64,000 nucleotides of DNA from Candidatus Gottesmanbacteria bacterium (GTDB taxonomy: Bacteria; Patescibacteriota; Microgenomatia; UBA10105; UBA927), in NCBI GenBank assembly GCA_903821745.1, contig CAIJMI010000004.1, positions 152,404 through 216,403 of the forward strand. Reading direction: 5' to 3'. Of the stretch, positions 1 through 64,000 are shown piece by piece. Numbering within the stretch: the stretch's first letter is position 1; each line of letters opens with the position of its first letter. A program made the translations under genes and the position numbers. The notes beneath the pieces were generated by a model that was not told where the DNA came from, ran no database searches, and worked only from the letters and a program-made list of their open reading frames with translations.

Positions 1-44
1 TGTTACTGTATCAAAATATTACTTGGAAAAAGCTTAGAATTTTA

Positions 45-1112
45 TTATTTAATCGGTAATAAAATCGTAAATGTCGTGCCTTTTCCTAATACACTTTCTA
101 CTGTTATTTTTCCTTGGTGTTGTGCGATGATTTGTTGTGCGATGGATAGACCTAGTCCATATCCACCGATGCCGGTTTTAGATCGTGAGTTATCTCCACG
201 ATAGAAACGTTCAAATATATGAGCGATAGCTGAGGTTTCAATACCAATCCCAGTGTCTTTAATCAGGAGACACGCAGCACCATTTTGTGATAAAAGCTTT
301 ATTTCGATTGAACCGTTGTCTTTATTGTATTTAATTGCATTATCCAAAAAGTTATTGATCATTTCCCTCAAACCATCAACATTTCCGTGTATTGTTATTG
401 GTGTCGTTTTGCATGAAACGGTAATATGGTGAACCTCGGCTTTTGGTGTCATTCTTTTTACGCAGCCCTGCACCAATTCGTCAATACGAATATCACTGAA
501 ACTTTGTTTATCTATTGTTCTTGAATATTTTTCAATGGTAAGCAAATTATTCGTAAGCGTTTCTAAACTGTTGACGTCATCCAAATTGCTTATGAGGATT
601 TGTTTCATTTGTTTATATGGAATTGGTCCCATTTTTAGGGTTACCTCAATTGCGGTTTTGAGTGTTGTGAGAGGGGTTCTGAGTTCATGCGAAGCATTTG
701 CAACAAATTTCTTTTGGTCATCAATCATTTGTTCAATTGGTAAAAGCGTTTTGCCAGCTAATATATAGGAGGCAAAAGCAGAGAGTCCTAATACAAGAAT
801 ATTTGCAAGAAATAAATAGAGAAGGAGTTGATTTCGACTAGCAAGATATTCTTGTTGAATTTGTGCATTGAAGGGTGGATCTACAAGCTCGGGTTGTAGA
901 TCTTTTGGGTCAGGGAGTGGTTTAGGAAGCACAATTTTTAGTTGGTCAGCAACAATTTTTTGTTGTTCCCGCCGTGCGCTTCGAAGTAGTTCAGCGTTTA
1001 GCGATGAATAGACAACACCACTAAAAATAAACGATACGATCATAAGAATCATGACGTACCAGAGTGTGAGTTTTATTCTTGCTTGTTGGAACTGATTATT
1101 CATGTGTATCAA
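45..1112 (-). CDS. Two-component sensor histidine kinase
   Basis: N-terminal TM segments. H-box ASHELRTPLT, N-box DNAIKY, G-boxes DTGIGI and GYGLGLSIA (HisKA plus HATPase_c). 4-codon overlap with the downstream response regulator. Confidence 0.85.
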   Translation of the reverse strand: MIHMNNQFQQARIKLTLWYVMILMIVSFIFSGVVYSSLNAELLRSARREQQKIVADQLKIVLPKPLPDPKDLQPELVDPPFNAQIQQEYLASRNQLLLYLFLANILVLGLSAFASYILAGKTLLPIEQMIDDQKKFVANASHELRTPLTTLKTAIEVTLKMGPIPYKQMKQILISNLDDVNSLETLTNNLLTIEKYSRTIDKQSFSDIRIDELVQGCVKRMTPKAEVHHITVSCKTTPITIHGNVDGLREMINNFLDNAIKYNKDNGSIEIKLLSQNGAACLLIKDTGIGIETSAIAHIFERFYRGDNSRSKTGIGGYGLGLSIAQQIIAQHQGKITVESVLGKGTTFTILLPIK

Positions 1113-1794
1113 TTTTATATCCGAAACCTCGGACTGTATGAATAAGCGGCTTCAAAGAGGGAAATGGTTTATCTATTTTTTCTCGTAAATAGTTAATATA
1201 TACTTCTACCGTATTTGGTAGGATATCATCTTCATAGCTCCAAATATTCTGAATTATTTCATCTTTATTTTTTACATCTCCTTTGTGTTTGAGTAAGAAC
1301 TCAAGGAGCGCATATTCTCTTTTTGAAAGTGAAATTTTTATCTTTACTCTCTTTACTTCTCGTTTTATTGTGTTCAGCGTTAGATTACCAAGTTTTAAAA
1401 CCCCATCAGTTTGTTGTTTTGGTCTTCTTGATAGCGCTCGTATACGAGCTACCAATTCCGCAAAAACGAATGGTTTAATGAGATAATCATCTGCTCCGGC
1501 ATTAAGACATTCAACTTTATCATCCGTTGCCCCTTTGGCGGTAAGAACGAGTATGGGAGTGTGTATATCTTTTTTTCGGAGATCTCTTAAAAGTTCCAAG
1601 CCTGGTATCTTTGGCAACATAAGATCAATGATTATAACGTCGTATGGTTCAGATGAGGCTAAATCAAATCCTTCTTCTCCATCGAAGGCAAGGTCAACCG
1701 ACCAGGATTCCAGTTCCAAACCGGTTTTGATGAACTGCGCTATTTTATGCTCGTCTTCCACAACGAGAATCTTCATATTATCTGTATTATACAA
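1096..1794 (-). CDS. OmpR-family response regulator (receiver plus winged-helix)
   Basis: Receiver motifs (DVIIIDLMLP, LTAKG) and a C-terminal winged-helix trans_reg_C domain (VRGFGYKI). Confidence 0.9.
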   Translation of the reverse strand: MYNTDNMKILVVEDEHKIAQFIKTGLELESWSVDLAFDGEEGFDLASSEPYDVIIIDLMLPKIPGLELLRDLRKKDIHTPILVLTAKGATDDKVECLNAGADDYLIKPFVFAELVARIRALSRRPKQQTDGVLKLGNLTLNTIKREVKRVKIKISLSKREYALLEFLLKHKGDVKNKDEIIQNIWSYEDDILPNTVEVYINYLREKIDKPFPSLKPLIHTVRGFGYKIDTHE

Positions 1795-1953
1795 AAGTAA
1801 ATCTTGGAAGGAGCTTAAAGAATTATGAAAAAAATCACTAGTCTAAATGGAGAGTAAATAGGTTCGAACTTCGTCCATTGCGTGGAGCAAGGTTTTTTAG
1901 CTTCAGTTTTTCCTCATACCACAAAGTATTTTCGAACTTGATATAATTCGTAT

Positions 1954-2508
1954 ATGGTCGGGCAAGTAATTTTTGAAGGGAAAACAAAACAAGATAAGCA
2001 GTATGTAATTCGTTATCCTCAAGAGGGCGACGCGCAGGCAATGTGCGATTACATTAATGAACTTTCTCAAGAGCACACATACATTCGTTTTCAAGGAGAA
2101 ACAGTTTCTTTAGAAGATGAAACAAAGTATTTACAAGAGCAGCTTGAGAAAATAAGAAAGAATAAAACAGTTCAACTCCTCGTTATTTGCGAAGGTAAAA
2201 TTATGGGAATTTCTGCCATTGATTTAAAAGACAAAACAGAAAGTCATGAAGGTGTTTTCGGTATCTCATTAGCCAAAGATATTCGAGGAGAAGGTATTGG
2301 AAAGATACTAATGAAATTAACCATCGAAGAAGCCGAAAAACACTTATCTGAACTTCGCCTTATCACACTTGGCGTGTTTGGAGATAACCAGCTTGCTTTT
2401 AAGATGTATGAAGACTTCGACTTTCAGGAATATGGAAGACTACCAGGAGGCTCACTACATGATGGTAATTATGTTGACCACGTATATATGTATAAGAAAA
2501 TTCGTTAA
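1954..2508 (+). CDS. GNAT family N-acetyltransferase
   Basis: Acetyl-CoA-binding motif region (IRGEGIGKILM), 184 aa. Confidence 0.7.
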   Translation: MVGQVIFEGKTKQDKQYVIRYPQEGDAQAMCDYINELSQEHTYIRFQGETVSLEDETKYLQEQLEKIRKNKTVQLLVICEGKIMGISAIDLKDKTESHEGVFGISLAKDIRGEGIGKILMKLTIEEAEKHLSELRLITLGVFGDNQLAFKMYEDFDFQEYGRLPGGSLHDGNYVDHVYMYKKIR

Positions 2509-2708
2509 TTAATGCTTGCAAGGAGCTTCTGTGTCTGTTGCATAACTACTTCAGGATAATCAACGCTTGAGATAATTTGCTGGGAGAAATCGTCCCATTG
2601 AGCGAGCAAGTGATATTTTAGAGCGTATTAACAATCTAAACCACTAATTAAACCATAAGCGTTTAAGCCTTCTTATCTAATTTTACTATAGTTTGGTATA
2701 CTAAATTC

Positions 2709-3296
2709 ATGCGCCGTAAACGACGTATATATGTATCGCACCATTTGCACAAATGGAAATATAAAAATATAACTCTTGCCACTTTTGGTATTCTTTTAGC
2801 AGTTGTTCTTTCTCAAATCGAAGCGTTTCATACATTTCTTATGCACATTGGAGGATTTGGTTATATAGGGGCATTTATTGCAGGGATGTTATTTGTATCA
2901 ACATTTACTGTAGCGACGAGCGCCCTCGTGTTATTAACCCTTGCTGAAACGTTATCACCAATTGAAATTGGGTTAATAGCCGGGCTTGGAGCAGTTGTTG
3001 GTGATTTAACTATTTTTCATTTTATAAAGGATAATTTAACTTCGGAAATAGAGCAGATATTTAATCATTTTGATAAGAAAAAACATCTCAAACATCTCTT
3101 TCATACAAAATATTTCAACTGGATGCTTCCTGTGTTTGGGGCAATTATTATTGCATCACCACTCCCTGATGAATTAGGGGTAAGTTTAATGGGATTATCT
3201 CAAATGAATACAACGCGATTTATTATTCTATCGTATATTCTTAACTCCTTGGGAATATTTGTTGTAGTATCAGCATCAATATTTATTAAACCATAA
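2709..3296 (+). CDS. Integral membrane protein (possibly DedA/YqaA-like)
   Basis: 4-5 hydrophobic helices; ends 4 nt before the P-type ATPase start. Confidence 0.45.
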   Translation: MRRKRRIYVSHHLHKWKYKNITLATFGILLAVVLSQIEAFHTFLMHIGGFGYIGAFIAGMLFVSTFTVATSALVLLTLAETLSPIEIGLIAGLGAVVGDLTIFHFIKDNLTSEIEQIFNHFDKKKHLKHLFHTKYFNWMLPVFGAIIIASPLPDELGVSLMGLSQMNTTRFIILSYILNSLGIFVVVSASIFIKP

Positions 3297-3301
3297 TATA
3301 T

Positions 3302-5743
3302 ATGTTTGAAGAGGAACAAGGGCTTTCTAAAAATGAAGTAATTCAAAGGCAACAGCTTGATGGTCTCAATGTACTACCCGAAAAAACACCTCCAAGTAAG
3401 TTTTCTATCTTTATTAATCAATTAAAAAGCCCGCTAGTCTATATTCTTCTGATTGCCTCGTTTATAACAATTGCGATAGGACATATCACTGACGCGATCA
3501 TTATTTTTATTGCAGTATTTATTAATACTGTGCTTGGATACATTCAAGAACAACGTGCTTCAAACGCGCTCCTTGCGCTGAAAAAGTATGTTACCCACAC
3601 AACGACCGTTATTCGGGAAGGAAAACGGATAAAGGTTCACACAACACATATTGTTCCCGGGGACGTTGTGGTGTTAGAACAAGGTGAAAATGTCCCAGCT
3701 GATGGAATACTTCTTTTTGCGAACCGACTATATATAGATGAATCCATTTTAACCGGTGAGAGTATTCCTGTAGGAAAGAGTAAAGATCAGACGGTATCTA
3801 TGGGTACTATTATTGCTTCAGGACAAGGAAGAATTCAGGTTGAAGCAATTGGAGGAAAGACGAAGATGGGTGCAATAGCCACACAGATTCAACAGGACGA
3901 GGAACAAACGCCTCTTCAACGGCAGTTGCAGAAGTTTAGTAAACAACTTGTTGTGGTTATAACTGTTCTTACAGCATTTGTTTTTTTCCTTGGTGTTTTT
4001 TATCAATTTAGTTTAACTGAAATATTTATTACCTCTGTTGCGCTTGCCGTATCAAGTATTCCCGAAGGGTTGTTAGTATCTCTTACGGTTGTACTTGCTA
4101 TTGGTATGCAAAAAATAGTCAAACATAGAGGGTTGGTACGGAAATTATCAGCTGCAGAGACACTCGGAGGAATCACTGTTATATGTGTTGATAAAACTGG
4201 TACGTTAACACAGGGAAAAATGGAAGTAACTGATCATATTGGTGACGTCAAAGAATTGGCACAGCAGGTGCTCCTTGCCAACGATTTAGATGATCCGATG
4301 GTTATAGCTGCATTTACCTGGGGAAGAACAATTATTCAGGATTTTATATCAGAGCATGCTCGACTTGACAGCATTCCATTTTCTCCAAAAGAGCGCTTCT
4401 TTATTAGTCTTCATGTATGGAACAAAAAAACAAACATGGTGTTTGTTAATGGTGCACCAGAGCAACTTCTTTCTTGGTCAACAGTTTCAGAAGAGGAGCA
4501 AAAAGAAATCAGTGCTGCTATCGAAGCACTTACAAAACAAGGAAAAAGACTTATCGGTTTTGCACGAAAAGAAGTAGATCATACGAAAAAAACGTTAGAG
4601 CATACCGATGCAAAGGAAAAGTTAACATGGGTAGGACTACTAGCGTTTTCAGACCCCGTGCGATTAGGGGTAAAAGAGGCGTTAGATGAAGCAAAAACTG
4701 CGGGTATAAGAACAATTGTTATAACAGGAGATTATCCAAAAACATCAGAATTTGTCCTTGCTGAACTCGGGATGCCGGTTCATAGTGATGAGGTTGTCAT
4801 AGGAGAACAACTTGAAAAAATGAATTCAGAAGAGTTGATAGACGCAGTTAAGAGCGCTCGATTATTTGCCCGAACTACCCCAGGCCAAAAACTGCTGATT
4901 GTCGAAGCGTTAAAAAAGAACGGGGAAATAGTCGCAATGATGGGTGATGGCGTTAATGATGCACCCGCGCTTCACAAAGCAGACATCGGTATTGTTGTCG
5001 GGGACGCAACTGATGTGGCAAAAGAATCAGCTGACCTTGTTCTTCTTGATTCAAATTTTTCAACAATAATCAGGGCTATAGAAGAGGGGAGATCGATGTT
5101 TGAGAATATACGAAAGATAATCCTATATCTTATGAGCGACGCCTTTGCAGAGATACTTGTAGTCGTCGGGAGTATTATATTATATTTACCTCTCCCTGTT
5201 ACTGCAGTACAGATTTTGTGGATTAATCTGGTTTCTGATGGTTTTCCGGATCTTTCTTTAACAGTTGACCCTAAACGGAAGGATATTATGAGGGAACACC
5301 CGAGAAATCCTCATGAGCGGTTGGTCAACAGGTGGATGATGATACTTATCGGAACGGTAAGTGTTGTTGCGGGCGTGCTAGCGTTAGGATCATTTGTTGT
5401 TTTATACAAAACATCAGGGGATATACTGCTTGCAAGGTCATTTACATTTATTGTTCTTGGTCTAAATTCTCTAGCGTATGTATTTTCAGTCAGAACGCTC
5501 ATGACACCTTTTTGGAAGAGCCGGCTTTTTGTTAACAAGTGGTTACTTGCAGCGGTGTGTGCCGGATTTGTTTTACAATGGATTCCATTTTCCACCCCTG
5601 TTCTCCGTCAATTTTTTGGATTAACCCAGATTCCCATTTCATACTGGATCATGGCAATAGCCTTTTCTGTAATCATGTTTATGATAATAGAAATGTTCAA
5701 GTTAGTGTATCGTTTTCGGAAATCAATAAAATTCTTAAATTAA
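3302..5743 (+). CDS. P2-type cation-transporting P-type ATPase (Ca2+/Mg2+-type)
   Basis: TGES actuator loop, PEGL motif in TM4, phosphorylation site DKTGTLT, hinge GDGVNDAPAL. 813 aa with about 10 TM segments. Confidence 0.9.
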   Translation: MFEEEQGLSKNEVIQRQQLDGLNVLPEKTPPSKFSIFINQLKSPLVYILLIASFITIAIGHITDAIIIFIAVFINTVLGYIQEQRASNALLALKKYVTHTTTVIREGKRIKVHTTHIVPGDVVVLEQGENVPADGILLFANRLYIDESILTGESIPVGKSKDQTVSMGTIIASGQGRIQVEAIGGKTKMGAIATQIQQDEEQTPLQRQLQKFSKQLVVVITVLTAFVFFLGVFYQFSLTEIFITSVALAVSSIPEGLLVSLTVVLAIGMQKIVKHRGLVRKLSAAETLGGITVICVDKTGTLTQGKMEVTDHIGDVKELAQQVLLANDLDDPMVIAAFTWGRTIIQDFISEHARLDSIPFSPKERFFISLHVWNKKTNMVFVNGAPEQLLSWSTVSEEEQKEISAAIEALTKQGKRLIGFARKEVDHTKKTLEHTDAKEKLTWVGLLAFSDPVRLGVKEALDEAKTAGIRTIVITGDYPKTSEFVLAELGMPVHSDEVVIGEQLEKMNSEELIDAVKSARLFARTTPGQKLLIVEALKKNGEIVAMMGDGVNDAPALHKADIGIVVGDATDVAKESADLVLLDSNFSTIIRAIEEGRSMFENIRKIILYLMSDAFAEILVVVGSIILYLPLPVTAVQILWINLVSDGFPDLSLTVDPKRKDIMREHPRNPHERLVNRWMMILIGTVSVVAGVLALGSFVVLYKTSGDILLARSFTFIVLGLNSLAYVFSVRTLMTPFWKSRLFVNKWLLAAVCAGFVLQWIPFSTPVLRQFFGLTQIPISYWIMAIAFSVIMFMIIEMFKLVYRFRKSIKFLN

Positions 5744-5945
5744 GCATAAGCAAATAGCTATTCTCAGAAGTAAGGAAGTAGATTCGAATTGCGTCACTGA
5801 AAATCAAAAAGATTTCCAGTGTAAACCATTGCGTGGAGCCGGAGTTTTTCGCTTCAAATTATCACAAATGAAGTAACCTCGAAAGGACGTTCGAACCCAA
5901 TGAAAAAAATTTCAATCTTCAGTTGTATTACTCATAGAAAGAGAG

Positions 5946-6326
5946 GTGAATTACATGAATAAAAAAACAATCATTGCATTAAGTATCGCATCTGTTGTTC
6001 TTGGAGGTATTTTTACTTTTCCAAAGATAGCAGAAGCATATAAAGGAAATCCTACAGTCAAAGGACCATATTACACAGAAGAACGTCATGAGGCTATGGA
6101 AAAAGCGTTTGAAACAAAAGATTATAACGCTTGGAAAAACCTTATGCAGGGAAAAGGTCGAGTAACTCAAGTTATCAATCAGGATAATTTTGCGAAATTT
6201 GCCCAAGCACACGAACTTGCTGAAGCAGGAAAACTGGAAGAAGCTGCTGCAATTCGAAAAGAATTAGGATTAGGTTTACATAATGGATCTGGTCAAGGAA
6301 TGGGAATGGGACGATGGAGTAAGTGA
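5946..6326 (+). CDS. Small secreted protein, unknown function
   Basis: N-terminal signal peptide (AEA-YKG) and a Gly-rich C-terminal tail. Likely true ATG at 5955 with an upstream GAGAGG. Confidence 0.5.
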   Translation: MNYMNKKTIIALSIASVVLGGIFTFPKIAEAYKGNPTVKGPYYTEERHEAMEKAFETKDYNAWKNLMQGKGRVTQVINQDNFAKFAQAHELAEAGKLEEAAAIRKELGLGLHNGSGQGMGMGRWSK

Positions 6327-6413
6327 CTTTACTTTATAGGTCACAAACGCTTCCCCGTCAATATGACGGGGTTTGGCGTAGGAAAACCCAGGGAAAGAAA
6401 TATGGAGCGGTAG

Positions 6414-6983
6414 TTGTATTACAATTGTGATATGCCGGGAACCAAGACACTATCAGATGAAGAACTGGTTATCCATATTCGGACAAAAGAAAAAGAACGG
6501 TTTACATATATTGTAGAGCGGTATAAAGACAAGCTGTTGCGATATGCTACATACTTAATTCATGATGAACAGAAAGCGATGGATGTTGTTCAAGACGCAT
6601 TCATTAAAGCGTATGAGAATCTCAACGGGTTTGATGTAAGAAAAAAGTTTTCGAGTTGGATATATCGCATTGTTCATAATGAAGCAATGAACAGTGTTAA
6701 AAAATACCATAAGGAAACGCCATTTCTTCCAAACGTGGATTTTCAAAGTGATGAAAATATAGAACATGATTTTACGAGAAAAGAAATTATTGAAAACGCA
6801 CAATCATGTCTTGATGGAATGCCCGTATTGTACAGTGAGCCTTTAACTTTGTATTATTTAGATGAAAAGTCATATGAAGAAATTAGCGATATATTACGGA
6901 TTCCCATGGGTACCGTTGCAACGAGGGTGAGTCGTGCAAAAAAACTCATGAAAGCACTATGTCAAAAATCAAAAAAGATATAA
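6414..6983 (+). CDS. ECF-subfamily sigma-70 factor
   Basis: Sigma region 2 (VQDAFIKAYENL, WIYRIVHNEAMN) and region 4 HTH (SYEEISDILRIPMGTVATRVSRA). Probable start at M6432. Confidence 0.85.
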   Translation: MYYNCDMPGTKTLSDEELVIHIRTKEKERFTYIVERYKDKLLRYATYLIHDEQKAMDVVQDAFIKAYENLNGFDVRKKFSSWIYRIVHNEAMNSVKKYHKETPFLPNVDFQSDENIEHDFTRKEIIENAQSCLDGMPVLYSEPLTLYYLDEKSYEEISDILRIPMGTVATRVSRAKKLMKALCQKSKKI

Positions 6984-7447
6984 CAAATGACGTTATGTCC
7001 CGTATTAAACGGGAACATATCACAATGAAACCCAGATGGTATTTTATCGTAGGATCGATTGCGATGGTGTTAGGAATCGTCGGATTAAGTATTGTCTCAA
7101 TATTTTTTGTTAATATTATTGTTTTTTCACTCCGAACGCATGGACCGATGGGGGCTGTTCGGTATCAGCAACTGCTCTCAAGTTTTCCTTGGTGGGCACC
7201 AATGTTAGTGGTTATTGGATTAGGATTTGGGATATGGATGCTGAAAAAATATGATTTTTCATATAGGAAGAATTTTCTGCTAGTTATACTAGGATTTATC
7301 GCTGCAATAATAATTTCAGGCATATTGATTGACTATCTTGGAATTAATACATTTTTATCTCATCAAGGTAAAATGAAGAGATTATATCAACGGATTCAAA
7401 ATCAAGATACGTTAAATATAAAAGGAGGTCGCTATCAGCAAAAATAA
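6959..7447 (+). CDS. Membrane protein, candidate anti-sigma factor
   Basis: Overlaps the sigma gene by 25 nt; 3-4 TM helices; position typical for an anti-sigma factor. Confidence 0.4.
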   Translation: MSKIKKDITNDVMSRIKREHITMKPRWYFIVGSIAMVLGIVGLSIVSIFFVNIIVFSLRTHGPMGAVRYQQLLSSFPWWAPMLVVIGLGFGIWMLKKYDFSYRKNFLLVILGFIAAIIISGILIDYLGINTFLSHQGKMKRLYQRIQNQDTLNIKGGRYQQK

Positions 7448-7478
7448 AATTTGTAGTAAAGTTGTATGATAAATCTAT

Positions 7479-8129
7479 ATGAAAAATAAAGGAATGAAAA
7501 CTATGAAAAAAACGTTACTTATGTATATAGGGATAGCGTTGTTGGTAGGCATTGTTGGTGGGTATGCGATATTTCAATTTAGTGGAAGTACCAAGAATTT
7601 TTTTACACAACAAACAAACAGGATGGGTCGTGGATTTGTCGGAAGCATAGGGCAAGGAAAGAGTGGTCAAAAAAATGGGACGTGTATGGTCGATGAATTA
7701 CTCACAGAAGAAACAAAGGATACAGTAAGTAATCTTTCAGTTAATGCACAAAAAGCTCTTGAAGATGCAATCAATGATGAATATAAGGCCTTTTCGACAT
7801 ACCAAGCAGTCATTAATAAATTAGGCCCAGTTCGTCCTTTTTCAATGATCATACGAGCAGAAGAACAGCACATAGCCTTATTAAAAGCTTTGTTTGATAA
7901 ATATGGAATTAAAATTCCTGTTAACTCGTGGATTGGGACGATTACGGCGCCAGTAACACTTAAAGAAGCATGTCAAATGGGTGTTGACGCAGAAATTGCA
8001 AACGCGAATTTATACAAGATTCAATTGTTGTCTATAGTAAAAAACAATACTGATATTTTAGCTGTTTTTATGAATTTGATGAATGCGTCAGAACAAAAAC
8101 ATTTGGTTGCGTTTGAGCGATGTAATTAA
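7479..8129 (+). CDS. Ferritin-like DUF2202 family protein (membrane-anchored)
   Basis: N-terminal TM; paired EEQH-type ferritin-like helices (AINDEYKAFSTYQ and IRAEEQHIALLKALF). Confidence 0.55.
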   Translation: MKNKGMKTMKKTLLMYIGIALLVGIVGGYAIFQFSGSTKNFFTQQTNRMGRGFVGSIGQGKSGQKNGTCMVDELLTEETKDTVSNLSVNAQKALEDAINDEYKAFSTYQAVINKLGPVRPFSMIIRAEEQHIALLKALFDKYGIKIPVNSWIGTITAPVTLKEACQMGVDAEIANANLYKIQLLSIVKNNTDILAVFMNLMNASEQKHLVAFERCN

Positions 8130-8163
8130 CTTTTTATAAATACAAAATAGTCAAAAATTATTT

Positions 8164-8868
8164 TTGGAGGTAACTATGAAAAAAATTATGTTGAGTATCA
8201 TGATGTTCATTCTCGTAGCACCAGTAATGGCGGCACAAAATAATGGAGTCGGTTTGCAAACAGGAAGTGGTTCTCAACAGACTGTTGTTTCTCCAACAAA
8301 AGCAGTTGTTCCGTCAAAAACGATTTCTCCGACAGGAAATCGAGTGCAAAATCAAGTTCAAACACAAAATCAAGGTGAAGATTCACAAATTCAAGTGGGT
8401 ACACAAGAAAATCTTGGATCAGAAGTTGGAAACAGCATGGATTCACGAAGCGAAACCGCCATTAAACATATGAGTGAAGTAGCAAAACAAGTGCAAGGTA
8501 TACTACAACTGAAAATTTCAGGCGGAATTGGTGATCAGGTTAGAATAGTAGCTAGAGAGCAAACTCAAGCACAAGACAAGATTCAAGAGAACATGACAAA
8601 AATGGAAAGTAAAAATCCTCTACTTAAAAAGCTGTTTGGACCAGACTACAATTCTATCAAGGCATTAAATCAGTTAATTGAAGAAAATAACACGCGGATT
8701 CAACAACTTGAAGAATTATTAATTCAAGTACAGAATTACTCTGATAAAACACAAATTCAAGAAACAATTCAATCTATTATAAATCAAAACACTGCGCTTC
8801 AGGAGCGAATACAAGCTGAGACACAAATTGGAAGTCTTTTCGGATGGTTTGTAAGGTTTTTTAACTGA
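8164..8868 (+). CDS. Secreted Gln-rich coiled-coil protein, unknown function
   Basis: Signal peptide, Q/N-rich low-complexity region and a C-terminal heptad coiled coil. Confidence 0.45.
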   Translation: MEVTMKKIMLSIMMFILVAPVMAAQNNGVGLQTGSGSQQTVVSPTKAVVPSKTISPTGNRVQNQVQTQNQGEDSQIQVGTQENLGSEVGNSMDSRSETAIKHMSEVAKQVQGILQLKISGGIGDQVRIVAREQTQAQDKIQENMTKMESKNPLLKKLFGPDYNSIKALNQLIEENNTRIQQLEELLIQVQNYSDKTQIQETIQSIINQNTALQERIQAETQIGSLFGWFVRFFN

Positions 8869-8903
8869 TAAGAGAGAATAAGTCACCGTCATACAGTAGT
8901 TTC

Positions 8904-8931
8904 TTGACAATATATTAGAATATGCTAATAT
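8904..8931 (+). promoter_or_regulatory. Sigma-70-like promoter (TTGACA, 16 nt, TGcTAATAT extended -10) for arsR; predicts a leaderless mRNA
   Basis: TTGACA at 8904-8909, TG at 8923-8924 and TAATAT at 8926-8931. The ORF ATG at 8938 falls at the predicted transcription start. Confidence 0.4.
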
Positions 8932-8937
8932 ATATGC

Positions 8938-9204
8938 ATGGCACGTAATGTTTATTTAGTGTTCGGTAATAAGATACGAACAAAATTAGTTCTGTGTCTT
9001 TCTAAAGAACCAAAGAATGTTACTGGCCTTATTCATACTTGCAATCTTTCGCAATCTGCGGTTTCTCAACACCTTGCTAAGTTAAAAAAATCAGGTATCG
9101 TCGAAATAAAAAAGGAAGGAAAAGAGATATGGTATTCACTAAAGCATAAGAAAGCGGCTGATATTAGTCGATTATTAGTATCGTTAGAACAGGAGGTTCT
9201 ATGA
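8938..9204 (+). CDS. ArsR/SmtB-family transcriptional regulator
   Basis: HTH motif LSQSAVSQHLAKLKKSGIV; 88 aa. Confidence 0.8.
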   Translation: MARNVYLVFGNKIRTKLVLCLSKEPKNVTGLIHTCNLSQSAVSQHLAKLKKSGIVEIKKEGKEIWYSLKHKKAADISRLLVSLEQEVL

Positions 9205-9455
9205 ATTATTCCAATGTAAAAGTATACGCTACGACAACATGTCCATACTGCACTATGGTTGCTGATTGGTTGAAAAGTAAAAATGTCACTTTTGATAAAG
9301 TGCTTGTTGATCAAGATCAACAAGCTGCAAATGAAATGATTCAAAAGACTGGTCAGATGGGGGTTCCAGTGATAGAAATTGGATATGCTGACAGAAAATC
9401 AGAATTTATTGTCGGATTTAACCAACCACAATTAGCATACATGCTGGGAGTATAA
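9201..9455 (+). CDS. Glutaredoxin-like protein (NrdH/YruB-like)
   Basis: CPYC active site near the N-terminus and a thioredoxin fold of the right size; ATGA overlap with arsR. Confidence 0.75.
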   Translation: MNYSNVKVYATTTCPYCTMVADWLKSKNVTFDKVLVDQDQQAANEMIQKTGQMGVPVIEIGYADRKSEFIVGFNQPQLAYMLGV

Positions 9456-9593
9456 TATTTATGAACCACTGCCTTTGAATTTAATCAGTTAAATGGTTAC
9501 GTTTAAAGATTTAGAAAATATTAGAATGGGTTAGAACGTTCTCTATAGGTGAGCCCGATATATCACTCAATAGTCACCTGATAGAATATAAAT

Positions 9594-9983
9594 GTGATGA
9601 AAAAAAATAACAAAAAACTATTATTTTGGATGCCAAGGATATTAGGAATAATATTTATTCTTTTCTTAATGATGTTTTCTTTAGATGTTTTTGAATTAAG
9701 ATTAACTGGGTGGCAGATAGTTATGGGTTTGTTGATGCATAATATTCCTACATTATTTTTATTAATTATTTTGATAATTTCATGGAAGCATGAAATAGTA
9801 GGAGGAATTGTTTTTATCCTTGCAGGAGTATTCTATATTATCATGTTAACCATGCAGCCTACATTTGAATGGTACATGTTGGCTTGGTCAGCAATAATTG
9901 CTGGCCCATCATTGCTTACTGGTGTATTATTTTTTATAAATTGGCGTAAAAAACGCCATTATAGAATTGAATTAAAAAAATAG
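9594..9983 (+). CDS. Integral membrane protein, unknown function
   Basis: Four hydrophobic helices. Confidence 0.45.
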   Translation: MMKKNNKKLLFWMPRILGIIFILFLMMFSLDVFELRLTGWQIVMGLLMHNIPTLFLLIILIISWKHEIVGGIVFILAGVFYIIMLTMQPTFEWYMLAWSAIIAGPSLLTGVLFFINWRKKRHYRIELKK

Positions 9984-10027
9984 CGAACGCCACCAATTAT
10001 TCGGTGCAAACTTGATATAATGAACTT

Positions 10028-10333
10028 ATGTCTAAGAATCCGTTTATTAATGCCTTCAGTGCTGCGATTTATATCATTTTTGTTGTTACCGTTATGACTT
10101 TCGTAACACAACCTTTAAAGACTAAGCCAGATACTTTCTTTGCCCCCATCACATTGTTATCTATGCTTACCCTTTCTGTCACTGTAATGGCATTTTTATT
10201 TTTTTATCAACCCCTCCAACTATTTATTGATGGAAAGAAAAAGGAATCAATTAACCTATTCATTAAGACCGTTGGTGTATTTGCAGCAATTACATTGCTG
10301 ATTTTATTTCTGCTTTTTTTAGGTCTTATTTAA
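10028..10333 (+). CDS. Integral membrane protein, unknown function
   Basis: Three hydrophobic helices. Confidence 0.45.
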   Translation: MSKNPFINAFSAAIYIIFVVTVMTFVTQPLKTKPDTFFAPITLLSMLTLSVTVMAFLFFYQPLQLFIDGKKKESINLFIKTVGVFAAITLLILFLLFLGLI

Positions 10334-10499
10334 TTTAAAGTAATTGCTAACACCACTGACGGAACCGGAAAAATGCAGTTCTATGGAATGGTTTCCGATA
10401 GATAAATTTCCAAAAAAACTATTCCATATATTAAAGAAGTAATTACGCATTTTAAAAAATCGGAATTTTTTTCTGAGTTTGGCTGGAAGAAATAAGACA

Positions 10500-10928
10500 C
10501 TAATGATATTTTTCTTTAAATTCGTCAAACCAATCAATGGGTGCCTGAGTCTCTGTTTCCCCATTATAATTAACTAGAATTTCTTCGTCTTTTTTAATAT
10601 TGGAGGTTGCTCGATAAATCATGGTTTTTGCTTGGAAGTCTTGTTCCCATGTAGCATTAGGAGTGAATGAATGGTTATATATGGAGCCATATCCTAAAAC
10701 CATGACACCACATCGAGTACTTGTCCATGGATATAAATAATAGGCAAAAATAGTGTGTTCAGAGTGTGTTCGTTCTTTGGGGGAAAGATAGACAACAGGA
10801 GAAGTTTCGATAATTTCTCCCTTTTTAAAATTTTTGGCTGCGAAGACTCCACGCCCTTTGTGTTCAGTGTTTTTTATGACAACTGATGGAGCGAAAATAA
10901 TTGGTAAATGATTAGAGCCAATGGACAT
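10500..10928 (-). CDS. SET-domain protein (putative lysine methyltransferase)
   Basis: GRGVFA...KGE, NHS..PN and EEILVNY signature motifs of the SET domain. Confidence 0.8.
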   Translation of the reverse strand: MSIGSNHLPIIFAPSVVIKNTEHKGRGVFAAKNFKKGEIIETSPVVYLSPKERTHSEHTIFAYYLYPWTSTRCGVMVLGYGSIYNHSFTPNATWEQDFQAKTMIYRATSNIKKDEEILVNYNGETETQAPIDWFDEFKEKYH

Positions 10929-11403
10929 AAGTACAACCTGTTGCTTGTTTCTTTTCTCTATCCCATCCTGCGGTTGAACATTTTTTCATTTTTTTGCCTG
11001 AAACCGTGGTATACAATACTAATTTTGCTCCGCATTCTGGACATTCTTCATCAAGAGGTTCTGTTGTTCCATTAATCCATTCGACATAGTCACATCCTAT
11101 TACCTGTTTTTTTGTTGCATCCCATCCACCGGTTGAACATTTTTTCATCTTTTTTCCGAATCGTGTCATCGTTAGAACAAGTGAAGCGCCGCATTTTGGA
11201 CATGTTTCATCTAACGTTTGTGGCTCAAAAGGAAGCCATAAAACAAAATCGCATCCATCGATTTTTTTTGTTTCAGCATTCCACATCCCCGCGGTGCAGC
11301 GGCGTAATTTTTTACCAGAGCTCGTGATAACAACTTCACCGAGCTTACTTCCACATTTTGGACAAATTTCTTGATTTTCATTTGAGACAGATGGTGTATT
11401 CAT
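10912..11403 (-). CDS. Triple topoisomerase-type C4 zinc-ribbon protein (YrdD-like)
   Basis: Three tandem repeats of about 50 aa, CP(K/E)CG...GKK...C..G.W...K...GC.YV.W, four Cys each (zf-C4_Topoisom-like). 17-nt overlap with the SET gene. Confidence 0.7.
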   Translation of the reverse strand: MNTPSVSNENQEICPKCGSKLGEVVITSSGKKLRRCTAGMWNAETKKIDGCDFVLWLPFEPQTLDETCPKCGASLVLTMTRFGKKMKKCSTGGWDATKKQVIGCDYVEWINGTTEPLDEECPECGAKLVLYTTVSGKKMKKCSTAGWDREKKQATGCTYVHWL

Positions 11404-11496
11404 ATTTTCATACTATAGCACGGATATTTGAAAATATGTATGGAGGAAAATATTTTTCAAGGGAGCTGATATACTTAAATAAGTATTGATCTGCCT

Positions 11497-13344
11497 ATGA
11501 AAATAAATGTTTCCATTATTGCACTGTTAGCGATCTTACTTGTTTTTCAATACGGAAAATTTTTTCCTGAACCTATAATTCATCCGTATCTTCTTGCAAT
11601 TGGAATCCTTGCAACGATTCCAGTATTTTTAAACGCAGTAAAATCAATGCTGCAAAAAAAAATATCTGTTGACCTTCTCGCATCAATTACACTAGTGGTC
11701 TCAATGATCAAAGGAGAATGGGTATCTGTAGGGTTCATTAATCTTATGATTACATCAGCCAGAATTTTTGGAACATATACGGAAGGAAAAGCAAAATCTG
11801 CCATTAAGGGATTGTTAAAACTTCGTCCTGACAATGTACGAATTAAACAAAAAGACGGCATTGTTGTTAGGCACATTAATGAGGTCACCATTGGAGATAT
11901 CGTTGTCGTCGAATCAGGGGAACGTATCCCTATTGATGGGAGTGTTATCCAAGGAGAGGGATCGATTAATCAGTCATCTCTCACAGGTGAATCACTTCCT
12001 ATTGAAAAACATGAAGGGGATACATTGTTAAGTTCAACACTTGTTGAATCAGGAATATTTCTTATCCGTACTGAAAAAATTGGAAAAGATACTACATTCG
12101 AAAAAATAATTGCACTCGTCGAACAGGCACAATCTGGAAAAGGTTTAATACAAACTATGGTAAATACGTTTTCCTCATGGTATATCCTTCTCACATTACT
12201 TGGCTCTTTGTCTCTCTATTTTATTTCTCATGATACTAATCTCGTCCTGAGTGTGCTTTTAGTAACCTGCGCTGATGATATTGCTGTTGCGGTTCCTATG
12301 GCATTTTATGCAGCAATTGCATATGCCGCGAAGCGGGGCATCATTATCAAGGGGGGACAATATTTAGAAGGATTAACACGGGTAAAAATGGTAGTTGTGG
12401 ATAAAACCGGTACATTAACGCGAGGCAATATTGCAGTTAGCAAAGTATATCCGTTCGGGCAATATTCAGAACAACAAGTTGTAAGTTATGCGGCTATCGC
12501 AGCGAGCATGTCACAGCACCCGATTTCGAAAGCTATTCTTTTGTATGCTCAAAAGAAACATATTGAAATTAAACAGCCTGAAATATTTGATGAGCATCCT
12601 GGGAAGGGGGTAATGGCAGTATTTCACCATCAACATATAATAGTTGGAAATAAAAAATTGTTGCTAGATAAGCATATAACTATTTCCTATGAGCAAATGC
12701 AACAATACAATAAAAGTAGTAATGCAGGATATTCTGTGTTATTTGTCGGTTATGATGGAACATGTATTGGAAATATTGTGTTAAGCGATGAGGTTCGTCC
12801 AGAAATTCGGACAACGATTCAATCTTTGAAACATTTTGGTATTCGAAATATTGTTATGTTAACAGGGGATAATGAAAAAGTTGCAAGCCATGTGATGGAA
12901 CAAACAGGAATTACTGCGTATCATGCGAATTTATTACCGGAAGATAAAGTTGCATTTATAAAATCTCATAAAGGGGGACGTCATCTTGTCGCAATGGTTG
13001 GGGATGGTGTAAATGATGCAGCTGCTCTTGCCGCCTCTGATATCGGCATTGCAATGGGAACAATCGGAACTGATGCAGCCATCGAATCTTCAGACATTGC
13101 ACTTATGCATGATAATCTACAAAAAATTCCAGAGGTAATCGCAATTGGTAGACACGTTGTAAAGATTGCTCATCAAAATTTTATTATTTGGGGGGTAGTA
13201 AATTGTATTGGTTTAGTTCTCGTATTTACAAGAGTTATTGGTCCAGCAGAGGCAGCTGCGTTTAATTTTGTGACGGACTTCTTTCCACTGATGAATTCTA
13301 TGCGACTTTTCCGTCGACAGTCTTTTGATCGTGTGATAGGATAA
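11497..13344 (+). CDS. P-type ATPase, minimal P1B-like architecture, specificity unclear
   Basis: TGES actuator, DKTGTLT, GDGVNDAAAL; six TM core. Lacks an N-terminal metal-binding domain. The TM motif reads CADD where CPC is expected. Confidence 0.8.
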   Translation: MKINVSIIALLAILLVFQYGKFFPEPIIHPYLLAIGILATIPVFLNAVKSMLQKKISVDLLASITLVVSMIKGEWVSVGFINLMITSARIFGTYTEGKAKSAIKGLLKLRPDNVRIKQKDGIVVRHINEVTIGDIVVVESGERIPIDGSVIQGEGSINQSSLTGESLPIEKHEGDTLLSSTLVESGIFLIRTEKIGKDTTFEKIIALVEQAQSGKGLIQTMVNTFSSWYILLTLLGSLSLYFISHDTNLVLSVLLVTCADDIAVAVPMAFYAAIAYAAKRGIIIKGGQYLEGLTRVKMVVVDKTGTLTRGNIAVSKVYPFGQYSEQQVVSYAAIAASMSQHPISKAILLYAQKKHIEIKQPEIFDEHPGKGVMAVFHHQHIIVGNKKLLLDKHITISYEQMQQYNKSSNAGYSVLFVGYDGTCIGNIVLSDEVRPEIRTTIQSLKHFGIRNIVMLTGDNEKVASHVMEQTGITAYHANLLPEDKVAFIKSHKGGRHLVAMVGDGVNDAAALAASDIGIAMGTIGTDAAIESSDIALMHDNLQKIPEVIAIGRHVVKIAHQNFIIWGVVNCIGLVLVFTRVIGPAEAAAFNFVTDFFPLMNSMRLFRRQSFDRVIG

Positions 13345-13355
13345 AGGCCACCGTT

Positions 13356-13961
13356 ATGATTACCGAACTTATCTTTGATGTTGAGACAAAAAAATTATTC
13401 AGCGATATTACAACTGATGATCCGGCTGACCTTGAAGTGTCAGTTGTTTCTGTATACAAAAGAAAATTAAATACTCTGTTTGAAGAGATAGAAGGGGAAA
13501 TGCGAAGTTTTTGGGAACAGGATTTTTCTTCCATGTGGCCATGGTTTTCTGAAGCAGATAGAATTATTGGATTTAACTCTTTAAAATTTGATGTTCCGGC
13601 GCTTCGACCATATGCGCCACTCACATTGTCAGCTCTTCCTCATTTTGACATTATGGAACTTGTGAGACAAAAAACAGGACGACGAATTGGATTAAGTGCT
13701 CTTGCAAAAGAAACGTTGGGAGATGATAAAACAGATGTCGGCACAAACGCAGTTTTATATTGGGCAAAGGGTGATTCAGTAAGTCTTCAAAAGCTCAAAA
13801 CGTACTGTGAAGCCGACGTTGCATTAACGCGGGACTTATATGATTTTGGAAGAAAAAATAAACAACTAAAGTTTCGGGATAAATGGAATAATATTGCAAC
13901 AATTGATATCGATTTTTCGTATCCAATTAAAAAAGAAGAACCGCAGATAGGATTATTTTAG
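13356..13961 (+). CDS. RNase H-like / DEDD 3'-5' exonuclease domain protein
   Basis: Exo I FDVET, Exo II GFNSLKFDVP, Exo III YCEADVALTRDLY. Confidence 0.6.
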   Translation: MITELIFDVETKKLFSDITTDDPADLEVSVVSVYKRKLNTLFEEIEGEMRSFWEQDFSSMWPWFSEADRIIGFNSLKFDVPALRPYAPLTLSALPHFDIMELVRQKTGRRIGLSALAKETLGDDKTDVGTNAVLYWAKGDSVSLQKLKTYCEADVALTRDLYDFGRKNKQLKFRDKWNNIATIDIDFSYPIKKEEPQIGLF

Positions 13962-13977
13962 CTTTATAAAGGAAATT

Positions 13978-14983
13978 ATGCATACGTCTCTTCCTTCAGG
14001 AACCAAAAAACGCTTTTTTAATAATGTTTTTTTTATTGGTTTGATCAGCTTTTTTTGGTGGCATTAGCCAGGATATTTTTGTTCCCGTTTTGCCATTATA
14101 TTTGGCAAATGGGCTCCGTTTTATTGATGGAGTTGGAAAAGGGATCAAAGATTCTCCAAAAGATGCGTTGATTGCTGAATCCACAGAAGGAAAAACCCGT
14201 GGGAAAGGATTTGGTATTGTTCGTGCTCTCGATACATTTGGTTCTGTAGTGGGTCCATTGCTATTATTTGTGTTGTTATATGTTTTACGAAATAACACAT
14301 TACAATATCATTACATATTCATTATTACGGCAGTGCCATTGGTTTTCACTTTAGGTATTTTAAAATTTTTTGTGAAAGAAGCGGAGATACCAAAAATCGT
14401 TGTTACAGATCAAACAACATCCGCATTGCCGATAAAATATTATATATTCTTTGGCATTGTATTGTTTTTTTCTTTAGGAAATGCTTCCGATACGTTTCTT
14501 ATCCTTCGAGCGCAAAATGTTTGCGTAAGTCTGCTAAGCATTCCGCTTGTATATGCATTATTTAATGCAGTGTATGCGTCGGCATCAATTCCCTTGGGAA
14601 GCCTGTCGGATAAGATTGGAAGGGAAAAAGTGATTTTATTTGGATGGATTGCATATGCCGTTGCGTATTTCGGTTTTACTAAAGCGCAAACATCTCTTGC
14701 TATTTGGTTTTTATTTGCATTTTATGGAATTTATTACGCAACGACAGAGGGGGTAGTGAAAGCATTTATAGCGGATCTCGTTCTATCTGGTCATCGGGGA
14801 AAAGCATATGGAATATATAACGCGTTGATTGGTTTAATTACATTACCTGCAAGTTTTATTGCTGGATTATTGTGGGATAAGATTTCCCCAGCAACCCCAT
14901 TTTATTTTACCTCAGGAATTGCATGTATTTCCATAGTCAGCCTTTTTATTTTTATGAAAGCGTTTAGTAGAAAATTAAGATAA
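13978..14983 (+). pseudogene. MFS transporter gene interrupted by a +1 frameshift in a T7 homopolymer
   Basis: ATG 13978 encodes MHTSLPSGTKKRFFNNVFFIGLISFF, then stops. After the T run at 14050-14056 the +1 frame continues GGISQDIFVPVLPLYLANGL... through about 11 TM helices to 14983. Removing one T restores a single MFS ORF. Confidence 0.6.
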
Positions 14984-15724
14984 TTTTTTTGCACGAATTG
15001 CGAGAAATAGAGGAAATTCACTTCGACTTCTATTTTCCATTTTCGCAGTATTCCCAACACTCGTTTTATCTGATATCCATTCCTCTATTTTTTCTATAAC
15101 AAATCCAGACTGTTCAAGCCACGCGCTATAGGAAGATAGAGGATAATGAAATGTCCATGTCGTTGTTTTTTGTGTTTGTCCAGGATGCATCGATATGGGG
15201 ATTTCGAGAGGAGAAAGATATCTATTTATTCTTCTGTATTGGAGTTTACTTTCTTTATCAACTTCCCATCCTGATTGTCGAGGTATTCTAAAACACGGAT
15301 GATTTATAACAAAGACAAATATACCTTTTGGTTCCAAATAGTGGAATGTATATCGTAATACGAGAGATATATTTTTGATATTATCTAGTGTCAGAATACA
15401 TACAGCATGTGAAAAAGTGTTCTGTAAATGAAGTGGTGTTGTAATATCACCAGTTATATATGTATGTTTCGTATTTTTATCGCGTTTTTTGGCAGAAGCG
15501 ATAAGCGATGGGGAGAGATCAACGCCAACATAAGGAATTGCCGGAGGGATCGCTCGGGCAAAAATTCCTTGACCACATCCTAAATCAAGAAGTGTGGATG
15601 TAGATGAAAGTGACAACAAAGTGATTGTTTTTGGGGTAACAATATTTTTATGTGTCCAGTCACCGGAATCCCCAAGCTTTTTGTCATACCATGAATGAAC
15701 AGATTGCCAGGATGAAGTCATCAT
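14975..15724 (-). CDS. Class I SAM-dependent methyltransferase
   Basis: Motif I LLDLGCGQGIFA. Confidence 0.7.
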   Translation of the reverse strand: MMTSSWQSVHSWYDKKLGDSGDWTHKNIVTPKTITLLSLSSTSTLLDLGCGQGIFARAIPPAIPYVGVDLSPSLIASAKKRDKNTKHTYITGDITTPLHLQNTFSHAVCILTLDNIKNISLVLRYTFHYLEPKGIFVFVINHPCFRIPRQSGWEVDKESKLQYRRINRYLSPLEIPISMHPGQTQKTTTWTFHYPLSSYSAWLEQSGFVIEKIEEWISDKTSVGNTAKMENRSRSEFPLFLAIRAKKLS

Positions 15725-16515
15725 AAAAGTTTTTGTATTGCAGGGAGCATTTTAAGAGTTGCATCAACACCTAGTTGAATAGTTGGTCCCCCATGAACAG
15801 ATTCCGTAATATTTTTTGGGGTTACGAGTGGTTCAATAACAATATCTGCGGATTTTACATTCTCTTTAGCAAGGCTGTACCGTAAGCTATTCATTGTTGA
15901 CCACGCAATAGATAATGCTGATGGCTGATTTTGTTGTTGATTTGCTTCTTTGTTGATAAGATGCGCATCACAGCTCACTGCAATGATGATATCAGCGCCC
16001 ATCTTTTTGACAACTCGTACTGGAACGGGTAATGAAGTTCCTCCATCCATTAAATAAGCGTTGCCAATTTTAATAGGCTGAAAAAGTAAAGGAACGGAAC
16101 TACTTGCTCGCATCGCAGTAAGGAGGTCTCCATGAGTGATGATAACAGGTTCACCAGTTGCAATATCCGTAGCAACTGCAGCAAAGGGAGTTACAAGAGA
16201 TTCTATGGTTCGTTTACCTATATAATGTTGTAAAAACTCAATTGCGCGTTGCCCTTTGTTAATACCTGAAGAGAACGCTGCATCTGTGAGAATCCAAGCT
16301 AAATCTCGATATCCAAATGCTTCAACGATTGTTTCAATTTTGCCAATATCCTGAAGCGCTATAAAGGAGCCACCAATAACAGAACCTGCACTGGTTCCTG
16401 CAATAATATCGATGGGAATATGATGTGCAAGTAGTGTTTTGATAACGCCAATATGGACAAGTCCGCGTACACCACCACTTCCCAAGGCTAACCCCACTTT
16501 TTTTTGTTTTGCCAT
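15721..16515 (-). CDS. Patatin-like phospholipase
   Basis: GSGGVRG oxyanion motif, GTSAG nucleophile elbow, DGG catalytic Asp motif. Confidence 0.85.
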   Translation of the reverse strand: MAKQKKVGLALGSGGVRGLVHIGVIKTLLAHHIPIDIIAGTSAGSVIGGSFIALQDIGKIETIVEAFGYRDLAWILTDAAFSSGINKGQRAIEFLQHYIGKRTIESLVTPFAAVATDIATGEPVIITHGDLLTAMRASSSVPLLFQPIKIGNAYLMDGGTSLPVPVRVVKKMGADIIIAVSCDAHLINKEANQQQNQPSALSIAWSTMNSLRYSLAKENVKSADIVIEPLVTPKNITESVHGGPTIQLGVDATLKMLPAIQKLL

Positions 16516-16532
16516 ATTGATAGTATAACAAT

Positions 16533-16973
16533 TTGTACGAGGTATATCGATTGAACTATACTCGAATTATTATGAAACATATATTGGTCCTTTTTCTTAT
16601 CATATGTGGTATATTGTGGATGGTAACAACTCCAATTATTGCACTTAATCCAGGGGATATTGTTCCTATACAACAGAATATTCAGTTAACCCTGCTAACA
16701 AATACGCCCACTCCAACAATCACAACATTTCCACCAATTAAAAAACTTCCGATAGATATTCAATTAGTTATAACGAATACACCAACACTTACGGTTACAC
16801 CAACGATTGGTGTAACACCTACAACAACGGCTGTGGCAAGCCCGACGTTAACAACATCTCGTACGGAAAACCAAATTACGAAAAATGAGGCAACGGATAC
16901 AGCAACAAAAACAGTGTCTTCAAAAGACAAAATATTAGTAGAAATAATGGTCGTCTTGGTTATTTTATCATGA
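16533..16973 (+). CDS. Thr/Pro-rich secreted or membrane protein
   Basis: N-terminal TM/signal, then a T/P-rich mucin-like low-complexity region. Confidence 0.4.
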   Translation: MYEVYRLNYTRIIMKHILVLFLIICGILWMVTTPIIALNPGDIVPIQQNIQLTLLTNTPTPTITTFPPIKKLPIDIQLVITNTPTLTVTPTIGVTPTTTAVASPTLTTSRTENQITKNEATDTATKTVSSKDKILVEIMVVLVILS

Positions 16974-17030
16974 TAGCAATAGGTTGGCCAAAGATAAAAG
17001 CATGGCTTCATAAAAAAACGGAATAATAAT

Positions 17031-17804
17031 TTATCGAAGAATAAAGCAAAAGAAGAGTCCTGCGAGAGTAATCCTGTAGAGGGCAAATGGTAAAAATGTA
17101 TGCTGCTTTACAAATTGAAGAAATAGTTTTATTGCAAATAACGCTGTTATAAACGCGGTGACTAATCCAATAAGCAGAATGGGAATAGTTGTTGTATTAA
17201 AAGCGAATGGCGTTTTAATGATATCAAGTCCGACAGCAGCGACCATGGTGGGAATGGCAAGAAGAAAAGAAAATTCAACAGCAATTTCTCGAGATAACCC
17301 GGAAATTAGACCGGAAAATATTGACGCTGCTGATCGTGATACGCCTGGAACCATGGAAAGAGTCTGTCCAAGACCGATAGCCATAGCCTGCATAGGTGTA
17401 ATGCCTTCGAGGGTGGTGGTCTTTGCTGGACGATTTTTTACGAACTGTTCCATGAGTAAAAATGCAATTCCTCCAATGGTAAGAGACCAAACGACAATAA
17501 ATGCGTTTCCCAGAAGAAAATGTTTTACTATTTTATATAAGAGATATCCGATAATACCGGTCGGAATAAATGCATAAAGAAGCGGTTTCCAAAGAAATTG
17601 TTTAGATAGTAACGTATGTATATATGAAACTACAACGGCGGCGATAGCGCCGAGTTGGATAATAATTTCAAATGACGTAAGAAAATCTGTTTGAGGAATG
17701 GAAAGAAGTTTTCCTGCAAGAATCATATGACCTGTTGAGGAGATTGGTAAAAACTCTGTGATTCCCTCGATAAGTCCAAGAAGGAGTGCATGAGTGATGT
17801 TCAT
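17031..17804 (-). CDS. uppP: Undecaprenyl-diphosphate phosphatase (BacA/UppP)
   Basis: Characteristic N-terminus (GLIEGITEFLPISSTGH) and PGVSRS motif; eight TM helices. Confidence 0.9.
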   Translation of the reverse strand: MNITHALLLGLIEGITEFLPISSTGHMILAGKLLSIPQTDFLTSFEIIIQLGAIAAVVVSYIHTLLSKQFLWKPLLYAFIPTGIIGYLLYKIVKHFLLGNAFIVVWSLTIGGIAFLLMEQFVKNRPAKTTTLEGITPMQAMAIGLGQTLSMVPGVSRSAASIFSGLISGLSREIAVEFSFLLAIPTMVAAVGLDIIKTPFAFNTTTIPILLIGLVTAFITALFAIKLFLQFVKQHTFLPFALYRITLAGLFFCFILR

Positions 17805-17809
17805 AAAAA

Positions 17810-18004
17810 TTATTTCGCTATTTCGATAACGTTATTTGGACAAGCAGCAGCAGCTTCAGTCGCAAGTTTTTTGTCTTCTTCGGTATACGTAGTATCTTCT
17901 CTTTTCAGAGTAACGATTCCTGTATAAAGGGAAAAAAGTTCTGGTGCGATTGATGCACACATACCGCAGGATAAACATTTTTCCGTGTGAATTGTAATTT
18001 TCAT
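17810..18004 (-). CDS. 4Fe-4S ferredoxin
   Basis: CLSCGMC...CP cysteine cluster; 64 aa. Confidence 0.75.
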   Translation of the reverse strand: MKITIHTEKCLSCGMCASIAPELFSLYTGIVTLKREDTTYTEEDKKLATEAAAACPNNVIEIAK

Positions 18005-18013
18005 AAAATCTCC

Positions 18014-18430
18014 TTATATCTTAATTTTGTACCGCTTAATATTTGTCGCTCCGTTTGTCAGTTGAGAAGTAATGGTGAGTGTTGCGCCAGTTATGTTGTA
18101 ATGCGGGGTACAGACACCCTTACTGCATGTTCCAAAATATAAGTCTCTGGAATCAGATATTAAACCCGTTGTTTGTACTGTTCCCATGACACCTTGCGCG
18201 ACGCCATTTGCCATGTAGCTTAACTCATAAGAAACTTTTTTTACTGTTCCTAAATTTTGAAATGTAACAATAACACTATTGGTTAGACGGGATAATTTTG
18301 CTGATGAATAAGAGACTGAAGGTGTACTCGCTGGTCCAATTTTTTTTACCCGTAATTTTGCAGCACATACTGGAGATGCAAAAAGAAGTAAAAATACAAT
18401 AGCAAATATGATCTGACTGGCGCATTTCAT
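18014..18430 (-). CDS. Secreted hypothetical protein
   Basis: Signal peptide; beta-rich Ser/Thr-rich composition. Confidence 0.4.
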   Translation of the reverse strand: MKCASQIIFAIVFLLLFASPVCAAKLRVKKIGPASTPSVSYSSAKLSRLTNSVIVTFQNLGTVKKVSYELSYMANGVAQGVMGTVQTTGLISDSRDLYFGTCSKGVCTPHYNITGATLTITSQLTNGATNIKRYKIKI

Positions 18431-18453
18431 ATGTCGTATTATATACCCGAGGT

Positions 18454-19092
18454 GTGAAATTTGGTAGAATAAGGGAGATGAAAAGGAAAATAATTATTGT
18501 AGGAGCAATCATTGCAATAGTTTTGATCGGAAGCGGTGTTTATATGTTTCGTGATAAACTTTTTAAAAAACAGAATCCTAGTGTTTTACAAGTGGTTAAG
18601 GAGGAAAAGATAGAAATGGTGACATGGGATGACCCTGCGGGATTTTCTTTTCAATATCCCAAAGAAATCACTATAAATAAACATGATGAAGATATGGAAA
18701 ATTATGCTCATCTTGAACTAACGGTCTCGTCTCACACAGGGCGATTGATCATATGGGCAAAAGATACGACATATAGTGATATTGCTACATGGATAAAAAA
18801 AGACGTGACACTAAAAGATGCGGTAGTCATCGATACAATCATCGGCGGAAAACCAGCAAAAAAAATTATTCTTACGACACCAGCAAAAAAATTGATAGCA
18901 GGCACCGTTGATGATCAAATATTATTTACCATTGAAGCAGAGCTAGCAGAAGGTGATCTATATTGGCAAAAAATATATGATTCTATAGTTCAAAGTTTTA
19001 CGTTTACATCTACTTCAGGCAATGATAGCACTGCGGAATCTTTCGTCGAAGACACAGGTCCTGTCGTTGATGAAGAGGAAGTGTTAGAATAA
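18454..19092 (+). CDS. Membrane-anchored hypothetical protein
   Basis: Single N-terminal TM; acidic C-terminus. Confidence 0.45.
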   Translation: MKFGRIREMKRKIIIVGAIIAIVLIGSGVYMFRDKLFKKQNPSVLQVVKEEKIEMVTWDDPAGFSFQYPKEITINKHDEDMENYAHLELTVSSHTGRLIIWAKDTTYSDIATWIKKDVTLKDAVVIDTIIGGKPAKKIILTTPAKKLIAGTVDDQILFTIEAELAEGDLYWQKIYDSIVQSFTFTSTSGNDSTAESFVEDTGPVVDEEEVLE

Positions 19093-19115
19093 TTCCTTGA
19101 AAGGAAAATAAGGTT

Positions 19116-19367
19116 ATGAATCTTTTTATTGGAAATTTACCATATACAATGGATAGCACCAAACTTGCTGACGTTTTTGGCCAAGCGGGAAAAATTATAT
19201 CCGCAAAAGTGATAGCAGATAAATATTCAGGAAGATCACGAGGATTTGGATTCGTCGAGATGAGTTCGGAAGAAGAAACCAAAAAAGCAATTGAACTGTT
19301 CAATGGAACTGCTGTTGATGGAAGACCACTTGTTGTGAATGTCGCAAAAACCTCAAATAAAGAATGA
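19116..19367 (+). CDS. RRM-type RNA-binding protein
   Basis: RNP-2 LFIGNL and RNP-1 RGFGFVEM. Confidence 0.85.
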   Translation: MNLFIGNLPYTMDSTKLADVFGQAGKIISAKVIADKYSGRSRGFGFVEMSSEEETKKAIELFNGTAVDGRPLVVNVAKTSNKE

Positions 19368-19372
19368 TGAAG

Positions 19373-21469
19373 TTAGGGTGCAGGAGTTGGAGTTGGTGTT
19401 GGTAACGCTTGACATCGTCCACCTCTAGGTTCAGTTCCTCGTATAAAATATTCTGGTCTACCAAAATAACAGGGGATGGACACTATGGTTTCACTCCGTT
19501 CAGGAATTTCGTCCTGTTTATCTTTAAGAATTTCAACCATAATATCATGCCAGATCGGCGCTGCACCAGTGATACCGGAGGAAAGGTATGGATTCATTGG
19601 TGTATTGTCATTATTTCCTACCCAAACAGTTGTAACGTACGAAGGAGTATATCCAATGGTCCAATTATCGCGCTTGTCATTGGTTGTACCGGTTTTTACG
19701 GACACTGTTTTTCCTGGAATAACGAGTTCTGAATTCGGTCCAAACGCGTTCGTTCTCGCAACATTATCGCTGAGAATATTTCCCATAATCCAAGAAACAT
19801 CTGGTTTTATTGCCTGTACCCCGAGTTGTGGGGAATTTCGTTCATACACTTTGCCGGTGTAGTCGGTTACTTCCAATATTGGAATGAGATCTTGCCGTAT
19901 GCCGTTATTTGCAAGTGTTCCGAATACTTTTGCCATATCAAGCATCGTGACATCTGCTCCGCCTAGAGTGATGGATAAACCGTAATTGGATGCATCGGCC
20001 CAGGATTCAATTCCCATTGCTTTTCCTTTCGAAAAAATTGCCGTAACGCCGAGTTTTGCTGCAAGTTTTACAGCAGGAATATTATAAGAATTTGCGAGTG
20101 CATAGCGAAGCGGTGTCGCCCCATGAAATTTTCCATCATAGTTAACAGGCATATATGCAGGGTTATTTGGAATGGTATATGAAACAGGTGAGTCATCAAG
20201 AATAGAAGCTGTGGTAAATCCGTTTTCAAGTGCAAGTGCATAGGTAACAACTTTAATGGAGGATCCAGGTTGACGAAGTGCTGTGGTGACATTAACATTG
20301 CCGTCATGTTCATTGTCAAAGTAGTTTTTGCTTCCAACCATTGCAAGGATTTCACCATTTTTAGGATTGGTAACAAGAGCTGCACCATTCCCAACTTGTA
20401 AATTAGAAAGAGCATCAACATTTGAAGTGACGATATCTTGGACTTTTTCTTGAAGCGTCACATCGAGAGATGTGATAACACGAAGACCTCCATGTTCCAC
20501 ACGTCTTGCACCATACCGTTTTTCCAATATGTCCTTAATATACATAACGAAATGCGGAGCACGTATAGAAACGTTTGGTGTAGCAAAATGAATGGTTTCT
20601 GTATATGCTACCTGCGCTTCATCTTTGGTAATATATCCATCTTCCACCATGCGTCGAAGTACTTCTGCCTGGCGGTCAAATGCCTTTTGAGGGTTTGCTC
20701 CAAAAGGAGAATAATCTGTTGGCGCGGCAGGAAGACCGGCAAGTAAGGCAATTTCACCAAGTGATAATTCAGACAGAGGTTTATTAAAGTATGTTTGACT
20801 TGCTGAATCTACGCCCCAAGCTGTACCCCCATATGGGACTTGGTTTAAATACATTTCGAGGATTTCATCTTTTGAATACATACGTTCAGCCCAGTACGCC
20901 AAAATAATTTCTTTAATTTTTCGAGTTATGGAGATTTCCGGCGAAAGGAGTGCTGATTTAATTAGTTGTTGGGTAATCGTGGAACCGCCTTGTATGTGAT
21001 GATTGAATAGTGTTTCTGTTGCAGCTCGGCTTATTCCTTTTAGCGAAAAACCATTGTGTTTATAAAAATCTCTATCTTCGATAGCGATGGTTGCTTGTCG
21101 AAGCCGTTTTGGGATTTGTGCGAGAGGAATGGGTGTTCGGTTTTGGTCTGCATAGATTTCATAGAGAAGCGCCCCATTTCTGTCGAGAATTTTTGTTGAC
21201 ACCTCGAGATCTCTTCTGGAAAGCATGGTTGGATTTGGAAGGCTTCGAAGCCATTGATAAGTGATATACGGAAGAAAAACACAAACAATCGTTATCAGCA
21301 TCCCTAAAAAAAAAGATTTCAAGCTAAAACTTGAAATATCCATTCGGGCACGCGTTAAAATACGGGCAATAGGTGTTTTCATGATGCAAAAAAAATTAGG
21401 AAACAAAGAACAAAGAGAAGAAATAAAGAGTTTAAAAGGATTTTTTTCGGGAGCGTGCAAACGGGCCAT
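19373..21469 (-). CDS. Class A penicillin-binding protein (transglycosylase plus transpeptidase)
   Basis: GT51 motifs (EDRDFYKHNG, GGSTITQQL), transpeptidase SxxK/SxN/KTGT (KTGTTND), C-terminal PTPTPTPAP tail. True start probably near 21382 (MKTPIARIL). Confidence 0.85.
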   Translation of the reverse strand: MARLHAPEKNPFKLFISSLCSLFPNFFCIMKTPIARILTRARMDISSFSLKSFFLGMLITIVCVFLPYITYQWLRSLPNPTMLSRRDLEVSTKILDRNGALLYEIYADQNRTPIPLAQIPKRLRQATIAIEDRDFYKHNGFSLKGISRAATETLFNHHIQGGSTITQQLIKSALLSPEISITRKIKEIILAYWAERMYSKDEILEMYLNQVPYGGTAWGVDSASQTYFNKPLSELSLGEIALLAGLPAAPTDYSPFGANPQKAFDRQAEVLRRMVEDGYITKDEAQVAYTETIHFATPNVSIRAPHFVMYIKDILEKRYGARRVEHGGLRVITSLDVTLQEKVQDIVTSNVDALSNLQVGNGAALVTNPKNGEILAMVGSKNYFDNEHDGNVNVTTALRQPGSSIKVVTYALALENGFTTASILDDSPVSYTIPNNPAYMPVNYDGKFHGATPLRYALANSYNIPAVKLAAKLGVTAIFSKGKAMGIESWADASNYGLSITLGGADVTMLDMAKVFGTLANNGIRQDLIPILEVTDYTGKVYERNSPQLGVQAIKPDVSWIMGNILSDNVARTNAFGPNSELVIPGKTVSVKTGTTNDKRDNWTIGYTPSYVTTVWVGNNDNTPMNPYLSSGITGAAPIWHDIMVEILKDKQDEIPERSETIVSIPCYFGRPEYFIRGTEPRGGRCQALPTPTPTPAP

Positions 21470-21534
21470 ATTATTCTTGAGTTATATCATAGGGGCAAAA
21501 AAAAACAAGAAGGTAATTTGAGTATCTTATAATA

Positions 21535-23928
21535 TTATTTTACGAAAACTGCTTTATTATCTGCGTGCTGACAGTCAATGCAATAGGTCGACATGGCATC
21601 TTTCAGTATTTGTTTTTCTTTTACCTCCGTGTTATCTGTAACTCCAGGAGCAGCCAAATCGCCGGTTGTCTTATCAAGAACAACAGCTTGTTTTAAATTT
21701 TCTCGTTCTGTTGGAACAGTACCTTTGATGAAATATTCAAATCGTGTTGCACAGCCTTTATCATCGCCATCTGAGTTTGGAGGAAGAAGCCCGGACGTTG
21801 TACAAATTTGTGCGCCAACAATCCCCTCTGGTTGCTTTGGCCATATATCTGATTTTCCAAGAAGTGCGCGTCGCATGAGTATATTCCAAATGGGCGCTGC
21901 TCCCGTGACCCCTGAAACAAGATAACGATTCATTGGCGAATTATCATTATTTCCAACCCACGTTGCAACGAGCATATTTGGCGTATACCCAATAGTCCAG
22001 TTGTCCCGCAAGTCATCAGTTGTTCCTGTTTTAACGGATACCGTATGTCCGGGGATAATAAGAGAGGAACTTGGGCCGAATGCATCTTGTCTGGCATTGT
22101 TATCAAGAAGAATATGGGAAATCAGAAATGTTGTTTCGGGAGATAAAACACGCGTTCCTTTTAACAAAAGTTGTGATGGGATGTCTTTGTCTAGATTTGG
22201 ATCTGTATATTCATCCAAGATTTTTCCATTTCGGTCTAACACTTTGCGGATAGCAACGAGATCTTTTTTGATGCCGCCGTTTGCAAAGACACCAAATGCT
22301 GTTGCCATATCGACCATTCGAACTTCGCCACCACCAAGAGTGAGGGACAGTCCATAATTATCCGGATTTTGTATCGTACTCAATCCAAATGCACTAGCTG
22401 ATGCAACCATATCCCGAACGGTATTGATATAGAGCATTTTAACAGCAGGAATATTATAGGAATTTCCAAGTGCGAATCGAAGTTGTACAGGTCCATGGAA
22501 TTTCCCGTCATAATTTTTGGGACAATACGCAGCCTGATTGGTAACCCCAAAACAAGTGGGAATATCAAGAAACATTGTTGCAGGAGTGACGAGTTTTCGT
22601 TCGATGCCGATGGCATAATTTATAGGTTTGATTGATGAGCCAGGTTGACGGAGCGCGGTGGTGACGTTAAATCCTCCTGAAGGCGTAGCAAAATAATCAA
22701 CCGATCCCACCATAGAAAGAATTTCTCCTGTAGCAGGATTGGTGATCAGTGCCGCACCATTGGTGACGTGCGTTGTTGCAAGGTCAACGACTTCTGCGGC
22801 AACGGTTGCTTGCGCATATTCCTGGAGATCCGCATCAAGTGTGGTGTAGACTTTTAATCCACCTCGTTCCACCATTTGTTCCCCATATTTTTCAACGAGT
22901 TGTTCTTTTACATACATAACAAAATGTGGGGCTTTAATATTGGTGGGTTTCGTAAAAACAAGTGGTGTGTTTACCGCTGACTCTTGTTGGTCTTTAGAAA
23001 TATATCCATCTTCCATCATTCGTCGAAGAACCTCTTTTTGCCGCTGGATTGCAAGATCAGGATTGTTCCCAAATGGAGAATACAATGTTGGTGCTTGGGG
23101 AAGTCCTGCAAGCAGAGCCGCTTCAGCAAGGGTCAGGTCTTTAACTGATTTCCCAAAATATTTTTCAGAAGCGGTACTTATACCCCATGCGGTCCCTCCA
23201 TAGGGAACTTGATTAAGATACATTTCAAGAATTTTGTCCTTGGAGTACGCGGTTTCTACCCAATAAGATAAAATAATCTCTTTTATTTTTCTGGTGATGG
23301 TCCGTTGCGGAGTTAACAGTGCTGATTTAACCAGTTGTTGGGTAATCGTAGATCCTCCTTGGAGTTGTTTTCCAAGAATAGTAGCTGAAATAGCACGAAG
23401 CATTCCACCAATGGGGTTAATGGCACCATGGTGATAAAAATCTTTGTCTTCAATGGAAATGGTTGCTTCCTGAACGTATTTTGGAATGTCAGAAAGCGGT
23501 ACTAGGGAACGGTTTTGATCAGTAAATATGTCAAATAATAATATGCCATTTCGGTCATAAATTTTGGTTGCAAGAGGAACGTCATACACGCCAAGTTTAG
23601 TTGGTGATGGGAGGTCTTTTAAGATTGTAAAATATCCGACCAAAATAAATGTGAGCGGAAGGAGCCAAAATGCATATGCACGATGGCACCAAAGAGTCCG
23701 GATAAATTTTTTAATCTGTGTCTTCATTGTCTTTCTATTATAATAGAAGAGACAAAAAAATGTGTATGGATACAGCAATGTGTGTTTCCTCTTGGGCGTT
23801 TCTTCCTGATAAACAGGAAAAACAGACCTATCTTGTTTCAGAATTTCAGTCTGAATTTTTTTCTTTTGTCTATGGCGCATCCTTAAACTATGGATATATT
23901 GCTGCAAAGGTCGCTGCAGATACAACAA
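21535..23928 (-). CDS. Class A penicillin-binding protein, second paralog
   Basis: EDKDFYHHG, GGSTITQQL, KTGTTDD; true start probably near 23727 (MKTQIKKF). Confidence 0.85.
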   Translation of the reverse strand: MLYLQRPLQQYIHSLRMRHRQKKKIQTEILKQDRSVFPVYQEETPKRKHTLLYPYTFFCLFYYNRKTMKTQIKKFIRTLWCHRAYAFWLLPLTFILVGYFTILKDLPSPTKLGVYDVPLATKIYDRNGILLFDIFTDQNRSLVPLSDIPKYVQEATISIEDKDFYHHGAINPIGGMLRAISATILGKQLQGGSTITQQLVKSALLTPQRTITRKIKEIILSYWVETAYSKDKILEMYLNQVPYGGTAWGISTASEKYFGKSVKDLTLAEAALLAGLPQAPTLYSPFGNNPDLAIQRQKEVLRRMMEDGYISKDQQESAVNTPLVFTKPTNIKAPHFVMYVKEQLVEKYGEQMVERGGLKVYTTLDADLQEYAQATVAAEVVDLATTHVTNGAALITNPATGEILSMVGSVDYFATPSGGFNVTTALRQPGSSIKPINYAIGIERKLVTPATMFLDIPTCFGVTNQAAYCPKNYDGKFHGPVQLRFALGNSYNIPAVKMLYINTVRDMVASASAFGLSTIQNPDNYGLSLTLGGGEVRMVDMATAFGVFANGGIKKDLVAIRKVLDRNGKILDEYTDPNLDKDIPSQLLLKGTRVLSPETTFLISHILLDNNARQDAFGPSSSLIIPGHTVSVKTGTTDDLRDNWTIGYTPNMLVATWVGNNDNSPMNRYLVSGVTGAAPIWNILMRRALLGKSDIWPKQPEGIVGAQICTTSGLLPPNSDGDDKGCATRFEYFIKGTVPTERENLKQAVVLDKTTGDLAAPGVTDNTEVKEKQILKDAMSTYCIDCQHADNKAVFVK

Positions 23929-24392
23929 TATGGGGATATCAAGAAATTCGACGTCGTCAGTGTTATTGGTTGGACAAGAAAAAATTAATGGAACGCATTA
24001 TTCGGACAACAAATATTTCCCTGTGGCAAAAACATAAAGATAAATTGTATCAAAAAGGATTATGGGTAGATGGAGTATGCTGTATTTTAGGAGAAAAAAC
24101 TGCATGGATTGGACTATTTGGTGAAGCAAGTGTTGTAGAAATTCGTAAAAGTGGTGAAGAACGGAGTATGGGAACAATTAATGAAGATGGAGAAAACTCA
24201 AGGAAAAAACTTGGAGCGGATCGATATAGTATTGATATACAAATTGCGTCGTTTCCTTTTGAACAAGGGGATACATTTCTCTTTGCGATTGGAAAAAGTG
24301 CATCATATTCAAATGAATTACTCCATTTACTTTTCCAAGAGAAGGAAATAAATAAAGAGGGAGATGGAGTATTTTTTCTAAAACACATATAG
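23760..24392 (+). CDS. Hypothetical protein (weak PP2C-like resemblance)
   Basis: No confident motif. Sits between the PBP pair and pgk. Start set at ATG 23760 rather than the overlapping upstream start. Confidence 0.3.
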   Translation: MCMDTAMCVSSWAFLPDKQEKQTYLVSEFQSEFFSFVYGASLNYGYIAAKVAADTTIWGYQEIRRRQCYWLDKKKLMERIIRTTNISLWQKHKDKLYQKGLWVDGVCCILGEKTAWIGLFGEASVVEIRKSGEERSMGTINEDGENSRKKLGADRYSIDIQIASFPFEQGDTFLFAIGKSASYSNELLHLLFQEKEINKEGDGVFFLKHI

Positions 24393-24402
24393 TAGTAGAT
24401 AT

Positions 24403-25434
24403 ATGACAGCAACAAATACACCTCATCTTCGTCCTATTTCAGAGATTTCTCCAAAAAGCACCGTGCTTCTCAGAATGGATCTGGATGTTCCGATGGAAAA
24501 TGAAAAAGTTGTTGATGCGGATAGACTCATAAAATCTATACCAACAATTCAGGAATTGCTTGAAAAGCAATGTAAAATTATTATTCTTGGTCATATGGGA
24601 AGGCCAAAAGGCATCGACCCAAAATACTCTCTCAAACCGGTATTTACCGAACTGCTTACTCTTTTAAAAACTGACGTTCCCGCAACTTTTGTTGAAGATG
24701 TGGAAAACGAATCGATAATCGAAGCAGCAATCAATGATAATACCTTGGTGTGTTTAGAAAATTTACGGTTTTATAAGGGGGAAGAAACAAATAATCCTCA
24801 ATTTTTGGTAAGTCTTGTTAAAAAAGCTTCCTGGTTTGTTAATGACGCATTTGCCGTTGCGCATCGGCGTCATAGCTCCATTATGCTTTTTCAAAGTATG
24901 CAAACAGCATACGGCATTGCATTTATCGACGAGGTGACAAAAATTATGAAAGTGATTCATGATCCAGGACGTCCATTAACCATTGTACTTGGCGGAGCAA
25001 AAGAAGATAAACTTTCATATCTTGAGGGGCTTGAGAAAATTGCCGACCATATTTTACTCGGTGGAAAATTACCAACATATCTGAAGGATAAAGAACTCCT
25101 ATTGCAACATGCCAAATATTGCATCGCGTCGTTGACAGCAAATACATTTGATATTAATGCCGACGACATTGCAGCATTTACTGCTATTCTTTCGGTGTCA
25201 AAAACGATTGTTTGGGCTGGTGCGATGGGGATGTTTGAAAATCCGGAATATCAAAAAGGAACAGTTGCAATAGCAAAAGCGGTCGTTGCAAGCGGTGCAT
25301 ATACGATACTTGCAGGAGGTGATACAGAAAGTTCAGTTTCAAATCTTGGAGAAGAAAAGAAAATTAATTTAATTGCATCTGGAGGAGGAGTAATGCTCGA
25401 ACTTCTTACCAAAGGAACACTTCCTGCTTGGTGA
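24403..25434 (+). CDS. pgk: Phosphoglycerate kinase
   Basis: RMDLDVP N-terminal motif and the C-terminal ASGGGVMLELL region. Confidence 0.85.
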   Translation: MTATNTPHLRPISEISPKSTVLLRMDLDVPMENEKVVDADRLIKSIPTIQELLEKQCKIIILGHMGRPKGIDPKYSLKPVFTELLTLLKTDVPATFVEDVENESIIEAAINDNTLVCLENLRFYKGEETNNPQFLVSLVKKASWFVNDAFAVAHRRHSSIMLFQSMQTAYGIAFIDEVTKIMKVIHDPGRPLTIVLGGAKEDKLSYLEGLEKIADHILLGGKLPTYLKDKELLLQHAKYCIASLTANTFDINADDIAAFTAILSVSKTIVWAGAMGMFENPEYQKGTVAIAKAVVASGAYTILAGGDTESSVSNLGEEKKINLIASGGGVMLELLTKGTLPAW

Positions 25435-25458
25435 GTTTTAGCGGTATACTAGAAATAT

Positions 25459-26499
25459 ATGAACAAAAAAGTACGCGTTGGTATTAATGGATTTGGAAGA
25501 ATTGGAACAGTGGTGCTTCGAGCAATTTTAAAAGAGCAATATGATGTAGAAGTAGCAGCTATTAATACCCGCGGAAATCTGGACGCAGAAGGGATTGCCA
25601 TGCAGTTCAAGTATGATTCTGTGTATGGCAGAATGCCAATGCATATTGGGTGGCATGAACCAACCAAAGCGTCTGAAATTGGAATTTTGGAAATAGGATC
25701 AACAGAAATTCCACTTCTTGGCCAAGAAGATCCAATAAAAATTGCGTGGGGTGAGTATGGCGTTGATGTCGTACTAGAATGTACGGGAAAATTTACGGAC
25801 GGAAAAGCAATGGGGCATATGCAGGGAGGAGCAAAAAAAGTTATCATTTCTGCTCCTTGTAAAGATGCACATATCCCAACCTATATATTAGGAGTGAATG
25901 AAGATGACTATCACGGAGAAGCCCTTATTTCTAATGGTTCTTGTACAACAAATTGTGTTGCCCCAATTGTGAAGCTCATTGATGAAAAAATCGGATTTCA
26001 GGAAGGAGTATTAACAACGATTCATGCATATACAACAAATCAGAATATTGTGGATGGAACTGGGAAAGACCCGCGACGAGCACGAGCTGGAGCGGTAAAC
26101 ATTGTGCCAACGGCAACAGGAGCAGCAGAGGCAGTCGTTGCTGCATATCCAAAAGTGAAAGGGAGATTTGCAGGATCTGCAATTCGCGTCCCGGTTATCT
26201 GTGGATCCTATTCAGATTTGACATTTAAAATGATTCGAAAAACAACGATTGATGAAGTGAATGCGATTTTTGAAGAAGCATGTATGTCTCCAAAGCTTGT
26301 CGGAAAAATGAAAATTTCCTATGACGCACTCGTATCGTCGGACATCATTGGAGATAACGCATCTTGTGTAGTAGATTCACGAATGACCAAGGTGATATCA
26401 GATGATATGATTTCAATAGGAGCGTGGTATGACAATGAGTATGGATATTCCTGCAGGTTAGTGGAACTTGCTATGTTTATCCATGACTTCAATTCATAA
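25459..26499 (+). CDS. gap: Glyceraldehyde-3-phosphate dehydrogenase
   Basis: INGFGRIG NAD-binding motif and SNGSCTTNC active-site region. Confidence 0.92.
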   Translation: MNKKVRVGINGFGRIGTVVLRAILKEQYDVEVAAINTRGNLDAEGIAMQFKYDSVYGRMPMHIGWHEPTKASEIGILEIGSTEIPLLGQEDPIKIAWGEYGVDVVLECTGKFTDGKAMGHMQGGAKKVIISAPCKDAHIPTYILGVNEDDYHGEALISNGSCTTNCVAPIVKLIDEKIGFQEGVLTTIHAYTTNQNIVDGTGKDPRRARAGAVNIVPTATGAAEAVVAAYPKVKGRFAGSAIRVPVICGSYSDLTFKMIRKTTIDEVNAIFEEACMSPKLVGKMKISYDALVSSDIIGDNASCVVDSRMTKVISDDMISIGAWYDNEYGYSCRLVELAMFIHDFNS

Positions 26500-27067
26500 A
26501 GTATTTTCTGACAAAGCGAATTTGGTCATCTGTATATCCTAAACTGGAAAGTAGTTCTTGGATCTCGGATTTTGATTTTCCTTCACTTTGCATACTTTTT
26601 GTTATGCTCATGATCATTTCCGTTGGTTCATACGGAAACAAAATCCATTTTGTGGTATTTTGTGCAAAAAAATCCGGTCGAAATGTGGAATGCGGTTTAA
26701 AAAACATCGTCACTACTTTAATACTTGCTGGTTTAAACCGTTTAAGATATTTTGTTGCCCGGATGAGCGTTTTTCCGGAATCCGCAACATCATCAACAAG
26801 AAGCACATGTTTTCCATTAATACGTGTTTTTAGCGGTTCCGTAATAGTCAGCTCTCCCTGAGTCTTAATGTCGGTATAACTTTGAATGGTAAAGGTCGCA
26901 ACAGGAATTCGAAGAAAATCAGATAAAATATGACCAAGCGTTAATCCGCCACGGGATATGGCTACGATCTGGTTCACTTCAGCATTATGTTGCAGAATGG
27001 TTGCAGCAATCTTTCTTGCTAAATCATGATATGTTATCCAGGTAAGGGGAAGGTATTGTATATTCAT
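26489..27067 (-). CDS. Purine phosphoribosyltransferase (HPRT-like) with C-terminal extension
   Basis: PRPP-binding motif VLLVDDVADSGKTL; convergent 11-nt overlap with the gap stop. Confidence 0.7.
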   Translation of the reverse strand: MNIQYLPLTWITYHDLARKIAATILQHNAEVNQIVAISRGGLTLGHILSDFLRIPVATFTIQSYTDIKTQGELTITEPLKTRINGKHVLLVDDVADSGKTLIRATKYLKRFKPASIKVVTMFFKPHSTFRPDFFAQNTTKWILFPYEPTEMIMSITKSMQSEGKSKSEIQELLSSLGYTDDQIRFVRKYFMN

Positions 27068-27097
27068 ACTCCCAAGTATCTCGCATAGGCTTGACGG

Positions 27098-27739
27098 TTG
27101 TCAATTGCGTTCTATAATAGTGACATGAATACCTCAAACAGTTTAGCAAAACTTAAATATTCAAGCATTGCCATTTCCGGTAGGCCGGGAGCGGGAAGAT
27201 CAACACTCCTTAAAAATTTAAAAGGCATCGTGGAGCCTTTGGGTTGGGAAACGTTTTCCGGCGGTGATTGGGCAAGAAAATTTGCAATTGAAACGGGAAA
27301 ACACGACGCAAAAGACCAAACACATCATAAAGCAACGGATTATGGAGATGAAGTTGATCATCAAATCGATGCAGCAATGCGAGAAAAATTAACAAATCCT
27401 GATACACACGTTGCGGTTGAATCCTGGATTGCAGGATGGAATATGCGCAAGCTTCCACATGTGTTAAAAGTATTATTGATGGTTGACGATTCTCTTCGTA
27501 TTGATCGGGTGGTAAACCGCGATAATTTATCAGTTGAAGAAGCAAAGAAACATTTACGGGAACGGGAAGAAGCAAATTTGGAAAAATGGAAACGCATGTA
27601 TGGAGTGACCGATTTTTGGGATCCAAAATATTATGATCTTATTATTAATACGTATTCTCATGGACCGAAAGAAACGCTCGATCTTGTTCTTCAGGCACTC
27701 GGATACTTCAAAGCCAATGGGCAGCCGAAGGAAGGATAA
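27098..27739 (+). CDS. P-loop kinase, cytidylate kinase-like
   Basis: Walker A ISGRPGAGRSTL; size and layout of an archaeal-type CMP kinase. Confidence 0.55.
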   Translation: MSIAFYNSDMNTSNSLAKLKYSSIAISGRPGAGRSTLLKNLKGIVEPLGWETFSGGDWARKFAIETGKHDAKDQTHHKATDYGDEVDHQIDAAMREKLTNPDTHVAVESWIAGWNMRKLPHVLKVLLMVDDSLRIDRVVNRDNLSVEEAKKHLREREEANLEKWKRMYGVTDFWDPKYYDLIINTYSHGPKETLDLVLQALGYFKANGQPKEG

Positions 27740-27742
27740 CAC

Positions 27743-28318
27743 ATGATTCCAACAGTGGCACAAGCAAAAGCACTATGGCAAACATATCATCTGCCAATAA
27801 CTAAACAACACCACAGTTTACTTGTTGCACTTGTTTCCCGCACATTTGCCGTGTACCTTGAACGGTATACAGACATCCGAATACAAAAAGACCTCTTATT
27901 TGTTGGTGCGCTCCTTCATGATATCGATAAAAAAATGCCGAATCTTCCGGGAGAAACGCATCCTGATGTTGTCGTTCGTGTACTGAGTGATCTTGGATAC
28001 AAGGAAGTAGCAGTACTTGTGAAAACACATCCGTTACACGCGATTCTTGATGAGCAAATTGCACCAAAAGAATGGGAGGAAAAATTATTATTCTTGGCAG
28101 ACAAGATGACTAAATATGACGTGATAACTGTTGATGAGCGGTTTAGACTTTGGAATGATGAATATCTTCCTATCAAAGATCAACGGATACTTGACGCAGC
28201 GTATCCAAAAGTAAAACGGTTAGAACAAGAAGTATTTCATCTTGCACACCTTACATCTGAAGAAGTGATAAAAATTGTTAAAAACGATATACTACACCAA
28301 GAGGGGGACATACTATGA
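27743..28318 (+). CDS. HD-domain phosphohydrolase
   Basis: H...HDIDK metal-binding motif; 4 nt after the kinase gene. Confidence 0.7.
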   Translation: MIPTVAQAKALWQTYHLPITKQHHSLLVALVSRTFAVYLERYTDIRIQKDLLFVGALLHDIDKKMPNLPGETHPDVVVRVLSDLGYKEVAVLVKTHPLHAILDEQIAPKEWEEKLLFLADKMTKYDVITVDERFRLWNDEYLPIKDQRILDAAYPKVKRLEQEVFHLAHLTSEEVIKIVKNDILHQEGDIL

Positions 28319-28869
28319 AACAACGAATACTTTTTGTGTGTTCTATTTGTCTATTTCTTTTTGCAGGGTTTTGGCACACGGTCGTTGCAGTAAATAGCCC
28401 CGCAGTAGTGACAGCTTCTATGCCAGTAGTAAAAATTGAATATGCGCTCCCGTATCCTGGTATTCTACCTGATCATCCCTTATATATAGTGAAACGTCTT
28501 CGGGATTATATTTTGGAACGCGTTATTGTGGAACCGGTGCGAAAAGGAGAATTCTATATTCTGCAAGGGGATAAACGATTGCAAATGGGTATGACACTGA
28601 TTGATACGGGAAAGTTTTCCATTGGAGAAAGCACCATTTCCAAAGCAGAAAAATACATGGAACAGTCAGTAACGGTTTTAGTATCCTATCAGGTAACCAA
28701 ATCGATGGTTCCAACAAATATTGCTGATAGACTGAAGATTTCACTTTCGAAACACGAAGAGGTAATTACCGCGATGTTGACAAAAGTGCCAGATGCACAG
28801 AAAAATGGGTTAACAGAATCATTAACACGGGTAAAACAACTTCAAGAAGAAGCAAAAAAGTTACGGTAA
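28315..28869 (+). CDS. Secreted hypothetical protein
   Basis: Signal peptide; C-terminal coiled coil. Confidence 0.4.
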   Translation: MKQRILFVCSICLFLFAGFWHTVVAVNSPAVVTASMPVVKIEYALPYPGILPDHPLYIVKRLRDYILERVIVEPVRKGEFYILQGDKRLQMGMTLIDTGKFSIGESTISKAEKYMEQSVTVLVSYQVTKSMVPTNIADRLKISLSKHEEVITAMLTKVPDAQKNGLTESLTRVKQLQEEAKKLR

Positions 28870-28997
28870 TGCGATAAGGTTCACAGATTGAACACATCAA
28901 AGAGGTTTATCCCCGATATATTCCGTACTATTTCCTCATGGGTATGAGTTTACGGCTAGGAAAAAATATTGACTGGTTCTGATATAGAAAATCTCTC

Positions 28998-29026
28998 TTG
29001 ACCCCCTGTAATTAGTGTTTTACTAT
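28998..29026 (+). promoter_or_regulatory. Sigma-70-like promoter of the nrdR-nrdJ operon (TTGACC, 17 nt, TACTAT)
   Basis: -35 at 28998-29003 and -10 at 29021-29026. Confidence 0.45.
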
Positions 29027-29034
29027 CATTGAGT

Positions 29035-29050
29035 CCACCATATATAGCGT
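29035..29050 (+). promoter_or_regulatory. Candidate NrdR box (operator)
   Basis: CCACCATATATAGCGT matches 13 of 16 positions of the NrdR-box palindrome acaCwAtATaTwGtgt as I recall it. It lies just downstream of the -10 and upstream of the nrdR start. Confidence 0.45.
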
Positions 29051-29064
29051 TTTGTTTTTCACAT

Positions 29065-29511
29065 ATGAAATGTCCGTATTGCGATTCAAAAGATACTGAA
29101 GTACTTGAGACACGTGATAGCGAAGATCTTACCGTAACCCGTCGTCGTCGTAACTGCCCGAAATGTGAAAAACGGTTCACCACCTATGAACGGGTTGAGC
29201 ACGTTCCAATTACTGTCATTAAAAAAGATAACAGACGGGAAACATTTGACCGGGAAAAGTTAAGTCGCGGTATTTGGCGCGCAAGTGGAAAAACAACACT
29301 GTCAGCTGCCGACGTTGCAAGAGTCGTTGATGAAGTAGAACGGGAAATAATCAGCGGTGATACAAATGAAGTGACAAGTAATACAATAGGAATCCTGGTT
29401 GCAAAACGATTAAAAAAATTAGATAAAATTGCATACATTCGATTTTCGAGCGTATTTAAGCAATTTGTCGATATCGAAGACTTGGCAAAGGAAGTAAAAA
29501 AAATTTCTTAA
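29065..29511 (+). CDS. nrdR: Transcriptional repressor NrdR
   Basis: MKCPYC...CPKC zinc ribbon plus an ATP-cone domain. Start at ATG 29065, not the upstream extension. Confidence 0.9.
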   Translation: MKCPYCDSKDTEVLETRDSEDLTVTRRRRNCPKCEKRFTTYERVEHVPITVIKKDNRRETFDREKLSRGIWRASGKTTLSAADVARVVDEVEREIISGDTNEVTSNTIGILVAKRLKKLDKIAYIRFSSVFKQFVDIEDLAKEVKKIS

Positions 29512-29535
29512 ATAAATTTAAGGAGGTGTTTCTTT

Positions 29536-31962
29536 ATGGAACTTACTGGTATTCGTAGCAAAGTATTTTTAGATCGCTATGCATTGAAAGACGAAACGGG
29601 AGCTCCTATTGAGAAAACACCGGAAGACATGTGGCACCGCGTTGCTCATGCTGTCGCCAAAATGGAACCAGCAGATCACCGGATGCATTGGGAAGAAAAG
29701 TTCTATGATATCATGCAAGATTTTGTGTTTGTTCCGGGGGGCCGAATTTTATCAGGCGCTGGAACCGGATATAAAGTAACCTTTTATAATTGTTTTGTCA
29801 TTCCCTCACCAAAAGATTCCCGAGGTGGCATTCTCTCAACACTCTCAAACATGGTAGAAATTATGGCCCGTGGTGGAGGCGTTGGTATTAATCTTTCAAC
29901 GCTTCGTCCACGAGGATCGAGAGTGAAGAAAGTCAATGGATTTTCTTCAGGACCGATTAATTGGGCAGAACTGTTTTCTGTTGCAACAAAAGACATTATT
30001 CAACAAGGGGGAACCCGACGAGGAGCACTTATGCTCATGCTTTGGGATTGGCATCCGGATATAGAAGAATTTATAACGGTCAAACAGGACCTTACTAAAA
30101 TTAATGGTGCAAATTTATCCGTCTGTGTGTCTGATGCATTTATGGAAGCAGTTAAAAATGATGCAGATTGGAATTTGATATTTCCGGATACCCAGGACCC
30201 TGATTATGACACAAAATGGGACGGATATATGCCCAACTGGATTGCGCTCGGTAAAACGCCAAAAATTATTAAAACCGTTAAAGCACGGGATTTGTGGGAC
30301 ATGATTGCAAAAGCTGCATGGGCAAGTGCAGAGCCGGGTGTAGTGTTCATGGAACGGTACAACAAACAATTTAATAATTATTATTATGAATTCGTAAACT
30401 GTGTTAATCCGTGCGGCGAAGAAGGATTGCCATATTGGGGAGTTTGTAATCTGTGTTCTATTAATTTGGCAGCGCTTGTCAAAGAAGACGGCACCATGAA
30501 TTATGAACGGCTGGCGGAAGTTGCAAAAATTGGCGTCCGATTTCAGGATAATGTCGTTGATGCCGATGTCTATATTTTTGATGAAATTAAAAAAGTACAG
30601 CTTGAAGGAGAACGTCGTATTGGTCTTGGGACCATGGGACTGGGTGATGCCCTCATTAAGATGAAAATTCGATACGGGTCGAAAGAAAGTTTGGAAGTGA
30701 TCGATAAAATATATAAAACGATTCGCGACGCTGCATATGAATCATCCATTTTGCTCGCAAAAGAAAAAGGGGCATTTCCAAAAATTGATAAAGCAAAGCA
30801 TGTTGTAGGGTATTTCTGTAACCAACTTCCCGAAAACTTAAAAAAGAAAATGAAGAAATATGGGGTAAGAAATTCACTACTGTTGCAGCAAGCTCCAACA
30901 GGTTCAACATCCATGTTATCCGGTGTTTCAAGTGGTATTGAGCCGGTCTATGAGTTTGAATATATGCGGCACGATAGACTTGGTGATCATATTATTCGAC
31001 ATGAACTCTATGATGCATGGTTTGAACAATTTAAAGCAGAAAATGGCAGAGAGCCAACGCGGGAAGATCGACCAGATTATTTTGCATCAGCAAATGATTT
31101 AACGCCGGAAAATCATGTGGAAGTGCAAGCAGCAATTCAAAAATATGTTGACGCGTCCATTAGTAAAACAGTAAATGCGCCAAATGTGCATACGGTTGAA
31201 GATGTAAAACGTATTTATACACTTGCGTATGATCTTGGATGTAAAGGAATTGCCTACATGCGCGAAGGAAGCAGACAAGGAGTGTTAATGCGAAAAGAAG
31301 AGTCAAAAAAGGAAGAGATAAAACAAGAAATAATGAATGCACCAGAGGTCAAACCGCGTCCAGATATCGTGCATGGGTCAACGTACAGAGCGGAGACACC
31401 CGTTGGACAAGCCTATGTGACCGTGAATACCAACGGAGGAAATCAGCCAATAGAAGTCTTTATAAACGTTGGAAAAGCAGGAAGTGATGTGACTGCCATG
31501 GCTGAGGCAATGGGACGGCTTATTTCGTTGACGCTTCGCATGGCCTCACCAATTCCGCCAATTGAACGTGCGCGGAAAGTTGCAGCAGAGCTTATTGGTA
31601 TCGGAGGCGCACGGTCCTTGGGATTTGGTGAAAATCGTGTTCGAAGTCTTCCTGATGCAGTGGCAAAGGTGATCGATCGTCATTTTGGATTTTTTGCAAA
31701 ACACCGACTTGATGCTGCGGCAACAGAACCAGACCGGGTAACGGTGGAAAAAGGAAATGAAACAGATGAAAAGAAAAATGGGGAAGACATTAAGGCACTG
31801 CTTGCAAAAATGGGTGCAACACCAACATCAGCAGTTGCAGTTGCTGAGGAAAAAGAGCATCGGATGGTGACGGTAGATCTGTGTCCAAAATGCGGAGAGG
31901 GAACGCTCGTTTTTGAGGAATCATGTAAAAAATGTTACAACTGCGGATATAGCGAATGTTAA
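29536..31962 (+). CDS. nrdJ: Class II adenosylcobalamin-dependent ribonucleotide reductase
   Basis: Monomeric NrdJ-like active-site and allosteric regions; C-terminal zinc ribbon CPKCGEG...CKKCYNCGYSEC. AGGAGG 8 nt upstream. Confidence 0.9.
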   Translation: MELTGIRSKVFLDRYALKDETGAPIEKTPEDMWHRVAHAVAKMEPADHRMHWEEKFYDIMQDFVFVPGGRILSGAGTGYKVTFYNCFVIPSPKDSRGGILSTLSNMVEIMARGGGVGINLSTLRPRGSRVKKVNGFSSGPINWAELFSVATKDIIQQGGTRRGALMLMLWDWHPDIEEFITVKQDLTKINGANLSVCVSDAFMEAVKNDADWNLIFPDTQDPDYDTKWDGYMPNWIALGKTPKIIKTVKARDLWDMIAKAAWASAEPGVVFMERYNKQFNNYYYEFVNCVNPCGEEGLPYWGVCNLCSINLAALVKEDGTMNYERLAEVAKIGVRFQDNVVDADVYIFDEIKKVQLEGERRIGLGTMGLGDALIKMKIRYGSKESLEVIDKIYKTIRDAAYESSILLAKEKGAFPKIDKAKHVVGYFCNQLPENLKKKMKKYGVRNSLLLQQAPTGSTSMLSGVSSGIEPVYEFEYMRHDRLGDHIIRHELYDAWFEQFKAENGREPTREDRPDYFASANDLTPENHVEVQAAIQKYVDASISKTVNAPNVHTVEDVKRIYTLAYDLGCKGIAYMREGSRQGVLMRKEESKKEEIKQEIMNAPEVKPRPDIVHGSTYRAETPVGQAYVTVNTNGGNQPIEVFINVGKAGSDVTAMAEAMGRLISLTLRMASPIPPIERARKVAAELIGIGGARSLGFGENRVRSLPDAVAKVIDRHFGFFAKHRLDAAATEPDRVTVEKGNETDEKKNGEDIKALLAKMGATPTSAVAVAEEKEHRMVTVDLCPKCGEGTLVFEESCKKCYNCGYSEC

Positions 31963-31965
31963 TCT

Positions 31966-32538
31966 ATGCCAGTGTATACACGAACGGGTGATGATGGAAC
32001 AACTGCACTGTTTGGAGGAAAACGCATCTTAAAATGTGAAGAACTCGTTGATGTGTATGGTTCCATTGATGAACTCAATAGCTGGATCGGCGTTCTTCTT
32101 GCAACAGACAAGAATCAAAGGGACAAGCAATTGTTTCTTGCAATACAACAAGATTTGTTTTTGATCGGCAGTGTACTTGCAGGATGGAAGGGTGATATTT
32201 CTCCACTTGGTAAGCGAATTTTAGAAATGGAACAGCATATCGATGCAATTGAAACAAAAGTGCCGAAAATCACAAATTTTATTCTTCCCGGTGGATCAAA
32301 GAGTGCATCGTATGTTCATGTAGTAAGAAGTATTACTCGACGTGTTGAACGGCAAATGGTTGCATTATTTGCAAAGGAAAAGAGTAGTACAGTACCTGAT
32401 AAAAATAATCAACGAAAAATGATTACGTATATCAATCGTTTGTCTGACTTGTTATTTATGATGGCAAGAGGTATAAATAAGACAGTTGGTATCAAAGAAG
32501 TTGTATGGAAAGGGATATCAACAAAGAGTAAAGAGTAG
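31966..32538 (+). CDS. PduO-type ATP:cob(I)alamin adenosyltransferase
   Basis: MPVYTRTGDDGTT signature N-terminus; 4 nt after the nrdJ stop. Confidence 0.85.
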   Translation: MPVYTRTGDDGTTALFGGKRILKCEELVDVYGSIDELNSWIGVLLATDKNQRDKQLFLAIQQDLFLIGSVLAGWKGDISPLGKRILEMEQHIDAIETKVPKITNFILPGGSKSASYVHVVRSITRRVERQMVALFAKEKSSTVPDKNNQRKMITYINRLSDLLFMMARGINKTVGIKEVVWKGISTKSKE

Positions 32539-32614
32539 AGGAAGGTTGTGTAACTCAATCACTGTGCCGCAACGGTAAAGTCCGGAACTCTTCTTTACCT
32601 ATCCCGAGCAGGAG
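32537..32614 (+). promoter_or_regulatory. Conserved riboswitch-like 5' leader, copy 1 (candidate cobalamin-responsive element)
   Basis: Duplicated about 1 kb downstream. Contains CACUG, a UGCCG-CAA-CGGUA hairpin, AAGUCCGGAA, and an ACUC tract complementary to the GGAG Shine-Dalgarno. Confidence 0.35.
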
Positions 32615-32623
32615 TATTTTTTT

Positions 32624-33061
32624 GTGGAAAGAAACAATATGAAAACAAAAATGAATGCACGAACCATTATTCTTATTATCATGTGTGTCGTGTTGGGTGT
32701 GTTGTTTGTCCGAAATGGACTCGAAGTAAAACGAATACAACAACATCCAATAGAACGGACAACAAACAAACCAGAAGTTGTAGTGACCATCAATAATGGA
32801 GCTTCGCTTATCACGGAAACCATCTCAGCAGGAACACCGTTTGAAGCATTATCCGTTCTCGCAGAAAAAAAACAACTACCATTAACAACAAAACAATATG
32901 ATTTTGGTGTATTTGTCAGTGGTATTGGAGATGTTCTGACTACAAAGGAATTTGGATGGATTTATTATGTGAATAATAAATCAGGTGACGTCGCCGCTGA
33001 TAAATACGAGTTACATAATGGAGATCAAGTTGAATGGAAGTTTGAAAAATCAATTTTTTGA
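32624..33061 (+). CDS. DUF4430 (transcobalamin-like C-terminal domain) membrane-anchored protein
   Basis: N-terminal TM; C-terminal GWIYYVNNKSGDVAADKYELHNGDQVEWKFEK resembles the transcobalamin-like beta-domain. GTG start 12 nt after GGAG. Confidence 0.55.
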   Translation: MERNNMKTKMNARTIILIIMCVVLGVLFVRNGLEVKRIQQHPIERTTNKPEVVVTINNGASLITETISAGTPFEALSVLAEKKQLPLTTKQYDFGVFVSGIGDVLTTKEFGWIYYVNNKSGDVAADKYELHNGDQVEWKFEKSIF

Positions 33062-33582
33062 TACTTATGGAGATGATTACATTTACACTGATTGGTATTC
33101 TTTCAAGACTTGTGCCGCATATTCCAAACATGACTGCAGTGGGAGGTGCATCACTGTTTATGGGTGCAAAATTTGGTGTAAAGAAAAGCATGATCGTACT
33201 TTTTTTAACTATGCTGGCGACTGATAGTGTGAAAGGACTGCATTCTGTGATGTGGGCAACGTACGGATCATTGGTTCTTGCTATTTTGATCGGTAAATAT
33301 ATGGCATCAAAAAAAAATGCAGGGTGGATTATCGGAGGAACGCTGTTGTCTTCTATTTTGTTTTTTATCATTACAAATTTTGCTGTATGGCTTGCCCCGA
33401 ATTTTATGTACGCAAAAACCCTTTCAGGACTTGTGGACTGCTACATGATGGCAGTTCCATTTTTCAAAAATTCTCTCGCTGGCGATTTGATGTATTCAAG
33501 TATTTTTTTTGGTGGATACGCATTCGTTGCATCCATTAAACAAAAGATGATGATGTGTCAGGTCGGCCATAAAAACATATAA
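33058..33582 (+). CDS. Small polytopic membrane protein, ECF S-component/BtuM-like candidate vitamin transporter
   Basis: 174 aa with about six TM helices; 4-nt overlap with the DUF4430 gene. Confidence 0.4.
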   Translation: MILMEMITFTLIGILSRLVPHIPNMTAVGGASLFMGAKFGVKKSMIVLFLTMLATDSVKGLHSVMWATYGSLVLAILIGKYMASKKNAGWIIGGTLLSSILFFIITNFAVWLAPNFMYAKTLSGLVDCYMMAVPFFKNSLAGDLMYSSIFFGGYAFVASIKQKMMMCQVGHKNI

Positions 33583-33586
33583 AGGA

Positions 33587-33666
33587 AGAGGAAGGTTGTG
33601 TAACTCAACCACTGTGCCGCAACGGTAAAGTCCGATACTCCCCTTTATATTTTCCCGAGCAGGAGG
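33587..33666 (+). promoter_or_regulatory. Conserved riboswitch-like 5' leader, copy 2
   Basis: Shares a 22-nt block (1 mismatch), an identical 25-nt block and an identical CCCGAGCAGGAG block with copy 1. GGAGG lies 7 nt before ATG 33673. Confidence 0.35.
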
Positions 33667-33672
33667 TCCATC

Positions 33673-35301
33673 ATGTATTGCGTACCAGAAAAAGAAATTT
33701 CTCTTCTTACCTATAAAGATAAATATTCCACACTTCAAGAGATACATCCTGAATGGACGTCGCATGAACTTCGTTTAACAAGCGCCAGTGAACTCCGCTC
33801 CCAATTTCAGGCTGATCGTGAAACGGCTGCAAGAGAAAATTTAGGGTTGCCGATGATTGAAGTTCCAGAGGCAACATTTACTCTTACTGATGAAGGAACA
33901 GTCTGGTACCCAAACTATGGGAGTGGTGTTGGACTTGTTGAGTTGAGTGAACGACAAAAAAGGTTGCGGCCTGAGCATTATTCACCGGAAGAACACACCA
34001 TTTCATTATTAATAGAAGAACAATTTAAGCATGGAGCAACAGAAGTAGTAACAAGTTATGGAGATAGGGATGTGGTGATTATGAAGTATGATCCAAAAAC
34101 AAAAAAGGGGAAAACGGAGGTTATCAATACCGCGGTTGTAATGGAAAATGAATATAAACCCATGCAAGAATTTATCTCTGAACATTTTCCAAAATTAGAA
34201 TCAGTGCCCGTAACAAAAAGCATTTTTTTGTTTGCCGATAAAAAACTAATTGTTGAACATGCAACGGAAATAGTTCAACAAATGGTAAGAAAATCTGCTC
34301 GTATACATCAACTGCCATATGCTGAAAAAAGACAGAGAATAGCTATCACAGACCAGAAACAGGAATACCCCTATCTTCCGCCATTTATGAGCCATGATAT
34401 TTCTAAGACACATCATGAGGATATGATGCCTGTTGTAGAAACACAGCACTATCAGAGGTTGGATAGCAAACATGTGCAACAGAAAGAACAAACCATAGAA
34501 CGAGTTAAAGACCTCGTTCACAAGGACCAACAGAAGCAACGTATCATATCGTCCATTGAAGTGTCTCAAAAACCGGTGTTGGTGTTTCAATTTTCAAAAA
34601 AAACGGACGAGTATACAAAACAAATAAAACCATCCGTGACGGTCTATATGAGCGACCCAATCGTGGAAAATCAAATCGCGCGCCATATTTTGAAGAATGA
34701 CAAAATTGTTCCGTCGATGCAGCTAAAAGAGAATGATCCGCTGCCTGTGTTTTTGGAGAAGCCAAAACAAAAAGATGAACAAGCAATCACATGGGACAAT
34801 AGAGACCTAAAAGAAACGAAAGAAGAACCACATATAATGGTTGATGCACGTATAAAACAGAATGTTGTCATTGAACAAACGATCGAAGAATATTTTGAAA
34901 CTGGAGATACAAAAGAATCTATCGTGAAAATAGAACCAGCTGTTATTCGTTCTCTGTACGCGCCGTATATGTCTGAAATACCGTTTTTCGTTGATAAAAG
35001 ATCGGGTGTCATATCGGAAATTCAGAAGTTGTGTTGGATTTGTCCGTTAGTAGAGACAATGGATCAGCCTGAAATGTTGGAAGTGGAGATACCGAAAGAT
35101 CAAAATCAACGGTTATATAATTTATTACATTTCCTACAAAAGATTGTAAAAAAACAATTTGGTGAAGATCATATTAGACAGAGAACAATACAGGTCGTGA
35201 ACGCAGATGAATCAGATCGAGTGCGTGATGAAATTACATATTATCTAACACTCTTGGAAGAAAAGAATATGCGAATGCATATGTATGCGTTCGTGAACTG
35301 A
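33673..35301 (+). CDS. Large soluble hypothetical protein (542 aa)
   Basis: No TM and no recognisable motif; charged Lys/Glu/Gln-rich composition. Confidence 0.5.
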   Translation: MYCVPEKEISLLTYKDKYSTLQEIHPEWTSHELRLTSASELRSQFQADRETAARENLGLPMIEVPEATFTLTDEGTVWYPNYGSGVGLVELSERQKRLRPEHYSPEEHTISLLIEEQFKHGATEVVTSYGDRDVVIMKYDPKTKKGKTEVINTAVVMENEYKPMQEFISEHFPKLESVPVTKSIFLFADKKLIVEHATEIVQQMVRKSARIHQLPYAEKRQRIAITDQKQEYPYLPPFMSHDISKTHHEDMMPVVETQHYQRLDSKHVQQKEQTIERVKDLVHKDQQKQRIISSIEVSQKPVLVFQFSKKTDEYTKQIKPSVTVYMSDPIVENQIARHILKNDKIVPSMQLKENDPLPVFLEKPKQKDEQAITWDNRDLKETKEEPHIMVDARIKQNVVIEQTIEEYFETGDTKESIVKIEPAVIRSLYAPYMSEIPFFVDKRSGVISEIQKLCWICPLVETMDQPEMLEVEIPKDQNQRLYNLLHFLQKIVKKQFGEDHIRQRTIQVVNADESDRVRDEITYYLTLLEEKNMRMHMYAFVN

Positions 35302-35313
35302 ACCAGGTGTGAT

Positions 35314-35718
35314 ATGATAAAGCATATGAATACCCTGCCTACTATGGGCACTACTCCCAGTTCTATTTCAACACCTCCGCAGGCAGTTGGAAATATAGGA
35401 AAAGAAACAGAAATACCATCGTCCTCAAGTCAAGAAACGCCGATTCAAGACCTTGGAAAAGAAATGGAATTACCGAAAGAAGTGATGTCCGCAGGAGTAT
35501 CCATGCAGCCAACAATTATTTCTATTCCTCCACCAGTTGTGCAGCTTGGAGTTAAACCAGCTGGACAAAATGCTCCCACTATTTCGACAGGAGCAATTTC
35601 AATGATTCTGACGGATGAACAAATCGCACAAGGACTCCATTCGAGTATCTCAAATTCGATAAGGTGGCTCGCCGAATGGTGTCGCCATAAACTAAAAGTG
35701 CTGCACATTGTACAATAA
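35314..35718 (+). CDS. Pro/Ser/Thr-rich hypothetical protein
   Basis: 134 aa, low complexity. Confidence 0.35.
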   Translation: MIKHMNTLPTMGTTPSSISTPPQAVGNIGKETEIPSSSSQETPIQDLGKEMELPKEVMSAGVSMQPTIISIPPPVVQLGVKPAGQNAPTISTGAISMILTDEQIAQGLHSSISNSIRWLAEWCRHKLKVLHIVQ

Positions 35719-38071
35719 GCATATGTCGACGGAATTGACTGATATTATCGGAAAAGCAGAAGTATTCGGAATGAATGTGCTTCTTCTTGTTTTATTTCTT
35801 GGTGCCTTTTTTGGGCTATGTTACGTTGCATTTCTTTTATGGAAATACCGAAATCGGGAAGCACGGTCGTTGTCATATGTACTGCTGCAAATAGCAGTGC
35901 CACGAGAAAATGAAATTAAAATCGATGCGGCAGAACAAATGTTTTCCAGTTTGTATGGCATATTTAATAATAAATGGTGGGCATTTGTAAAACCGCAGGA
36001 TCATATTTCATTTGAAATTGTGGCAAAACGGGAAGATATCCGTTTTTATGTGTCTGTCCCAAAAAACATAAAAGACCTCGTTGAAAAACAAATCAACGGT
36101 GCATATCCCGGAGCTGATATTAAAGAAGTAGAGGAATACTCTATTTTTTCTGAAAAAGGGAAAGTGTCATTTGCGGCGCTACGGCTTCGTTATGCTAGTC
36201 ATTATCCAATTAGAAACTATCGTGATTTACCAACAGATGCACTTTCGCTTGTGACGTCAGTGCTTGCTAAGATGAGCGAAGGGGAAGGAGCGGTTATCCA
36301 GCTTTTGATTCAGCCGACAGGTGACAAATGGAAACGAGTGGGACGGTCATACATTTCCAAAATAAAGAAAGATGAAGCAAATCCAGAAAAAGCAAATTTT
36401 AAAATTAATCAAAAATCTTTGGAAGCAATTGAAACAAAAATTCAAAAACCTGGATTTAACAGCGTCATCCGTATTGTTGTTTCATCGACAACCAAGGATC
36501 AGGCTGATCAGCATCTAAAAAATATTCTTGCAGCATTCGAACAATTTTCATCAGACAATAATTCATTCTGGGAGATAAAATTTCCAATTAAACATCTATT
36601 TCTTACTGATTTTATATACCGCTATTTTCCAGTTGTGAATTTACCACTTCTCCGACAATTTAGTGTACTAAACAGTGATGAACTGGCAAGTATTTTCCAT
36701 TTACCGAATAAAACAATAGAAACGCCGCACATCTTTTGGTTGAACGCAAAGCGCGCGCCTGCTCCAATGCTCATTCCTGAATCAGGATTATTTTTAGGCA
36801 TGTCAAAATACCGTGGTGTGGAGCGTCCGATTTTTATCGGAGATGATGACAGACGGCGTCACATGTATGTCATTGGAAAAACCGGTACAGGAAAGTCGCA
36901 ACTTCTGGAAGAAATGGTCATGCAGGATATTAATGCAGGAAAGGGGGTTGCTGTTATTGATCCCCACGGAGATTTGATTTCAGGAATTTTGAATCGTATG
37001 CCAGTTTCGAGAGCTGAAGATGTAATTGTGTTTGATCCTTCTGATACTGAGAGACCGATGGGACTGAATATGCTTGAGGCAAAAACAGAGGAACAAAAAC
37101 ATTTTGTTGTCACATCAATCGTCGGCCTTATGTATAAATTGTACGACCCAATGAAAACAGGAATTATCGGTCCTCGGTTTGAACATGCAATTAGAAATGC
37201 CATGCTTACTGTCATGGCAGAGCCTGGAAATACGTTTGTTGAAGTGGTTCGTGTATTAACAGATCCTGCATTTGTGCAAGAGTTATTGCCGAAAGTTAAT
37301 GACCCAATGATTAGACGGTATTGGACAGATCAAATTGCTCAAACTGCCGACTTTCATAAGTCAGAAGTTTTGGATTATATCGTTTCAAAATTCGGTCGGT
37401 TTGTTACAAATAAATTAATGCGGAATATCATTGGGCAATCCGTGTCTTCATTTGATTTTAGAAAAGTGATGGATGAAGGAAAAATTCTTCTGGTGAATTT
37501 GGCAAAAGGAAAACTTGGAGAAGAAAACAGTAACTTTTTGGGATTGATTCTCGTTCCCCGTATTCTTGTTGCCGCAATGAGCAGACAGGAAATGCCAGAA
37601 GAAGACCGGCGGGATTTTTATCTTTATGTCGACGAGTTTCAAAACTTTGCAACTCCAGACTTTGCGCAGATTCTTTCCGAGGCTCGGAAGTACAGACTCA
37701 ATTTAACCGTTGCCAACCAATTTATTGGTCAAATGGAAGAGGAAGTGAAGAATGCAGTATTCGGGAACGTCGGTACGCTAATTTCATTCCGTGTTGGTGT
37801 GACGGATGCAAACTATTTGCAGCATGAATATCAACCGACGTTTAACGAATCAGATCTTATCAATATTGATAAATACAATTCGTATGTAAAAACAATTGTG
37901 AAGAATGAACCAATGAAACCATTTTCCATTGATTTAACGAAAGATATGAATCAAATTGTTCAAGCAAGAAATCCTCAAATTGCAAAAGCAATCATTCAAC
38001 TGTCACGGTTAAAATATGGAAGAAGCAAAGAGTTGGTAGAGGCGGAAATTTCACAGCGCGCGAGATTGTAA
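35708..38071 (+). CDS. Membrane-anchored P-loop ATPase of the VirB4/VirD4/TraG/HerA (FtsK-HerA) superfamily
   Basis: N-terminal TM helix. Walker A IGKTGTGKSQ about 380 aa in, Walker B LYVDEFQNF, and an ARKYRLNLTVANQ arginine-finger region as in VirB4/TraC-type ATPases. Confidence 0.7.
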   Translation: MYNKHMSTELTDIIGKAEVFGMNVLLLVLFLGAFFGLCYVAFLLWKYRNREARSLSYVLLQIAVPRENEIKIDAAEQMFSSLYGIFNNKWWAFVKPQDHISFEIVAKREDIRFYVSVPKNIKDLVEKQINGAYPGADIKEVEEYSIFSEKGKVSFAALRLRYASHYPIRNYRDLPTDALSLVTSVLAKMSEGEGAVIQLLIQPTGDKWKRVGRSYISKIKKDEANPEKANFKINQKSLEAIETKIQKPGFNSVIRIVVSSTTKDQADQHLKNILAAFEQFSSDNNSFWEIKFPIKHLFLTDFIYRYFPVVNLPLLRQFSVLNSDELASIFHLPNKTIETPHIFWLNAKRAPAPMLIPESGLFLGMSKYRGVERPIFIGDDDRRRHMYVIGKTGTGKSQLLEEMVMQDINAGKGVAVIDPHGDLISGILNRMPVSRAEDVIVFDPSDTERPMGLNMLEAKTEEQKHFVVTSIVGLMYKLYDPMKTGIIGPRFEHAIRNAMLTVMAEPGNTFVEVVRVLTDPAFVQELLPKVNDPMIRRYWTDQIAQTADFHKSEVLDYIVSKFGRFVTNKLMRNIIGQSVSSFDFRKVMDEGKILLVNLAKGKLGEENSNFLGLILVPRILVAAMSRQEMPEEDRRDFYLYVDEFQNFATPDFAQILSEARKYRLNLTVANQFIGQMEEEVKNAVFGNVGTLISFRVGVTDANYLQHEYQPTFNESDLINIDKYNSYVKTIVKNEPMKPFSIDLTKDMNQIVQARNPQIAKAIIQLSRLKYGRSKELVEAEISQRARL

Positions 38072-38132
38072 AAAATACCCTCTTTACATTCTTTATAATT
38101 GCTATACACTCTTGAAGTATTGACAAAAAAGT

Positions 38133-39539
38133 ATGGACCAACAAGAAGAACCTTCCTGCACTACCGCGATTGTTAAACGTCACGAAAAAGTCGTCTACAT
38201 TTTTAATCTTTCAGAAGATGTTTGGCCTTTTATTAAGGCAATGTCTGATCCGCATGAGCGGCAATTTGAAATTGATTGGAATGCAAATCTTGCTGAACGT
38301 GATCTTCTTTCAATTGCTGAAGAAAATGAAGCAATATTTATCAGTCCTCATCCAATCAAAGATTCTTTTCTTTCATATTACCAACAGGTATTTGGTACAA
38401 AACATATTCAAATTTTGGTTCCAAAAACACACACCGGTGAAATTTGTGAAGACATTATCAATGATAATGATCTCGTTGAGGAACTAATTAAAGCAGCAAA
38501 TTCAGTTAAAAAATTAACACTCATCAGCTATTCAACGAGTCCGCAATTTCTACATCTTGTTTCAAAACTTCAAAAAAAAGGAATTACTGTGTATACCCCA
38601 GAATCTCCTGAAGTTCCAAGTGCATGGACCGTTAATTTCTATGGGAGCAAATCTGGTATCAGGCAGCTTGCACAAAAAAGCGGTGCCATAGAGCCGGATT
38701 TTAAAATAGCGGATGGTCTTATTTGTTCTTCTATCTATGATGCGGCAATGATTGCTGCACATAAGTATATAAAAGAAGGCGGTGTCGTTATTAAAACGAA
38801 TAAAGGACATTCCGGTGCAGGAGTACTTTTGTTACGTCCAGGAGATCTTCCGAATGAATATGATGCATGTGAAAAAGCAATTCATACAATGTTGAAAAAA
38901 GATAAATATTGGGAAGAATTTCCTATCGTTATCGAAGATCTGTTAAATGTAAATCCTGCAGTTGGTGGAGGATTTCCGGATGTTGAATTTAAAATTCAAA
39001 AATCAGGAAAAATTGAACTCTTATACTACTGCGCAATGCGGGTGGACAGAAGCGGGATCTATAAAGGACAGGAAATGCATGAATCAGTTCTTCCAGAACG
39101 GTTAGCCGCACGAATTGTTGATACAGGATTTTTTATTGGTGAGCAATATGCTGCTGCAGGATATCGGGGATATTTTGACGTTGATTTTGTTGCAGCAAAA
39201 AATGGAGAAATTTATGTAACAGAATCCAATGCTCGTCGAACAGGAGGAACCCACGTCTATAAAACTGCGATGAATCTTATTGGCAAAGAGTTTATGACTG
39301 ATTCCTATACACTTTCCAATAACGATTATTCCTTACCGAAAGGAAAAAAACCTTCTCTTGAGGAAGTGATACAGGTATTAACGCCAGTTCTGTTTGATAA
39401 AAAAACAAAAGAGGGTGTTGTCCTTGCGTCATCCAATTTACTTGAACAAGGGAAATTTGCATATATCATTTTTGGTAAAAATGAAAAACGCTCGCTCGAA
39501 ATAGAAGCAGAAATGGAAAAACTTCTTTTGAAGCTTTAG
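38133..39539 (+). CDS. ATP-grasp fold enzyme, unknown substrate
   Basis: KTNKGHSGAGV and ESNARRTGGTH ATP-grasp motifs. Confidence 0.55.
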   Translation: MDQQEEPSCTTAIVKRHEKVVYIFNLSEDVWPFIKAMSDPHERQFEIDWNANLAERDLLSIAEENEAIFISPHPIKDSFLSYYQQVFGTKHIQILVPKTHTGEICEDIINDNDLVEELIKAANSVKKLTLISYSTSPQFLHLVSKLQKKGITVYTPESPEVPSAWTVNFYGSKSGIRQLAQKSGAIEPDFKIADGLICSSIYDAAMIAAHKYIKEGGVVIKTNKGHSGAGVLLLRPGDLPNEYDACEKAIHTMLKKDKYWEEFPIVIEDLLNVNPAVGGGFPDVEFKIQKSGKIELLYYCAMRVDRSGIYKGQEMHESVLPERLAARIVDTGFFIGEQYAAAGYRGYFDVDFVAAKNGEIYVTESNARRTGGTHVYKTAMNLIGKEFMTDSYTLSNNDYSLPKGKKPSLEEVIQVLTPVLFDKKTKEGVVLASSNLLEQGKFAYIIFGKNEKRSLEIEAEMEKLLLKL

Positions 39540-39553
39540 TAATTTCCGTACTA

Positions 39554-40276
39554 TTGACTACCATTTGTGAAGATTGTTATCATGTAAGCATGTCTAGGCT
39601 ATCTGATCATGAAAAAGCGTTAGACTTACGTCGTAAAGGAAAAAGTTATTCGCAAATAAAGGAAACCTTGGGAATAAGTAAAAGCACTCTAAGTGATTGG
39701 TTACGTAATTATCCTCTGTCTAAAGAGCAAATGTATCTCCTTACAGGGAAAAGTGAGCAAAAAATTGAGCGATATAGGGAAACTCGATTACGAATAAAAA
39801 ATGAAAAATTTTCTATTGTGGTTGAGAATGAAAAGCATAAAATATTGCCAATTTCATTAAAAGAAATATTTATGGCTGGATTATTTCTTTATTGGGGGGA
39901 GGGCACGAAAGGGTCAAATTGCACTGTTAGTGTAAGCAATACAGATTATAGAGTAATAGATTATTTTGTTCATTGGCTAGAGGTTTGTTTTTTAGTGCCA
40001 AGAAAAAAAATAAAAATTAGTTTGCAACTATATAGCGATATGAATATAAATAGTGCAATAAATTTTTGGAAAAAGACATTACATATGTCATCGAAACAAT
40101 TTATAAAACCATATATTAAAAAGAGTATACAAAAGACAATAAATCAAAAAAATGGATATGGTCACGGAACATGTCAGGCATACATATATGACGTGAAGAT
40201 AAAAACACGGATAATGGCAGGATTTGAGGTCATATATAAAGAACTAGAAGAATATAAGAAGAAAACATATAATTAG
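39554..40276 (+). CDS. HTH domain protein with a single LAGLIDADG-like motif (candidate homing-endonuclease-like protein)
   Basis: N-terminal resolvase-like HTH (KSYSQIKETLGISKSTLSDWL); central MAGLFLYWGEGTKGS matches the LAGLIDADG motif. Confidence 0.45.
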   Translation: MTTICEDCYHVSMSRLSDHEKALDLRRKGKSYSQIKETLGISKSTLSDWLRNYPLSKEQMYLLTGKSEQKIERYRETRLRIKNEKFSIVVENEKHKILPISLKEIFMAGLFLYWGEGTKGSNCTVSVSNTDYRVIDYFVHWLEVCFLVPRKKIKISLQLYSDMNINSAINFWKKTLHMSSKQFIKPYIKKSIQKTINQKNGYGHGTCQAYIYDVKIKTRIMAGFEVIYKELEEYKKKTYN

Positions 40277-40284
40277 CAAGTAGA

Positions 40285-40356
40285 GCGCCCGTAGCTCAGC
40301 GGTAGAGCGCATGTCTTATAAACATGAGGTACTTGGATCGTCACCAAGCGGGCGCA
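40285..40356 (+). tRNA. tRNA-Ile (anticodon UAU), 72 nt, no encoded CCA
   Basis: Manual cloverleaf: acceptor GCGCCCG/CGGGCGC, D-arm GCTC-AGCGGTA-GAGC, anticodon stem CATGT/ACATG, loop CTTATAA, T-arm CTTGG-ATCGTCA-CCAAG, discriminator A. Confidence 0.8.
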
Positions 40357-40357
40357 C

Positions 40358-40885
40358 ATGGAACAAGTCATTTTAGTGGATGAAAATAATAATGAAATTG
40401 GTACTGCTGATAAGAAAACAGTACATACTACAACAACGCCGCTTCATCGTGCATTTTCACTGTTTATATTTAACGAAAAAAAACAATTACTTGTAACGAA
40501 ACGTGCTGCAAAGAAAAAAACATTTCCCAGCGTATGGACAAATAGTGTCTGCGGTCATGTATCACCAGGAGAAGAGACGATTGATGCAGCAATCCGGCGA
40601 AGTCAGGAAGAACTTCACATGGAAGTAGGACATGTTCACGAAGTATCCCCATACCGTTATCGTTTTGCTGATAAAAATGGCATTGTTGAAAATGAGATTT
40701 GCCCAATTTTTATTGGATTTACACATGTAGGTCCAATAGTAAATAAAAATGAAGTAGAGGATTGGAAATGGATTGATTGGAAAGAATTTATACAAATAAT
40801 TCAAGAACAACCTGGAACATATTCTCCCTGGAGTGAAGAAGAGGCAATTATACTTCAACGGATAAATCCGGAATTGCTTGGATAG
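40358..40885 (+). CDS. idi: Isopentenyl-diphosphate delta-isomerase, type 1 (Nudix fold)
   Basis: LHRAFS..F and TNSVCGH conserved regions align to E. coli Idi. Confidence 0.85.
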   Translation: MEQVILVDENNNEIGTADKKTVHTTTTPLHRAFSLFIFNEKKQLLVTKRAAKKKTFPSVWTNSVCGHVSPGEETIDAAIRRSQEELHMEVGHVHEVSPYRYRFADKNGIVENEICPIFIGFTHVGPIVNKNEVEDWKWIDWKEFIQIIQEQPGTYSPWSEEEAIILQRINPELLG

Positions 40886-41846
40886 TATGCCAATCTACAG
40901 ATTCTCCTTTAAAATACGCATACGATCCAATGTATGCAGCATTATCCGTGCACAGCGAAACGGGCGGACAAAAGAATGGAATATCACTCTGTTGGAATTT
41001 TTCCCGTAATCGTACATTTGCAGCAACGCCCCCACCGATACATATGGATTGTGCGTCATATAGTTCTGCTGCTTGGAGTGTTTTTGTTACAAGGACATCA
41101 GTAATGGATTCCTGTACTTCATATGCAAGTTCTCCGATGACTTTTTCATTAAATTCCGGAAGCCCTTTTTGTTTGATTACTTCCCGTAATATAGCTGTTT
41201 TAAGTCCGGAAAAAGAAAAATTTAATGTGTCATCATGAAGAAGCGGTCTTGGCAACTTTATTTTTGATTTTTTTCCTGCGGATTTTTGAATGGCAAGCCC
41301 CCCCTGTGAACCAAATCCTAAAAGTCGGGCCGCTTTATCAAATGCTTCACCTGCTGCATCATCCACCGTTCCGCCAAGCCAGGTAAGGTCTTTTTTATTT
41401 TTCATGAGAAATAATTCCGTGTGTCCGCCTGATACCACAAGCCCAATGGCCGGAAAAAGAATTGCGTGCTTTTCAGGCTGTTCAAGATAATTTGCGTAAA
41501 GATGTGCCAGAACATGATTGACTGGAATGAGTGGTTTGTTTGTGACAAAGGCAATTGTTTTTGCTGCTTCAACACCGATGAGCAGTGAACCAATTAGCCC
41601 TGGTCCGATGGTAACGGCAATCGCATCAATAGATTCATAACTTTGGTTTGCAGCAGTAAGTGCTTCAGTGATGACTGGTAATATACATTTTAACTGTTCT
41701 CGTGATACAACTTCAGGAACAATACCGCCGTATTTTTCATGCATGGCAGATGATGTAGCAATAATATTGCTTACAATTTTTGTGCCGTCTTGAATGACTG
41801 CTGCACTGGTTTCATCACAACTTGTTTCAATTGCTAAGATATTCAT
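40848..41846 (-). CDS. tsaD: tRNA N6-adenosine threonylcarbamoyltransferase TsaD
   Basis: MNILAIETSCDETS N-terminus; Kae1/YgjD motifs HMEAH-like and GGVAAN. Start trimmed to ATG 41846. Confidence 0.85.
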   Translation of the reverse strand: MNILAIETSCDETSAAVIQDGTKIVSNIIATSSAMHEKYGGIVPEVVSREQLKCILPVITEALTAANQSYESIDAIAVTIGPGLIGSLLIGVEAAKTIAFVTNKPLIPVNHVLAHLYANYLEQPEKHAILFPAIGLVVSGGHTELFLMKNKKDLTWLGGTVDDAAGEAFDKAARLLGFGSQGGLAIQKSAGKKSKIKLPRPLLHDDTLNFSFSGLKTAILREVIKQKGLPEFNEKVIGELAYEVQESITDVLVTKTLQAAELYDAQSICIGGGVAANVRLREKFQQSDIPFFCPPVSLCTDNAAYIGSYAYFKGESVDWHTIQAIPDLSVEV

Positions 41847-42997
41847 GTATGTGTTTGTTTTTTTAATTGTACTAATATGGCAATTCTTGGTAAGTAGAAT
41901 ACTTGAGAAATCAGCAATGCTATTGCAGGTGATGTCCAATCTGCAACAGCTCCAAGAAAGATAGAAAATATGCCAAAAACAATACTTCCAGCAAATGAGA
42001 CGATGGAGGAAAGAGTTGCTCGTTCATGTTCGGTAAATTCTTTGTGCATTAACGCATTGGAAGCAACACCAGTTGCACCAAATAGAAAGGATGTAGATGA
42101 CATAAGAACGGGGGATGCGACAGTTGGAAAAACAAGTGAGACGACGTTAATAACGCGGTTAATGATCGTATCAAATAACATAAGATTTAAACCGCCAAAT
42201 TTTTTAATTAATTTCCCTGCATACCAATAACTGATTCCGCCTCCTGCAAATGACAGGGCTTTTGAGATACCGATTGCCCATGTTGGCCACAATGTGGCAA
42301 TGAATGCCGATTTAAATTGGAACCCTGATTCGCCGACACCAAATCCAATAATCTCATCAAGACTGAGAAGCCGTAGATTTTTGTTGTGCCATATGTGTTT
42401 TATGGAACCCACAAGATGAGCATAGATATTCGTTGACATAGAAGCCTGTGTTTTTGGTTCTCTGACATATAAAGAAAGGAGAAGACAGATGACTTGCGGA
42501 ATAACGGATAGCCACATAACCCAGGAAAAAGAAAAGTAGGCAATAACACTTCCTATAACCGTACCAATGGTTAATGCTGCTTGAAACATTGCGCTCACCT
42601 TTCCAAGATAATGGTCATAGGTATCTACTTTTTTTAAATCACGAAGAGAATCATGCAGGAGTGCATCATTATTGCCACTATAGAATGCTCGACTGACTCC
42701 TTCAAAAATTGCACCAATTGCAAGAAAGACATAGGTTCCACCTATGGCATAACAGATAACGCTTAAAACTGCAGCACACGCTCCTGCAGTCATTGTTTTT
42801 CTCCGTCCAATTTTGTCTGAAAGAATACCAGTTGGAACTTCAAAAAAGGCAGACGATAGCATGGCCATGCTAAAAAGGCTCATTGCAAGTGCATATGAAC
42901 CAGTGATTTTTGCAAAATACAGAATTAAAATTGCACTATAAAAATTAAAATCTGTAAAGAAGTTAAATAGTGCAAGTAGCTTGATATTGCGCCCCAT
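41843..42997 (-). CDS. MFS transporter
   Basis: Twelve TM helices; GxLaDrxGrR-like motif (LSDKIGRRK). Confidence 0.8.
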   Translation of the reverse strand: MGRNIKLLALFNFFTDFNFYSAILILYFAKITGSYALAMSLFSMAMLSSAFFEVPTGILSDKIGRRKTMTAGACAAVLSVICYAIGGTYVFLAIGAIFEGVSRAFYSGNNDALLHDSLRDLKKVDTYDHYLGKVSAMFQAALTIGTVIGSVIAYFSFSWVMWLSVIPQVICLLLSLYVREPKTQASMSTNIYAHLVGSIKHIWHNKNLRLLSLDEIIGFGVGESGFQFKSAFIATLWPTWAIGISKALSFAGGGISYWYAGKLIKKFGGLNLMLFDTIINRVINVVSLVFPTVASPVLMSSTSFLFGATGVASNALMHKEFTEHERATLSSIVSFAGSIVFGIFSIFLGAVADWTSPAIALLISQVFYLPRIAILVQLKKQTHT

Positions 42998-43011
42998 ATA
43001 TCATTCCTATT

Positions 43012-43428
43012 CTACTCGAGATTAAGGAGTTTTGCGAGCGTTGAGGTGGAGTGGGTGGAAAGATGTGGAATAATAACAGCCTCTGCACCAAGTTGTTCTG
43101 TTTGTTTCATTTTCTTTTCAAGTATCGAATCACCCTCCGTTAATGCAATCGCATCAGGGTTAATTGTTTTTACTGCGTCAAAATATTCTGCGTCACTATT
43201 CATTGGTGGAAGCGCTATGACTTCATCAACCATGCGGAGTGCTTCAAGCATTTTTTTCCGTTGTTTTTGGGTGTGAAACGGCCGTCCTGCGCCTTTTAAT
43301 CGTTTAATGGTTTCATCAGATTCAAGCATCACAATTAATTTGTCACCATGTTTTTTTGCTGCTTCCAAAAAAGAAATATGACCAAAATGAATAAAATCAA
43401 AACATCCTCCAACAAGTATGGTTTTCAT
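43012..43428 (-). CDS. Cytidylyltransferase-like nucleotidyltransferase
   Basis: GGCFDFIHFGHISFL HxGH-type motif. Confidence 0.65.
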   Translation of the reverse strand: MKTILVGGCFDFIHFGHISFLEAAKKHGDKLIVMLESDETIKRLKGAGRPFHTQKQRKKMLEALRMVDEVIALPPMNSDAEYFDAVKTINPDAIALTEGDSILEKKMKQTEQLGAEAVIIPHLSTHSTSTLAKLLNLE

Positions 43429-44840
43429 TGTTTTGTCCCCCGTAAAAAGACTGCCTGCCAGGGTTGATAATTGGATACAAAGATTTGATCAATGGTCCGT
43501 TCACCATTTTTTGTTACCCGATATTCAAAAGATGCTTTTGCACCCCATGCATCAAAGTCTACCTGTTTGATGGTACCGACGGAAAGCGTTGGATCATCTT
43601 GATACAAAGTTGGTGGAGGTGGTGTAATACCTGAAAGTGTCTGATTAAGAATTTCAGCCTTTCTTCCGTCAGAAACACCATATAAATCAAATGTCAGAGT
43701 GAGGTTGTTTGTGTCTGTTTTTGTTTGAATGAGAATATATGCTTGCGTATCGTTTATAAATTTTAAATCATTACTTGGATCAAATACAGTTGCATCGAGG
43801 CCTGGTTTAAAACCGCCTTCTTCATAATAATGAACGCGGTACGAATGTGCATGGCGTTCAATTATTGGAAGTCCAGCATTGAGGGCGGCACGGAACAAGG
43901 TTGTTGAAACTTGACATACACCGCCTCCATCCCCAAGAACGGTTCTGCCATCCTTAATAATATATGCAGATTGATATCCTGTTGCTGCGGATATGTCACC
44001 AACAGTTTTATTAAATGAAAACGTTTCACCTGGCGCAATAAGGACACCATTTAATTTTGCGGCAGCAAGCGCAACATTGTGAATACGTCCCGGTATGGAT
44101 CCTGCAAATTCTGAGTACCCGGTACTGATTTTTTCTCTAATACCGAAGGAATTTGCTTGTTTTGTTGAAACAACAGGTGTAATTGTGTCAACGGGAATGG
44201 ATAATGTAACACGATTAGAATTTTTTTTGACTGCATCAATCAGAAGTTGTCCAAACAAATCTCGAAGTTGTTTTTCATTTACGCGTCTGCCTTCCTGCGA
44301 AGGTTTAAAAGAAATCACTTTTCCTTTCGTAAATTGAAACAGTGCATTTTCAACCGGAATATTAATGATTGCCGATACGGAAGCAATAGTATTGGTAAGC
44401 GCATCCTCATTCCATTCAAATGCAGGAGGGAGGTTGATCGGTTGGTTTCCGTAGCGCTCACGGAGATTGCTTGTAAAATGAGAAGATCGACCCACAAGTA
44501 ATGCTTGTGTTGCTGAAAGGGTGGCATTATATCCCAGGTGAAGATCTGTTCCTGATATCGTGGCAATGGTATTTTCAAATCGGAGTTCAAATTGAACATT
44601 TGAAAGGGTAGTATTTTTACGTAGCCAGTAAGTTTCTATTTCTTGCTGCGTTTTTCCGCCAAATGCTATCGAATCAATAAACACCTGTGGATATGCACGA
44701 TGTGCATATGCCTGTTCAAAATAGACAAAAAAGCTGGTTATACTGCCAAAAGCAAATATAAGTAGAGATATACATATCCAAAGAATTTTTTTATGTATGG
44801 GCTTGTTGTTTCTGAGAGCCATGATATGATTATTGTACAA
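43425..44840 (-). CDS. VanW/YoaR-family protein
   Basis: N-terminal TM; VanW domain GDGGGVCQVSTTLF. Confidence 0.75.
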   Translation of the reverse strand: MYNNHIMALRNNKPIHKKILWICISLLIFAFGSITSFFVYFEQAYAHRAYPQVFIDSIAFGGKTQQEIETYWLRKNTTLSNVQFELRFENTIATISGTDLHLGYNATLSATQALLVGRSSHFTSNLRERYGNQPINLPPAFEWNEDALTNTIASVSAIINIPVENALFQFTKGKVISFKPSQEGRRVNEKQLRDLFGQLLIDAVKKNSNRVTLSIPVDTITPVVSTKQANSFGIREKISTGYSEFAGSIPGRIHNVALAAAKLNGVLIAPGETFSFNKTVGDISAATGYQSAYIIKDGRTVLGDGGGVCQVSTTLFRAALNAGLPIIERHAHSYRVHYYEEGGFKPGLDATVFDPSNDLKFINDTQAYILIQTKTDTNNLTLTFDLYGVSDGRKAEILNQTLSGITPPPPTLYQDDPTLSVGTIKQVDFDAWGAKASFEYRVTKNGERTIDQIFVSNYQPWQAVFLRGTKQ

Positions 44841-44845
44841 GATTT

Positions 44846-46345
44846 ATGATAACGCCACCATCAAGCACAGAATCACCGCCGCAGCCACCATCTCCACAGG
44901 GATCTATCTCATTTGGAACACCGACGATGGCACCGACGCCGGAACCAGTTATACCACCAAGCAATGATCCGGTGCTGTCACCAACACCACCGATATTAAC
45001 AACACCAGCGGTAATGACCCCATCAAATCCATGGCCAAAACGATTGTTGGCAATTGCACTTGTTCTTATTCTGGTTATGGTTGGAATTTTTGGAGGAAAA
45101 TATATATATTCCATGATTAATGCCTCCAAGCAGGTAACGCTGACCTATTGGGGATTATGGGAAAATGAAGCGGTTATTCAGCCTGCCATTGCAGCATTTG
45201 AAGCAAAAAATCCAAAAATTAAAATTCAATATGTGAAACAATCACAAAAACAATATCGAGAGCGGTTACAAGCTGCGATTGATCGCGGTGAGGGACCAGA
45301 TATCTTTCGGTTTCATAATACGTGGGTTCCGATGATTTACAATCAGTTATCTCCAGTTCCAGCGACTGTGATGACGCCTGCAGTATTTAAAAGCGCATTC
45401 TATCCTGTGGCATCTGCAGATCTTGTTGCGGGAGAAGCAATTTATGGTATACCACTCATGATTGACGGATTAGGTCTATATTATAATGAAGAATTATTTG
45501 CAAAAGCTGGGATTACAGCACCTCCATCTACATGGGAAGAACTCTTAACAATGATTCCAAAAATTGCAAAATTTGAAGGAACAAGTTTTGCAGTATCCGC
45601 CATCGCGCTTGGAACAACGAATAATGTGGAAAATTATTCCGATATTTTTGCAACAATGTTGATGCAAAATGGCGCTGATGTGACAAATCCAACATCAAAA
45701 GAAGCGGAAGAGGCATTGACGTTCTATCAAAAATTTGCGACACCGCAGGATTCTATATATACCTGGAATGAAACCATGGATAATTCCATATATGCATTCG
45801 CGATGGGAAAAGTAGCCATGATTCTGGCGCCATCCTGGCGTGCATTCGATATTCAAGATATTAATCCAAGTCTCCGATTTAAAATTGCACCTATTCCTCA
45901 ACTTCCAGGAAATACGGTCAATTGGGCAAGTTATTGGGTAGAAGGAGTATCAAATAAAAGTCAATATACAAAGCAGGCATGGGAATTTGTGCAATACCTT
46001 ACCAGTAAAGAAGGCGCAACGCTCATGTATAGTGAAGAACAAAAATCTCGGAAATTGTTTGGAGAACCGTACGCACTGGTTGAACTCGGATTAACACTCA
46101 AAGATGATCCGTACGTCGGAGCATATATTCAAGAAGCTCCTACAGCAAAATCATTTCCCCTTGCCTCTCGGACATTTGATAACGGGTTGAACGATAAACT
46201 CATTACATATTTACAGGATGCCATTAATGGAAAATCAACAGGATCTTCTGAAGTAGAGCGGCTGCAGACAATGGCAGCCGGATTTAAGCAGGTGTTTACG
46301 ACATACGGACTTGTTACAAATACTGCCCCACAACCGACACCGTAA
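44846..46345 (+). CDS. ABC transporter extracellular solute-binding protein (family 1)
   Basis: Sugar-type SBP fold. True start probably MTPSNPWPKRLL near 45008, giving an N-terminal signal anchor. Confidence 0.75.
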   Translation: MITPPSSTESPPQPPSPQGSISFGTPTMAPTPEPVIPPSNDPVLSPTPPILTTPAVMTPSNPWPKRLLAIALVLILVMVGIFGGKYIYSMINASKQVTLTYWGLWENEAVIQPAIAAFEAKNPKIKIQYVKQSQKQYRERLQAAIDRGEGPDIFRFHNTWVPMIYNQLSPVPATVMTPAVFKSAFYPVASADLVAGEAIYGIPLMIDGLGLYYNEELFAKAGITAPPSTWEELLTMIPKIAKFEGTSFAVSAIALGTTNNVENYSDIFATMLMQNGADVTNPTSKEAEEALTFYQKFATPQDSIYTWNETMDNSIYAFAMGKVAMILAPSWRAFDIQDINPSLRFKIAPIPQLPGNTVNWASYWVEGVSNKSQYTKQAWEFVQYLTSKEGATLMYSEEQKSRKLFGEPYALVELGLTLKDDPYVGAYIQEAPTAKSFPLASRTFDNGLNDKLITYLQDAINGKSTGSSEVERLQTMAAGFKQVFTTYGLVTNTAPQPTP

Positions 46346-47217
46346 TGTTGTCACTCAAAAGAGGTATATTCCATGCACTCGTGTACGCTGATATTTTTCA
46401 ATATCCAATGACGGTTCAAGAGGTACTTCGTTGGATTCCGACAGAAAAACCTATTGCGAAAAGAACAATCCAAAAAGCAGTGCAGCAATTGGTTCATGAA
46501 GAATCTATTAGCTTCACTGCGCCGTTTCTCGTATTAAAAAAAAACACCCCGAATATCGGTCTTCATGCAGAGCGGTTAGTGCACAGCCAAAAAAAATGGA
46601 AGAATGCATATTGTGTCGCAAAAATTTTGCGGTGCATCCCTACGATTTTGTTTGTTGGAGTAACAGGTAGTTTGGCAATGAATAATGCTGGTGCGGAAGA
46701 TGATATAGATTTTTGTATTGTTGCAGCGAAGGGGACAGTATGGATTACCCGATTTCTTACAACCATTACTGTTGAGCTTGTGGCAAAACGTCGTCATCCG
46801 GGATCAATAAATATTCAAGACACGATCTGTTTAAATATGTTTTTGTCTGAAGATTCGTTAAAGACGGAAAAAGCTGAACAAGATGTCTATATCGCTCATG
46901 AAGTTATACAAATGGTTCCGATGTGGGAGCGAAAAGGTATTGAAAAACGGTTTCTTAGTGTAAATTCATGGGTAAAAAAGTATTATTACCATGCATATCA
47001 GGAGCGATTGGCATTACGAGTACAACGAGTTAAGAGAAAACCATTCTGGGAAAAAGTATTACGTTTTTTGGAAGGACCAGTAAGAACAATTCAGCTTCGG
47101 TATATGGCAAAAAGGAGAACGACAGAGGTGGTAACAAAGCAGATTATTCGATTTCACCCGAAAGATATGCGTCACTTTGTGCTTTTCACACTTGACAAGA
47201 AACTCCATCGAATTTAA
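46345..47217 (+). CDS. Nucleotidyltransferase-domain protein (Pol-beta-like minimal NTase)
   Basis: GVTGSLAMNNAGAEDDIDFCIV, the G[ST]...D.D motif. Confidence 0.5.
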   Translation: MLSLKRGIFHALVYADIFQYPMTVQEVLRWIPTEKPIAKRTIQKAVQQLVHEESISFTAPFLVLKKNTPNIGLHAERLVHSQKKWKNAYCVAKILRCIPTILFVGVTGSLAMNNAGAEDDIDFCIVAAKGTVWITRFLTTITVELVAKRRHPGSINIQDTICLNMFLSEDSLKTEKAEQDVYIAHEVIQMVPMWERKGIEKRFLSVNSWVKKYYYHAYQERLALRVQRVKRKPFWEKVLRFLEGPVRTIQLRYMAKRRTTEVVTKQIIRFHPKDMRHFVLFTLDKKLHRI

Positions 47218-47218
47218 A

Positions 47219-47245
47219 ATAGCAGTCACTTAAAAAGAGTGCCAA
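47219..47245 (+). promoter_or_regulatory. CIRCE-like inverted repeat (HrcA operator) upstream of groES
   Basis: ATAGCAGTC-N9-GAGTGCCAA against consensus TTAGCACTC-N9-GAGTGCTAA. Confidence 0.55.
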
Positions 47246-47271
47246 CATATTACTGTTTAAAGGAGGAATAT

Positions 47272-49223
<1,952 letters not shown>

Positions 49224-49242
49224 AAAATAAGAGTAATAAATC

Positions 49243-49268
49243 AAAAACCCCGGGAGACCGGGGTTTTT
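49243..49268 (+). terminator. Rho-independent terminator after groEL
   Basis: CCCCGG-GAGA-CCGGGG hairpin followed by TTTTT. Confidence 0.7.
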
Positions 49269-49290
49269 GGTATATAATGGCTGTATTACT

Positions 49291-49923
49291 ATGACGGACT
49301 ATCTTGATGAAACCATTGATCTTTATAATTCCCTTGCTGACAGTTATGCAAAGCAAGTTCAAGACCGTGGACCATTCATGCAAAGGAAAAAATTTGTATC
49401 CATGCTTCCGCCAGGAGCAAAAATTCTTGATGTCGGATGCGGGTCAGGGAGAGACTGTAAATTTTTTAGCCAAGAAGGATTTAAAGTGACAGGAATTGAT
49501 CGTTCAGAAAAACTTTTAGAGATTGCAAGAATTGCAGCACCGCGGGCTAAATTTTACAGCGCAGATATACGGCATCTTTCCTTTGAAAAAAATATGTTTG
49601 ATGGAATTTGGTCCTGTGCATCCATAGTTCATATTAGTCATAACGAAATGCAACAAGTATTCAACTCTTTTTATTCAATACTGAAACCTCAGGGTGTTTT
49701 GTATATTCATGCAAAAAAAGGTGAGGGAGAAGGATATTTGGAAGAACCAAGTATACCGGGAAAACAACGCTTTTATTCCCTTTTTACGACTTCCTTGTTG
49801 AAAAAATATTGTGAAACTGCAGGGTTTTCTGAGATTGAGGTTATTGATATAGGATTTACAGAGGCGTATGCTAATGGGAAATATTCAAAAGAATGGGTGG
49901 ATTGTTTCGCAACAAAAGTATGA
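49291..49923 (+). CDS. Class I SAM-dependent methyltransferase
   Basis: Motif I LDVGCGSGRD; start trimmed to MTDYLDE, downstream of the terminator. Confidence 0.7.
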   Translation: MTDYLDETIDLYNSLADSYAKQVQDRGPFMQRKKFVSMLPPGAKILDVGCGSGRDCKFFSQEGFKVTGIDRSEKLLEIARIAAPRAKFYSADIRHLSFEKNMFDGIWSCASIVHISHNEMQQVFNSFYSILKPQGVLYIHAKKGEGEGYLEEPSIPGKQRFYSLFTTSLLKKYCETAGFSEIEVIDIGFTEAYANGKYSKEWVDCFATKV

Positions 49924-50798
49924 AAAAATATTTCATTGCAGAATGTATTACAAAAGATGATCTGATTCATCAGGGGTTGTATTTTGAACCCACTAAGAAA
50001 TCAGATACGGCTATTTTGTATGTTCATGGGCTCTCAAGTGTATTTCATGGGCATATGGCAACCTGTGACGCATTTGCTGACATGTGTAAAGACAAAGGGT
50101 TTGGATTTGCATCATTTAACAATAGAGGATTTTGTTTAATCTCCGGTATTCAGAAAAAAGACCCAACAGCATTAACTGGTATCGGTCATATTCCAGGAGG
50201 AGCAGGACAGGAAATCTTTGAAGATTGTGTCTTGGATATTGATGGAGGGGTAACATTTTTAGTTCAGCAAGGATATTCCAAAATAGTGTTAGTTGGCCGT
50301 TCAACAGGAGCAAACAAAGCATGTTTTTATGCAGGGACCGTTGATGATCCACGGGTGATCGGTGTGGTATTAAATTCAGCAGTCAGTGATAGGCTGGAAA
50401 AAACACCTGAAGAAATTGCAAAAACGCTTCCACTCATGAAGAAAAAAATCGAAGAAGGAAAAGAACATGAGCTTTTGGTTGGATACAGTTTTTTCCCAAT
50501 GACGCCGAAACGATATATTTCGTTATATGAAAAGGGTACAAAAGAAGATGTTTTTGATTATGGGGATGAAAAACCAAAGATGACTGTATATTCCCAAATT
50601 AAAAAACCATTGTTTGTTGTGATGGGAGAAAATGATGAACATATTGATCGGCCGGTGAAGGATATCATGAAGGTATTTGAAGGAAAAACAACAAGTAAAA
50701 ATTATAAAAGCATGATTGTTCCTGGTGCCATCCACGGATTTGAAGGGAAGGAACGGGAGCTTGCAACATATATCGGCGAATGGATCACCACTATTTGA
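49920..50798 (+). CDS. Alpha/beta hydrolase
   Basis: Nucleophile elbow GRSTGAN; ATGA overlap with the previous gene. Confidence 0.65.
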   Translation: MKKYFIAECITKDDLIHQGLYFEPTKKSDTAILYVHGLSSVFHGHMATCDAFADMCKDKGFGFASFNNRGFCLISGIQKKDPTALTGIGHIPGGAGQEIFEDCVLDIDGGVTFLVQQGYSKIVLVGRSTGANKACFYAGTVDDPRVIGVVLNSAVSDRLEKTPEEIAKTLPLMKKKIEEGKEHELLVGYSFFPMTPKRYISLYEKGTKEDVFDYGDEKPKMTVYSQIKKPLFVVMGENDEHIDRPVKDIMKVFEGKTTSKNYKSMIVPGAIHGFEGKERELATYIGEWITTI

Positions 50799-50846
50799 TA
50801 ATTTTGGTTGATTGTCGCGTCTCCCTATGCTAGTATCGATGATACC

Positions 50847-51773
50847 ATGAAGCAGAAAATCTTCTTTCTCATCGGAATCCTTGTTTTTGTTGCTCTCATT
50901 ATCGGCGTTATTAAAATGGTGTTGGGCAAATCTTCGAAACAAGGGGATTTACGGGTAGAAAGTAATCCTGTAGCAAGTGTATTTTTGGACAATAAACATA
51001 TTGGAAGAACGCCAATCGGAGAAACATCATATAAACTTGATCCTGGTGAATACACGTTAAAAATCGTTCCAGATTCCGGTTCAACACAATTTGCCAGCTG
51101 GACAGGGAAAATAACGATTGGACCGAATTTGTTAACGTATGTCAAAGCGGACATGTCCGAATCAGAACTGTCAACCGCTGTTGATGTGTTGTGGTTGGAA
51201 AAAATGAGTGGGAAAAAATCGGAGGTTTCGGTAACCACTATGCCTGACAGTGCAACCGTTATGATTGATGATGAAACAAAAGGTATGACACCAATCATTA
51301 TTCCTGACATCACTCCTGGAAATCATGTGATAACGATTACCTCACAGGGGTTTCTGACTCGAACAATGAAAGTGCAATTAACCCCAGGATATCGGCTCAT
51401 TGCAGCACTCAAGCTGGCGCTAACATCAGCTAAATCGGTAACACTAACACCCGAAGCATCTTCATCAGCATCGACAGTCAAAACAGCAACACCTTCAGGA
51501 ACAATTAAACCAACCCCCAAAACAACACCACTTACGAGTCTTCAGGATCCGGTAAAACCCTATGCGCTGATTAAAGATACGCCAACGGGGTATTTGAATG
51601 TTCGGATGGGGCCAGTGAAAACAGCGACCAAAACAGCTGAGGTGAAACCAGGAGAAAAATATTCTTACGACAAAACAGAAACAGACACGGCAAGTACGGT
51701 TTGGTACGAAATTAAAAAAGATGGTGTTGTCTTAGGATGGATTTCAGGACAATACGTTGAGAACGTCGAGTAA
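50847..51773 (+). CDS. PEGA-domain membrane-anchored protein with C-terminal SH3b-like domain
   Basis: N-terminal TM; two PEGA-like repeats (GRTPIGE..Y.L..G.Y.L); T/P-rich linker; bacterial SH3-like C-terminus. Confidence 0.5.
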   Translation: MKQKIFFLIGILVFVALIIGVIKMVLGKSSKQGDLRVESNPVASVFLDNKHIGRTPIGETSYKLDPGEYTLKIVPDSGSTQFASWTGKITIGPNLLTYVKADMSESELSTAVDVLWLEKMSGKKSEVSVTTMPDSATVMIDDETKGMTPIIIPDITPGNHVITITSQGFLTRTMKVQLTPGYRLIAALKLALTSAKSVTLTPEASSSASTVKTATPSGTIKPTPKTTPLTSLQDPVKPYALIKDTPTGYLNVRMGPVKTATKTAEVKPGEKYSYDKTETDTASTVWYEIKKDGVVLGWISGQYVENVE

Positions 51774-51775
51774 AG

Positions 51776-52714
51776 TTATCCTCCAATGCCGTAGATGACA
51801 AGAAGGACGGAACCAACCCACAAAAGAATTGTTGTTAACAGGGGAATATCTGATGTTAATATTTTTTCCGGTGATTCACCTTTTCCTTCATAAATAAGCT
51901 GCATATAGCGCATAATTCCATACAACACAAAGGGAATGGTGATCATCATCCATTTTCGATCCGGAAGCCCTACGCCAAAATCTTCATAATTTTTAAAGAA
52001 AAATCCCAAATTAGACGGTTTCTCAAGAAAGGTGTAATAGGCATAGGTGATAAACGTGGAATTGGCAAACATAGCAGTATAGGTATCAAGTAACTTTTCT
52101 GAATAATGCGATAAACTGTCTCTCGTATCTTTTGGAACAATACCCTGATACCCCTGAATTAAGGTTAGCTCTGCTCTCCGTTTTCCCGTTGCTAAGAAGA
52201 GGGCCAGTGAAAATGCAGCAAGGGCAAGCCAGACGGAAATATGATATCCCGTTGCAGCTTCACCTGCATAAACGCGGATAAAATACGCTGCTGTGATTGC
52301 CAGAATATCGATAACGACAATATGTTTTAACACTAAAGAGTATCCATATTGCAGACAAATAAAGCCGATGGATAATAGTAAAAAGGTCGTTCCAAGAGAT
52401 GCAGCTATTATCATGCCAATGATAAATAGACCAAGGGACGTAAAAAGTGCAATTGGAACAGGGAGTTTTCCACTCGCAATTGGGCGAAACTTTTTAAATG
52501 GATGTTTTCTGTCTTTTGCTGCATCCAAAATATCATTGATAATATAGCTGGATGAAGAAAAACAGCAGAGTGCAATAAATGCCCAAAGGGATGGAACAAA
52601 AAAAGCAGGCTGGAAAAATTTACCTGTAAAAAGAATCGGCGTAAACACCGCAACATTTTTCAACCATTGTCTTGGTCTTGTGGTTTTGAAAATTGCGAAA
52701 AGAAGTTGACCCAT
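51776..52714 (-). CDS. UbiA-family prenyltransferase (decaprenyl-phosphate phosphoribosyltransferase-like)
   Basis: TTRPRQWLKN N-terminus and NDxxD-type motif IINDILDAAKDRKHP. The longer ORF extension to 52894 is probably not translated. Confidence 0.7.
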   Translation of the reverse strand: MGQLLFAIFKTTRPRQWLKNVAVFTPILFTGKFFQPAFFVPSLWAFIALCCFSSSSYIINDILDAAKDRKHPFKKFRPIASGKLPVPIALFTSLGLFIIGMIIAASLGTTFLLLSIGFICLQYGYSLVLKHIVVIDILAITAAYFIRVYAGEAATGYHISVWLALAAFSLALFLATGKRRAELTLIQGYQGIVPKDTRDSLSHYSEKLLDTYTAMFANSTFITYAYYTFLEKPSNLGFFFKNYEDFGVGLPDRKWMMITIPFVLYGIMRYMQLIYEGKGESPEKILTSDIPLLTTILLWVGSVLLVIYGIGG

Positions 52715-53751
52715 AAGAAAAAGCCTCCTATAGCAACCGCAATCAAAAATAATGCAAATATTTTTTGTCTGCTGTTGATAACGAGTGCGATCACTCCCAG
52801 TATAGCGGAGACCCCCCAGTAAAACAATGCAATTCTTCGTTTTCCCCATCCTGCATCCATAAGAACGTGATGAAGATGCTTTCTGTCTGCCCAAACGGGT
52901 GACTTCCCTTTTGCAACACGCCGAAGAAGGGTATACACCGCATCAACCGTTGGAATACCAAGAACTAAAAGTGCCGTACCCAATTTTCCATAAGATAAAA
53001 TTGCAAGAAGTCCCAGAAGAAATCCTGCAAGTGTTTTTCCACTGTAGCCTGGCATAATTTTTTGCGGATAAAAATTCCAAGGTAAAAATCCGGCATATGC
53101 ACCGGATACGATAAAGGCAAAAACAGTTATTGGGATTTGTGACGGATCATTAATACTATACCGTAAAGAAAGAATGCCAATGATGCCGGCACTAATGGAA
53201 ACAAATCCCGGCATTTGTCCTTCAACTCCTGCAGACCATCCGACAATATTAGTTGTCCACATAAGCCATAAAAATGCAGTAATTGCTGACCAGACAAGGA
53301 GCGAATGCGTACCGAAAAACTGGATGGTGATGCGAAGCGTATCAAGATGCAGAAGTCCTCCAGTAATGGGATTGGTAATATACGGTACGCCTGCACCCGC
53401 AAGAATGGCAATGCCGATTGCAAGGGAATTGGTAAGGATACGGATATATGGGCTGATATCCTTTTTATCGTCAAGAAGTCCAACGACCGTAAAAATAATA
53501 CAAGAGATGGTAATACCAATAAAGAGTTTATTTAATGGTAGAAAGATAAGAGAAACAGCTAAAATACCTATGACAATGGCAAGTCCTCCTGCGCGAGGGA
53601 TGATACCGACATGGGTATTGGCTGGATGAATCCGTTTTTTTGGATCATCCACTAATCCATATCGTTTGGCGAACCAGATCATAAATGGCGTTATTCCCAT
53701 TGTGGTTGCGGTGGCAAGAAGAAATGGGATAAAAATATTTTGTACCCACAT
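52660..53751 (-). CDS. Glycosyltransferase family 4 polyprenyl-phosphate sugar-1-phosphate transferase (WecA/MraY family)
   Basis: DD motif (LLDDKKD); about 10 TM helices. Confidence 0.75.
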   Translation of the reverse strand: MWVQNIFIPFLLATATTMGITPFMIWFAKRYGLVDDPKKRIHPANTHVGIIPRAGGLAIVIGILAVSLIFLPLNKLFIGITISCIIFTVVGLLDDKKDISPYIRILTNSLAIGIAILAGAGVPYITNPITGGLLHLDTLRITIQFFGTHSLLVWSAITAFLWLMWTTNIVGWSAGVEGQMPGFVSISAGIIGILSLRYSINDPSQIPITVFAFIVSGAYAGFLPWNFYPQKIMPGYSGKTLAGFLLGLLAILSYGKLGTALLVLGIPTVDAVYTLLRRVAKGKSPVWADRKHLHHVLMDAGWGKRRIALFYWGVSAILGVIALVINSRQKIFALFLIAVAIGGFFLWVNFFSQFSKPQDQDNG

Positions 53752-53755
53752 ATGT

Positions 53756-54148
53756 TTAAATGACCATCGTAATAATTTTAACGAGTGTGATGGTCGAAAG
53801 AATGCTTATGACAAGAGAGCTAAGTGTAAGGGTTTGAGAAAAAACGAGATATTCATTCGTTAGGATTGAGGCAATAGAGATATTAATACCGGTAATAACA
53901 AGGGATGATGCAGGAAGAAGAAAAAGCCAGAATGGAGGAGCTAATCGTTCAGCTCCCCACGGTTTGGAATACCACAAGGGTACAATGGGTGGAAGTTTTT
54001 GCCAAAAGATAATGATACCAAGAACACTTATTGTACATAACAATAACGTGAACTTTGTTGCAAGAGAAATAATTCTATTTTGTGAAAGTATTTTCCATGA
54101 GGCGATGAGTGTGCGCCATTGATTGTGTATAACGGCAAGGAATTTCAT
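53756..54148 (-). CDS. Small integral membrane protein
   Basis: 3-4 TM helices within the glycan cluster. Confidence 0.4.
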   Translation of the reverse strand: MKFLAVIHNQWRTLIASWKILSQNRIISLATKFTLLLCTISVLGIIIFWQKLPPIVPLWYSKPWGAERLAPPFWLFLLPASSLVITGINISIASILTNEYLVFSQTLTLSSLVISILSTITLVKIITMVI

Positions 54149-54156
54149 AAGAATCG

Positions 54157-55488
54157 TTATTTTTTTACTCCTTTGGTGAGTGGCAATTCATAGGTAATGG
54201 AATAGGTTCCATCTCCATGTACCATAAATGTTCGGATTGGATAGGAAGGAAGTTGATTTGCTATATGTTTTGCATCAAGTACTGCATCACCGATAAACCA
54301 AGGAAACACCGCGCCTTTTGGGTTATAAAAATAAACCCGATTTCTGTTTTTTGCATAATACATCGTTTCAAGAAAGATAATCGGATTATCTGCAAATATA
54401 ACGTCCTGTGGTTCAATGAGGGTATTAATTTCTTGCATTGGTGTACGAAGATCCATTTTACTGTGTTTGTCTGAATACCACATACTAAAACCAAACGTGT
54501 AAGAAAAAATTGCAATCGCGAACATCCATTGGACAATTTTCATTTTGAATGAAGAAATTGCGTAGCCAATCAGAAACACTTCTGCAATAGTTACCGGAAT
54601 ACAATATCGATTCACAAAGATAGGTTTAATAAAGGAAACGCCGATGACAAGAATAAGGGGAATATATACAAAACCTAAAAATAATGTCGAATGTTTTCGG
54701 TTCGATTTTGGTATAAACGCCACAAAAGACAAGATTAAAAGAATGATAGACATCCATCGGGTGGTAGTCCATAAATACCCTGGCGTCCCTTCGTACCCGG
54801 TATACATGTTTCCAAGTACGGAGAAAATGAGATGAAAATCAACAGCAAAATACCATGAATAGTTAAATTTATGTGCAACAAAAAGAAAGCGGATAATCCA
54901 CGGTAAGATCGCCAGAGTAAATAGCAAAATGGATCGAATTATGGGGTCTTTAAAGAAAGTTTTTCGTTGAAACAATGTTTTGAAATGAATAATTCCGTAG
55001 TGAAGTAAACAAACAAATGGAATCATGCCAGCATAGAGGTGTGTGTAAAATCCCAATATTGCACCGATGGCAAATAGTTTCCAGTTTTGTTTAAGATATC
55101 CATAGATAGTGAGCGTGGTAAAAAAGATATACCATCCATATGCGCGCGCCTCAAGTGCGTAATAGAGAAGCATGGGGTTAAAAAAGAACAATAATGGGAT
55201 GAGCCATTGTATCCATTTTTTAGAAAATAAGTGCTCTGCAAGTAAAATAACGAGAATTGTTGCCAGTGCAAATCCGATAAACGATAGTGACCGAACAGCT
55301 ATTTCACTTTGTCCAAATAGTTTCAGCCAAAAATGGAGGAGGATGTAATAGAGCGGTGGATCAAATGAAGAATTTTGGAGAATCCAAGCCAGTGGTCGTG
55401 ATGCAAAGAGCACAGAAAATGCTTCGTCCCGCCAAAAACTTTGTATAAAATAAAACAATGGTGAGTGCGTTAATATATACGTGAACAT
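54157..55488 (-). CDS. GT-C fold glycosyltransferase (ArnT/PMT-like, families 39/83)
   Basis: First-loop DE motif (FWRDEAFSV); about 12 TM helices. Confidence 0.6.
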   Translation of the reverse strand: MFTYILTHSPLFYFIQSFWRDEAFSVLFASRPLAWILQNSSFDPPLYYILLHFWLKLFGQSEIAVRSLSFIGFALATILVILLAEHLFSKKWIQWLIPLLFFFNPMLLYYALEARAYGWYIFFTTLTIYGYLKQNWKLFAIGAILGFYTHLYAGMIPFVCLLHYGIIHFKTLFQRKTFFKDPIIRSILLFTLAILPWIIRFLFVAHKFNYSWYFAVDFHLIFSVLGNMYTGYEGTPGYLWTTTRWMSIILLILSFVAFIPKSNRKHSTLFLGFVYIPLILVIGVSFIKPIFVNRYCIPVTIAEVFLIGYAISSFKMKIVQWMFAIAIFSYTFGFSMWYSDKHSKMDLRTPMQEINTLIEPQDVIFADNPIIFLETMYYAKNRNRVYFYNPKGAVFPWFIGDAVLDAKHIANQLPSYPIRTFMVHGDGTYSITYELPLTKGVKK

Positions 55489-55497
55489 GCAATTCTA

Positions 55498-56976
55498 TTA
55501 TACCTTTTCTGTTACACGATATTCCAATCGTTTTCCAAGCATGAGTCTTGTATGCGCATCGAGTCCTGGTAGTGCAGAAAGAAAGAACGAGATGATCGGT
55601 AGCGTAAACCATTGTAAATACAAAAATGGGAGTTTCCATGAAGCATAGTCTTTCGGTTTTGGTGGTCGAATGCGCCAATCAATAATAAAAACGATAATTA
55701 AAAAGATGGTCGAAAGGGTAAGAATGCCCGATGAAAGTTGAGCAAGATTGTGACCAAGAACGGTTCTTCCAAATACAGGATTGATCAGTGGAGGAATTGT
55801 GCTTCCTAGGGTAAGCAAAAACCAATTTGCGGGCCAAAAGACATGATGTTCTAAGATCATAAAAACCCGTCGGAATCGGTCAGAAAATGGAATTTCTGTA
55901 TGTAAAAATGCATTTCGAATAACAAACGGAACATCGGAAACACCCCACGCCCACCGTTTGGACTGCTCATATTGATTTACAATGGTTTTGACGAAACTAT
56001 GACTTTCTGCAGCATCCACAAGAATGGGAAGAAAAATGCTTTCGGTGTGGGTGAGATGGCCTTTGGCAAAATATACTTTGAAGAATAAATGGTAGTCCTC
56101 CGGGATAACGTCAACGTCCCAATACCCAACATCAATAATGGTTTTAAGTGAGAGAGAATACGTTGAAAAATTGATAAATCGTGATTGTTGGGATAAAAGA
56201 GCAAGGTTCCAAATGCTATTGATGGTGTTAAACCATTTATTTGGTATTGGAATACGCCAGATATTTGAGTAAAAAAGAATAGCGCCTTGATAAAAATGAA
56301 ACGTATTCTTGTCATCAGTTAAAAATTTATATGAAAGGTATGAAAAATACTTCGGATGAATCATGGCGTCTGCGTCACAGGAGGTTATAGTGGTAAACGC
56401 AGGGTCTACCAAGTCTTTGGTTTGTTTCACTACTTCTTTTGCCGCCCATGCCATGTTGGAAGATTTTCCCATCACTTCACCTGGGGTGAGGGGGTGGTTG
56501 GTGATAATAAATCCGCCAAATTTATGTTCATATTCCTTTTTCAGCAAAGCGCCCGTTTCATTAGCACTGGTGTCTTTGGCTTCCGTTGCAAGGACGATAA
56601 TCAGTTTTTCTTTTGGTATATCCTGAAGACACAAATTATCAAACGTTCGGCGTAAAATATGAATCGGTTCTTTATATTCAGGAATGATCACAATATGTTT
56701 GATTGCTGCAAACGTTTTAAGTGTCTTTGCTTTTTTGAGCCAGTCAACTTTGATATGCGCCTGCATGGTTAGGTATGACCGGATTGCCGAGTAGGCAAGT
56801 GTAAAGGATTTGTAAAACCAGTAAACGTCAAACGTGATAATAAGGTATGCAACGAGTGCTGGATGCCAGAACGAAAGCCATAATGGCATCGTGATTAATA
56901 CCCATGATGTTAAAGGGATTGAAAATTCCAATAACCGCTGCATTCTGTTTGGATAGAGAAGAAACAATCGGCGCAT
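55498..56976 (-). CDS. Processive family-2 glycosyltransferase (cellulose/chitin-synthase-like) with flanking TM helices
   Basis: D, DxD (CDADA) and QSKRW (QxxRW) motifs. Confidence 0.75.
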   Translation of the reverse strand: MRRLFLLYPNRMQRLLEFSIPLTSWVLITMPLWLSFWHPALVAYLIITFDVYWFYKSFTLAYSAIRSYLTMQAHIKVDWLKKAKTLKTFAAIKHIVIIPEYKEPIHILRRTFDNLCLQDIPKEKLIIVLATEAKDTSANETGALLKKEYEHKFGGFIITNHPLTPGEVMGKSSNMAWAAKEVVKQTKDLVDPAFTTITSCDADAMIHPKYFSYLSYKFLTDDKNTFHFYQGAILFYSNIWRIPIPNKWFNTINSIWNLALLSQQSRFINFSTYSLSLKTIIDVGYWDVDVIPEDYHLFFKVYFAKGHLTHTESIFLPILVDAAESHSFVKTIVNQYEQSKRWAWGVSDVPFVIRNAFLHTEIPFSDRFRRVFMILEHHVFWPANWFLLTLGSTIPPLINPVFGRTVLGHNLAQLSSGILTLSTIFLIIVFIIDWRIRPPKPKDYASWKLPFLYLQWFTLPIISFFLSALPGLDAHTRLMLGKRLEYRVTEKV

Positions 56977-57001
56977 AAAGACAAGCTAAGTATACCATTT
57001 T

Positions 57002-57697
57002 TTACCGAATATCAGGAAATCCGACTTTGTCACCTCGATGCAGGACAAAATAGATGAAAAATGCTTTGAGTCCCCGAAAAATATATTTGTATCCTTCATC
57101 GCCACGTCGGCCAGAGCTGATGACAATAAGTCGAGGTAAGTAAAGCACGCGTCCAACTTTTCGGAGTCTGTGTGCCATTTCCACATCTTCCGCAATTTTA
57201 AAATCCACCGGAAATCCTCCTGCTTCGTTAGCTTTTGCTCGTATAAATGAGATATTTTGTCCCGCTGCCATGTAAATACCAAACCAATAGAGAATCTGAT
57301 TGATAAATGGTTGGAGTACATTAATGATCAAGCGATAGAAAAATCTTCCATCTTTTACCCTAAATGAACCAAAAGCTCCCGATACTCCAGGTTTAGAAAG
57401 CGCAGTTTCAATTTGTGTAAGCCAATCTTTAGGGACAATGGTGTCAGCATCTGTATATGCAACGAAATCTCCTTTGGCAATTGCCAGTCCCTGTTGTCTT
57501 GCAAATCCGATGACGCGATGGGGAACCGTAATCACGATAGCGCCTAGTTTTTTTGAAACGTCTGCTGTTTTATCTATTGATCCTCCGTCAACAACAATAA
57601 TTTCATCCGGTTTTCTATCAAGTTCTAGTAGTGATTTAATAGTTCGTGGAAGTAAAACTTCTTCATTATATGCGGGAATGACAACAGAAATTTTCAT
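57002..57697 (-). CDS. Family-2 glycosyltransferase, polyprenyl-phosphate hexose synthase-like (DPM1-like)
   Basis: VVIPAYNEE, DGGSIDKT and YTDADT motifs. Confidence 0.8.
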   Translation of the reverse strand: MKISVVIPAYNEEVLLPRTIKSLLELDRKPDEIIVVDGGSIDKTADVSKKLGAIVITVPHRVIGFARQQGLAIAKGDFVAYTDADTIVPKDWLTQIETALSKPGVSGAFGSFRVKDGRFFYRLIINVLQPFINQILYWFGIYMAAGQNISFIRAKANEAGGFPVDFKIAEDVEMAHRLRKVGRVLYLPRLIVISSGRRGDEGYKYIFRGLKAFFIYFVLHRGDKVGFPDIR

Positions 57698-57705
57698 ACT
57701 TTTTA

Positions 57706-58470
57706 TTATATCGTAAAAAGTGTTTGTGCATTATATGTTGTTGCTTCTTCAATGTCTTTGACGTCTTTATTTTGTAACTTTGCAATTGCTTGGGCGATTA
57801 AAGGAATATATTTTGGTTCTTCACGTTCTCCACGGTGACCTTCTGGTGGTAAGTACGGGGAATCCGTTTCAAGAAGCAAACGATCAAGGGGAATTGAAGG
57901 CATTACCATTGCAAGTTGTTTGGAATAGGTTGCGTTACCGTCAAGACCAATATAAAAACCTCTGTCAGTAATATTTCGTATGTCTTCAAGTCCTCCGCTA
58001 AAACAATGAAATACCCCCCGTGGAAGTGCGGGGAGTTGATCAAGAACATTGAAAATATCGGCAAACGCGTCGCGAGAATGAATAATAACGGGTAAGTTAA
58101 ATTCAAGTGCAATATGAAGTTGAGTATCAAACAGTCCTATCTGTTCATTTTTTTTTCCGACCGCATCAAATCCTTTATACGAATGATAATCGAGGCCGCA
58201 TTCACCGATAGCGATTGTCTCATTGGTCATGATTTTTACAATATCTTTTCGTTCTAATTTATTACCCGCATTGTATGGATGAATACCGACGGAGGCATAA
58301 ATAACACCGGGATTTTGAAGAGCCAGCTCTGCAGCACTTAACGAAGTTTTTATATCATCTCCTGGGTTAATAAATTTTTTCACTCCGGCTTTTTTTGCGT
58401 TGCCAATAACCATTGCCCGATCTTCATCAAAATTTGAGAAGTTTAAATGACAGTGTGTGTCGATATACAT
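57706..58470 (-). CDS. TatD-family metal-dependent hydrolase
   Basis: N-terminal DTHCHL and conserved His/Glu/Asp residues. Confidence 0.85.
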   Translation of the reverse strand: MYIDTHCHLNFSNFDEDRAMVIGNAKKAGVKKFINPGDDIKTSLSAAELALQNPGVIYASVGIHPYNAGNKLERKDIVKIMTNETIAIGECGLDYHSYKGFDAVGKKNEQIGLFDTQLHIALEFNLPVIIHSRDAFADIFNVLDQLPALPRGVFHCFSGGLEDIRNITDRGFYIGLDGNATYSKQLAMVMPSIPLDRLLLETDSPYLPPEGHRGEREEPKYIPLIAQAIAKLQNKDVKDIEEATTYNAQTLFTI

Positions 58471-58481
58471 ACCTTAATATA

Positions 58482-59909
58482 TTATGGTAATCGCGGAAAT
58501 AACGGTGGTAGTGATGCAATGGTTGGCCCTGCAAATTGCGTTAATATTCGTTCTGCAGTTTCTGGAAGAAACGGTTGAAGAAGTATTGCAATTGTTTGAA
58601 TTTGTTGTACTGCATCGATAAGAATGGGAGTCCGATCAGGTTCAGACAATCTCCATGGTTCTTTGTCATTGATCAATTTATCGCAGATCTTTATTTTTTC
58701 CCACACAAATCCCAGCGCATCGTTGAGTTGAAATTCGTCAATCATCTTTTTGTATTCGTCTTTGAATACATCTTTAAATGTTGTTGTATTTTTCCCGTAC
58801 GTTACGGTTCCAGAAAGTTTTGCAACACGTGATGTAAGATTTCCAAGCCCGTTTGCTAAATCTGCGTTATACAGCTCTTTAAATCGCCGTTCAGAAAAAT
58901 CTCCATCCGCAAACGTTGGAAGTTCCTTTAAGAAATAATAGCGTAAACTTTCTGCACCGTATTTTGAAATGAGTGCAGTTGGGTCAACAATGTTACCAAC
59001 GGTTTTACTCATCTTTTGTCCATCAACGGTAAAGTATCCATGGACAAGAATAGTTTTTGGAAGTGAAAGTCCTGCAGAGAGTAAAAACGCCGGCCAGTAG
59101 ATAGCATGAAACCGCGCAATCCCTTTTCCAATGACGTGGACATCTGCCGGCCACCATTTTTTGTATGACGTTTCGTCCCATCCAAATCCAATTCCTGACT
59201 GATAAATATTTAACGCATCAAACCACACATACATCCGTTGTGTGTCATCTCCAGGAATAGGAACACCCCAGTTTTTTGCTCGTTCGTTACTTCTTGAGAT
59301 GCTGATATCTTGAAGTGGTTGTTTTAAGAAAGAAAGCATTTCATTCTTTTTTGTTTCCGGAACGATCTTTATCGTATCTGAAGATATGAGATCGATGAGT
59401 TGTTGTTGATAGGAAGAAAGTTTGAAGAAATAATTTTCTTCTTTTACGAGTTCCAATTTTTTTCCCGGATGTTCAAAACATTCTCCGTTCTCATTTAACT
59501 CATCTTTGGTGTAATACTGTTCACATCCGACACAATACAATCCTTCATAAGATTTTTTATAGATATCATGTTCACATAACTTCCAAAGTTTTTGACTTGC
59601 ACTGTAGTGATGTTCCTGATCGCTTCCTTTTTGGAATATGTCAAATTGAACATGAAGCTGTTGAGCTAATTGTTTAAATAACTCTGAATTTTTATCAATA
59701 AATTCTTGAAGTGGTATACCTGCCTTTTCCGCCGCCTGCACGTTTTTGAGCGCATTTTCATCACCACCTGATAAAAGACAGGTTTCATCTCCAAGGAGTC
59801 GGTGAATGCGGGCAACGGTATCAGCCTGTACAAATTCCAATGCGTGGCCCACATGCGGTGTAGCATTGACGTAGGGAATTGCTGTAGTGATATAGAATTT
59901 GTTTGCCAT
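58482..59909 (-). CDS. metG: Methionyl-tRNA synthetase (short form, no C-terminal appended domain)
   Basis: HIGH (PHVGHALE), KMSKT and a CVGCEQYY zinc knuckle. Confidence 0.88.
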   Translation of the reverse strand: MANKFYITTAIPYVNATPHVGHALEFVQADTVARIHRLLGDETCLLSGGDENALKNVQAAEKAGIPLQEFIDKNSELFKQLAQQLHVQFDIFQKGSDQEHHYSASQKLWKLCEHDIYKKSYEGLYCVGCEQYYTKDELNENGECFEHPGKKLELVKEENYFFKLSSYQQQLIDLISSDTIKIVPETKKNEMLSFLKQPLQDISISRSNERAKNWGVPIPGDDTQRMYVWFDALNIYQSGIGFGWDETSYKKWWPADVHVIGKGIARFHAIYWPAFLLSAGLSLPKTILVHGYFTVDGQKMSKTVGNIVDPTALISKYGAESLRYYFLKELPTFADGDFSERRFKELYNADLANGLGNLTSRVAKLSGTVTYGKNTTTFKDVFKDEYKKMIDEFQLNDALGFVWEKIKICDKLINDKEPWRLSEPDRTPILIDAVQQIQTIAILLQPFLPETAERILTQFAGPTIASLPPLFPRLP

Positions 59910-59931
59910 AGCTCATATTATACATTTTTAC

Positions 59932-60273
59932 TCATGTTTTTGGTGAAGAGGTAGAGTGGGAGAAAAGGCGAAGTATAGAGAGACAACAGATAAAAAGAAG
60001 AATTCCATAGATTGGGTGACGAAGATTAAAGGAGCGAAGAAGAAAATACATCACGATGCTGCCAGAAACAATAAGGGACTGTTTTAAATCCGCAAAAATA
60101 TAAAGACAGAGAGTAATGCTAAGGCCAAACAAAAAAGTATAAAACAAAATAAAACGAACAAAGGTATCAGGAGGAAAGGAAACGATAAACCAGGAAAGAA
60201 TGGAAAGGAAGACAACGGCAAGAAGTAAAAAACCGATATTTCGTTTCTTCGTAAAAAACTCACGCATACTCAT
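59932..60273 (-). CDS. Small membrane protein
   Basis: Three TM helices; start trimmed to avoid a divergent overlap with rmuC. Confidence 0.4.
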   Translation of the reverse strand: MSMREFFTKKRNIGFLLLAVVFLSILSWFIVSFPPDTFVRFILFYTFLFGLSITLCLYIFADLKQSLIVSGSIVMYFLLRSFNLRHPIYGILLFICCLSILRLFSHSTSSPKT

Positions 60274-60316
60274 ATTGTAACGTGAACGGGGCAATGTTAG
60301 AATAGCCCTTACGAAT

Positions 60317-61336
60317 ATGGATACACTGCCAATCCTCATCATTGTCCTCATTTTAGGAATTATTTTTATTGTCTATATTTTAAAAACCGAACTATCAAAG
60401 CTTCAAAAGCCGACTGAAAACGCAGCACTAACGCAATGGCTGCAATCTATGCAGGCAACGATTGAGCACACAAATAAAACACTTAATGAAGCAATGCGCG
60501 GTCAAACAGGGGACGTATCACGACTGTTACAGGCAAACTCGAGAGAACTGAATGAACGGTTGGATGCAGCAACACATGTCATTGGCGATTTGAAACGGAA
60601 TTTAGGGGAGATGTCAGAAGTTGGAAAAGGTATCAGGAGTCTCCAAGAATTTTTGCAGTCACCGAAACTTCGGGGAAATATTGGTGAGCAAGTATTATCA
60701 GATATGATCGGTCAGACATTTCCAAAAAACGCCTTTCATTTACAATACAGCTTTCGTTCAGGACAAAAAGTTGATGCCGTGTTAAAAACGGATGCAGGAC
60801 TTCTCTGTATTGATTCAAAATTTCCGATGGAAAATTTTGCCCTTATGCATAATGGGGAAACCGAAAAAAATCGCGCTGACGCAAAAAAGGATTTTATCAG
60901 TGATGTGAAAAAACATATCACCGATATTGCGAAAAAATATATTTTGCCAGAAGAAGGGACCATGGATTTTGCGCTCATGTATATTCCGTCGGAATCTGTC
61001 TATTACGATATTGTGAATAATGAAGCGCTTATGGAAATAGCACGAAATGCTCGTGTATATTGTGTCTCCCCAAATACGCTCTATGCACATTTACAGGTAC
61101 TCCTTCTTTCCTTTCAAGGAAAAGAAATGGAAAACAGGACGAAAGATATATTTCGGCTTCTCCGAGCAGTGCAGAAAGACTATGAAAAAATTGACGAACA
61201 TTTAGGAACGCTTGGCAAACACGTGACAAATGCGTACAACAGTATGAACAGTGTTTCTTCTGGATTTGCAAGCCTCGGACAAAAGCTTTCCAGGTCAAAA
61301 GAAATAGACGCGCCTGAAGAAAAGAAGCTCGCGTGA
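60317..61336 (+). CDS. rmuC: DNA recombination protein RmuC
   Basis: N-terminal TM, coiled coil and a C-terminal RmuC nuclease-like domain. Confidence 0.8.
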   Translation: MDTLPILIIVLILGIIFIVYILKTELSKLQKPTENAALTQWLQSMQATIEHTNKTLNEAMRGQTGDVSRLLQANSRELNERLDAATHVIGDLKRNLGEMSEVGKGIRSLQEFLQSPKLRGNIGEQVLSDMIGQTFPKNAFHLQYSFRSGQKVDAVLKTDAGLLCIDSKFPMENFALMHNGETEKNRADAKKDFISDVKKHITDIAKKYILPEEGTMDFALMYIPSESVYYDIVNNEALMEIARNARVYCVSPNTLYAHLQVLLLSFQGKEMENRTKDIFRLLRAVQKDYEKIDEHLGTLGKHVTNAYNSMNSVSSGFASLGQKLSRSKEIDAPEEKKLA

Positions 61337-61349
61337 TATACTTTCTATC

Positions 61350-62606
61350 ATGCTCCACCAAGTAAAACATAAGATTGCGAGTTTCCTTCCGGCTTTAAAA
61401 TCACCAAATTACCGGTTATTTTTTATTGGTCAAGGAATCTCATTGGTCGGATCTTGGATGCAGTCAGTTGCAGAACAATGGTTAGTGTATCCTGTTTTAA
61501 CTTCAAACAAATCACTTCTTGGAATAATTAGTGCCGTAAATATGGTTCCCACGCTTATTTTTGTATTGTTTGCCGGAGTGCTGGTAGATCGCATGAATAA
61601 ACGGAAAATGTTTATTGCATTTCAAATTGTGTATTCAGTTGTCGCATTTGCACTGTATATTTTAATTGTGACAAAACACATTCAACTCTGGCACATATTC
61701 GGTGCGGCAATTGTCGGAGGAACTATTTTTGCCTTTGAAAACCCAACACGTCAAACATTTATGATGGAGTTGGTGGAGAAAAAATATTTACCTTCCGCAA
61801 TGTCACTTTCCTCAGCACTGTTTAATAGTGCACGTGCCATAGGTCCAGCCGTTGCTGGAATTGTGATTGCTACACTTGGAATTGCTCCTGCGTATTTATT
61901 AAACAGCATTAGCTTTTTTGCAGTTATCACCAGCCTGTTTTTAATGAAGTTTCCACCTGTTATTCCTGAAAATAAACCGGGCGCACCATTTTTCTCCGGG
62001 TTGAAAGAAGGGATAGGGTATATTAAACAAAATAAAATTTATGTAGCGATTCTTGCAATCGTTGGAACCATGACATTTTTTTCCTGGCCCGGATCAACCC
62101 TCCAACCGGTATTTGCACATGACATTTTTAAAAAAGGTGAAGTGGGATTTGGTTTTATTCAAAGTACTTTTGGAATTGGAGCTATGATTGGAGGATTAAC
62201 ATTCGGAAAAATTTTTGAGAAGTTAAAAAGAAAACATAGATTATTGTTTTTAGCCGTTGGTATAACTGTTATTACCATGATGGGCTATGCATGGGCACCG
62301 TGGTTTTGGTTTGCACTTGTTATGCAGGGAATATCTGGATGGGCAATATCGACAGTATATGCAATTTGTGGAACTCTGATGATCATTGCGGTTCCCGGAG
62401 AGCTCCGTGGGAGAGTCTCCAGTATTTATACGTTTGTCTTCATGGGGTGTATGCCGTTCGGAGCAATTCTAGCAAGCGTATTTGTTATCAGCTTGGGTCC
62501 AAGACTGATTGTTACGTTGTGTGCAATAAGTATTGGTATGGTCATAAGTACGTTTGTACTTTTAATGAAGGGTAAGTTTCAAGCAAAAATTGCGACGATG
62601 GTATAA
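61350..62606 (+). CDS. MFS transporter
   Basis: Twelve TM helices; DRMNKRK motif. Confidence 0.8.
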   Translation: MLHQVKHKIASFLPALKSPNYRLFFIGQGISLVGSWMQSVAEQWLVYPVLTSNKSLLGIISAVNMVPTLIFVLFAGVLVDRMNKRKMFIAFQIVYSVVAFALYILIVTKHIQLWHIFGAAIVGGTIFAFENPTRQTFMMELVEKKYLPSAMSLSSALFNSARAIGPAVAGIVIATLGIAPAYLLNSISFFAVITSLFLMKFPPVIPENKPGAPFFSGLKEGIGYIKQNKIYVAILAIVGTMTFFSWPGSTLQPVFAHDIFKKGEVGFGFIQSTFGIGAMIGGLTFGKIFEKLKRKHRLLFLAVGITVITMMGYAWAPWFWFALVMQGISGWAISTVYAICGTLMIIAVPGELRGRVSSIYTFVFMGCMPFGAILASVFVISLGPRLIVTLCAISIGMVISTFVLLMKGKFQAKIATMV

Positions 62607-62617
62607 TAGCGATATTA

Positions 62618-64000
62618 ATGAAGCAGACATCTTCTGATAAAAGAATTTTAAACACAGAACAGAAAAAAGCAGTAACCTTTGGGAAAGGCCCACTCCTTAT
62701 TATTGCTGGCGCTGGCACTGGGAAAACAACAGTCATTTCAGAGCGTATTCAGTATCTCATTGCTTCTACAAAAGCATTGCCTCAGGAAATTTTGGCACTC
62801 ACCTTTACAGAAAAAGCCTCACGGGAAATGGAAGAGCGTGTGGATTTAACTATGCCGTATGGAACGACACAAATGTGGATCTCAACATTTCATGCATTCT
62901 GTGATCGAATATTGAAAAATGAAAGTCTAGCCATTGGGTTAAACCCAAATTTTAAACTCATGGGAGAAGCGGAAAGTATCCAATTTTTTACCCACCATTT
63001 ATTTGAATTTGAACTGTCATATTTTCGTCCACTCGGAAATCCAACGAAATTCGTTTCCGGTATTTTGCAGCATTTTTCAAGACTGAAAGATGAAGATGTA
63101 AGTCCCGAACAATATATGCATTGGGTGAAAAAAGGTGAAAAGACTGCAAAAAGTCCGGAAGAACGGGAAGAGAATAATAAATATCTGGAACTTGCAAAAG
63201 CGTATTTAAAATATGAAGAGCTCAAAATAAAAGAAGGACGTGCTGATTACGGAGATCTTATTGCGAATACCTTAAAAGTATTTAGGACCCGCAAAAAAAT
63301 TTTATCCCAATATCAAAAACAATTTAAATATATTCTCATTGATGAATTTCAGGATACCAACTTTGCACAAAATGAACTTGCCGTTCTTCTAGCAGGAACA
63401 AAACAAAATATTACCGTGGTTGGGGATGATGATCAGGCGATATATCGTTGGCGCGGTGCTGCAATTTCAAATATCGTTCAATTTCGAAAACATTTCAAGA
63501 AAGCGAAAATTGTTGTTTTAACAAAAAATTACCGTTCAACGCAGGAGATACTAAACCGCTCCTATGATTTGATACAACATAATAATCCAGACAGGTTAGA
63601 GGTTGTTGAAAAAATAAATAAACGGCTGGAATGCACAAGAAGAGTAAACGGGCAAAGTGTTGTGGTATTAAATGCAGAACGCGTTGAGGACGAAGCAGAG
63701 TTGGTAGCAAAGGAAATTGTAAAACTTAATAAAGATAATCTATCGTGGAAAGATATTGCCATTTTAGTCCGCGCAAACGCGCACGCAGAACCGTTCGTTC
63801 GGGCGCTCACCAGGGCCGGTATTCCACTACAATTTTTAGGTCCAGGTCAATTGTTTCGGCAGCCGGAGGTAAAGGATATCATTGCATATTTGAAACTACT
63901 GTATAACATTCATGACAGTGTCTCTATGTACCGCGTCCTTACGATGGATATCTTTAGTGTTTCACCAAGGGATGTAGCTGAAATTGTGTCTTGTGCCAAA
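62618..64000 (+). CDS. UvrD/PcrA/Rep-family DNA helicase (N-terminal part, runs off the window)
   Basis: Walker A AGAGTGKTT, motifs Ia and II (DEFQD), GDDDQAIYRWRGA. No stop codon before position 64000. Confidence 0.85.
   Translation, partial: MKQTSSDKRILNTEQKKAVTFGKGPLLIIAGAGTGKTTVISERIQYLIASTKALPQEILALTFTEKASREMEERVDLTMPYGTTQMWISTFHAFCDRILKNESLAIGLNPNFKLMGEAESIQFFTHHLFEFELSYFRPLGNPTKFVSGILQHFSRLKDEDVSPEQYMHWVKKGEKTAKSPEEREENNKYLELAKAYLKYEELKIKEGRADYGDLIANTLKVFRTRKKILSQYQKQFKYILIDEFQDTNFAQNELAVLLAGTKQNITVVGDDDQAIYRWRGAAISNIVQFRKHFKKAKIVVLTKNYRSTQEILNRSYDLIQHNNPDRLEVVEKINKRLECTRRVNGQSVVVLNAERVEDEAELVAKEIVKLNKDNLSWKDIAILVRANAHAEPFVRALTRAGIPLQFLGPGQLFRQPEVKDIIAYLKLLYNIHDSVSMYRVLTMDIFSVSPRDVAEIVSCAK

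Follow-up and report, generated by a model that had tools for sequence, protein, structure and literature searches.

What is the element that separates a response regulator gene from a GNAT gene in Gottesmanbacteria DNA, and in what sense is it a repeat? The locus lies near the left end of a 64,000-nucleotide stretch, analysed here in full and referred to as the window. The question bears on a group of organisms, the CPR, with very small genomes in which few repeats have been described and hardly any regulatory element has been defined by experiment; no description of repeats of this kind in the CPR was found in the literature.

A lineage-specific family of intergenic repeats

A direct check found all the strings singled out in an earlier note on this DNA at their reported places: the 14-mer CCATTGCGTGGAGC at 1875-1888 and 5826-5839 (its sole exact copies in the window), GTTCGAAC at 1862-1869 and 5889-5896, TTCGAA at 1931-1936 and 5783-5788, GGAAGGAG at 1806-1813 and a run of six T's at 1893-1898. 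The regions around the two 14-mers, here termed copy A and copy B, share a 38-nt collinear block that aligns with 79% identity (repeat family D14). Taken by itself, the window offers weak evidence, and the similarity between the two copies does not exceed chance: it contains 31 maximal exact repeats of at least 14 nt, where shuffles contain about 18; TTCGAA, with 20 occurrences against 30 expected, shows no enrichment; and the two occurrences of GTTCGAAC (0.6 expected) are equalled in 14 of 100 shuffles.

Comparison with sequence from outside the window, in contrast, confirmed the repeat status. An nhmmer search with copy A as the sole query recovered related intergenic stretches from other Microgenomates contigs (E = 2e-6 to 4e-4), and searches initiated with copy A or copy B alone, followed by a profile built from the first matches, identified copies in the loci L084, L087, L004, L022, L040, L020, L109, L115 and L116-119, with L084 alone containing nine within 5.6-14.1 kb. 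A peptide profile added further copies in L004 (four), L039 (three) and L053, and those in L070 and one more in L004 were spotted by eye. In total, profile searches covering about 1 Mb of DNA from related Microgenomates yielded about 35 further copies in about 15 contexts; part of this set was ascertained by its peptide pattern, and the subset detected from DNA only gives the same coding result. The elements are about 80-170 bp long, intergenic and oriented alike within one locus, reaching a maximal density of nine copies in 9 kb, and the exact 14-mer is also present in L084 at 12712. The source genome has only three copies in 72 kb, all of them in the window and within 5 kb of a two-component system and an ECF operon, with none in the other 57 kb. 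Thus, the earlier description of a dispersed intergenic repeat family was right, and the external copies exclude its fallback, a resemblance of two intergenic regions by chance.

Beyond these relatives, the pattern TGCGTGGAGC-N5-TTTT-N2-GCTTC retrieved two matches from a collection of genome contigs (Acidobacteriota and Trichococcus), a count that chance alone would roughly account for, and neither showed any similarity beyond the pattern. The core pattern had 19 matches among viral contigs, all of them within unrelated coding sequence and lacking the GGAGC extension. Of 80 metagenome loci recruited via the ATPase, none contained the strict 38-nt block, and a minority yielded copies to later profiles.

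Table 1. Coordinates of the repeat copies and their immediate flanks in the window
Feature	Positions	Strand	Remarks
MKKI mini-ORF, 10 codons	1825..1857	+	preceded by GGAAGGAG; not in any other copy
Copy A micro-ORF	1843..1878	-	ATG GAC GAA GTT CGA ACC TAT TTA CTC TCC ATT TAG = MDEVRTYLLSI*; from translation, family codon alignment, six-frame and shuffle tests
Left arm AGGTTCGAACTTCGTCC	1860..1876	-	GTTCGAAC is the antisense of the Val-Arg-Thr codons (GTT CGA AC)
14-mer, micro-ORF initiation region	1875..1888	-	..G CTC CAC GCA ATG G = L-H-A-M; also in L084
Central variable segment	1884..1904		weak stem GGAGC/GCTTC around the T-run (z = -1.1)
Right arm AAAGTATTTTCGAACTT	1923..1939	+	degenerate, inverted, truncated copy of the micro-ORF start; family form GGAC[GA][TA]TCGAAC[CT]
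GNAT extended -10 TGATATAAT	1939..1947	+	perfect; six nt before the ATG at 1954; flank, outside the repeat
Copy C, third and decayed, type 2 subfamily	2594..2690		between GNAT and VTT; 84% identity to L084 7858-7929; head HLLAQWDDFSQQII (minus strand), hairpin TTTAGA..TCTAAA 2617-2640, conserved block 2642-2676
Copy B micro-ORF body (..DAIRIYF..)	5775..5795	-	split from its own start codon and out of frame with it
Copy B 31-nt insertion	5796..5826		own hairpin CACTGAAAATC/GATTTCCAGTG, z = -3.6; 31-column alignment gap
Copy B head and right half	5826..5898		14-mer; GGAGC..GCTTC 5835-5855; right arm AAAGGACGTTCGAACCC 5882-5898
Promoter-like box TGAAA(A/G)AAA-N13-GTTGTATTAC	5901..5931	+	small-protein/ECF-sigma operon; repeated at 6392-6422 (repeat family D17); flank of copy B, outside the repeat

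The conserved core is a predicted antisense micro-ORF

Examination of the aligned copies shows that the conserved core of the family is a predicted micro-ORF on the strand opposite to the one on which the earlier note had concentrated (Table 1). Read on the minus strand, the 14-mer and GTTCGAAC of copy A become TTG CTC CAC GCA ATG GAC GAA GTT CGA ACC..., a frame that has 11 codons when begun at the ATG; initiation at an in-frame TTG (1890) would lengthen it to 15 codons and the product to LLHA-MDEVRTYLLSI; the family consensus peptide is (L)LRG-MDDVRTYYATI*. The coding test is the control that matters most because the other readings of the family are all non-coding. In the 15 copies obtained from the DNA profile alone, the micro-ORF frame scores 2.97 BLOSUM62 units per site and has no stops, as against at most 1.82 per site and 1-15 stops each for the other five frames, and none of 2000 column shuffles reached its score; the test was also run on a 19-copy set. 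Nucleotide identity by codon position is 0.78, 0.71 and 0.53, the third position being the most variable, and the copies differ from one another by substitutions of a codon-like kind (Arg CGA/AGA, Tyr/Phe/Trp, Asp/Glu/Asn and V/I). Distant lineages share a stop at codon 12, with the endings LSI* in copy A, ATI* in L084, AQI* in L040 and ARI* in L039. Such amino-acid-level conservation of an 11-codon frame in a multi-copy repeat is unusual; in a purely selfish non-coding repeat, peptide-level selection would be unexpected.

The frame is free-standing and mostly antisense or convergent to the neighbouring genes, with neither a Shine-Dalgarno sequence nor an obvious -10 box at leaderless distance. 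Its peptides (MDEVRTYLLSI or MDDVRTYYATI; 11-15 residues) are polar and aromatic and lack a hydrophobic span. A search for a parent protein with a 48-residue profile of three motif units recovered only two short hypothetical ORFs, themselves copies of the element, and the longer open frames have no match in Pfam.

We considered whether the family could instead be a non-coding structured RNA (a small RNA, 3'-UTR element or antisense RNA), with the coding signal a by-product of structure or of pairing with a target. The minus strand does fold better than shuffled sequences (copy A, z = -2.2; copy B, z = -2.9). Between the L084 and L004 groups, a few changes affect both sides of a small hairpin that covers the start codon, and a single position holds hairpins that differ in length, a feature shared by many RNA families. 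However, the folding signal comes largely from the inverted arm and the inserted hairpin, and the consensus folds of the type 2 subfamily are weak on both strands (-1.3 and -3.3 kcal/mol) with almost no covariation. The Rfam scan suggested in the earlier note produced no match in 1700-6100 beyond noise, even at E <= 10; the gathering-level matches in the whole window are one tRNA and two AdoCbl-II riboswitches, all located elsewhere. Moreover, an RNA leaves the stop position and the conservative replacements (Y/F/W, D/E/N and V/I) unexplained, and no target gene beginning with MDDVRT.. was found, making this account quite improbable.

Hairpin, mini-ORF and the promoters of the flanking genes

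The second TTCGAAC of copy A repeats the micro-ORF codons in inverted and truncated form, and at the position of its central segment other subfamilies have different hairpins. The earlier note had combined the hairpin and T-run with a Shine-Dalgarno-led MKKI mini-ORF into a leader-peptide attenuator controlling the GNAT gene. While the constituent strings exist, and ATGAAAAAAAT occurs three times in the window against 0.8 expected, the hairpin is weak and not conserved (-7.2 kcal/mol, z = -0.9 in copy A; z = +0.2 for the same stretch of copy B), a consensus terminator scan made no call at the hairpin and T-run, and copy A has no upstream plus-strand gene for a hairpin to terminate. The mini-ORF and its Shine-Dalgarno sequence are missing from all other copies; the mini-ORF overlaps the 3' end of the minus-strand micro-ORF, and from the alignment we judge it to be incidental and unique to this locus. 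The ATGAAAAAAAT segment that had been taken as a recurring part of the repeat is, in copy B, the -35-like part of the promoter of the small-protein/ECF-sigma operon, and this promoter box is retained in relatives that lack the repeat.

Both the GNAT gene and the response regulator gene have their own predicted leaderless promoters, the latter with a -10 box at 1791-1786 on the minus strand, between the element and the start codon. As the GNAT -10 box is situated between the element and the ATG, downstream of both the mini-ORF and the hairpin, the element lies upstream of the GNAT promoter and not in a 5' UTR. The same type of layout follows the L084 copy at 10727 and precedes the VTT orthologues. 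A leader-peptide attenuator is thus at odds with the position of both -10 boxes and with the convergence of the ORF with its neighbour in most copies; together with the external copies, which exclude chance, these results leave the earlier functional reading hardly tenable, with the repeat family standing and the coding core on the opposite strand having been missed.

Another regulatory interpretation views the element as a host cis-regulatory module of a stress regulon, with a dimeric regulator (the adjacent OmpR-type protein or a partner of the ECF sigma factor) acting on two GGTTCGAACC-like palindromes. In its favour are the proximity of all three window copies to the two-component system and ECF operon, the presence of two of these 10-bp palindromes per unit and the envelope- or stress-type nature of the flanking genes. 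Against it, orthologues of the same genes occur in relatives without the element: no copy is present in the 36-61 nt upstream of the orthologous RR-HK operons of L112 and L113 (RR-HK-...-Metallophos), around the VTT-ATPase pair of L088, or upstream of the small-protein gene in L109 and L110. Furthermore, the distance from copy to promoter varies from about 10 to more than 100 nt, and the genes on either side of one copy (L084 9527) are convergent, leaving no promoter there for it to control. The direct repeats with a 10-11 bp period that make up OmpR-family sites were not seen, the TTCGAA sites being 60-100 nt apart, and codon-like substitutions including CGA/AGA would be unexpected of an operator. 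We accordingly regard such a module as decidedly unlikely; copy A is neither a leader of the GNAT gene nor an operator of the neighbouring two-component system, the latter having also been raised in the earlier note.

Copies mark the junctions of accessory modules

Gene-neighborhood comparisons show that the copies sit at junctions of accessory modules and are patchy among relatives, with the breakpoints and nested insertions detected in the alignments clustering at the element edges and at the start-codon junction. In the accessory stretches of L084 (5.6-14.1 kb) and L004 (0.2-8.4 kb) copies separate nearly every gene. Modules comprising the VTT-ATPase pair or the small-protein, ECF and anti-sigma genes have flanking copies in different genomes, and gene calls place the left edge of the element usually 4-20 nt past the stop of the preceding gene. 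The genes flanking copies code for P-type ATPases, DedA/VTT proteins, ECF sigma factors, a deacetylase, and acetyl- and methyltransferases. Presence and absence vary between relatives, with no copy at the orthologous sites in L088, L110, L112 and L113, and several lineages have copies at orthologous positions, namely downstream of the ATPase (window, L070 and L004) and downstream of the anti-sigma gene (L084 and L116); these look vertically inherited and decaying. At the strain level no empty site was found, as all 11 contigs with an identical GNAT or response regulator protein keep the same neighbours.

The breakpoints are similarly placed. Homology of the window with L084 or L088 begins at 5899/5900, the element edge, and with L087 at 5826, the CCAT junction, from where copy B is orthologous to the L087 copy; L084 and L086 diverge at the same junction. 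Insertions at the CCAT/start-codon junction were observed in copy B, L039 (twice) and L020, and the one in copy B splits the micro-ORF immediately after its ATG. The site upstream of the small-protein gene is occupied by different subtypes in the window and L084, though the genes themselves are 91% identical.

These features raise the possibility of a site-specific recombination site that delimits exchangeable modules in the manner of integron attC cassettes, with crossover at the CCAT/start-codon junction. Like the sites of attC arrays (CALIN), the element is imperfectly palindromic, follows almost every accessory gene in co-oriented fashion, is similar within a lineage and has a variable centre; the position of its left edge, the modules shared between genomes, the mosaic breakpoints and insertions at one junction, and the GNAT, methyltransferase and small unknown genes, which are typical cassette cargo, all fit this scheme. 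Unlike attC, it has no pair of R'' RYYYAAC and R' GTTRRRY boxes in 1855-1945 or in 5775-5905, where the only AAC motifs are those in TTCGAAC. No integron integrase was seen, and the gene lists around the arrays contain no Phage_integrase-type gene, though the arrays run past the DNA examined. The copy B insertion has no duplicated flanking sites, the genes have their own promoters, and the selected ORF within the site is left unexplained. We hence consider such a recombination site unlikely. As a separate observation, one copy in L004 (4278) does contain TTCTAAC ... GTTAGGT.

Comparison with known repeats and proposed function

The element resembles MITEs and other small palindromic repeats (Correia/NEMIS, ERIC/IRU, RUP and REP/REPIN) in its size and intergenic location, in being numerous in some lineages and scarce or absent in their close relatives, and in its inverted terminal similarity, internal hairpins, nested insertions, subfamilies with exchangeable modules and lack of an encoded enzyme. 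It differs from them in three respects: 1) Its terminal inverted repeats are short (7-14 nt) and partly due to the palindromic TTCGAA. An inverted-repeat finder reported arms in L084 (12696-12704 and 12779-12787; 9 nt, 100%) and L022 (14 nt, 79%) and none for copies A and B, where those visible by eye are AGGTTCGAA/TTCGAACTT in copy A (8/9) and TTCGAA plus CGTC/GACG in copy B. 2) Neither target-site duplications nor a parent IS or RAYT could be recognized. Direct repeats of at least 3 nt were absent from the flanks of seven complete copies, whose AT-richness would mask a 2-nt duplication. REP/REPIN systems come with a RAYT (Y1 transposase) gene and number hundreds of copies in each genome; no Y1_Tnp domain was detected among the called genes of the examined loci, no transposase was seen next to any copy, and no autonomous transposase or recombinase with matching ends was found in the DNA within 10 kb on either side of the chosen genes. 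A rve_3-like gene 6.5 kb left of the window is also without matching ends. 3) Its core is constrained at the amino acid level, which those families are not.

Short dispersed repeats read as codons are known from the mycobacterial MIRU, whose frames are oriented like the genes on either side and overlap the stop and start codons of these genes, and from the RPE of Rickettsia, which are inserted in frame inside genes; unlike either, the present frame is free-standing. The Ibs/Sib (QUAD) and Ldr (LDR) repeats of E. coli, which encode membrane toxins, hydrophobic and 18-35 residues long, that have a dedicated antisense RNA, offer a different parallel: these type I toxin-antitoxin repeats are likewise intergenic, were first noticed as DNA repeats and contain a tiny ORF whose translation is masked by RNA pairing, as we propose below. 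Unlike them, the element has a shorter, polar and aromatic product and no evident antitoxin RNA.

In light of these comparisons we propose, with about an even chance of being correct, that copy A is intact and belongs to a lineage-specific family of short, non-autonomous repeats between Microgenomates genes, with a micro-ORF under selection. The unit would be MITE- or REPIN-like: transposition in trans, or recombination between copies, could spread or exchange it among intergenic regions, and the copies would then decay in place, copies B and C being probable examples. Active copies may need the micro-ORF or its translation; translation probably takes place from an antisense transcript, where the inverted arm could pair with codons 2-6 and so mask initiation. 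A bolder reading, which we put forward tentatively and think somewhat unlikely, is that the 11-15 codon ORF is a translated cis-acting element long kept in this CPR lineage, either as an antisense-transcription or processing switch at module borders or as part of a new recombination system that shuffles modules. As a switch, the nascent peptide or the translation event would open the stem formed by the inverted arm. If this were true, the family would represent a class of repeats whose unit of selection is a micro-protein.

The conserved frame is a concrete candidate for a micro-protein or a translated switch. The family as a whole appears to mark junctions where accessory modules (the P-type ATPase and DedA-like pair, the ECF sigma operon, and acetyl- or methyltransferases) have been rearranged between related genomes, and it could thus drive genome plasticity in this CPR group or serve as a tracer of it.

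Several other assignments of the core were tried and rejected: a tRNA T-arm or att fragment (GGTTCGAA), which has no complementary stem; a sigma-54 or ECF promoter and the C-terminus of a tyrosine recombinase (LLGH..T..Y), for both of which the spacings do not fit; and the N-terminus of TnpB, which showed no match. A leaderless layout is common among the genes of the window, and its occurrence at many genes of this organism matters for the annotation of starts and for judging supposed upstream leaders.

Coordinates of the repeat copies, neighbouring genes and other features (window positions unless a locus is named; L-numbers denote fetched loci from related Microgenomates contigs)
Feature	Position	Strand	Remarks
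RR-HK pair (OmpR-type response regulator, histidine kinase)	RR start 1776	minus	divergent from GNAT; copy A in between
Copy A	~1843-1939		type 1
Copy A micro-ORF	1890/1878->1843	minus	(L)LHA-MDEVRTYLLSI-stop
Exact 14-mer	1875-1888; 5826-5839		in copies A and B
GNAT extended -10	1939-1947		TGATATAAT
GNAT acetyltransferase	1954-2508		divergent partner of RR-HK
Copy C	2594-2690		type 2; GNAT/VTT gap
DedA/VTT-like membrane protein	2709-3296		downstream of GNAT
P-type cation ATPase	3302-5743		downstream of VTT-like gene
Copy B	5775-5898		type 1
Small secreted protein	5955-6326		downstream of ATPase
ECF sigma factor	6432-6983		downstream of small secreted protein
Presumed anti-sigma factor			after ECF sigma gene
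Promoter-like box	5901-5931; 6392-6422		copy B flank; before ECF sigma gene
GC-rich hairpin	6353-6371		between small-protein and ECF sigma genes
Leaderless layout, examples	1939-1956; 2694-2711; 10028; 16515; 25459; 27125; 35723; 55488; 57697; 59909; 61350		
Junction insertions	5796-5826; L039 ~5600-5640, ~7230-7270; L020 ~9440-9470		
Micro-ORF peptides elsewhere	L084 (7848)		MDDVRIFYATI-stop
	L084 (9542)		MDDVRTFYTTS-stop
	L084 (10743)		MDDVRTWYTRLNS-stop
	L087 (9179)		MDDVRTYFLSQ-stop
	L040		MEDIRTWYAQI-stop
	L039		MESIRTFYARI-stop
	L004 (1460)		LLRGVQEIRTYLLASYQPQFALI-stop
	L022		..LNEIRTFF..
RR-HK upstream insert	L112 3323-6565		
HTH_8/rve_3 gene	L001 2356-3610		~4.4-5.7 kb left of window start
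81-nt direct repeat	10918-10998; 11077-11157		78% identity; within minus-strand gene
Tandem paralogous genes	19373-21469; 21535-23928	minus	
AdoCbl-II riboswitch aptamers	32528-32598; 33569-33648		
tRNA	40285-40356		

A dispersed repeat family in Microgenomates

The window lies within a 234-kb metagenome contig (ENA ERZ27313374, k141_417974), and the names carried by homologues of its proteins place its source in the Microgenomates, within the candidate phyla radiation. All the strings reported in the earlier note are present where it placed them, and copies A and B share a collinear 38-nt block of 79% identity. Judged from the window alone this similarity is unremarkable; there are 31 maximal exact repeats of at least 14 nt in the window versus about 18 in shuffles, and TTCGAA is not enriched there. 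Some 1 Mb of DNA (114 loci) was collected from the neighbourhoods of ATPase, small-secreted-protein and RR relatives. With copy A as the sole query, nhmmer returned intergenic matches in other Microgenomates contigs (E = 2e-6 to 4e-4), and a profile of the first matches recovered nine copies at 5.6-14.1 kb of L084 (small-protein gene 97% identical to its window counterpart), two or three in L087, and others in L004, L022, L040 and L020. Later profile matches lie in L109, L115 and L116-119; a peptide profile added copies in L004 (four), L039 (three) and L053, while one in L070 and a further one in L004 were spotted by eye. These copies bear out the proposed dispersed intergenic family and show it to be genuine.

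The distribution of the family is patchy: three copies in the 72 kb searched of the window genome, nine within 9 kb of L084, six to seven in 10.6 kb of L004, three in 8.8 kb of L039, one or two in each of L109, L115 and L116 (7-20 kb), and none in L088, L110, L112 and L113 despite the same VTT-ATPase, small-protein/ECF or RR-HK modules. Orientation is uniform among all copies of any one locus, and the element is shown to be independent of its flanking genes. This independence, with the RR-HK module present in relatives lacking copies, tells against the suggestion that the element contains binding sites for the adjacent regulator. A shared operator would account for some of the features; it is nevertheless quite unlikely, given that the expected conservation upstream of orthologous operons failed when tested and that conservation at the level of codons is left unexplained.

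The core as an antisense micro-ORF

In the aligned copies, variable positions of the left module fall at every third base. Read on the minus strand, the 14-mer (the initiation region) together with GTTCGAAC gives TTG CTC CAC GCA ATG GAC GAA GTT CGA ACC TAT TTA CTC TCC ATT TAG. Substitutions among copies are codon-like, with synonymous alternatives (Arg CGA/AGA; Leu CTC/TTG; Thr ACC/ACT/ACA) and exchanges among Tyr/Phe/Trp at aromatic positions, Asp/Glu/Asn/Gln at acidic positions, and Val/Ile. Because circularity was to be avoided, the coding test was limited to 15 copies found via the DNA profile alone. In these the micro-ORF frame is free of stops and reaches 2.97 BLOSUM62 per site, compared with at most 1.82 and 1-15 stops in the five alternative frames; 0 of 2000 column shuffles attained the observed score, and nucleotide identity at codon positions 1, 2 and 3 is 0.78, 0.71 and 0.53. 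The codon test gave the same outcome on a larger set of 19 copies. As for the plus-strand frame with common wobble positions, most copies close it with a stop codon directly upstream and others have stops inside it. The element's conserved left edge coincides with the micro-ORF end. In light of the substitutions, the frame scores and this left edge, we conclude that the core is probably translated now or was recently; the alignments show it to be an antisense micro-ORF under peptide-level constraint.

Neither a ribosome-binding site nor a recognisable promoter was found for the micro-ORF. It has no Pfam match, and a three-unit motif profile run against 5.8 billion proteins found no longer protein with the motif, its sole matches, two short hypothetical ORFs, being repeat copies in their own right. 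The MKKI mini-ORF (1825-1857) and Shine-Dalgarno sequence previously taken as parts of the element occur at this locus only.

Copy A is intact. Copy B retains head (..LHAM) and body (..DAIRIYF..) out of frame, separated by a 31-nt insertion with its own hairpin (z = -3.6). Copy C is a decayed third copy in which the sequence is HLLAQWDDFSQQII and GTTCGAAC has been lost. Over 73 nt it matches L084 7858-7929 at 84% identity, and conservation is higher in its 60-nt central block than in its micro-ORF.

The variable segment and neighbouring promoters

Right of the start codon (plus-strand coordinates) lies a segment that differs by subfamily. Type 1 (copies A and B) has a weak GGAGC..GCTTC stem with a T-run, and type 2 (copy C, L084, L004) has TTTAGA..TCTAAA and a well-conserved block of ~60 nt; two L004 copies carry a strong bidirectional terminator-like hairpin here, and L039 a 10-bp stem. 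The type 1 terminus, GGAC[GA][TA]TCGAAC[CT], repeats the first micro-ORF codons in inverted form, minus one codon. Thus the second TTCGAA of the earlier note is real but belongs to an arm of an imperfect inverted repeat, and its reading as a binding site is unsupported. A repeat finder confirmed the inverted arms in L084 and L022; those of copies A and B, being too short, were unreported.

The hairpin with T-run once proposed as the end of a small transcript is weak: copy A gives -7.2 kcal/mol (z = -0.9), copy B lacks it at the corresponding stretch (z = +0.2), and a consensus scan called neither terminator nor promoter there. Some features could be accounted for by a structured non-coding RNA, a possibility that we consider distinctly improbable: the tests for covariation and for an Rfam match failed, the Rfam scan suggested earlier giving no match, and codon-level conservation is again unexplained. 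Type-2 consensus folding is weak on both strands, the 3-4 bp start-codon hairpin being the sole one with two-sided changes, and these are few. The hairpin, mini-ORF and binding-site readings are shown to fail.

Six nt separate a perfect extended -10 from the GNAT ATG; for RR, as for its orthologues, TGTATAAT stands nine nt ahead of the ATG. Many window genes likewise have TGnTAnAnT 5-8 nt ahead of the start codon, and the layout is also found upstream of VTT orthologues in element-free relatives. Copy A is situated between two divergent, essentially leaderless promoters and therefore lies in neither gene's 5' UTR, which removes the possibility of a GNAT leader. Across the window, -10-like boxes (TGnTATAAT or TATACT in many cases) lie 5-8 nt ahead of numerous start codons that lack a Shine-Dalgarno sequence, and this leaderless layout seems common in the source organism.

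The flank of copy B contains the box TGAAA(A/G)AAA-N13-GTTGTATTAC, which recurs before the ECF sigma gene (two hits in the window versus 0.15 expected). Upstream conservation of the box extends to the small-protein genes of L084, L087, L088, L109, L110 and L115, whether or not these carry the repeat; the box is probably the autoregulated ECF promoter. The recurrence of ATGAAAAAAAT in copy B is genuine, but as the -35-like part of this neighbouring box rather than of the repeat. The GC-rich hairpin CCCCGTC-aatat-GACGGGG, followed by TTTGG, is possibly a partial terminator within the operon.

Distribution and possible mode of spread

Copies are absent from housekeeping flanks (e.g. DnaG and RpoD in L084) and occur at the borders of modules, whose arrangement differs in every genome. 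Inter-genome homology starts or stops at or inside the element edges: at 5899/5900 between the window and L084 or L088, and at 5826 with L087. L084 and L086 are 99.95% identical right of GGAGC and unrelated on the left, which may alternatively be an assembly break at the repeat. Ahead of the small-protein gene the unit is type 1 in the window and L087 but type 2 in L084, with flanking genes ~90% identical. A copy 3' of the ATPase is common to the window, L070 and L004, and one 3' of the anti-sigma gene to L084 and L116; such orthologous copies are mostly decayed and their positions are old.

An integron-like cassette site would explain some of these features; we regard it as unlikely, as attC core sites were absent from the window copies when tested and the codon-level conservation is left unexplained. 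We favour instead a non-autonomous repeat that would spread or be exchanged among intergenic regions and later decay, active copies requiring the micro-ORF, probably via translation from an antisense transcript whose codons 2-6 could be masked by the inverted arm. Neither a target-site duplication nor a partner enzyme was found for the repeat in the sequences fetched, and the short inverted arms and low copy number in the window genome count against this mobile-repeat mechanism. Small palindromic repeats between genes form a known class, and codon reading is known for a few families, MIRU and RPE; unlike these, the present repeat has a free-standing frame of 11-15 codons, mostly antisense to its neighbours, and we found no description in the literature of such a frame with amino-acid conservation across divergent CPR lineages.

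Copy B, L020 and two L039 copies, four in all and from three lineages, carry short hairpin-forming insertions at the same start-codon junction (CCAT on the plus strand), directly behind the micro-ORF start codon. Since the two L039 inserts are alike (GACTCACTTCG..GGACT..CG), the sequences suggest a second, still smaller repeat that may target this junction.

Other features

In L112 an insert encoding a ParB/N6-methyltransferase and a large serine recombinase precedes the orthologous RR-HK operon; hence the sequence ahead of this operon varies in other respects as well. Among candidate mobile-element enzymes the nearest is a 373-residue gene product in L001 with HTH_8 and weak rve_3 (integrase-core) matches; the gene adjoins a tRNA gene and its ends are unlike the repeat. 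The two cobalamin riboswitch aptamers are 1050 nt apart and 92% identical over 61 nt. The product of the gene with the 81-nt direct repeat has zinc-ribbon-like matches, and the two large tandem paralogues have repeated segments in common at ~2370 nt spacing (repeat families D1, D3 and D7).

Follow-up and report, generated by a model that had tools for sequence, protein, structure and literature searches.

The window analysed here, a stretch of 64,000 nucleotides, comes from a Microgenomates/Gottesmanbacteria-like member of the ultra-small Patescibacteria and carries two overlapping genes on its reverse strand, on which all features described below are located. The upstream gene, ZnR (10912..11403), encodes a protein of 163 amino acids with three 53-residue Cys4 zinc-ribbon repeats, and the downstream gene, SET (10500..10928), encodes a minimal SET-domain protein of 142 amino acids without pre-SET or post-SET Cys-rich regions. 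Both reading frames lie where the first-pass annotation had placed them and its domain assignments hold (Pfam PF01396 for ZnR, PF00856 for SET), as do its three tandem ribbons, confirmed by repeat alignment with a period of 53 residues, and its 17-nt overlap between the genes, confirmed from the sequence.

The overlap, ATGTCCATTGGCTCTAA (10912..10928), places the start of SET within TAT GTC, the codons for Tyr and Val in the C-terminal YVHWL-stop of ZnR. The SET ATG occupies positions 10928-10926 and the ZnR stop codon TAA positions 10914-10912, giving 17 nt when counted to the last base of the stop. The overlapping ATG is the sole sensible start for SET, as the next in-frame ATG, GTG or TTG does not occur before codon 76. 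A Shine-Dalgarno-like AGGT (10936..10939) is found 8-11 nt 5' of this ATG, within Thr-Gly-Cys codons of ZnR, and may serve the SET start; relatives have AGGA or AGGG at the same place (position -11 to -8). The sole promoter-like match 5' of the pair is in a 93-nt divergent intergenic region and has the sigma-70-like form TTGAAA-16/18-CATATT/TATTTT (11431..11460); it is a consensus match only, and weak evidence for a promoter because shuffled sequence is expected to give just as many. Downstream of SET, neither a site resembling an intrinsic terminator nor an unusually stable structure (z = -0.8) was detected, and the composition profile over the pair has no GC anomaly that would mark recent foreign DNA. 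An overlap by itself is nothing unusual in so compact a genome: of the 49 same-strand neighbour pairs in the window, 13 overlap when longest-ORF starts are used, and one other pair also does so by 17 nt.

Neither protein was matched by PADLOC, so that nothing points to a defence system; NCBIfam has no specific family for either, every match being far below its cut-off; and TopA is not encoded within the window. Literature searches for the SET domain in Patescibacteria, and for tRNA-Ile UAU in Patescibacteria, returned nothing.

The SET protein

The Pfam SET profile matches the 142-residue protein with an E-value of 9.4e-17 and 61.8 bits (cut-off 22.4), and residues 25-122 align to profile positions 1-105 of 105, the full domain. 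The first-pass annotation had made its proposal depend in part on an intact catalytic Tyr and NHS motif, and in an alignment of 38 homologues all three SET motifs are invariant or nearly so. In the AdoMet-binding GxG motif G25-R-G27 (10848..10856), G25 is invariant and G27 at least 90% conserved. The motif Y84-N85-H86-S87 (10668..10679; codons TAT AAC CAT TCA), the NHS element of the pseudoknot and AdoMet pocket, aligns with the NHS/NHD of vSET and Set7; its first three residues are invariant and S87 is at least 90% conserved. The third motif, N120-Y121-N122 (10563..10571), contains the presumed catalytic tyrosine and is invariant, together with E116, and the region of Y121 aligns to the 'ISY' of vSET and Set7. 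With all of its catalytic motifs present, SET is predicted to be an active lysine methyltransferase.

The fold agrees with this assignment. Sequence matches in the PDB are to Set7 (5h6z, E 5.7e-19), vSET (1n3j/3kma, 3.7e-10) and PFL0690c (4rz0, 4.5e-08). An AlphaFold2 model of SET (pLDDT 82.9, pTM 0.74) gave 400 Foldseek matches in the PDB at E ≤1e-3, and all 50 of the 50 matches listed are SET proteins, with 5h6z the best (E 4.9e-11), followed by 4rz0 and 3kma; these matches have E-values of 5e-11 to 2e-10 and target-normalised TM-scores of 0.75-0.87. The C-terminal ~20 residues, including a helix at 133-140, are subfamily-specific and modelled with low confidence, and the N-terminal 14 residues, which arise from the overlap, are variable. 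Set7 of S. pombe, vSET of a chlorella virus and PFL0690c of P. falciparum consist, like the window protein, of a SET core alone, lacking pre-SET and post-SET zinc clusters; they differ in methylating eukaryotic histone H3 (K37, K27), whereas the window organism has no histones.

For this family the first-pass annotation overstates the rarity of bacterial SET proteins: relatives were found in at least 589 stretches of GTDB species representatives. The 120 nearest SET proteins contain PF00856 only, with no ribbon domain. An apparent SET fusion of 419 residues (L020) was rejected as an artefact, in which masked sequence (XXXX) connects SET to a formyltransferase-like ORF.

The ZnR protein

The Pfam Zn_ribbon_Top1 profile (PF01396) matches ZnR with 41.3 bits (cut-off 32), summed over three stretches that each span only positions ~1-20 of the 39 in the profile. 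The repeats are C14-L57 (11233..11364; C14, C17, C36 and C51), C68-I110 (11074..11202; C68, C71, C89 and C104) and C121-L163 (10915..11043; C121, C124, C142 and C157), as delimited by repeat alignment, and all 12 of these cysteines are invariant in 35 homologues. At a period of 53 residues the first repeat is 42% identical to the second and 44% to the third, while the second and third are 65% identical. Each repeat also contains two invariant tryptophans (W41/W94/W147 and W56/W109/W162) and a conserved Tyr or Phe, among which there may be counterparts of F616 and Y728 of TopA. The protein is basic and Lys-rich (20 Lys, pI 8.6), with invariant GKKMKKC loops. Most homologues have an acidic C-terminal GEEFLPPE tail, which is absent from the window protein.

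The kinship to topoisomerase claimed in the first-pass annotation is supported by a ZnR profile, which matches the C-terminal ~100 residues of Toprim+Topoisom_bac proteins of 650-770 residues, one stretch spanning two repeats. Four such proteins were matched, P0270 at residues 660-767 with E 7.7e-17, and also P0271, P0309 and P0323; Topoisom_bac is present in 9 of the 150 nearest ZnR relatives, and the profile also matches ERF recombinases. The sole match of ZnR in a PDB sequence search, a designed TIM barrel, was a spurious low-complexity hit and was discarded, fold searches being used instead; by structure ZnR is similar to the C-terminal domains D5-D7 of TopA, the topoisomerase I of E. coli. 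Like TopA D5-D7 and YrdD, ZnR has tandem Cys4 ribbons, but the spacing between the third and fourth cysteines is ~14 residues rather than ~5 and accommodates an extra beta-hairpin with an invariant G-W-D/N, which explains why Pfam aligns only the first half of each repeat. ZnR has three ribbons and YrdD, a stand-alone protein, is reported to have four, a comparison with its published description, and the acidic tail of most ZnR members is not known from TopA or YrdD. The zinc ribbons of TopA and YrdD bind ssDNA, and a conserved aromatic residue of strand beta-3 stacks on the bases (PMC4678816); by analogy, the most likely ligand of ZnR is single-stranded nucleic acid, bound irrespective of its sequence.

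The ZnR family falls into one cluster at 50% identity, and ZnR is a strongly conserved stand-alone protein of the Microgenomates, among the most conserved of their lineage-specific proteins. None of its gene neighbours is conserved, the best neighbour cluster occurring in 9 of 84 loci.

Distribution of the gene pair

In relatives of the window, the two genes are kept together. A subfamily of long SET proteins (141-152 aa) was tested at nine loci, and all nine have a 163-aa ZnR partner and the 17-nt overlap; the pair is thus conserved as neighbours in relatives, a point on which the first-pass annotation had let its proposal stand or fall. The register of the overlap is identical in L082, L084, L085, L086, L166, L168, L173 and L174, and is constant across the nine loci over ~65-81% SET identity. 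All nine also share one synteny block, Fer4-BacA-Patatin-RNase_H_2 <- -> ZnR-SET <- NUDIX, and the pairing is therefore one evolutionary event and not repeated selection for adjacency. The genes 3' of the pair vary among the loci (NUDIX, Crp, a P-type ATPase or an unknown gene).

Outside this clade, with co-occurrence judged from locus flanks of up to 10 kb, the two genes part company. No ZnR gene was found within 6 kb at any of 80 SET loci, which include ~18 from Patescibacteria with SET proteins at 53-60% identity as well as loci from Methanosarcina, Bacillaceae and other lineages. Conversely, a SET gene accompanies ZnR at only 1 of 80 metagenome loci and is missing from the other 79, and the 150 nearest ZnR relatives contain no PF00856 and thus no fusion to SET.

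Two close relatives have the genomic slot without SET. In L172 the slot consists of Patatin, RNase_H_2, P-type ATPase, ZnR and NUDIX genes, with a ZnR that is 83% identical and 28 nt between ZnR and NUDIX. L174 and the window have the ATPase insertion in common with L172 but carry SET, which favours loss of SET in L172. The same slot in L170 is also without SET, yet ATGTCCAATGGCTCTAA is already present at the 3' end of its ZnR gene. The SET-less ZnR proteins of L170 and L172 share nearly all of the 16 clade-specific positions of ZnR, and only N2 and T97 separate seven SET-linked ZnR proteins from these two. A residue signature of SET linkage was rejected, as position 97 is Ala in the SET-linked P0122/L173. 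Taken as a gene pair by context, ZnR and SET thus have a same-strand overlap that is kept within a clade; adjacency in independent lineages, fusion and co-loss were not found.

The neighbours of SET in other lineages are diverse. They include an amino-acid permease in Methanosarcina, where 13 loci have a permease and a membrane protein and no DNA-binding protein next to SET, and a 360-aa protein in Bacillaceae. Among the ~18 other Patescibacteria loci, eight have a TIGR04272 protein, a small zinc-ribbon, RGG/K-rich protein, encoded downstream on the same strand. In six Patescibacteria loci the orthologous SET adjoins epmA-efp, the EF-P lysine-modification pair, in divergent orientation.

Interpretation of the pair

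The explanation that best accounts for these observations, to which we give an even chance of being correct, is that the pair is a lineage-specific two-gene operon, in which an accessory, predicted active SET is co-transcribed with ZnR. SET belongs to a family of small SET proteins of Methanosarcina, Bacillus and Patescibacteria, and would have been placed once directly behind ZnR, using for its ATG the Tyr-Val codons near the end of that gene. With neither intergenic space nor a start region of its own, SET would be transcribed from the ZnR promoter, and the geometry of the overlap suggests that its translation is probably due to ribosomes ending at the ZnR stop or re-initiating close to it. 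By analogy with characterised enzymes, SET may then act in trans on one or several abundant, basic proteins that bind nucleic acids, methylating their lysines; no other single protein is as good a candidate for the substrate as ZnR, which we propose tentatively. Almost every lineage has a ZnR that manages without SET, and SET is open to loss, so that SET is the accessory gene of the two. Such coupling would guarantee co-expression without demonstrating an enzyme-substrate pair. Several points weigh against the operon reading: its class of target is drawn from analogy only and its translational coupling from geometry only, overlaps of this kind are common in the genome, and the other neighbours of SET in Patescibacteria, epmA-efp and TIGR04272, might point to other targets. 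In addition, an overlap that has not drifted may have been kept by selection, for coupling to ZnR or for stoichiometry with it, and this would speak for a more specific relationship between the two proteins.

That relationship would be one of dedicated enzyme and substrate or partner, with SET methylating lysines of ZnR, for instance in the GKK(L/M)(R/K)(R/K)C loops or at K98/K99, to tune nucleic-acid binding, and with the overlap existing so that both proteins are made together. That all 9 loci have strictly kept the 17-nt overlap, even though the genes downstream differ, is consistent with this, as is the basic, Lys-rich character of ZnR, and the characterised prokaryotic SET proteins act on small DNA-binding proteins (PMC3980110). 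The TIGR04272 genes downstream of SET in other Patescibacteria hint at a recurring theme of SET with a small basic zinc-ribbon protein, and an Acidobacteriota ORF (L068) has an N-terminal CxxC..CxxC ribbon preceding its SET domain. Against it stand the single synteny block, hence a single event, the near-absence of either gene from the other loci of its partner, the lack of fusions among the nearest relatives of both proteins, and the slots of L172 and L170, from which SET is gone while ZnR is unchanged and shows no residue that consistently tracks the linkage. On balance we consider a dedicated pair possible but doubtful, and the step taken in the first-pass annotation, from the overlap to ZnR as partner or substrate of SET, is unsupported by this distribution.

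Comparison with known systems makes a substrate relationship between ZnR and SET possible by analogy. In Methanosarcina mazei, the substrate of Go1-SET is the chromatin protein MC1-alpha (Manzur & Zhou 2005, reviewed in PMC3980110). The window SET resembles Go1-SET as a member of a stand-alone family of ~125-145 residues with the same motifs, whose Methanosarcina homologues are 42-49% identical over ~120 residues, and in having a small basic DNA-binding protein as its presumed endogenous target; it differs in that its gene overlaps that of the candidate target, whereas the Methanosarcina genes adjoin those of a permease and a membrane protein. In Chlamydia, cpnSET has the histone-like Hc1 as its substrate and interacts with Hc2 as well as with Hc1, while NUE is a secreted effector (PMC3980110, PMC2904774). 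The likeness here is of a bacterial SET acting on a Lys-rich nucleoid protein. The chlamydial proteins are, however, longer and type III secreted, SET has no sequence match to them in our searches, and the candidate target is a zinc-ribbon protein and not H1-like. A broader proposal, which we regard as rather improbable, is that ZnR is a Microgenomates-specific ssDNA or nucleoid protein, one that in most lineages ends in an acidic, SSB-like tail and whose lysines would be methylated in this clade by the SET of its operon.

For prokaryotic SET enzymes, the endogenous substrate has been established in just a couple of instances, MC1-alpha and Hc1. The overlap of SET with the gene of a Lys-rich, topoisomerase-type nucleic-acid-binding protein offers a specific candidate pair that could be tested at little cost, both proteins being small and soluble-looking, and the close relatives without SET in the same genomic slot provide natural controls. 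The kinship of ZnR to the C-termini of TopA, together with the SSB-like tail, suggests that it takes part in the DNA transactions of these reduced genomes. If ZnR is a nucleoid protein methylated by SET, the locus would be an operon-encoded bacterial module of writer and chromatin protein, and the first genetic coupling of a prokaryotic SET with an endogenous substrate; if the pairing is operon hitch-hiking only, it is an ordinary lineage-specific gene arrangement.

It is unlikely that the adjacency is functionally meaningless, with SET borrowing the ZnR promoter and acting on a target that does not bind nucleic acids but serves translation or another housekeeping function, EF-P or a ribosomal protein for instance. 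The location of SET next to epmA-efp in six Patescibacteria loci, the differences between its neighbourhoods in different phyla and the frequency of overlaps in the window genome agree with such a role. On the other hand, the only biochemically characterised endogenous substrates of such SET proteins are DNA-binding proteins (PMC3980110). The epmA-efp linkage, moreover, is limited to one related set of loci with SET proteins 66-85% identical, and the genes are divergent and not co-transcribed.

Patescibacteria are widely regarded as living attached to host cells, and this presumed life-style would suit a SET exported as an effector on the host-cell proteins of an episymbiont, like chlamydial NUE or Legionella RomA/LegAS4. 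Secreted SET effectors are known in pathogens (PMC3980110, PMC2904774) and a very faint local resemblance to AnkI/LegAS4 is seen in NCBIfam (18 bits; cut-off 550), but we consider export highly improbable, given that the protein is a bare 142-aa SET domain whose variable N-terminal 14 residues are created by the overlap, that no secretion genes are adjacent, and that homologues are common in free-living Bacillaceae, Paenibacillus and Methanosarcina.

Layout of the gene pair

The gene for the triple Cys4 zinc-ribbon protein (ZnR, 163 aa) occupies 10912..11403 of the minus strand and the SET-domain gene (SET, 142 aa) occupies 10500..10928 of the same strand, so that both open reading frames lie exactly where the first-pass annotation had placed them, with an overlap of 17 nt. 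The 17-mer shared by the 3' end of ZnR and the 5' end of SET is ATGTCCATTGGCTCTAA, and the SET ATG is embedded in the final ZnR codons (TAT GTC CAT TGG CTC TAA, encoding Y-V-H-W-L-stop). There is no alternative in-frame ATG, GTG or TTG upstream of SET codon 76, which leaves the overlapping ATG as the only sensible start. A convergent membrane-protein gene (10028-10333, plus strand) and a divergent P-type ATPase gene (11497-13344, plus strand) flank the pair and define it as an isolated two-gene minus-strand unit. The overlap by itself is weak evidence, as 13 of the 49 same-strand gene pairs in the window overlap. A second gene pair, on the minus strand at 45-1112 and 1096-1794 (longest-ORF starts), also overlaps by exactly 17 nt, which shows how ordinary such an arrangement is in this genome. 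No anomaly was found over the pair in the composition profile, a PADLOC search gave no match and an NCBIfam search returned nothing specific.

SET is a bare minimal SET domain

The SET protein matches the whole Pfam SET profile with 61.8 bits (cut-off 22.4). Its closest solved structure by sequence is Schizosaccharomyces pombe Set7 (5h6z, E 5.7e-19), followed by chlorella-virus vSET (1n3j, E 3.7e-10) and Plasmodium falciparum PFL0690c. The AF2 model (pLDDT 82.9, pTM 0.74) retrieves structures of the same three proteins first in Foldseek (E 5e-11 to 2e-10), and all 50 of the matches listed, from 400 at E ≤1e-3, are SET proteins. Whether the catalytic motifs are intact was a question left by the first-pass annotation; in an alignment of 38 homologues conservation is complete or at least 90% at GxG (G25, G27), Y84-N85-H86-S87 and E116...N120-Y121-N122. 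The profile match, structural matches and conserved motifs together identify an intact minimal domain, lacking both pre-SET and post-SET zinc clusters, which should be active as judged from its residues. By every measure of sequence and fold it belongs to the SET family, where it groups with the small minimal SETs of prokaryotes, viruses and fungi. The first ~14 residues are variable, have low pLDDT and are a by-product of the ZnR-SET junction.

The family is not rare in bacteria, contrary to what had been supposed: at least 589 stretches from GTDB species representatives encode a relative. In this set Patescibacteria relatives are 53-60% identical and those of Methanosarcina 42-49%, with others in Bacillaceae/Paenibacillus, Bacteroidota, Acidobacteriota and further groups. 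A word-index search found 485 relatives, and PF00856 is the only Pfam domain in the best 120 of these. Source names of close homologues, among them 'Candidatus Gottesmanbacteria bacterium', 'Microgenomates group bacterium' and 'Patescibacteria group bacterium', assign the window to Patescibacteria/Microgenomates. Among the matches listed, the closest SETs outside the clade are from other Patescibacteria (up to 65% identity), which points to an origin of the gene within the phylum. No publication on Patescibacteria SET proteins turned up in a literature search.

Some retrieved loci (L-numbers, homologous loci with their flanks) show other arrangements. L012 has tandem SET genes (2551-2931 and 2941-3537); the second product (198 aa, 73 bits on PF00856) has a weak match to the PRDM2 PR domain, a Cys-rich post-SET-like region (CNPCTHVCRCRSESC) and only about 28-31% identity to the small SETs. 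In L068 (Acidobacteriota MAG, 5821-6372) the predicted longest ORF joins a CxxC-x12-CxxC zinc ribbon directly N-terminal to SET; this ribbon scores 24.6 bits on Zn_Ribbon_1, just below the cut-off of 25, and is not of the topoisomerase type. An apparent SET fusion in L020 was rejected as a masking artefact.

ZnR carries a long-hairpin topoisomerase-type ribbon

ZnR comprises three repeats with a 53-aa period and pairwise identities of 42%, 44% and 65%, each with the pattern CPxCG-x15/16-C-x14-GC and a C-terminal Y/F-V-x-W-L/I. All 12 cysteines, the GKKMKKCS loop of repeats 2 and 3 and two tryptophans per repeat are invariant in an alignment of 35 homologues, with mean column identity of 67%. 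Of the 163 residues 20 are Lys, and the pI is 8.6. ZnR passes the Pfam Zn_ribbon_Top1 cut-off (41.3 against 32), although a Cys3-Cys4 spacer of ~14 residues rather than ~5 limits the alignment to the first half of each repeat.

The kinship with topoisomerases, as first proposed for these triple ribbons of about 50 aa, is solid. The AF2 model (pLDDT 83.4) has E. coli topoisomerase I as its top two Foldseek matches (4rul and 9gda, probability 0.87-0.89). Searched against 1.84 billion representatives, the ZnR family HMM matches, in one stretch of two repeats, the C-terminal ~100 residues of 650-770-aa proteins (P0270, E 7.7e-17; P0271; P0309; P0323), which are Toprim+Topoisom_bac proteins by Pfam. 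The C-termini of two ERF single-strand-annealing proteins (P0285 and one more) are also matched. The topoisomerase C-terminal regions found by this profile go undetected by Zn_ribbon_Top1 at E ≤1e-4, which makes the long-hairpin form a distinct subtype, common to stand-alone ZnR and some topoisomerases. ZnR thus fits the topoisomerase-type C4 ribbons yet has features of its own: the long Cys3-Cys4 hairpin with G-W-D/N, three repeats and, in most members, an acidic tail. Binding of ssDNA by TopA ribbons relies on aromatic stacking, and that by stand-alone YrdD is zinc-dependent (PMC4678816), making it reasonable to suppose that ZnR binds ssDNA or nucleic acid. A PDB sequence search of ZnR gave a spurious match, and there is no TopA gene in the window.

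ZnR has 1969 relatives by word-index search, and identity is 67-100% in the best 120. Clustering at 50% reduces the full-length family to essentially one representative plus fragments, and only 11 HMM matches reach E ≤1e-30; ZnR is a very tightly conserved protein restricted to its lineage. It has no conserved neighbour (9 of 84 loci share the most frequent neighbour family), and no paper on the family was found in a literature search.

About 65 of the 79 SET-unlinked homologues (among L095-L165) end in an acidic tail, '...WLKxGE...GEEFLPPEPEE' (for example L097, L109, L110, L115, L119, L124, L126, L148, L150, L152 and L156), and a subset bears a hydrophobic-Phe tip (EDIF, EEINF, EEIDF, DGIAF, ESLNF). 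Bacterial SSB has an acidic C-terminal tip, DDDIPF, which this tail resembles, and the likeness suggests that the tailed homologues are ssDNA binders built of ribbons that recruit other proteins through an SSB-like peptide. Tail-less proteins ending in ...WL are that of the window (end at 10912-10920), all SET-linked copies, L106, L140, L170 and L172.

The pairing is one inherited arrangement

SETs of a long subfamily (141-152 aa) are 68-80% identical to the window SET, and every retrieved long-SET locus has the 163-aa ZnR immediately upstream in the identical 17-nt register. Across the nine distinct pairs (L081, the window contig; L082/L083; L084; L085; L086; L166/L167; L168/L169; L173; L174) SET identities are 65-81% and ZnR identities 83-93%, and all nine share the order Fer4, BacA, Patatin, RNase_H_2 (divergent), ZnR, SET and usually a convergent NUDIX gene. 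The ZnR-SET pairing is therefore one inherited arrangement. Conservation as neighbours, which the first-pass annotation had asked for, holds in 9 of 9 long-SET loci but in 0 of 80 SET loci elsewhere: tblastn of ZnR against the latter with 6-kb flanks, about 18 Patescibacteria SETs of the 127-aa type included, gave no match, with the window as positive control. From the ZnR side, among 80 metagenomic loci (75 with at least 450 nt downstream) SET directly accompanies ZnR only in L086, the closest of the 80 (84% identity). The 150 nearest ZnR representatives contain no SET domain. Distant SET-like ORFs in L108 (871-1185) and L155 (7819-8130), with 33% and 27% identity at E about 5e-6, lie on the opposite strand 2.3-3.8 kb from ZnR and are probably unrelated to the overlap arrangement.

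Two relatives carry ZnR without SET, with no SET similarity within 4 kb at E ≤10. In L170 a tail-less ZnR (80% identical) follows the same upstream block and has an unrelated convergent gene downstream; L172 has Patatin, RNase_H_2, P-type ATPase and ZnR (83% identical), then a convergent NUDIX gene after 28 nt. The ZnR 3' end of L170 already carries ATGTCCAATGGCTCTAA; the ATG of SET was therefore taken over from Tyr-Val codons that were there before it. The 615-aa ATPase, in which Pfam detects E1-E2_ATPase and HAD but no metal-binding domain at the N-terminus, is an insertion that separates RNase_H_2 from ZnR only in the window (11497-13344, plus strand), L172 (1503-3353) and L174 (586-2433); L082, L084, L085, L166, L168 and L170 lack it. 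Among its carriers the window and L174 have SET and L172 does not; given this common insertion, loss of SET in the L172 lineage is the more economical reading. The insertion is a useful marker of the sub-lineage with the apparent loss.

Expression and possible substrates of SET

A promoter-like match occurs only ahead of ZnR (11460-11431), and it is weak evidence because the number of matches equals the shuffled expectation. Together with zero intergenic DNA and no terminator between the genes, it suggests that ZnR and SET would be co-transcribed from ahead of ZnR. No terminator or structured RNA was found downstream of the pair. An SD-like AGG(T/A/G) stands 8-11 nt before the SET ATG, within invariant ZnR Thr-Gly-Cys codons, and would fit translation of SET by termination-reinitiation coupling to ZnR. 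Go1-SET acts on MC1-alpha and cpnSET on Hc1 (PMC3980110); by analogy, the active enzyme would be expected to modify small basic nucleic-acid-binding proteins.

We interpret the window SET as a predicted methyltransferase of the minimal prokaryotic kind, whose gene shares a lineage-specific operon with that of a conserved, uncharacterised ribbon protein. That it is an accessory enzyme, produced together with ZnR but not demonstrably its dedicated partner, is the reading to which we give about an even chance. The first-pass annotation had seen ZnR as partner or substrate, and ZnR is the most obvious single candidate, being co-expressed and Lys-rich with GKK loops; the operon is indeed kept within the clade. 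However, within-clade operon conservation is the one sign of a functional pair among four, as independent recurrence, fusion and co-occurrence are all lacking, and the comparative data do not single out ZnR as substrate: no ZnR position consistently separates SET-linked from SET-less copies, and T97 (SET-linked) versus E97 (SET-less) breaks down with Ala in P0122/L173. A dedicated enzyme-substrate pair is the less likely reading, and other targets, or SET as an exported effector, take up the smaller share that is left.

Other genes adjoin SET in related loci. Of the other Patescibacteria SET loci, about 18 in number, 8 have the gene for a TIGR04272 'CxxC-x17-CxxC' protein downstream on the same strand, at 40 nt to 3.1 kb: immediately downstream in L001 (6434-6931), L013 (6425-6889) and L016 (4049-4534), and 2-3 kb away in L002, L005, L012, L014 and L015; L018 is also listed among such loci. 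The protein (70 bits, cut-off 36), with an RGG-rich N-terminus and a Lys-rich C-terminus, is another small basic zinc-ribbon protein beside SET. The linkage may again be clade synteny, the SETs involved being 66-85% identical, and neither the window nor any ZnR locus encodes TIGR04272. In six Patescibacteria loci (L001, L003, L013, L014, L015, L016) the upstream neighbours of SET, divergent and on the opposite strand, are epmA (encoding the EF-P lysine aminoacylase; 307 bits) and efp (encoding EF-P; 195-198 bits). This places a lysine-modifying enzyme and its substrate beside a lysine methyltransferase, a juxtaposition that may be fortuitous or may point to a different target.

The sole tRNA in the window is a tRNA-Ile with anticodon TAT (40285-40357, plus strand), and a literature search for UAU tRNA-Ile in Patescibacteria found nothing. 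Such a tRNA is uncommon, since most bacteria decode AUA with a lysidine-modified CAU tRNA.

Follow-up and report, generated by a model that had tools for sequence, protein, structure and literature searches.

Genes and leader RNAs at the locus

The window, by which we mean the whole 64 kb stretch of DNA analysed, carries on its forward strand a series of B12-related genes and two short leader RNAs. The gene nrdR (29029..29511; Pfam Zn_ribbon_NrdR and ATP-cone), for the transcriptional repressor of ribonucleotide reductase genes, is followed by nrdJ (29536..31962), which encodes an adenosylcobalamin-dependent class II ribonucleotide reductase (TIGR02504 NrdJ_Z; Pfam Ribonuc_red_lgC and TSCPD) scoring 568.6 bits against NCBIfam TIGR02504 (cut-off 400). 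NrdJ, which makes DNA precursors, was the sole B12-dependent enzyme recognized among the annotated genes. Next come a PduO-type cobalamin adenosyltransferase gene (31966..32538; PF01923, TIGR00636), riboswitch 1 (32528–32614), the genes for a DUF4430 protein (32624..33061) and a DUF6580 membrane protein (33058..33582), riboswitch 2 (33577–33666) and a gene block that opens with an uncharacterised 542-residue protein. The original prediction had described this context as a B12 regulon, and the Pfam and NCBIfam assignments of NrdR, NrdJ, PduO and DUF4430 bear it out; both NrdJ and PduO require B12.

The DUF4430 protein combines an N-terminal membrane anchor with a transcobalamin-C-terminal-like domain (PF14478, residues 88–142, 51.9 bits against a gathering score of 23.8, E = 1.1e-13); DUF4430 is the C-terminal domain of transcobalamins (PMC4350170). 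Its neighbour belongs to DUF6580 (PF20221, E = 2.7e-40) and is a candidate corrinoid S-component of the CbrT type. Homologues of it lie downstream of the riboswitch, on the same strand, in seven other riboswitch-bearing loci. Searching the PDB with the single sequence gave no CbrT match, and a profile built from 10 homologues matched weakly, over positions 5–113, a 182-residue chain named 'Membrane protein' (6FNP_A, E = 2.1e-4, 24 bits), which we take to be CbrT. Copy 1 does precede the DUF4430 gene and a membrane protein gene as predicted. A likeness of the latter to BtuM was not detected: neither the sequence nor the profile brought up a BtuM chain among PDB matches with E values up to 10. 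The profile match suggests a weak relationship between DUF6580 and CbrT, the B12 ECF S-component, as a candidate only. A literature search on DUF6580 returned nothing relevant.

The nearest arrangement is the nrdJ-cbrS-cbrT-pduO cluster of Lactobacillus delbrueckii, a B12 auxotroph whose cluster likewise unites NrdJ and PduO with a small polytopic membrane protein (PMC5997447). Similarity between ECF-CbrT of that species (PDB 6FNP) and DUF6580 is weak and confined to the N-terminal two thirds. The two loci differ in that the partner in the window is the DUF4430 protein and in that the window yielded no ECF energising module; ECF components were absent among the 25 Pfam families listed for its other genes. 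The paper on the Lactobacillus cluster makes no mention of a riboswitch (PMC5997447).

Two class II cobalamin riboswitches and their covariation

The leaders are near-identical, as originally noted. In a pairwise alignment, a 49-nt core, AGAGGAAGGTTGTGTAACTCAA[T/C]CACTGTGCCGCAACGGTAAAGTCCG, differs by one mismatch between the copies, and a CCCGAGCAGGAG block located 16–17 nt past the core is identical in both. The shared 25-mer (32560–32584 and 33610–33634, both on the forward strand) has no further site in the window when three mismatches are allowed, and 100 shuffles yielded no 25-mer repeat. A covariance-model scan assigned both copies to Rfam RF01689 (AdoCbl-II, formerly AdoCbl-variant), the compact class II cobalamin riboswitch, over the full model (1–81): riboswitch 1 at 32528–32598 with 39.0 bits (E = 9.5e-6) and riboswitch 2 at 33569–33648 with 42.6 bits (E = 7.6e-7), both above the curated gathering score of 36.5 bits. 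A permissive Rfam scan returned the same RF01689 scores and no competing unrelated family for either leader. These scores uphold the prediction of a compact cobalamin riboswitch, while its alternative, a different RNA class, falls away, short length being a defining trait of class II.

Both aptamers, about 70 nt in size, comprise P1, P3, P4 with its L4 T-loop, P5/L5 and P6/L6. Rfam alignments and minimum free energy (MFE) folds show a four-way junction with P1/P3 closure, P4 capped by the 7-nt T-loop, a short P5 and P6. The aptamer of riboswitch 1 spans 32528..32598, with P1 at 32528–34/32592–98, P3 at 32537–40/32588–91 and P4/L4 at 32544–32560, followed by P5, L5 and P6; its MFE fold reproduces the Rfam P1, P3 and P4. 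That of riboswitch 2 spans 33577..33650 in the MFE fold, with P1 at 33577–85/33642–50, a register backed by the orthologue alignment, P3 at 33588–90/33638–40 and P4/L4 at 33594–33610. The predicted boundaries, 32537–32614 and 33587–33666, had captured the elements and omitted the 5′ strand of P1. Among the core likenesses first proposed, GGUUGUGUAACUC corresponds to P4/L4 and AAGUCCG agrees with the conserved AGUCcG of the model; judged by the B12-box consensus, CACUG, which had been read as the B12-box core, is not the B12 box. Between the two copies, P1 carries compensatory changes (G-C to A-U and A-U to G-C) and P4 a G-U to G-C change.

Immediately past each aptamer, a P13 hairpin starts 2–5 nt beyond P1 with a stem of only 3–4 base pairs. 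In riboswitch 1 it occupies 32602..32614, with a UCC/GGA stem and the loop CGAGCA (32605–32610), and a Shine-Dalgarno-like GGAG (32611–32614) lies in its 3′ strand. Its counterpart in riboswitch 2 (33652..33666) has a UUCC/GGAG stem, the same loop at 33656–33661 and the Shine-Dalgarno sequence GGAGG (33662–33666), 6 nt 5′ of the ATG at 33673. L5 is UGCCG in both copies (32565..32569 and 33615..33619) and is complementary to the respective L13, so that five Watson-Crick pairs can form with a single A bulged out (UGCCG with CG(A)GCA; A32607 and A33658). Registers patterned by hand on the env8 riboswitch, in which CAGG or GGAG pairs with L5, failed to fit, and cross-genome comparison gave CG(A)GCA:UGCCG instead.

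Covariation across related leaders, named in the original prediction as a check, was found in P4, P1/P3, P13 and L5–L13. About one third of the genome-scan matches were chance matches in coding sequence, such as the recurrent CACTGGTTCCAACGGTAATAGTCCG, and were removed by requiring a P4 hairpin. For the kissing loop, about 75 aptamers from many phyla were sorted by strict motifs into a contingency table of four L5 classes. L5 UGCCG occurred with L13 CG.GCA in 27 of 27 cases, UCCCG with CG.GG[AU] in 12 of 12, CCCUCG with CGA.GGG in 13 of 13 and UCGCG with CGCG..A in 18 of 23, and the off-diagonal cells held 0–4. A further L5, UACCG, was matched by CG(G/A)GUA in two loci (L003 and L012). An RNAduplex energy test of L5 against downstream sequence and a looser motif test (any 1–2 nt bulge) did not discriminate between the L5 classes, whose sequences are short and much alike, and the strict table was used instead. 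The P13 stem flanking L13 had at least three consecutive pairs in 29 of 30 distinct sequences and was built from UCC/GGA, UUC/GAA, UCU/AGA, UGA/UCG or CUU/AAG. In P4, 62 sequences showed five pair types at two positions. RNAalifold on the ungapped alignment of these 62 sequences recovered P4 and P6 only, missing P1/P3 because these helices shift in register; cognate P1/P3 flanks nevertheless paired at −10.0 kcal/mol versus −6.0 kcal/mol for non-cognate flanks (p = 7e-15).

The closest characterized relative is env8HyCbl/env8Cbl-IIa, a class II riboswitch from a marine metagenome known from a crystal structure and reporter work (PMC5028336, PMC6158498). The window copies share its aptamer architecture, lacking the peripheral P6 extension typical of class I, as well as an L5–L13 kissing loop with unpaired nucleotide(s) and an L13 carried on a short P13 just past P1. 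They differ in that L5 is one nucleotide shorter, the linker is shorter, and the kissing loop is made of five Watson-Crick pairs with a single bulged A, where env8 combines four pairs and an A-G pair with two bulged purines; moreover, their Shine-Dalgarno sequence is part of the P13 3′ strand and not of the loop. The copies, a minimal version of the class, also lack the J1/3 T-loop that docks on J6/3 in env8-type members: P1 and P3 are separated by just 2–3 nt, and six model positions in this region are deleted from copy 1 in the RF01689 alignment. This loss does not exclude membership, because some Cbl-II riboswitches have no J1/3 (PMC6158498). In env8-type members J1/3 is a selectivity determinant (PMC6158498), and its absence therefore makes the ligand form (AdoCbl versus MeCbl or HyCbl) unpredictable. 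L6 is UAAAGU in both copies, one nucleotide below consensus length in the Rfam alignment. In the eut system of Enterococcus faecalis, a cobalamin riboswitch works in trans, unlike the two leaders here, which are cis-acting and have P13/SD platforms. This riboswitch resembles them in its compact aptamer and the absence of an identifiable J1/3 (PMC6158498). With class I (RF00174 Cobalamin and RF01482 AdoCbl) the copies share clan CL00101, the four-way-junction core and the L5–L13 principle, and they differ from it in having no P6 extension and in being assigned to RF01689.

Taken as sequences and predicted folds, both RNAs are ordinary members of a known B12-sensing class. We put at roughly 85% the probability that they are class II cobalamin riboswitches with an L5–L13 kissing loop and a P13/SD platform, and we infer corrinoid binding from this membership and from the linked genes. 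A literature search on cobalamin riboswitches in Patescibacteria or CPR found nothing relevant. By themselves, the riboswitches add little beyond the known class II switches.

Three other readings of the leaders deserve comparison with this one. The original prediction had taken the ACUC(U/C) tract (32587–32591 and 33637–33641) as an anti-Shine-Dalgarno element sequestering GGAG. ACUCU and ACUCC are indeed complementary to GGAG(G) in both copies, and the 3′ part folded alone does form this pairing, if weakly (−4 kcal/mol, not better than shuffles). The Rfam alignment and the full-length MFE folds place the tract in the 3′ strand of P3 instead, paired with the 5′ AGAG/GAG(G), and the complementarity to the Shine-Dalgarno sequence arises because the P3 5′ strand is purine-rich. 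Sequestration by the tract would also compete with the aptamer and hide the Shine-Dalgarno sequence when ligand is missing, the wrong sign for an uptake gene, and it would account neither for the invariance of the CGAGCA loop nor for the way this loop covaries with L5. We regard it as improbable and have replaced it by the kissing-loop model, which natural covariation supports. More improbable still is a class II-like fold that senses a non-corrinoid ligand: the missing J1/3 and the short L6 would be compatible with it, but Cbl-II members lacking J1/3 are known (PMC6158498) and all linked genes that can be named (NrdJ, PduO, DUF4430 and the CbrT-like protein) are B12-related. We give the least credence, next to none, to a REP- or MITE-like intergenic repeat or a local, recent duplication that senses nothing. 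Such an origin would fit two copies 1 kb apart with a near-identical core. However, the RF01689 scan and the 25-mer search found just two copies in 64 kb, and the same fold recurs with compensatory changes in at least four phylum-level groups. In addition, orthologues of copy 1 and copy 2 have kept lineage-specific marks from genome to genome: GAAC as against AUAC follows AGUCCG, and the P1 helices differ. This indicates that the duplication is old and that both copies have been maintained.

Predicted regulation by the two copies

The switching mechanism that we propose for the class II riboswitches is modelled on env8HyCbl, in which a cobalamin-dependent L5–L13 kissing loop with unpaired nucleotides requires L13 to sit in a stem-loop and holds the RBS (PMC5028336). 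In the window copies, the corrinoid-bound aptamer would stabilize the kissing loop and thereby lock P13, whose 3′ strand is the Shine-Dalgarno sequence GGAG(G). With plentiful B12, the Shine-Dalgarno sequence would be held in P13 and translation initiation would decrease, a translational control resembling that of env8HyCbl, with the RBS within P13/L13. Two features count against this mechanism, namely the P13 of 3–4 bp and the very short J1/13 linker (2–5 nt versus 7 nt in env8); regulation by env8 varied with linker length (PMC5028336).

For copy 2 the arrangement is intact and kept in orthologues: four Gottesmanbacteria/Microgenomates genomes retain the platform UUCCCGAGCAGGAGG-N5-6-AUG. 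Copy 2 should therefore act as a translational switch that represses the 542-residue protein gene, its predicted direct target, and probably also the genes downstream through coupling or polarity.

The regulatory mode of copy 1 is less certain, because it has lost the intrinsic terminator of its orthologues. In three of these (L122, L124 and L125) P13 is followed by CCUUCUCGG...CGAGAAGGUUUUUU, a terminator hairpin of about 50 nt, and they appear to use a terminator/antiterminator platform. The hairpin is deleted from the window copy, and the orthologue alignment leaves just a U7 tract (32617..32623) as its remnant. The DUF4430 gene has two candidate starts, GTG at 32624, 9 nt past GGAG, and an orthologue-conserved ATG at 32639. 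The latter is preceded by a GGAAAG of its own, located about 12 nt past P13, and P13 may therefore fail to occlude the real start. Copy 1 might thus exert translational control from GTG 32624 via P13/SD, or regulate only weakly.

It is conceivable, though we would not bet on it, that copy 1 is decoupled or weakened, with an intact aptamer, a lost output and the DUF4430 and DUF6580 genes expressed constitutively or mildly regulated from ATG 32639. The deleted terminator points this way, as do the orthologue N-termini, which begin at the equivalent of ATG 32639 (MK.K.NART), and a related locus (L121) that lacks copy 1, so that the uptake pair can do without it. Against it, the aptamer still scores above threshold, its helices are compensated and L13 is intact. 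Moreover, P13 reads GGAG here and GGAA in the copy-1 orthologues, which places a Shine-Dalgarno sequence 9 nt before the in-frame GTG and looks like a conversion to translational control.

Translation of the upstream genes may bear on both class II riboswitches. The stop codon of pduO (TAG, 32536–32538) lies between P1 and P3 of copy 1, and that of the DUF6580 gene (TAA, 33580–33582) inside the P1 5′ strand of copy 2. A promoter scan upstream of the two copies revealed no sigma-70-like sequence, and promoter and terminator scans near the copies gave nothing informative. Since no promoter was detected and the P1 helices overlap upstream stop codons, terminating ribosomes could perturb the folding of both RNAs.

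Peripheral elements also vary among orthologues. Copy-2 orthologues from L121, L122 and L125 score as class I (RF00174 or RF01482), and the sole difference is a simple hairpin added to L6 and, in some cases, to L4 as well. Orthologous B12 riboswitches of a single lineage thus gain and lose peripheral hairpins and swap terminator for Shine-Dalgarno platforms, which makes riboswitch class labels and output modes evolutionarily labile.

The 542-residue protein and its neighbours

As originally stated, copy 2 precedes an uncharacterised gene block. The 542-residue protein (33673..35301, forward strand) belongs to an uncharacterised Patescibacteria family with 127 cluster representatives and had no match in Pfam, NCBIfam, PADLOC or PHROGs. 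Its conserved parts are an N-terminal domain of about 200 residues and a C-terminal domain of about 70, separated by a disordered stretch rich in K, E and Q. AlphaFold2 modelled the full-length protein poorly (pLDDT 53, 8 sequences) and the N-terminal domain well (pLDDT 94.6, 75 sequences); searches with this domain detected no sequence or fold relative. Downstream, in the same direction and with small gaps, lie genes for a 134-residue protein, a 787-residue HerA/FtsK/VirD4-like ATPase (DUF8128) and a 468-residue pre-ATP-grasp protein (35314..39539), which probably share an operon with the 542-residue protein gene.

Used as a functional tag, the riboswitch marks DUF6580 and the 542-residue protein family as candidates for B12 biology in the ultra-small, B12-auxotrophic Patescibacteria. 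On balance, we lean towards the cassette being a new B12-linked system in this group. It could be a new machine for corrinoid acquisition or salvage. Alternatively, it could provide a B12-sparing route for conditions in which NrdJ is unable to function; the DNA-translocase-like ATPase might, for instance, scavenge DNA or deoxynucleotides. A cobalamin riboswitch lies directly upstream of the family in 12 of the 12 loci examined, and these loci often adjoin nrdJ and pduO. The family is accompanied by a conserved small partner and often by a HerA/FtsK/VirD4-like ATPase and an ATP-grasp protein, and the synteny of the block is kept in five related loci (L121, L122, L124, L125 and L130).

Two class-II cobalamin riboswitches

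Pairwise alignment of 32500-32660 with 33545-33700 recovered the near-identical leader pair of the original prediction. Copy 1, which precedes the DUF4430 and DUF6580 genes, and copy 2, which precedes the gene for a 542-aa protein, share a 49-nt core, AGAGGAAGGTTGTGTAACTCAA[T/C]CACTGTGCCGCAACGGTAAAGTCCG, with a single differing position, and an identical CCCGAGCAGGAG block lies 16-17 nt 3′ of this core in both. The shared 25-mer, searched for in the window with up to three mismatches permitted, occurred only at 32560-32584 and 33610-33634, with zero occurrences expected in shuffled sequence. The predicted coordinates had left out the closing helix on its 5′ side; in full, the two elements span 32528-32614 and 33577-33666.

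Scanning the whole window with Rfam 15 at gathering thresholds gave three matches: a tRNA (40285-40356) and, at both leaders, AdoCbl-II (RF01689, clan CL00101; gathering score 36.5 bits), which scored 39.0 bits for copy 1 (32528-32598) and 42.6 bits for copy 2 (33569-33648). A permissive Rfam scan of 32400-33800 added nothing beyond noise. Because both copies match RF01689 above its gathering score, the suspected compact variant is the known class-II cobalamin riboswitch. The central reading, cobalamin riboswitches within a B12 regulon, was right and, judged by the covariance model, the leader RNA is a further member of an already known family.

For copy 1, the Rfam alignment and thermodynamic folds agreed on helices P1 (32528-34/32592-98), P3 (32537-40/32588-91), P4 with its loop L4 (GGUUG-UGUAACU-CAAUC), P5 with L5 (UGU-GCC-GCA) and P6 with L6 (CGG-UAAAGU-CCG). 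P1 and P3 are separated by only 2-3 nt, so that the T-loop in the P1-to-P3 joiner (J1/3) of env8-type members is absent; J1/3 is likewise missing in some class-II members (PMC6158498). Between the two copies, P1 carries compensatory changes (G-C to A-U and A-U to G-C) and P4 a G-U to G-C change. In both aptamers the P1 5′ strand overlaps or abuts the stop codon of the preceding gene (32528-32538, 33577-33585), namely the PduO stop TAG (32536-38) at copy 1 and the DUF6580 stop TAA (33580-82) at copy 2. No promoter-like site was found upstream of either copy. Both riboswitches may be embedded in a polycistronic mRNA, and ribosomes terminating at these stop codons could then disrupt P1.

A pattern scan of one genome per GTDB species (CACTG-N5-9-AACGGTAA-N0-1-AGTCCG) matched at least 119 loci. 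About two thirds of the matches listed have an adjacent P4 hairpin and are real aptamers; their hosts are Patescibacteria (Saccharibacteria, Paceibacteria, Gottesmanbacteria, Microgenomates and others), Bacteriovoracaceae, the SUP05/Thioglobus group, Anaerolineae and other groups. The remaining matches listed were rejected as chance matches in coding sequence. L004, L006, L028, L044, L075, L078, L092, L103, L112 and L117 are not riboswitches; they trace to CACTG(G/T)T(T/C)CCAACGGTAATAGTCCG, a motif that recurs in the coding sequence of a conserved proteobacterial gene and produces false positives in such scans. At the contig end of L094 (5023-5047), a public MAG locus, GTTCAGACGTGTGCTCTTCCGATCT, which we take to be an Illumina adapter, stands upstream of the aptamer, an artefact of assembly by which the 5′ strand of P1 is cut short.

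Covariation across loci, proposed as a check in the original prediction, was found in P4, P1/P3 and L5-L13. P4 showed five pair types at two positions (62 sequences), while the P1/P3 flanks had a mean energy of -10.0 kcal/mol with their own partner versus -6.0 kcal/mol with the partners of other loci (Mann-Whitney p = 7e-15).

Predicted kissing-loop expression platform

An ACUC(U/C) tract pairing with the GGAG of the Shine-Dalgarno (SD) had been put forward as the expression platform; the Rfam alignment and the folds instead assign ACUC(U/C) to P3, as its 3′ strand. Cross-genome listing revealed that the P5 loop differs by lineage and that a hairpin loop 10-50 nt past the aptamer, L13, varies in step. 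With a strict motif table applied to the aptamer loci among the matches listed, L5 UGCCG was accompanied by L13 CG.GCA in 27/27 loci, UCCCG by CG.GG[AU] in 12/12, UCGCG by CGCG(0-2 nt)A in 18/23 and CCCUCG by CGA.GGG in 13/13, with 0-4 loci in the off-diagonal cells of mismatched classes. The rarer L5 type UACCG has the partner CG(G/A)GUA. The P13 stem closing L13 is short and covaries (UCC/GGA, UUC/GAA, UCU/AGA, UGA/UCG, CUU/AAG), with at least three consecutive pairs in 29 of 30 distinct sequences.

In copy 1, the kissing loop would comprise G32569-C32605, C32568-G32606, C32567-G32608, G32566-C32609 and U32565-A32610, with A32607 bulged, and in copy 2 G33619-C33656, C33618-G33657, C33617-G33659, G33616-C33660 and U33615-A33661, with A33658 bulged. 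P13 is placed at 32602-04/32611-13 and 33652-55/33662-65, and GGAG(G) is therefore its 3′ strand. The proposed anti-SD mechanism should give way to a predicted L5-L13 kissing-loop switch, as established for the class-II riboswitch env8HyCbl. In env8HyCbl the interaction depends on cobalamin and on a stem-loop that presents L13; it includes unpaired nucleotides, and the ribosome-binding site takes part in it (PMC5028336). Compared with env8, L5 and the linker are shorter in the window copies, a single A is bulged where env8 has an A-G pair and two bulged purines, and the SD occupies the stem, not the loop. At L021, L031, L105, L071, L094 and L111, an intrinsic terminator follows P13/L13, and its 5′ strand is complementary to L13/P13 (e.g. 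GAGCAGA versus UCUGCUU); the same kissing loop would therefore act on termination there and on SD occlusion in the window.

Divergence of the two copies among orthologous loci

Eight close relatives of the 542-aa protein were identified, all encoded on MAG contigs of Candidatus Gottesmanbacteria and Microgenomates. The gene order common to these contigs and the window is NrdR, NrdJ, PduO, copy 1, DUF4430, DUF6580, copy 2 and the 542-aa homologue, followed by a 130-aa protein, a DUF8128 ATPase and an ATP-grasp protein. The window (GC content 38.5%) encodes an NrdJ with 74% identity to that of the Gottesmanbacteria locus L060, which makes this lineage its most probable origin.

Copy-2 orthologues keep UUCCCGAGCAGGAGG-N5-6-AUG and carry a hairpin inserted in L6, with a second insert in L4 in L124; Rfam therefore labels them RF00174 or RF01482, or misses them. 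Orthologous riboswitches with L6 and some L4 hairpins lie at 5878-5988 in L121, 4722-4990 and 5875-5989 in L122, 4672-4915 and 5835-6000 in L124, and 5876-6008 in L125. Relative to its orthologues, window copy 2 is a stripped form, and the class label thus differs between orthologues, RF01689 in the window versus RF00174/RF01482 elsewhere. Its predicted role as a translational switch is well supported.

In the copy-1 orthologues of L122, L124 and L125, P13 ends in GGAA. An intrinsic terminator, CCUUCUCGG...CGAGAAGGUUUUUU, comes next, and its 5′ strand complements the CCCGAG in P13, a predicted terminator/antiterminator design. In window copy 1, about 50 nt of the terminator hairpin are deleted (32614-32624 versus L125 4860-4930) and the U7 tract is retained directly past P13, which has GGAG where the orthologues have GGAA, with an in-frame GTG 9 nt downstream. 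The start conserved among copy-1 orthologues is ATG 32639, with its own GGAAAG. Window copy 1 would thus appear either converted to translational control or partly decoupled. In the Gottesmanbacteria relative L121, copy 1 is absent and the pduO and DUF4430 genes overlap (4384-5359), so that the putative uptake pair shares a transcript with nrdJ and pduO there. In all these genomes, copy-1 and copy-2 orthologues can still be told apart by the nucleotides that follow AGUCCG (GAAC versus AUAC) and by their P1 helices, and the duplication is therefore old.

Genes downstream of the riboswitches

The gene after copy 1 matches DUF4430 (PF14478), the C-terminal domain of transcobalamins (PMC4350170), and its product has a hydrophobic anchor at the N-terminus. 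The membrane protein is DUF6580, for which a single-sequence search found no solved relative. A profile of ten homologues matched chain A of 6FNP, the structure entry for the B12 transporter ECF-CbrT (E = 2.1e-4); we take this chain, a 182-aa 'Membrane protein', to be CbrT itself. BtuM, the likeness first proposed, was unmatched in solved-structure searches with either the DUF6580 sequence or the profile. Coordinate comparison placed DUF6580 genes downstream, on the same strand, in seven other loci with an AdoCbl-II-type aptamer. The closest described analogue of the window gene set is the nrdJ-cbrS-cbrT-pduO cluster of L. delbrueckii, which contains CbrT (PMC5997447).

The most interesting residue of the finding is the uncharacterised family tagged by copy 2. 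The 542-aa protein (33673-35301) had zero matches in Pfam, NCBIfam, PADLOC and PHROGs, and searching 1.84 billion representatives with a profile gave a family of 127 clusters at 50% identity, with members at L071, L094, L121, L122 and L124-L131 besides the window. Among the matches listed, members are mostly 500-800 aa, with some shorter fragments, and match mostly via a ~200-aa N-terminal domain. A Pfam scan found a meaningful domain in 0/74 members, and the N-terminal domain gave a confident model with no fold match. In all 12 loci examined, the family gene is immediately preceded by a cobalamin riboswitch; besides the window, these loci are four syntenic ones from MAGs, L071 and L094 as a pair, and five of distant members taken from the match list. 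Ten have a cobalamin-clan Rfam match above threshold there; in L124, with two insertions, and L094, cut by the contig end, the aptamer was recognised by alignment. Because of this riboswitch link, a B12-related role for the family is likely. The family gene often adjoins pduO or nrdJ (pduO in L126 and L130), and L130 retains the order small protein, DUF8128 ATPase, 464-aa gene.

Further past copy 2, a 787-aa HerA/FtsK/VirD4-like ATPase (35708-38071; annotated as DUF8128 in Logan) matches PADLOC mad8 (E = 1e-16) and, at E = 2e-94, phrog_5156, a family of phage proteins of unknown function. At the end of the block, directly before the tRNA gene at 40285-40356, is the gene of a 240-aa protein with a helix-turn-helix (39554-40356 together); its PHROG matches, to invertase- or transposase-like families, are weak.
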